In this document: piece after piece, positions 1 through 17,396 of the stretch
Numbering within the stretch: position 1 is the stretch's first letter
Layout of the letters: each line of letters starts with the position of its first letter
DNA from: Zygophlyctis sp. KS116
Taxonomy: Eukaryota > Fungi > Chytridiomycota
DNA length: 17,396 nucleotides
Assembly: GCA_054661495.1 (NCBI GenBank)
Contig: BAAFSQ010000210.1
Coordinates: 1 to 17,396, forward strand
Direction of reading: 5' to 3'
The notes under the pieces: model-generated
Told to the model about the DNA's origin: nothing
Seen by the model: only the letters and a program-made list of their open reading frames with translations
Database searches by the model: none
Made by a program: the position numbers and the translations under genes

Positions 1-2
1 TT

Positions 3-3000
3 AGCATTGAAGAATTGTCAGCTAAATTTGGAACATGCGTCAATTTTAAAAAGCCATTGCTTTCTACTGGTCTTTCTCCTCTAGCGGCAAAAGAGAAATT
101 GGCATCTCATGGCTACAATACATTCAAAATGACTGTACAAATTCCCTGGTATTACCAGCTGTTGGAATGCTTCACAAATATATTTAACTTGGTGCTATTG
201 TTTGCCTCTTTGGTTTTCTTTTTTTTCTACTTGATAAATCCGATGGATAACTTTCAAAACGTACAGTAGATCAACTAAATTGAATAGGTATATATAGGTG
301 GTACGATGCTAGCGATCTCCTTTATCAATACTGGAATTGAATTCTATGAATTAAGAAAAATAGCTGGATTATTGAGTTCGATTATCGTATACTTTCATTA
401 TTAATAATAGGACTCTGTAACTATTGAAGCAGCTGTCATACGAGGAGGAGAAATTATGAAAATCCCTTCAAAGGAATTGGTTCCTGGTGATATTATTAAA
501 TTGTCCCCTGGAGTTAAATTAGTAGCTGACATTGTTCTTTTACATTCAATGGACATAAAAGTGGATATGTCGAGTTTGACTGGTGAAGTTCTTCCCTTGG
601 ACAAAAAAGTGGTAGAAGTTGGTTCAAAAAATGTCGAGGAGGCGTATGAGAGCTCTAATATGTTATTTTCTAGCAATATAATTGTGTCGGGAGAGGGGCT
701 TGGGATTGTTACTAGAACAGGGCATGAGACATTGGCCAATCAAATCAATACAATAAGCTCAAAAGAGACAAGAAAGCGATCGCCTCTTTCAGTAGAAATT
801 AGGGAATTCTGTAAGCACATTTCACTGATTGCTACAATCATTGCTTTTATATTCTTTATTGTTGCTGTTATAAGAGGGCGAAACTTTAATTATGCCTCAA
901 CTTTCGCTATTGGGATTATTTTAGCATGGATACCGCAAGGTCTTCCATTGACAGTTACTTTTATTTTGGCCGTTTCGGGACGAAGAATGCTGAACAAAAA
1001 TGTCGTTGTCAAAGATTTACACGGGATTGAAACTCTAGGAGCAATAACGCTTCTTGGTAGATTTTATTGCTTTTTCTTAACTCATAGCAACGGATAAAAC
1101 GGGTACGCTTACAAAAAATACAATGGAAATATCGGAAATCTGGGTTAATGAGGGACATTTTGTGGTTGGAAACGGTGGCAAATATTCTGAAACAAATAAT
1201 GTTCGATTAGATATTCCTAGTATAGCTCAGATTTTACATATCAGTGCAACTTGTACGCGGTAATCAATTAATACCTTAAATAAAGTGCGCAGATACAAAA
1301 GCTACCTGATAACAGCTTGAAGTAAGATATAAACAATAATTAATAATAGAGCAATAGGAAGTCCTACCGAGGAAGCCTTGCTGCAGTTCGCCGCAAAAAA
1401 ACTGAAGAACATTGAAAAGCTTAATGATTTATTTCCAAAAGTTTTTGAAGTTCCTTTTTCTTCTGATACTAAATATCACTTATCAATTCACAGAAAAGCT
1501 CACTCGGAAGGGGGGCTAACTTTACATATGAAAGGAGCACCAGAAGTTATCTGGAAGCTTTGTTCAAAAATTCTAAGAAACGGAAAAGCTGAAAAAATCA
1601 CGGATTTTGATGTTAAAAATGTCGATGATTCAGCCACGAAAATGGCCAACAAGGGATATAGATTGATATCTTTTGCAGTCTTGAATTTGCCAGGAGAAAA
1701 ATATCCTGACAACTTTCGCTTTAGCTTTGAAAAAAGAAATTTTCCAGCGGTAATGAACAAACCTTTAATCGAAGAGCAATTTGACTTTTGTTGGTATGGT
1801 GGGACTATTTGATCCCCCGAAGGAAGGGGTTGCAGATGCCATTTCACAAATTAAAAGCGCAGGGATTAAGGTTGTTGTGATTACGGGCGATCATTCACGA
1901 ACTGCTGCGGTAAATTATCTTTTTTAATAATCCAAGAGCCTTTCTCGTTCGGTGAATATAATCTCTGACCTAAGTCCAAGATTGATTTCAGAACAACTTG
2001 ATCAACCTATTAATAGACCGGAAGGAAAAAAATCGGCCCTTATTATAGAGGGTAATGCTTTAAGTCATTTATCCGATGACGATTGGCTCAATATATTTCT
2101 GCACGAGGAAATCATCTTTTCTAGAACTTTACCCTCTCAAAAGCTTGAAATAGTTAAACGAGCACAAGCGTTGGGTCATATTGTGGCCGTTACTGGTGAT
2201 GGATTTAATGATAGCCCCGCTTTAAAGAAGGCTGATATTGGTATTGCCATGAATAAATCAGGAAGTGATATAAGTAAAGAATCATCAGTATTTTTAAACT
2301 CATTTAATTGTAAGGGTATGATTCTATTGGACGATAATTTTGCGACTGCTGTATCAGGAATATATGAAGGTATAATTGATTTATTAAAATCAGGACGATT
2401 AGTGTTTATAAATCTGAAAAAAGCAATACAGTACACATTAACTCACTTGGTGGCAGAAGCTATCCCCTACATATTATTTGTTATCATTCCAATACCACTA
2501 ACAATGACATCAACTCAAATTTTGACAATAGATTTAGGGTTTGAACTGCTCTTCACCCTGTCATTTGGATGGGAACCAGCAGAAGATCCTGCCAAAGTGT
2601 TACGATCTGCGCCTAGAAAGCCAATAACGAATGAAACCGCAATAATGAATCATATAATAAACCAGGAAATTAAAGAAAGGACTAACACTTTGAAAAGTAA
2701 TGCAGCCTTAAATCTAAATGGCGATTCAACTTTATTACTGAACGATTCTTATGAAAACCTTAACGTGAAGCATTATAATGTAGATGAATCTCAAAGAGCA
2801 AAGTTAAGAAAATATTGGAAAGAAGCAAAACGATTCTTTTCAGACAGGCAATATTGGACTTCTTTTGGTAGTTCAGTCAAACATATTGTTACAACAGCAA
2901 CAGAAGAAAGGCTTGTAGATTCAAGAGTATTAAGTTGGGCTTATCTGGAAGGAGGAGTGATAGAATGTGCAGGCGCTTTATGTACTTTTTTTACAGTTCT

Positions 3001-3610
3001 TTGGTTGGAATTCGGCATTAGCCCGACGATTGCGAGAAACGGCCAAATTTACGGAGGAATCCATTGGAAGCCTCATAGTCCTGATTTGATTACAGAAGAT
3101 GGTACCGCAATTGTAAGACGATATTTTACAAATTATTTTTAGCCGGGGGAAATCCAATTTGAAGCGCTCAAGCAGGCCCAAAGTTCATTTTACTTGTCAA
3201 TATTAATAATTCAGCTGTTCAATCTAGTGGCATGTAAAGCTCGTGATCACTTTCCTATCGGAAGATTTATATTTAGGTATTGGTAATTGATTTACAATTA
3301 GGAATGAAAAAACTTGGCTTGCCATGTTTTCTGGGACTGCATTTGGAATTTTGATTGTTTACACACCTGCAGCAAATAGTAAGAAATAATCATAATTAAA
3401 AATAGCAATTTTTCACACTTCGATGTTTTTAAATCCAGTATATTTACTAATTCCTATCAGCTTTGGAACAATATTATTGCTCTCTTCGGCATTGGATTAT
3501 TATATTCGAATTATATGTATAATTTAGATAGAAATTAAGAATTAGATTCCAAAAAGAGAAAGCTGCCCATCCAGGATCCTATTATATTATCAGAAATAGC
3601 AAAAGAATAA
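3..3610 (+). CDS. P-type ATPase, type IIC-like (Na+/K+- or H+/K+-ATPase alpha family, fungal branch); 5' end lies outside the window
   Basis: Introns 261-287, 387-410, 1057-1087, 1260-1285, 1322-1349, 1750-1774, 1910-1936, 2288-2314, 2370-2393, 3113-3142, 3277-3301, 3379-3405, 3517-3545 give one frame of 1086 codons. Motifs: SSLTGE (A domain), DKTGTLT (DKTGT at 1093-1107), KGAPE, DPPK, TGDH, GDGFNDSPALKKADIG, MILLDDNF, EGRLVFINLKKAIQY, IDLGFE. The last intron is less certain; without it the stop is TAG at 3525-3527. Confidence 0.93.
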
Positions 3611-3611
3611 A

Positions 3612-6600
3612 TCAAACTTTATCACGTCGTTTTTCAAGCAGTTGATTAAACCATCTTCTTTCAGATTCTTTACCTTCCGCACTTAATTTAGTATCCATTT
3701 CAAATAGAAGACGAAGAAGTCTCATCACACATTCTTTGTCCCGTCCACTTTGTATCCCCATTTCACATTCTCGTTTCAGACGCTGAATATCGGTTCCCAG
3801 TCGTGATAAAACTGTTTTGATATCTAAATAACGATTTGATTCCAATGCAGTCTTGTCCATCCCAATCCCCTCTCCATCGGCGTGAAAAAATTCTAATAAA
3901 AGCTTTAGCATTTGTAACACCAACGAGACTTGACGAGGATTAGGAATGTGTCGATCTTTTTCAATGGGTCCAAACATTGGTGGTATTAATAGATGTTCAA
4001 TAATTATTAGGAGATCATCCCATATCATTTTAATTGTTTCTTGAGCCATTTTAGCGGATAATCTTTCACATAGCACTTCGAAGTTTTTATTGAAATAATC
4101 CAATAGAGGTGAAATTGAGAGGGCGACATCATACTCCGATATATTTTTGTTGATTGATTCTCCTGAGAGGGTTTTATCGGAAAATTGTGCAGTGGCAGTA
4201 AATTGAGAGAAAAATGACTCAGACGGAATTGGAGCAGCTTCTTCTTTTTTGAAGGCATTCAAAATTACTTCCTTAGAAAAGGGCGATACCTAAAAATAAG
4301 ATTAATGGTATGAACCTTGGCTGCAATTATTCGCAATAAGTCTTGTCTTGTACGACGAAAGGTGCCTCTGCATTTACGGAACCAGAAATCTATATCTTCA
4401 ACTTCACCCTCATGGGTCAACCGTAAAAATATACGACCTTGTGGTGTCAAGTCCATACTGATATTATGCGTTTGATGATCAGAAAGTCTATTACGAATCG
4501 GGCTCCCAGCTTCCAGATTAATAATGCCAAGACCAATCGAGTCATCAGAAGTTAGTAAATTCTTGGAATAAACATGTATATCTAGCCTTTCAGACGGACT
4601 TACCAGTATTTCAAAAGTTTCATCCCATGTAGGATTTAATGTGTCATACACAACCCGAGTTCGTAGCAGCTCATTTTTATTCCCTAAGAAATATGCTATT
4701 GGGTAAGATGCTAGGTTGCCAGAATCTTCAGATATCTTATCGTTTTCAGGATATTGTATAATAATATATGGATTTGAAGATCCGGCGCTAGAGCTCGCTT
4801 GGATATTTTCAGCTCTTATGACTTGAAACTTAAGAGTACCCGCAAACTGAGCCGCAAAACTAGTTGGAGTACGTTGCGATATCGTTTTACCCCTGAGGGT
4901 TTCTTTGACTTTTGTTACATTCATTAATTGAGAGAGTTCGTCTAATTTTCTAAAACCGTACTCCATGTTGGATAATTTCGTACAAAACTACACCATCAAC
5001 GAAATATAACATACCGCAAGTGGAATATCTTGTGTCTTTTCTGGGACCTTACCCCCAGATATCGCTAGCTCTTTGGCTTTTGCCGACATTTCCAGAATTT
5101 CCTGCCAGCCAATGATACCAGCAGTTGTAGAAGATTGTAATTCACTTTCGAGAATAACTTGAGAGTAATGTTCCATGGCCTTGCTGATGATTTTAGCAAA
5201 AGTTTGAAGAAATTTTGCATTTTGCGTGGGATCATGCCATTTCAGGTCTGCAATAAAATCCAATTGTTGGTAGATCGCTGATATAATATCTCTTATAGAT
5301 GAAGAATGCTCAAGTTGAGATGTTCCAGATGAAAGAATAGTCTCAAATTTGTCTTCCTTAATTGCATTTCCTACCCATTCGACGGTCAATACTTCCAAAT
5401 GATTCAGCCACATTTCAATAAATGGAAGAAACCATCGCTCAATATCTACAAGGTTTTCTGTATTTGAAGAACTCTTTTTACTAATATAATGAGATAAACG
5501 ATACCATACCCTCCTCCGCATATTTGATCATATTTATTCTCTAAAGCTCTGACTTTTTCATACAGTGAAAAAACCAGCTGAGATAGATTCTTTACAGTTG
5601 ATTCCAAAACAAATGTTTGGTGCCTCGATTCAATTATTTGGCATATGTTTTTAAGATATATGTCAGTGGTGAGCCGTACAACATCAAATTCCCTATAAAT
5701 CAGATTCTAATCAAATACTTTATAAAAGGCTTCTTAAAATATTCATTATCATTTGTTATCTCATCATTGATCATATCAGTAAATTTGCATAAACCTTCAA
5801 GAACATCTTTCAAGTTGCCTTCATCAAATGGAGCTGTTAGCTCCTGGAATCGTTCAAAACGACCCACCATAGCGTCATTGACAATACCTTTCAGATGCAA
5901 CGTGAAACTAGAGCTAAACTTTGGGTGATCCGCTTTAAAAATGAGATTTTTGTAAATCAGCCTCATCAACAGAATAGTATGACTTAACGCTTCAGGAGGC
6001 TGATTCTTTGGAAAGTAATCATTATATTTCTTGAGCTGAATTTCCAAATGCGCATAAATCGAATTTAATAATGACCGAATCAATGGTTCCTTCGTTTATA
6101 AAGCAAAAACATACATCATCTTTAAGAGCCCATCTGGAGTCCTTCATTTTCTCGCGCATAAAACTGTAAGATTCCAATAGAACCTCTAAAACCAATTTAT
6201 CAGCCTTATATTCTTCAAATACTGCATTAATCAGCCCGCAGATCTGAGAGCATTCTGATAATTTCCATTTTTTATTTAAAGAGGTAACTAAAGCCTTTGA
6301 TTCAGTCGAAAGTAATTTTTCAATCGAATAATATCTTCCACCCTTACTAGAATTTGTACGGATATCCAAGTTTAACAATGATCGCAGCAAGCATTTGAAA
6401 AGAGCCCCAGAATGTAAGCCACTCGAATAAATTTTATCCTCGATATTCTGAGGGGTGCGTGGAGTTTCGATCTAGAGTAATTTAAAGTATAAAAAATACA
6501 TAATGCTCACTACATATATCAACGTACATCTCTCCACCAACATATTTGCTTTTCTGTTTTGGATGCTTTTCTAACGGATACCAGCCGGAAATGCGCCTAT

Positions 6601-7809
6601 CAGAATCTAAATAATCGAGAATTGTTGCCGCAGTTAACAACACACGTCCCAGAAAGTGGCCCTTATTATCATCCCAAAGTTCTAAATTAATCTTATCATC
6701 CAAAGTTCTTATTTTCAAATTAACATGTTGATTCCAGTAAGGATTATTATTCCCCCTGATAATGTCTGTAGAAAACGTCTCAACTGCATCTTTGTCCTTT
6801 GAGCGATCAATATTTCCAACTTGAATCTGACAAACAGGATCTCTTAAACATTTGTCTTTTGTTGTCAAGCCTCTAGCTTCGACTATTTTCACTTTCAATT
6901 TAACCGGAAGAGATCTTGATGCAGTCCGAGATGCATTTCCCCTTGAGAGTGAGATATATTTTTTCGTCAAAATCTGAACAAGGACATCTTGTAATTTCAT
7001 TCCTATAGACTGCTCCCAAAAGTAAAATCCGTCTGGACTATCAAAATCATCCGGAACTGGAGTAACATATGGATCGGCTTTTAAAGTAGTACAAACGGCA
7101 TGTACGTATCTTGAGTCGATGATCTAAAGTTTAGTAATTAAAAACCTTTACAGTCTCATCATCAATAGTCTGTAACGGAGATACTAAATCAGTTGCACTT
7201 TTTAAGGCCCTTGAGCCCTCCTCTCTTGCAGCAACTACTTCCTTCATTTCCAGCTTTTCAAAGTCTCTCTTCTTCTTCTCGGCCCTTTCCTTGTTCACCT
7301 TTATTTTGATTTGGTCCTTGAAATCATTTAGATTTTCTTACCTCTTGATGAAGAGATGGATGCGACCTTGGTGGCACAATATTTTGGGAAGGCTGTTCCC
7401 TAAATCCCGATAAATTAGGACGTGATAACTCCTGAGACTTTCCTACTGACCTACCAACGGGCATATGCTCTCTTGGAGGTATTTTATTTGGAATATCATA
7501 GTCTTTTTTAGAATAGCCTTCACTTGATCTAGTACTTTCTTGAGCTACAGCACTTTGAGTTGAAGTCTTCTTCCTTGATCTATAGCCCTCTGGCGTTTTT
7601 TCAATCATTGAATCTATATTGTCCACCAAGGAATCTAAATTAAAAGTAGAACTATTTCCTGCTCTTTTACTTGGCACATTTGCTTCAAAAGAGTCCAAAT
7701 CATTGAGCATATCATCATAGTTTATTTTTCGCTCATACATCCCAGTCTCTGGATTTCTCTTGACTCCTCTATGACGACTAAAATTATATAAACTTTATTA
7801 CTCTGTCAT
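3612..7809 (-). CDS. Unc13/Munc13-family protein (C2 - MUN/MHD1 - C2 - MHD2), about 1319 aa
   Basis: Introns 7778-7801, 7317-7341, 7124-7151, 6472-6499, 6090-6114, 5693-5718, 5481-5509, 4988-5014, 4290-4315 give 1320 codons. C2 domains [30 protein letters not shown] and [27 protein letters not shown]; MHD1-like [29 protein letters not shown]; MHD2-like [24 protein letters not shown]. The start may instead be ATG 7740. Confidence 0.85.
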
Positions 7810-8723
7810 TTAACGGTAAACAGTATACGGGAGAAATTTCTTTTAACCCGCCAAAACCCAAGAGCGACAGCCCTGCCAATCCAAAAAGCGTATGAAACAC
7901 ATCAGGAAAGTTACCTGGACAATCAGCAATTCCTCCATTTTCATTTTGAGACGAGAGAATAAAATCATTAAGACTAGATTTATCAATAAAATCAACTGCA
8001 TCAATCATTGCCAATGAAGATAAAACCCACCAAGAGTAACAAACCTATTTTTAATTATAAAAATATTACATCTTGTTTCTTTTCAGGTCTTCCATTTAAA
8101 CCACCACAAGGCAATTGCCTTTCTGCCAACCATTCTGACAATTCTTTTTTTTCTATTAAATCTTGTCTATTTAAAATAGTAAGAGCCCCAACACAACAAA
8201 ACACTTGTCCTGCATGACTTTCAGCACCTGGCATACTCCCATAACCACCATCAAAATTTCTACAAGACTGAATATACTCTAGAGTTTTTAAAACACTTTT
8301 AAATTGATTCATAGATCCTAATAACTTTAGTCCACTTATTGCACAATAAACAAATCTAGTATCTTCTTCTCCCCATATATCTCCAGCAAACGATCCATTT
8401 TCCTCATTGTATAAATTTAGAATATAATTTGTCGTTGTAACTCTAATTTCTTCCAATGACCAACCACATAAAATATAAATTTGAATAGCAGAGAGAGTAA
8501 ATAGCAAATGAGAATCATGCCCCGGAGATCCTCCAAATCCCCCATCCGAATTTAAACAATTCTTTACAAACTCTTTACTCTTTTCTAAATCTTGTAGATG
8601 TAATTGCCCCAACAAATCTAAACTAGACAGTCCCCAATATAATGCATTTAATCTCAAGTGATCGTATAGTACTGTATCCTCTTTATCTAAATCAAGAATG
8701 AATTTGACATGATTTGTATTCAT
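7784..8723 (-). CDS. BET2: Rab geranylgeranyltransferase (GGTase II) beta subunit
   Basis: One intron 8045-8069. [64 protein letters not shown]|VCYSWW (Zn ligands D and C), [16 protein letters not shown]. An in-frame upstream ATG exists at 8762. Confidence 0.95.
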
Positions 8724-8758
8724 GAATATTTTTAATTGTAATTTATAGAAATTCAAAA

Positions 8759-9006
8759 TCATAATTTAGTAGAGTCTTTTCCTATATGAGAATGCACTAG
8801 AGAGACTGCTAAATCCAAACAGACTTCGCCCAAGTTGAGAAACTGCCCAAGGATCCATTTGATTCCTGCATTTTCGACTGGGATGGGGAATTGATCTAGA
8901 ATTAATAAGAATAAATACCAATGTTTGATGCTCTTCTTATTCCTGCTAATGCAGTAGAAGTAATAATGAGATCTGTAGTTAATGGAATTAATCTCATGGA
9001 CGTCAT
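8759..9006 (-). CDS. Small DUF1748-family protein (yeast YIL156W-B/Mco8-like), 74 aa; not in the ORF track
   Basis: Exons 9006-8919 and 8895-8759, 23-nt intron 8896-8918 (gtatttattcttattaattctag). Product MTSMRLIPLTTDLIITSTALAGIRRASNIDQFPIPVENAGIKWILGQFLNLGEVCLDLAVSLVHSHIGKDSTKL matches the pattern D..l.S..LAG.rR...yL..GE...D that I recall for DUF1748. Confidence 0.8.
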
Positions 9007-9141
9007 TCTATTGTCTAGATCTTTTCAGTTTTGATGTTTCATGGATGCATGACTAATGGATGGATAGAAAGAGGAATGGACAATCAGTTTGTCAAAAACT
9101 CAAAGAGAATTCTCTAGTGAAACAAGAAATTTTTTAGAAAA
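9007..9141. promoter_or_regulatory. Putative 135-bp bidirectional promoter between two divergent gene runs
   Basis: Only non-coding interval between ATG 9006 (-) and ATG 9142 (+). Positional inference only; contains several ATGGA motifs (9041-9080). Confidence 0.5.
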
Positions 9142-11576
9142 ATGAATAGTCTAGTCTCAATTATTTATGAAACTGGGGCTCTAGTAGGAGTAGTGGTATT
9201 TATCGTTGGAACTCTAAAGACTCTGTTGGAAGATAATGCAAAGGTTGATAGATGCAAGAGGAAGGAATCTATTACCAGGAAAAAGAGGTTTCTACTAAAT
9301 AATACTGCTGTTCAAGATGCTTCAAGTGCACAAGATAATGCCAAATTAAGACATAAGGACTCAATGGAGCATTATACCATTGAGAAGATGTATGATAAAA
9401 ATATTTCTTTAATGCAGTCGGAATCATGTCAAAATAAAGGGGAAACAAAAGTGGTTGAAAATGATTCGAAAATTGATAATGATTCAAAATCATTCTTTTC
9501 AGATGTATTAGACTCTTTAGAAAATAATTCAATTGATTTTTATTTGCCAAAGCAATTCCAGATAATGCCAAAGATTAGTGGTAAAGAGGACAATAATAGC
9601 TCTATAAAGGATGAAGAATTCAGAAAAGACCTGTTTGATTTAATTCAAGAGAAAAAGGCTGATTTTTCAATGAAGAATTTGACAAATTTGTCTACAGGGG
9701 TTTTAAGTCTTTTGGACAATATTTGTTGGTTAAATCTCTCTCATAATTTGATCAAGAGTCTACCAGAAGACTTTGGAAGATTTGAAAATTTGGTTGAGCT
9801 TGATTTTAAGAAGAATTTGATTCAAAAACTTCCAAATTCATTTAAAAATTTGAAAAGATTGCAAGTTTTAGATTTATCGTGTAATAATTTACAGGATTTA
9901 GGTAAAGTTTTGGAGCTTAAAAGTAGATGATCACATTTTTGAAGGAATGAAGTCTCTGGAATCTTTGGATCTTTCTTCAAATAAGTTGAAACGTATACCA
10001 TTGTCAATTGGATTATGCTACAAGTCACTTTCTAATCTTTTATTAGATGGAAATCCACTAAATTCTGATTTCGCTATGCTTTGGAGTCAAATATCATTTG
10101 TCAAATCAAGTAGTGCCTCTGATAGCGTATCTCATCATTCAAAAAGAAGTTCTAAAAGTTCTTTTGATGATTATTTAAATTCTAGACTTAAAGGTACGTT
10201 TTTAATATTTGATTCAAGAGTCTTCCTCAAAAGGTTTCAAGATTGCAAGGAAACCGAATGTTGGTTCAATTAAATCTCATTCAAGAAGTCAGAGTACCAG
10301 TACATGTTCACAGTCAGTCTATTTATCTAAAAGGCTCTTGATTTTGAGAGATATGTTTGATCTTTATTATGATATGAATGATGAGAGTTTAAAAAATATT
10401 TCTGGGACAGAAGACATTAAAAAACAAAATACTCCTTCATTGTCCAAACGAAAAAAAATAGTAGCAGAAATAATTTCAACCGAAGAAACTTATGTGAACC
10501 AATTGGAGATTCTAATGAACATTTACGTCAGACCACTTCGCGCCTTAGATATTCTACCTAAAGAAGCTTACGAAAAGTTATTTTCAAACGTAGAAGGGAT
10601 ATATCTTTTGCACAAAATGTAATGTTTTTACTGATTTATCGATAGGAAATTCTTGCCAAAATTGTCGAAAAACCGAGAAAATATTGGCGAGGTTCTTTTA
10701 GGCCTAGCTCCTTTTTTCAAGCTGTATGAAACATATTGTACAAACTTTGATCGAGCAAATGAAATTTGTATTGAATTAGAAAAACCAGATGTCTCTAAAT
10801 TAACCTCAAAGTTTCTTCCCAAATCCTCCATTAAGCGGCTTGCAAACCTCCTTAAAATGGCGAAATCTCATCCACAGCACACACAACTGAATCTGCAAAG
10901 TTACTTAATATTACCTATTCAAAGGCTTCCTCGTTATAAATTATTACTTAGTGAATTGCTCGATGCCTCAAATACAGATCATGACAATTTTTCAACTTTA
11001 TCAAAGGCCAAGGAGTTTATTGATAGCCAAATCATTCTACTTAACGAAAGAAAACGCTTTAAGCAAGACATGGAAGATATCCAAGGCGCTTTAACAAAGA
11101 TAACAATACATTCCGAGTCTTTACAGGAAGCTACTTCAAAAATCACAAATAATGCGGGAATGTTTATTTGTAAAGGTGAATTAAATGTTTTATCGCTAAT
11201 TGAACGCATATCATTCCCTCCCACTAACTTATTGGACATTTCAAAAGCCTGTGAAAAAGAACGATATACACAAAAAACGTTTGTTGGTGTTATTGAATCG
11301 TTATTCGGAATATCATCTACTAAAATAACCACTGAAGAATATTCTAATTCTGGAAAGCCGTTTTATTTTTTCAAATTCAAAAATCTGTTGATTTGGTGCC
11401 ACTTGAGGACGGATAACTATGGAAGGAATGAATATTTAGCGGCCATTAATATCGAAGATGAGGAGATCATTGAATTAAATGATGATTCCTCGCTGCTCCG
11501 TATCAAAGGAGATGGTTGTATATTGTATTTGGAGGCATCCATGTCCGAACTAAAAAAATGGCGTAAATGGAGATAA
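9142..11576 (+). CDS. LRR + RhoGEF (DH) + PH-like protein with hydrophobic N-terminus, about 785 aa
   Basis: Introns 9902-9926, 10194-10218, 10619-10645 give 786 codons. LRRs LNLSHNLIKSLP, LDFKKNLIQKLP, LDLSCNNLQDL, LDLSSNKLKRIP, LLLDGNPL; DH motifs RKKIVAEIISTEETYVNQL and LQSYLILPIQRLPRYKLLLSELL; PH-like tail (PFYFFKFKNLLIWC..ELKKW). Confidence 0.9.
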
Positions 11577-11590
11577 TTTTCAAGTTAAAA

Positions 11591-12504
11591 ATGGAAGAGA
11601 AATATATAGGATTTTTGGCTGGTATGGTCTCTGGGATAGTTAAACTACTGGTGGGACATCCATTTGGTACTAAGTATTCTGAATCTAATTTGAGATACAA
11701 TAAAGGTCCGCCTCCAGATTGAGCCTCCTTCAACATTCAAAAGCCCTCTACATTGTCTAATCCAAACAATCAGACATGAGGGAATCTTTGCATTGTATAA
11801 GGGTGCATCCCCTCCACTAATCGGTTGGGCCGTGATGGATAGTATACATATGGGAAGGTTATTAGCCAATATTTAAAGATCAGTCTTAATTATTTTCGTC
11901 ATATCTTACAACAAGCAAAGGATACAAAGATTGGAATAATTGAAAACGCAGTGGCAGGATTTGGAGCAGGATTGTCTGTATCTACTTTTGCAACGCCGGT
12001 AGAAGTTATCAAGTGTCGTTTACAGATTCAACAATCCGCCAATTTGTCAAAAAAATACAGTGGTCCCATTGATTGTGCAAAAAAAATAATTATTGAAAAT
12101 GGTTCAAGAGGATTATATAAGGGATTTACAGGCTGTCTTTTATTTCGATCATTCTTTTGGTGTTTATGGGGCTCGTATGAAGTAACCCGTATTTTATCTA
12201 ATATTATTAGGTATATAATCAGATGCTTACAAACATGAATATATCTTTGGATTATATTCCATTTTTGTCTGGGGGACTCGCTGCAAATACCTTTTGGACG
12301 ATCAGTTTTCCTGCCGATTGTATCAAAAACAGAATGATGGCTTCCTCTGATTCTAATTTCAAATCAATTTCTTCAACAGCCAAATGGATTTGGGTCAATT
12401 ACGGTATCAAAGGATTTTATAGAGGGTTTGTTCCTTGCATATTAAGATCATTTCCAACAAACGGAGCAGCTATTTTCGCCTATGAATTTTGTTTGAAATC
12501 ATAA
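11591..12504 (+). CDS. Mitochondrial carrier (SLC25), amino acid/carnitine carrier-like (Ymc1/Crc1 group), 276 aa
   Basis: Introns 11667-11694, 11858-11883, 12182-12210. Three Px[D/E]xx[K/R]x[R/K] signatures: PFDTIKVRLQ, PVEVIKCRLQ, PADCIKNRMM; GLYKG/GFYRG motifs; LRSFPTNGA. Confidence 0.93.
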
Positions 12505-12709
12505 TTCAATTAAAGAATGGCCACGCAAGTCGCTCAAGTCGCAATAGGAACTCTGATTTTTTTGTTTTTGATTGTATGATTAAATTGTTCAAGAGATTTA
12601 AGGGGCATGAGCTATTTAAAATCCCTGGATTAGTATAGCGATCATTTTATTCCAAATAACCCTTATTAATTGATCTAGCAAACTAGAAAGATCACGGACA
12701 CTTACGAAA

Positions 12710-13627
12710 ATGTCCGGATCGACAACTTTCCATGTATTTCCTTTTATGTGCTTAGTAATTAGGATGAAGATACCAATATTCAATGGGGAAACTCAGTCTC
12801 TCAAAATCGGACTCATGCTTATTTGCCTGCTTTTACTGCTCCTCAGGGAAAATCTGAAAGAGAAATTGCGGTAGAGGCTCGCGAAAAGGAATTGGCAATC
12901 AGAGAAAGTCATGTATTCTGTTAATATTATTAAAAATAGTTGAAAGAAAGAGAAAGAAATACAGGAACATACAATCCACCTAATTTTCCACCTTGCAGAC
13001 CGATTGTATATCATAATATTGATAAAGATATCCCGGAACAAGGAAAATGGCTGGTGAACCGCTTTTTTTTGGCTTGGAAATGTATTCCTTTTATTTATTT
13101 GTTAATTTTTAGTCGCATGTTTCACTTATATTCTTAACGTTGCTTCCTCAATTGCATTATTAACTAGCAAATCTGAACTTGCAGGAGCGAATTTTGGGAT
13201 ATCTTTGGCTTTTTTGCTTATTGGAATACCCGTTTCTTTTGCCTTTTGGTATAGATCAATATATGCGGGCGTGAAACATGACCGCAGTATTTCATTTATG
13301 CTGTTCTACTTCAACTATGGAATTCATTTAATAGCAATGGTAATTTTGGGAATAGGAATACCTGGATGGGGAGGATCTGGCTTTATATACATGATTGCAT
13401 CTTTTTCCAGAAATGAGATTGGCACAGGGGTAATGTGCCTGTTTTCATCTATAGCCTTCTCGCTTCAAGTATTGTATGGTACGTGGAATACAAGATTAGT
13501 TGTAATTTACTATCGATCAAAAGGATTATCATCAGAGCAAGCCAAAGAACAGGCTATCCATGGAATCGCTAGCAGTGGTGTCGGACAAAGATTAGCCAAG
13601 GAAGTTATAAATTCGTCCATCGCTTGA
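12710..13627 (+). CDS. Secretory carrier-associated membrane protein (SCAMP family), about 276 aa
   Basis: Introns 12734-12762, 12913-12939, 13082-13112. Coiled coil AREKELAIRESHLKERER, NFPPCRPIVYHNIDKDIP, E-peptide FWYRSIYAG, GIPGWGGSG, four hydrophobic segments. Start uncertain (possible upstream exon from ATG 12607). Confidence 0.88.
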
Positions 13628-13680
13628 TTGAAGTATAAAAGTATTAAGAAGAATTCAAAGTTATCGTAAATATTTTGAAT

Positions 13681-14256
13681 TTATAATCCCAGAGATGCAG
13701 TAACGTTTTGCTGCACCTTTCTATTAAACTTTTCTCGATCTTCTCTCCACATTTTTGAAGCATCAATGTTTGCACCACTTTCATCATTCGGCTCAGCAAG
13801 CATACTGACGACAGATAAAAGGATTTTTTCGACACTTTGGACAGGCGACCATCTCTCTGAAGCCAATTCGTACCTATTTGGATCTTCTCCAGGTGGATGT
13901 AAAATAGATATGCATACAGTCCCATCTTCATAAACGTTTGGATGAAATATCGGCGGACTGAATTTCAGCACTGGTGGAGATAATGGATAATCTTTTGGAA
14001 ATGTTATAAAGGCTCTAATTATTTAATTTAAAGAATATACGTAAAAATTCCTCCTTCGTAAGGAGTACCACTGGGTCCACTATTTTATAAGAAAAACTTA
14101 ATCATACGCAATCAATGCTTCCCAAAGGAAAAAGTTTGATTCATTGACTGGGCCAACCTCAATTCCCTCTGGAGCTGAAGTCACAAGCTCTAAAAAGTAA
14201 AAATGATTGTAAATACCTTTGTACTCTGTCATCAAACGCTTCAATGCAGTGGACAT
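13681..14256 (-). CDS. UBC7: Ubiquitin-conjugating enzyme E2, Ubc7/UBE2G2, 164 aa
   Basis: Introns 14190-14216, 14080-14107, 14015-14040. [51 protein letters not shown] with the Ubc7-type acidic insert [28 protein letters not shown]. Confidence 0.96.
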
Positions 14257-14276
14257 TCTTTATTTTATATTGAAAC

Positions 14277-14743
14277 CTAAAACCTCCTTTTTTGAACATT
14301 CCACATCTTGCGTAAACCAGGAAATCTGAGAAATGCAGTCCCTACAGCCAAAAGTGAAATATTGGCTGCTGTACATATCTATTTTTAAAAAAAATTAAAT
14401 TTCTACCAAATATGGTGTCTGAAAGCTTGTCTTGACTGTTTTGTGACGGAAAGTTTGCATCGCTTACATATTATGCCTAGAATGTAAATTACCCCAGAGT
14501 CCTCCGATCCATCCACCCATTAGAGCGGTTAACTGAAGTTGTTTCTCTGGAATTCTCCAGCCCTTGGAAAGTGCCATTTGTTTATCATACCTTTTATGAG
14601 ATGATTTATACAAACCAAAACAGACCCACCGATGCAGCATTAATTAGGCAAAAATACCCGGCAATATATGGAAAGGCATTTGAGAGATTGGATAAATCCG
14701 CCAAAGTCAATGATTTATAAAGGCGATTAAAAATTCTATTCAT
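14277..14743 (-). CDS. DUF1294 (YsdA-like) membrane protein, about 127 aa
   Basis: Introns 14591-14615, 14463-14492, 14379-14406. Spliced product contains FWYDKQMALSKGWRIPEKQLQLTALMGGWIGGLWAMQTFRHKTVK, the DKxxA..WRIPE..GG..G..AM..FRHKT signature. Mostly missing from the ORF track; start codon uncertain. Confidence 0.88.
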
Positions 14744-15245
14744 TTTCAAGATTGATTTCATTTCCATTCTCATCGTAATTTTGTATTCCTTCATCGTCTT
14801 CCTCTTCAGGATCATAACTTTTGAGTAAAGCTTGAACAACATCTAAATGTGATTGCTGTTCAGCTAGAGTAACAGGACTCCGTCCTGATGCATTCCTAAT
14901 TGTTGCATCTGCTCCAGCTTCAAGAAGTTTCTCAACAATGTTAAAGTGACCATTTAATGCAGCCCAATGCAGAGGGGTACTACCCTCTTCAGTCATTGCA
15001 TTAATATCCTTTGGAGTCAAATATTTGACCAAGAATTCGACAATATTTAAATGTCCATTTGCAGCTGATAGATGTAAAGCTGATTGAGATTGAGAGTTTC
15101 TTGTTTTGATTAAAGATATCATCTCTTGGGCAGGAATTGTAGAAAGATCTGAAACTTGTAAAGTTTTACACATTATATTAATCATTTCATCCAATTCTCC
15201 ATATCTGGAACAAGCAACAAATTCTTCGGGATCCCAAGTGGTCAT
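14736..15245 (-). CDS. Ankyrin-repeat protein, Yar1-like, 169 aa, intronless
   Basis: SALHLSAANGHLNIVEFL, TPLHWAALNGHFNIVEKLLEAGAD, N-terminal SRYGELDE and acidic tail DPEEEDDE. The ankyrin call is firm; Yar1 orthology is inferred. Confidence 0.85.
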   Translation of the reverse strand: MTTWDPEEFVACSRYGELDEMINIMCKTLQVSDLSTIPAQEMISLIKTRNSQSQSALHLSAANGHLNIVEFLVKYLTPKDINAMTEEGSTPLHWAALNGHFNIVEKLLEAGADATIRNASGRSPVTLAEQQSHLDVVQALLKSYDPEEEDDEGIQNYDENGNEINLENE

Positions 15246-15259
15246 GATAAGATGGCAAT

Positions 15260-16541
15260 TCAATAATTTTTAGTAAAATTTTTCACAGTGATTTCATCAT
15301 AAATGATTTTCATTGTTGATTTTGAAAAATGAGAGGTACAGTCAATTAGTAAACATGATGCCGAAGCAGCTGCAAGGCCATATCTAAATGAGGTAATTGC
15401 ATCCTGTGTGTCTAAATACTCTAGAAAGAAGATCCCTGAACAAGTATCACCAGCGCCCAAGGGGTTGAGCATCGGGTATGCTGTTTTGCTTGGATATTTT
15501 TCTCCAGAAATTGTTGAGTAAGAGGGATTTCCTACTGCTTCTGGCAAAGATTTTGATAATGAGCTAGAGTCATCTCTAATCATATCCAGAGAGTCTTCTC
15601 TGATTAAATCCGATAGATTAGGCAGTTCATATGTAGATACATGTATGTTTAAGTCTTTTGAGTTTCTTTGCAGCAACACCGCCCTAGAGGTTAAATAATT
15701 TAAAATACGTATTGGGCCCACTTGTAATAGCGACTATTTTGACTTGAAATTGTTTAAGTATTTCTTCTCCTACTTGAACCAAATCAGTTACGAAACTATA
15801 TATTTGAATAAACGTAACATACCCTAAATTTGCAATCGAAATAGCTTCTTCAGAGTTAATTTTTAGTATATCAACAAGCCCTGTTTTCATAACATCAAGA
15901 TCTCTACAGGCATCAAGAAAGACAACTGTGGATGGTGTCTTATTTTGGATGATAGTCGAAAATGTGCTTCCAGTAACTCCTCCGGGTAACGATCCGCATA
16001 ATGCTATTCCCTCCAATCTTGGAGATTGGATTAGCTGCTGAGAAATTTTTTCAAGAGCATCCTTTTCTTCCAGTGATATTTTCCCCGGGGGCTCCTAAAT
16101 ACAATAAATACAAAACCCAATTTACAATGAGCTCGGTCATTTCACCAGTTTTCCCATCCAAAAGAGTTGTACATTGCCTAGTTGGTTTATCGACAGATAC
16201 TGTCATATTAAAAAAACTGACTACCGGTAACTTGATGAATTCCTTTCTCGCAGAGATAATCCTGAACGTACCCACCTGTTCTTCCTCCAATGAATTGCAA
16301 AATAGTGATCTTATCAGCTTCTCCATACTGCTCACATGCAATAGCAAAGTTTTGTCCTAATTAATATTATTTCGTACAACTTACCTTTTCCTCCAATGCT
16401 ATGAGCCTTACGATATGCTCTGTTAACCTGTCCAGGATTAAACGCCTGGAAATGAAGTGTGGTTTGAAAGGCAGGATTAAGGCCTTTTAAATAAGGATTA
16501 AATACGAATATACCAACTACTAAGATTTCTCTGCAGTCCAT
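15260..16541 (-). CDS. PfkB/ribokinase-family sugar kinase, FruK/LacC/Pfk-2-like, about 371 aa
   Basis: Introns 16484-16513, 16357-16384, 16200-16224, 16095-16125, 15796-15822, 15684-15708. GLNPAFQ..GQVNR..GGKGQNFA, TRQCTT..TELIEP, CGSLPGG, LKINSEEA, NPLGAGDT, GLAAASASC. Confidence 0.9.
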
Positions 16542-16607
16542 GTAACCACAGACCCTGACCGCCGCCGATTGACCAAATGCATTTGGGAATTAGGAAATAC
16601 AGCATGA

Positions 16608-17160
16608 TTAATACTTGGATGATGTTTTCTCAATCGGAAACTGCTTATGAAGCTAAAGACAAAATTCCCAGGAAAACTGAAACACTCTGGATTCTCCAAT
16701 GGCGGTGTCTAGCTGGCGAAATCACTGAATATCTATCATTGACTTAAACAAGCTTCCAAAGTATGCATTGGATATTTGTACTTAATTCTACAGGACAAAA
16801 ACAAAAGAATATTGGTTGAAGATGGGCTTAAACTTTTTCCAACAGGAGGAACAAACTTTTTCAGCACTTTCTGTGCTAGAATGGCCGGAAAATCTGTATG
16901 CGATGCCATAAATTATGTCAGCGGAGTCATTTTCTCTTAATATTTAGGTGGTTGAATTGGACAAAAATATGAGGAACAGAGGATTTTCTCAGTTTATCAA
17001 TCTTTTCAAAAAATTTAGAAGAGGATTATACAGTAAGAGTGAAATAAAATACTTCAATGAAGTATGTCCTTCTGTAAGTCTTATCACATATACAAAAGAA
17101 TATTATCCTTTTATAACGACTTCAAACATCGAAAAATAGCTTATGAATAAAGATTGTGTA
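16608..17160 (+). pseudogene. Possible decayed Pif1-like (SF1B) helicase fragment
   Basis: Across frameshifts and stops, in the expected order: LIL/DDVFSIG (motif II-like), IIDLNKLP (motif III-like, weak), GLKLF, VVELDKNMR..FINLFKKFRRG..EIKYFN, ITTSNIEK*LMN. No intact spliced model found. Confidence 0.4.
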
Positions 17161-17348
17161 AATGACTATGGCTTCAAAATATAAGAATCATCTAAGAACT
17201 TCCGTGATTTATCTACTGGCGGAATATACATGATGAAACTCAGGTATTGAGATTCTGATGATATAACTGTACGTTGAAAATCTTCTGATCGCTTCGAATG
17301 ATAAGAATGCCTTGGCTTCTCAAAATTCCTTTGGTTTGGGAGGTACTT

Positions 17349-17388
17349 GAACGAGAGATCTACCAATTAATCCAGAACGAGAGATCTA
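17349..17388. repeat. 14-bp perfect direct repeat GAACGAGAGATCTA x2
   Basis: Copies at 17349-17362 and 17375-17388 with a 12-nt spacer. Confidence 0.85.
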
Positions 17389-17396
17389 GCAATAAA

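Follow-up and report, generated by a model that had tools for sequence, protein, structure and literature searches.

How are four genes expressed when almost no DNA separates them? On the minus strand of the window (the whole 17,396-nt stretch of DNA that was analyzed), a PfkB-like gene, an ankyrin-repeat gene (Ank), a DUF1294 gene and a UBC7 gene follow one another in that order between positions 13681 and 16541. The TGA stop codon of the PfkB-like gene ends at 15260 and the Ank ATG lies at 15245, leaving a 14-nt spacer (15246–15259). The ATG of the DUF1294 gene (14743) starts 8 nt within the Ank coding sequence, whose TAG occupies 14738–14736, and the DUF1294 TAG ends at 14277, 20 nt before the UBC7 ATG at 14256. 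A preliminary description of this locus had reported these same three distances, which proved exact, and the run consists of four real genes encoding 371, 169, 127 and 164 amino acids, respectively. It had gone on to suggest either polycistronic messages or regulatory signals buried in neighboring coding sequence.

All four curated spliced models are free of internal stops, and their twelve GT-AG introns measure 25–31 nt. The PfkB-family sugar-kinase-like gene (15260–16541) comprises seven exons and six introns of 25–31 nt, which alignment with three relatives confirmed. In the window, its first intron (16484–16513) is 30 nt long, keeps the frame and contains no stop codon; its length of 29 nt in the related locus L005 confirms it as an intron. 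When single exons were searched, the family assignment received a weak Pfam PF00294 match (E 0.0014), with the last exon scoring 18.5 bits against a cut-off of 25.8; a GAGDT motif is visible in the protein. Ank (14736–15245) is a single exon matching Pfam Ank_2 (E 1e-31), and the UBC7/UBE2G2 ubiquitin-conjugating enzyme gene (13681–14256; four exons; UQ_con, E 2e-25) clusters with proteins named UBE2G2. The start of the DUF1294 gene (14277–14743; four exons; Pfam DUF1294, E 7e-13 and also 8e-11) is the least obvious of the four. Two lines of evidence support position 14743: six loci keep the N-terminal sequence MN(R/S)IFN, and frame 0 contains no stops and 31 synonymous changes, whereas the other frames contain 3–6 stops per lineage. 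An alternative start at 14640 was rejected, being missing from locus L007 and outside the conserved frame. Judged by eye, the DUF1294 N-terminus resembles a mitochondrial presequence. The functions of the four genes are unrelated. A convergent SCAMP gene on the plus strand (12710–13627; Pfam SCAMP, E 1e-24) closes the same-strand run, and an Rfam search of the window gave no match.

The assembly spans 12.7 Mb in 1175 contigs, and metagenome contigs match it at >99.8%. The closest named relatives of Ank come from chytrids, with Rhizophlyctis rosea first at 50–54%; the organism appears to be chytrid-like, and we claim no finer placement. A search for rRNA found bacterial-type genes only, SSU and LSU, at positions 1–2381 of L034 (G000:C172), a contig of more than 21 kb that is probably the mitochondrial genome; nuclear 18S was not found in this search.

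Related loci reveal how old the arrangement is and which of its distances are fixed. The order PfkB, Ank, DUF1294, UBC7 and convergent SCAMP is kept in L004, L005/L006, L007 and L030, with an Ank identity to the window of 97% in L004 and 70% in L030, and L031, at 56–62%, keeps the order of the first three genes. The gap between PfkB and Ank measures 14, 14, 23, 20, 21 and 23 nt in six loci and that between DUF1294 and UBC7 measures 20, 39, 27, 28 and 27 nt in five. While these gaps drift, the Ank/DUF1294 distance is −8 nt in all six loci (five independent lineages), down to 56–62% Ank identity. More distant loci are looser. In L116 (49%), the order is kept with 74 nt between PfkB and Ank and ~118 nt between Ank and DUF1294, the latter measured to the first in-frame methionine, so that an upstream exon is possible; ATGs occur within both spacers. 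In L115 (52%), the Ank/DUF1294 distance is +13 nt, DUF1294 and UBC7 apparently overlap by 14 nt and PfkB is not upstream. R. rosea shows no synteny, with spacers of kilobases and different neighbors, and a search of JGI metagenomes for related loci returned distant ankyrins only (best segments 27–54%). The gene order is therefore older than the tight packing, and each junction varies in spacing on its own. The convergent UBC7/SCAMP gap (13628–13680) is 53 nt in the window versus 6–9 nt in three relatives.

We next considered how unusual such distances are in this genome, using a sample of 217 kb (1.7% of the genome), made up of the window and 200 kb drawn from five contigs, in which genes were called with a purpose-written ab initio spliced predictor that recovered most window genes. 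Its strict setting fused some tight pairs, including DUF1294 and UBC7, and tight tandem counts are therefore a floor. An excess of same-strand runs, which the preliminary description had suggested looking for, is not present in the sample: 67 of 124 neighbors (54%) share a strand (p=0.42), as do 79 of 136 in a looser gene set (p=0.07). Near-zero spacers occur in every orientation. Median gaps are 22 nt for convergent, 81 nt for tandem and 184 nt for divergent pairs (Kruskal p=6e-8), the order predicted by separate upstream promoters. Among convergent gaps, 18 of 29 are ≤30 nt and five pairs overlap; 3′ ends thus routinely enter neighboring genes where a shared coding message is impossible. Eight of 28 divergent gaps measure 33–53 nt, and three of these eight pairs have a Pfam domain starting 1–7 residues from at least one ATG. 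The ATGs of a gene for an SPT small subunit and a kinase gene lie 44 nt apart with Pfam domains anchoring both N-termini, so two promoters and two 5′ UTRs must fit in or around 44 nt. Other head-to-head ATG distances are 37 nt (Tom22/AAA) and 35 nt (flavoprotein/Voldacs). Head-to-head genes 35–44 nt apart cannot share an mRNA. The contention that UTRs and promoters cannot fit between the four genes is thus true of the intergenic DNA, but the lack of room is a genome-wide trait that extends to convergent and divergent pairs, and the step from lack of room to an operon fails. Tandem gaps ≤30 nt make up 21% of the total within a continuous distribution that has no distinct short class, and ~10 runs of three such gaps would be expected per genome, assuming ~7000 genes; the four-gene run exceeds chance only modestly within this genome. 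Pointing the other way, tandem gaps ≤14 nt are more frequent (16%) than the 1–7% expected when convergent and divergent gaps are combined in an additive null.

We consider it likely that the run reflects extreme genome shrinkage, with overlapping, separately initiated transcripts whose start and stop signals would be hidden in neighboring genes. Spacers would have eroded genome-wide until core promoters lay ~30 nt or less from the ATG, leaving very short 5′ UTRs, and the 3′ UTR of a gene and its poly(A) site would extend into the coding sequence of the neighbor. Under this model, transcription of Ank would begin from the AAAATT element near the PfkB stop codon, that of UBC7 from a TAGG(G/T) element near the stop codon of DUF1294 and that of DUF1294 from a site within the last Ank codons. 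Read-through RNAs spanning several genes probably exist, and only their first open reading frame (ORF) would be translated. Of the explanations offered in the preliminary description, this corresponds to the one that places promoters and terminators within neighboring coding sequence, here also directly against it. It is favored by the order of the gaps, the head-to-head spacing and, more tentatively, the words that precede Ank and UBC7.

Several words are enriched before the ATGs of well-spaced genes in the sampled contigs, namely ACGCG, TCCGA/CGGAA, ACCTA/GCCCTA and AAAATT/AAATTT. The AAAATT word peaks at −30 to −11 of ordinary genes (18 of 84, versus 5–7 of 84 farther upstream). GC-containing words are enriched in divergent and tandem gaps and absent from 1088 nt of convergent gaps, and the TAGG(G/T) family, likewise missing from convergent gaps, occurs 2.2–2.4 times per kb in gaps between divergent or tandem genes. 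These distributions mark the words as candidate promoter elements. The ACGCG/CGCGA, CGGA and TAGGG-like words found upstream of genes in L010–L029 presumably resemble the sites of cell-cycle, zinc-cluster and telomere-repeat factors. Promoter words are also concentrated in the coding ends before tight tandem neighbors, a pattern that is suggestive: the last 80 coding nt contain 1.09 words per tight-tandem upstream gene versus 0.27 (permutation p=0.008, n=11, window left out), with sample-wide p=0.008–0.016 for the top five words and p=0.07–0.57 in the looser gene set. Nothing resembling CCC/GGG was conspicuous ahead of ATGs, a sigma-70 scan remained at chance level and no poly(A) hexamer was clearly recognizable; AATAAA peaks weakly across the stop codon, in 9 of 101 genes.

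Two of the three junctions carry such words. In all six loci, the Ank ATG is preceded at −21 to −25 by an AAAATT word, even though the PfkB stop codon has slid past it in the window, where this candidate core-promoter element (15265–15270, minus strand) sits at −25 within the final PfkB codons. Similarly, each of the five loci compared has a TAGG(G/T) word between −21 and −42 relative to the UBC7 ATG. In the window, it is found at −23 within the segment formed by the DUF1294 stop codon and the 20-nt spacer (14257–14279, minus strand); in L005, it is not the stop codon, and L004 has a second copy within a 19-nt insertion. Because these words overlap a stop codon in several loci, their weight is lowered. 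Upstream of DUF1294, none of the six loci has a promoter word within 100 nt. Ahead of PfkB, a GC-rich stretch of 25 nt (16543–16567, minus strand) is all that the window shares with the 97%-identical L004 before the two become unrelated, which fits a very short PfkB promoter, and this stretch is a candidate for the whole of it. Beyond it, positions 16568–17396 of the window contain plus-strand fragments that look helicase-like by eye and have no Pfam match, and the unrelated positions 1–1770 of L004 have a Pif1 match (E 0.006) and a match to retrotransposon gag (E 0.02), both weak; the region upstream of PfkB is likely a mobile-element insertion site.

The short same-strand spacers recall those of tunicate operons and could point to a polycistronic pre-mRNA resolved by spliced-leader trans-splicing, and both the window and L004 have an AAG directly ahead of the UBC7 ATG. 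This mechanism is contradicted at PfkB/Ank by the lack of a 3′ splice acceptor, as AG is absent from the spacer in six of six loci, the 14 nt of the window included, and L007 has none between the DUF1294 stop codon and the UBC7 ATG. The missing same-strand excess also speaks against it, and spliced-leader trans-splicing is not known in fungi. A search for SL1 RNA (RF00198) was blank and, having no positive control, is uninformative. We regard trans-splicing as highly improbable here.

Equally remote is decoding of the four genes as one polycistronic unit by leaky scanning, in the manner of green algae. Algal bicistrons do show short spacers and overlapping stop and start codons (10.1101/2024.07.24.605010), and PfkB and Ank both have a pyrimidine at −3. 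Leaky scanning, however, needs an AUG-poor upstream ORF, and in algae a single extra AUG lowered output of the second ORF by over half or to background (10.1101/2024.07.24.605010). The upstream ORFs here contain 21 (PfkB, 1116 nt), 18 (Ank, 510 nt) and 10 (DUF1294, 384 nt) internal ATGs, at or above random expectation, which contradicts the mechanism and makes it very unlikely. Upstream genes of tight tandem pairs are no shorter as a class and no poorer in ATGs (23.7 versus 23.1 per kb). Neither the short, AUG-poor upstream ORF nor the spacing far below that of other colinear genes that mark the algal cases was found, short gaps being common among tandem pairs at large. Short or overlapping inter-ORF spacing and conserved colinearity are shared with the polycistronic genes of green algae (PMC7896298; 10.1101/2024.07.24.605010), whereas the ATG-rich upstream ORFs and the genome-wide extent of the short spacing are not.

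The neighbors could instead be partly fused, with an intron, a frameshift or read-through joining Ank to DUF1294 or DUF1294 to UBC7. In the window, removal of a 26-nt GT-AG stretch (14258–14283), which ranks at the 5th percentile of intron scores, would fuse DUF1294 and UBC7 in frame. Shifting by +1 at the Ank TAG would lead into the DUF1294 frame. However, relatives have only non-homologous candidates for a fusion intron, below the 1st percentile; chance fusion introns are possible at 5 of 15 other tight junctions; and Ank/DUF1294 and PfkB/Ank lack a usable intron. Each gene also has its own conserved ATG, and read-through of the Ank TAG would meet a backup TAA after three codons. Fusion thus seems quite improbable as a general explanation, and a minor DUF1294–UBC7 fusion product made from read-through RNA is possible in this strain only.

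The Ank/DUF1294 junction is the strongest case for a shared message. Here, Ank and DUF1294 (and perhaps other pairs) would lie on one mRNA, and a ribosome that terminates at the Ank TAG would restart 8 nt back. In addition to the constancy of the overlap, a 23-nt stretch around it (14725–14747, minus strand) is invariant in four lineages and is the longest of the region, the runner-up in 2.9 kb being 11 nt; its 15-nt core has no second copy in the genome. The lack of a promoter word before DUF1294 and the excess of very short tandem gaps, three of them at −1, point the same way. In yeast, 80S ribosomes can reinitiate on a bicistronic mRNA independently of cis-elements and do so better with short spacers, which provides a possible route for this overlap, although reinitiation was seen only in a selected strain and such transcripts are not normally translated in yeast (PMC11952965).

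Against this, a start within the upstream coding sequence is locked in place by dual coding of the eight bases, and the acidic Ank tail provides ATGs in the DUF1294 frame. The AT-ending codons here show 36–70% synonymous invariance anyway, so that the invariance past the stop codon is only mildly unusual (~0.08), and the rest of the stretch tracks conserved residues with strongly biased codons. Constraint on it could also come from the backup stop or from a poly(A) site. Viral TURBS-type reinitiation likewise involves a stop/start overlap, which is present here (−8 nt), but neither its UGGGA motif nor a conserved RNA structure was found: the word TGGGA is absent from the 110 nt upstream, and predicted folds are weak and dissimilar in five loci. 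The outgroup distances of +13 and ~+118 nt depart from the overlap, and the Ank and DUF1294 proteins have no functional link. Reinitiation is therefore compatible with the invariant −8 nt and the missing promoter word at Ank/DUF1294 and unsupported at PfkB/Ank and DUF1294/UBC7, and we consider it unlikely overall, though less so than the other shared-message routes. The stronger proposal, that some tight tandem pairs of this chytrid-like clade, Ank/DUF1294 being the best example, form obligately bicistronic nuclear mRNAs in which natural termination–reinitiation gives access to the second ORF after a full-length, AUG-rich first ORF, is a shade more doubtful still. If true, it would be a rare native nuclear case in fungi of a mechanism otherwise seen in viruses and selected yeast strains. 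Separate initiation has its own constraint at this junction: because Ank ATGs lie 18–27 nt ahead of the DUF1294 start, a separate DUF1294 start site must sit very close to it or yield an N-terminal extension.

Separately initiated, overlapping transcripts have precedents. The microsporidia Encephalitozoon cuniculi and Antonospora locustae show overlapping, multigene transcription, and E. cuniculi has 5′ UTRs of <7 nt and an AAATTT-like signal before the ATG (PMC2803860). Our locus and sample share with them near-zero spacers, a distance of ~35 bp between head-to-head genes, an AAATTT-like word that closely precedes the ATG and, as predicted from DNA sequence, read-through RNAs with a separate start for each gene. 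They differ in belonging to a 12.7-Mb chytrid-like genome rich in 23–31-nt introns and in having no prominent CCC/GGG-like word. Read-through polycistrons of Agaricomycetes also join unrelated tandem genes whose order is kept among relatives, and genes that share an RNA there are transcribed on their own as well; with 364 nt as the mean inter-ORF distance in those polycistrons, promoters fit between the genes, whereas here they must overlap coding sequence (PMC4503453). The locus had been put forward as a candidate for an undescribed expression system, a suggestion that finds no support, given the prior description of overlapping units with very short 5′ UTRs in microsporidia (PMC2803860). Separate initiation would instead add a chytrid-like lineage, rich in introns, to the cases of overlapping transcription of the microsporidian type, which is of specialist value rather than a new system. 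The Ank/DUF1294 junction would also provide a graded natural series (118, 13 and −8 nt) for studying how a promoter moves into coding sequence.

Other compact junctions appeared alongside these. One-base stop/start overlaps are predicted at three of the 67 tandem pairs (L022:4411, TAATG; L026:6422, TGATG; L029:1238, TAATG), at starts that have no Pfam anchor. In the L005 UBC7 gene (3042–3584), the intron corresponding to the second of the window (14107–14080) is precisely missing, and the two remaining introns are in frame and stop-free. The tandem gap between a mitochondrial carrier gene and SCAMP (12505–12709) measures 205–211 nt in the window and L004 and 4, 3 and −17 nt in three relatives; tight tandem gaps can thus expand too. 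Elsewhere in the window, the predicted stop codons of a P-type ATPase gene and a convergent Unc13-like gene lie 1 nt apart (3610–3612), and the stop codon end of a prenyltransferase gene shares 26 nt (7784–7809) with the micro-exon predicted to open the Unc13-like gene, a junction that in L005 is an ATGA overlap.
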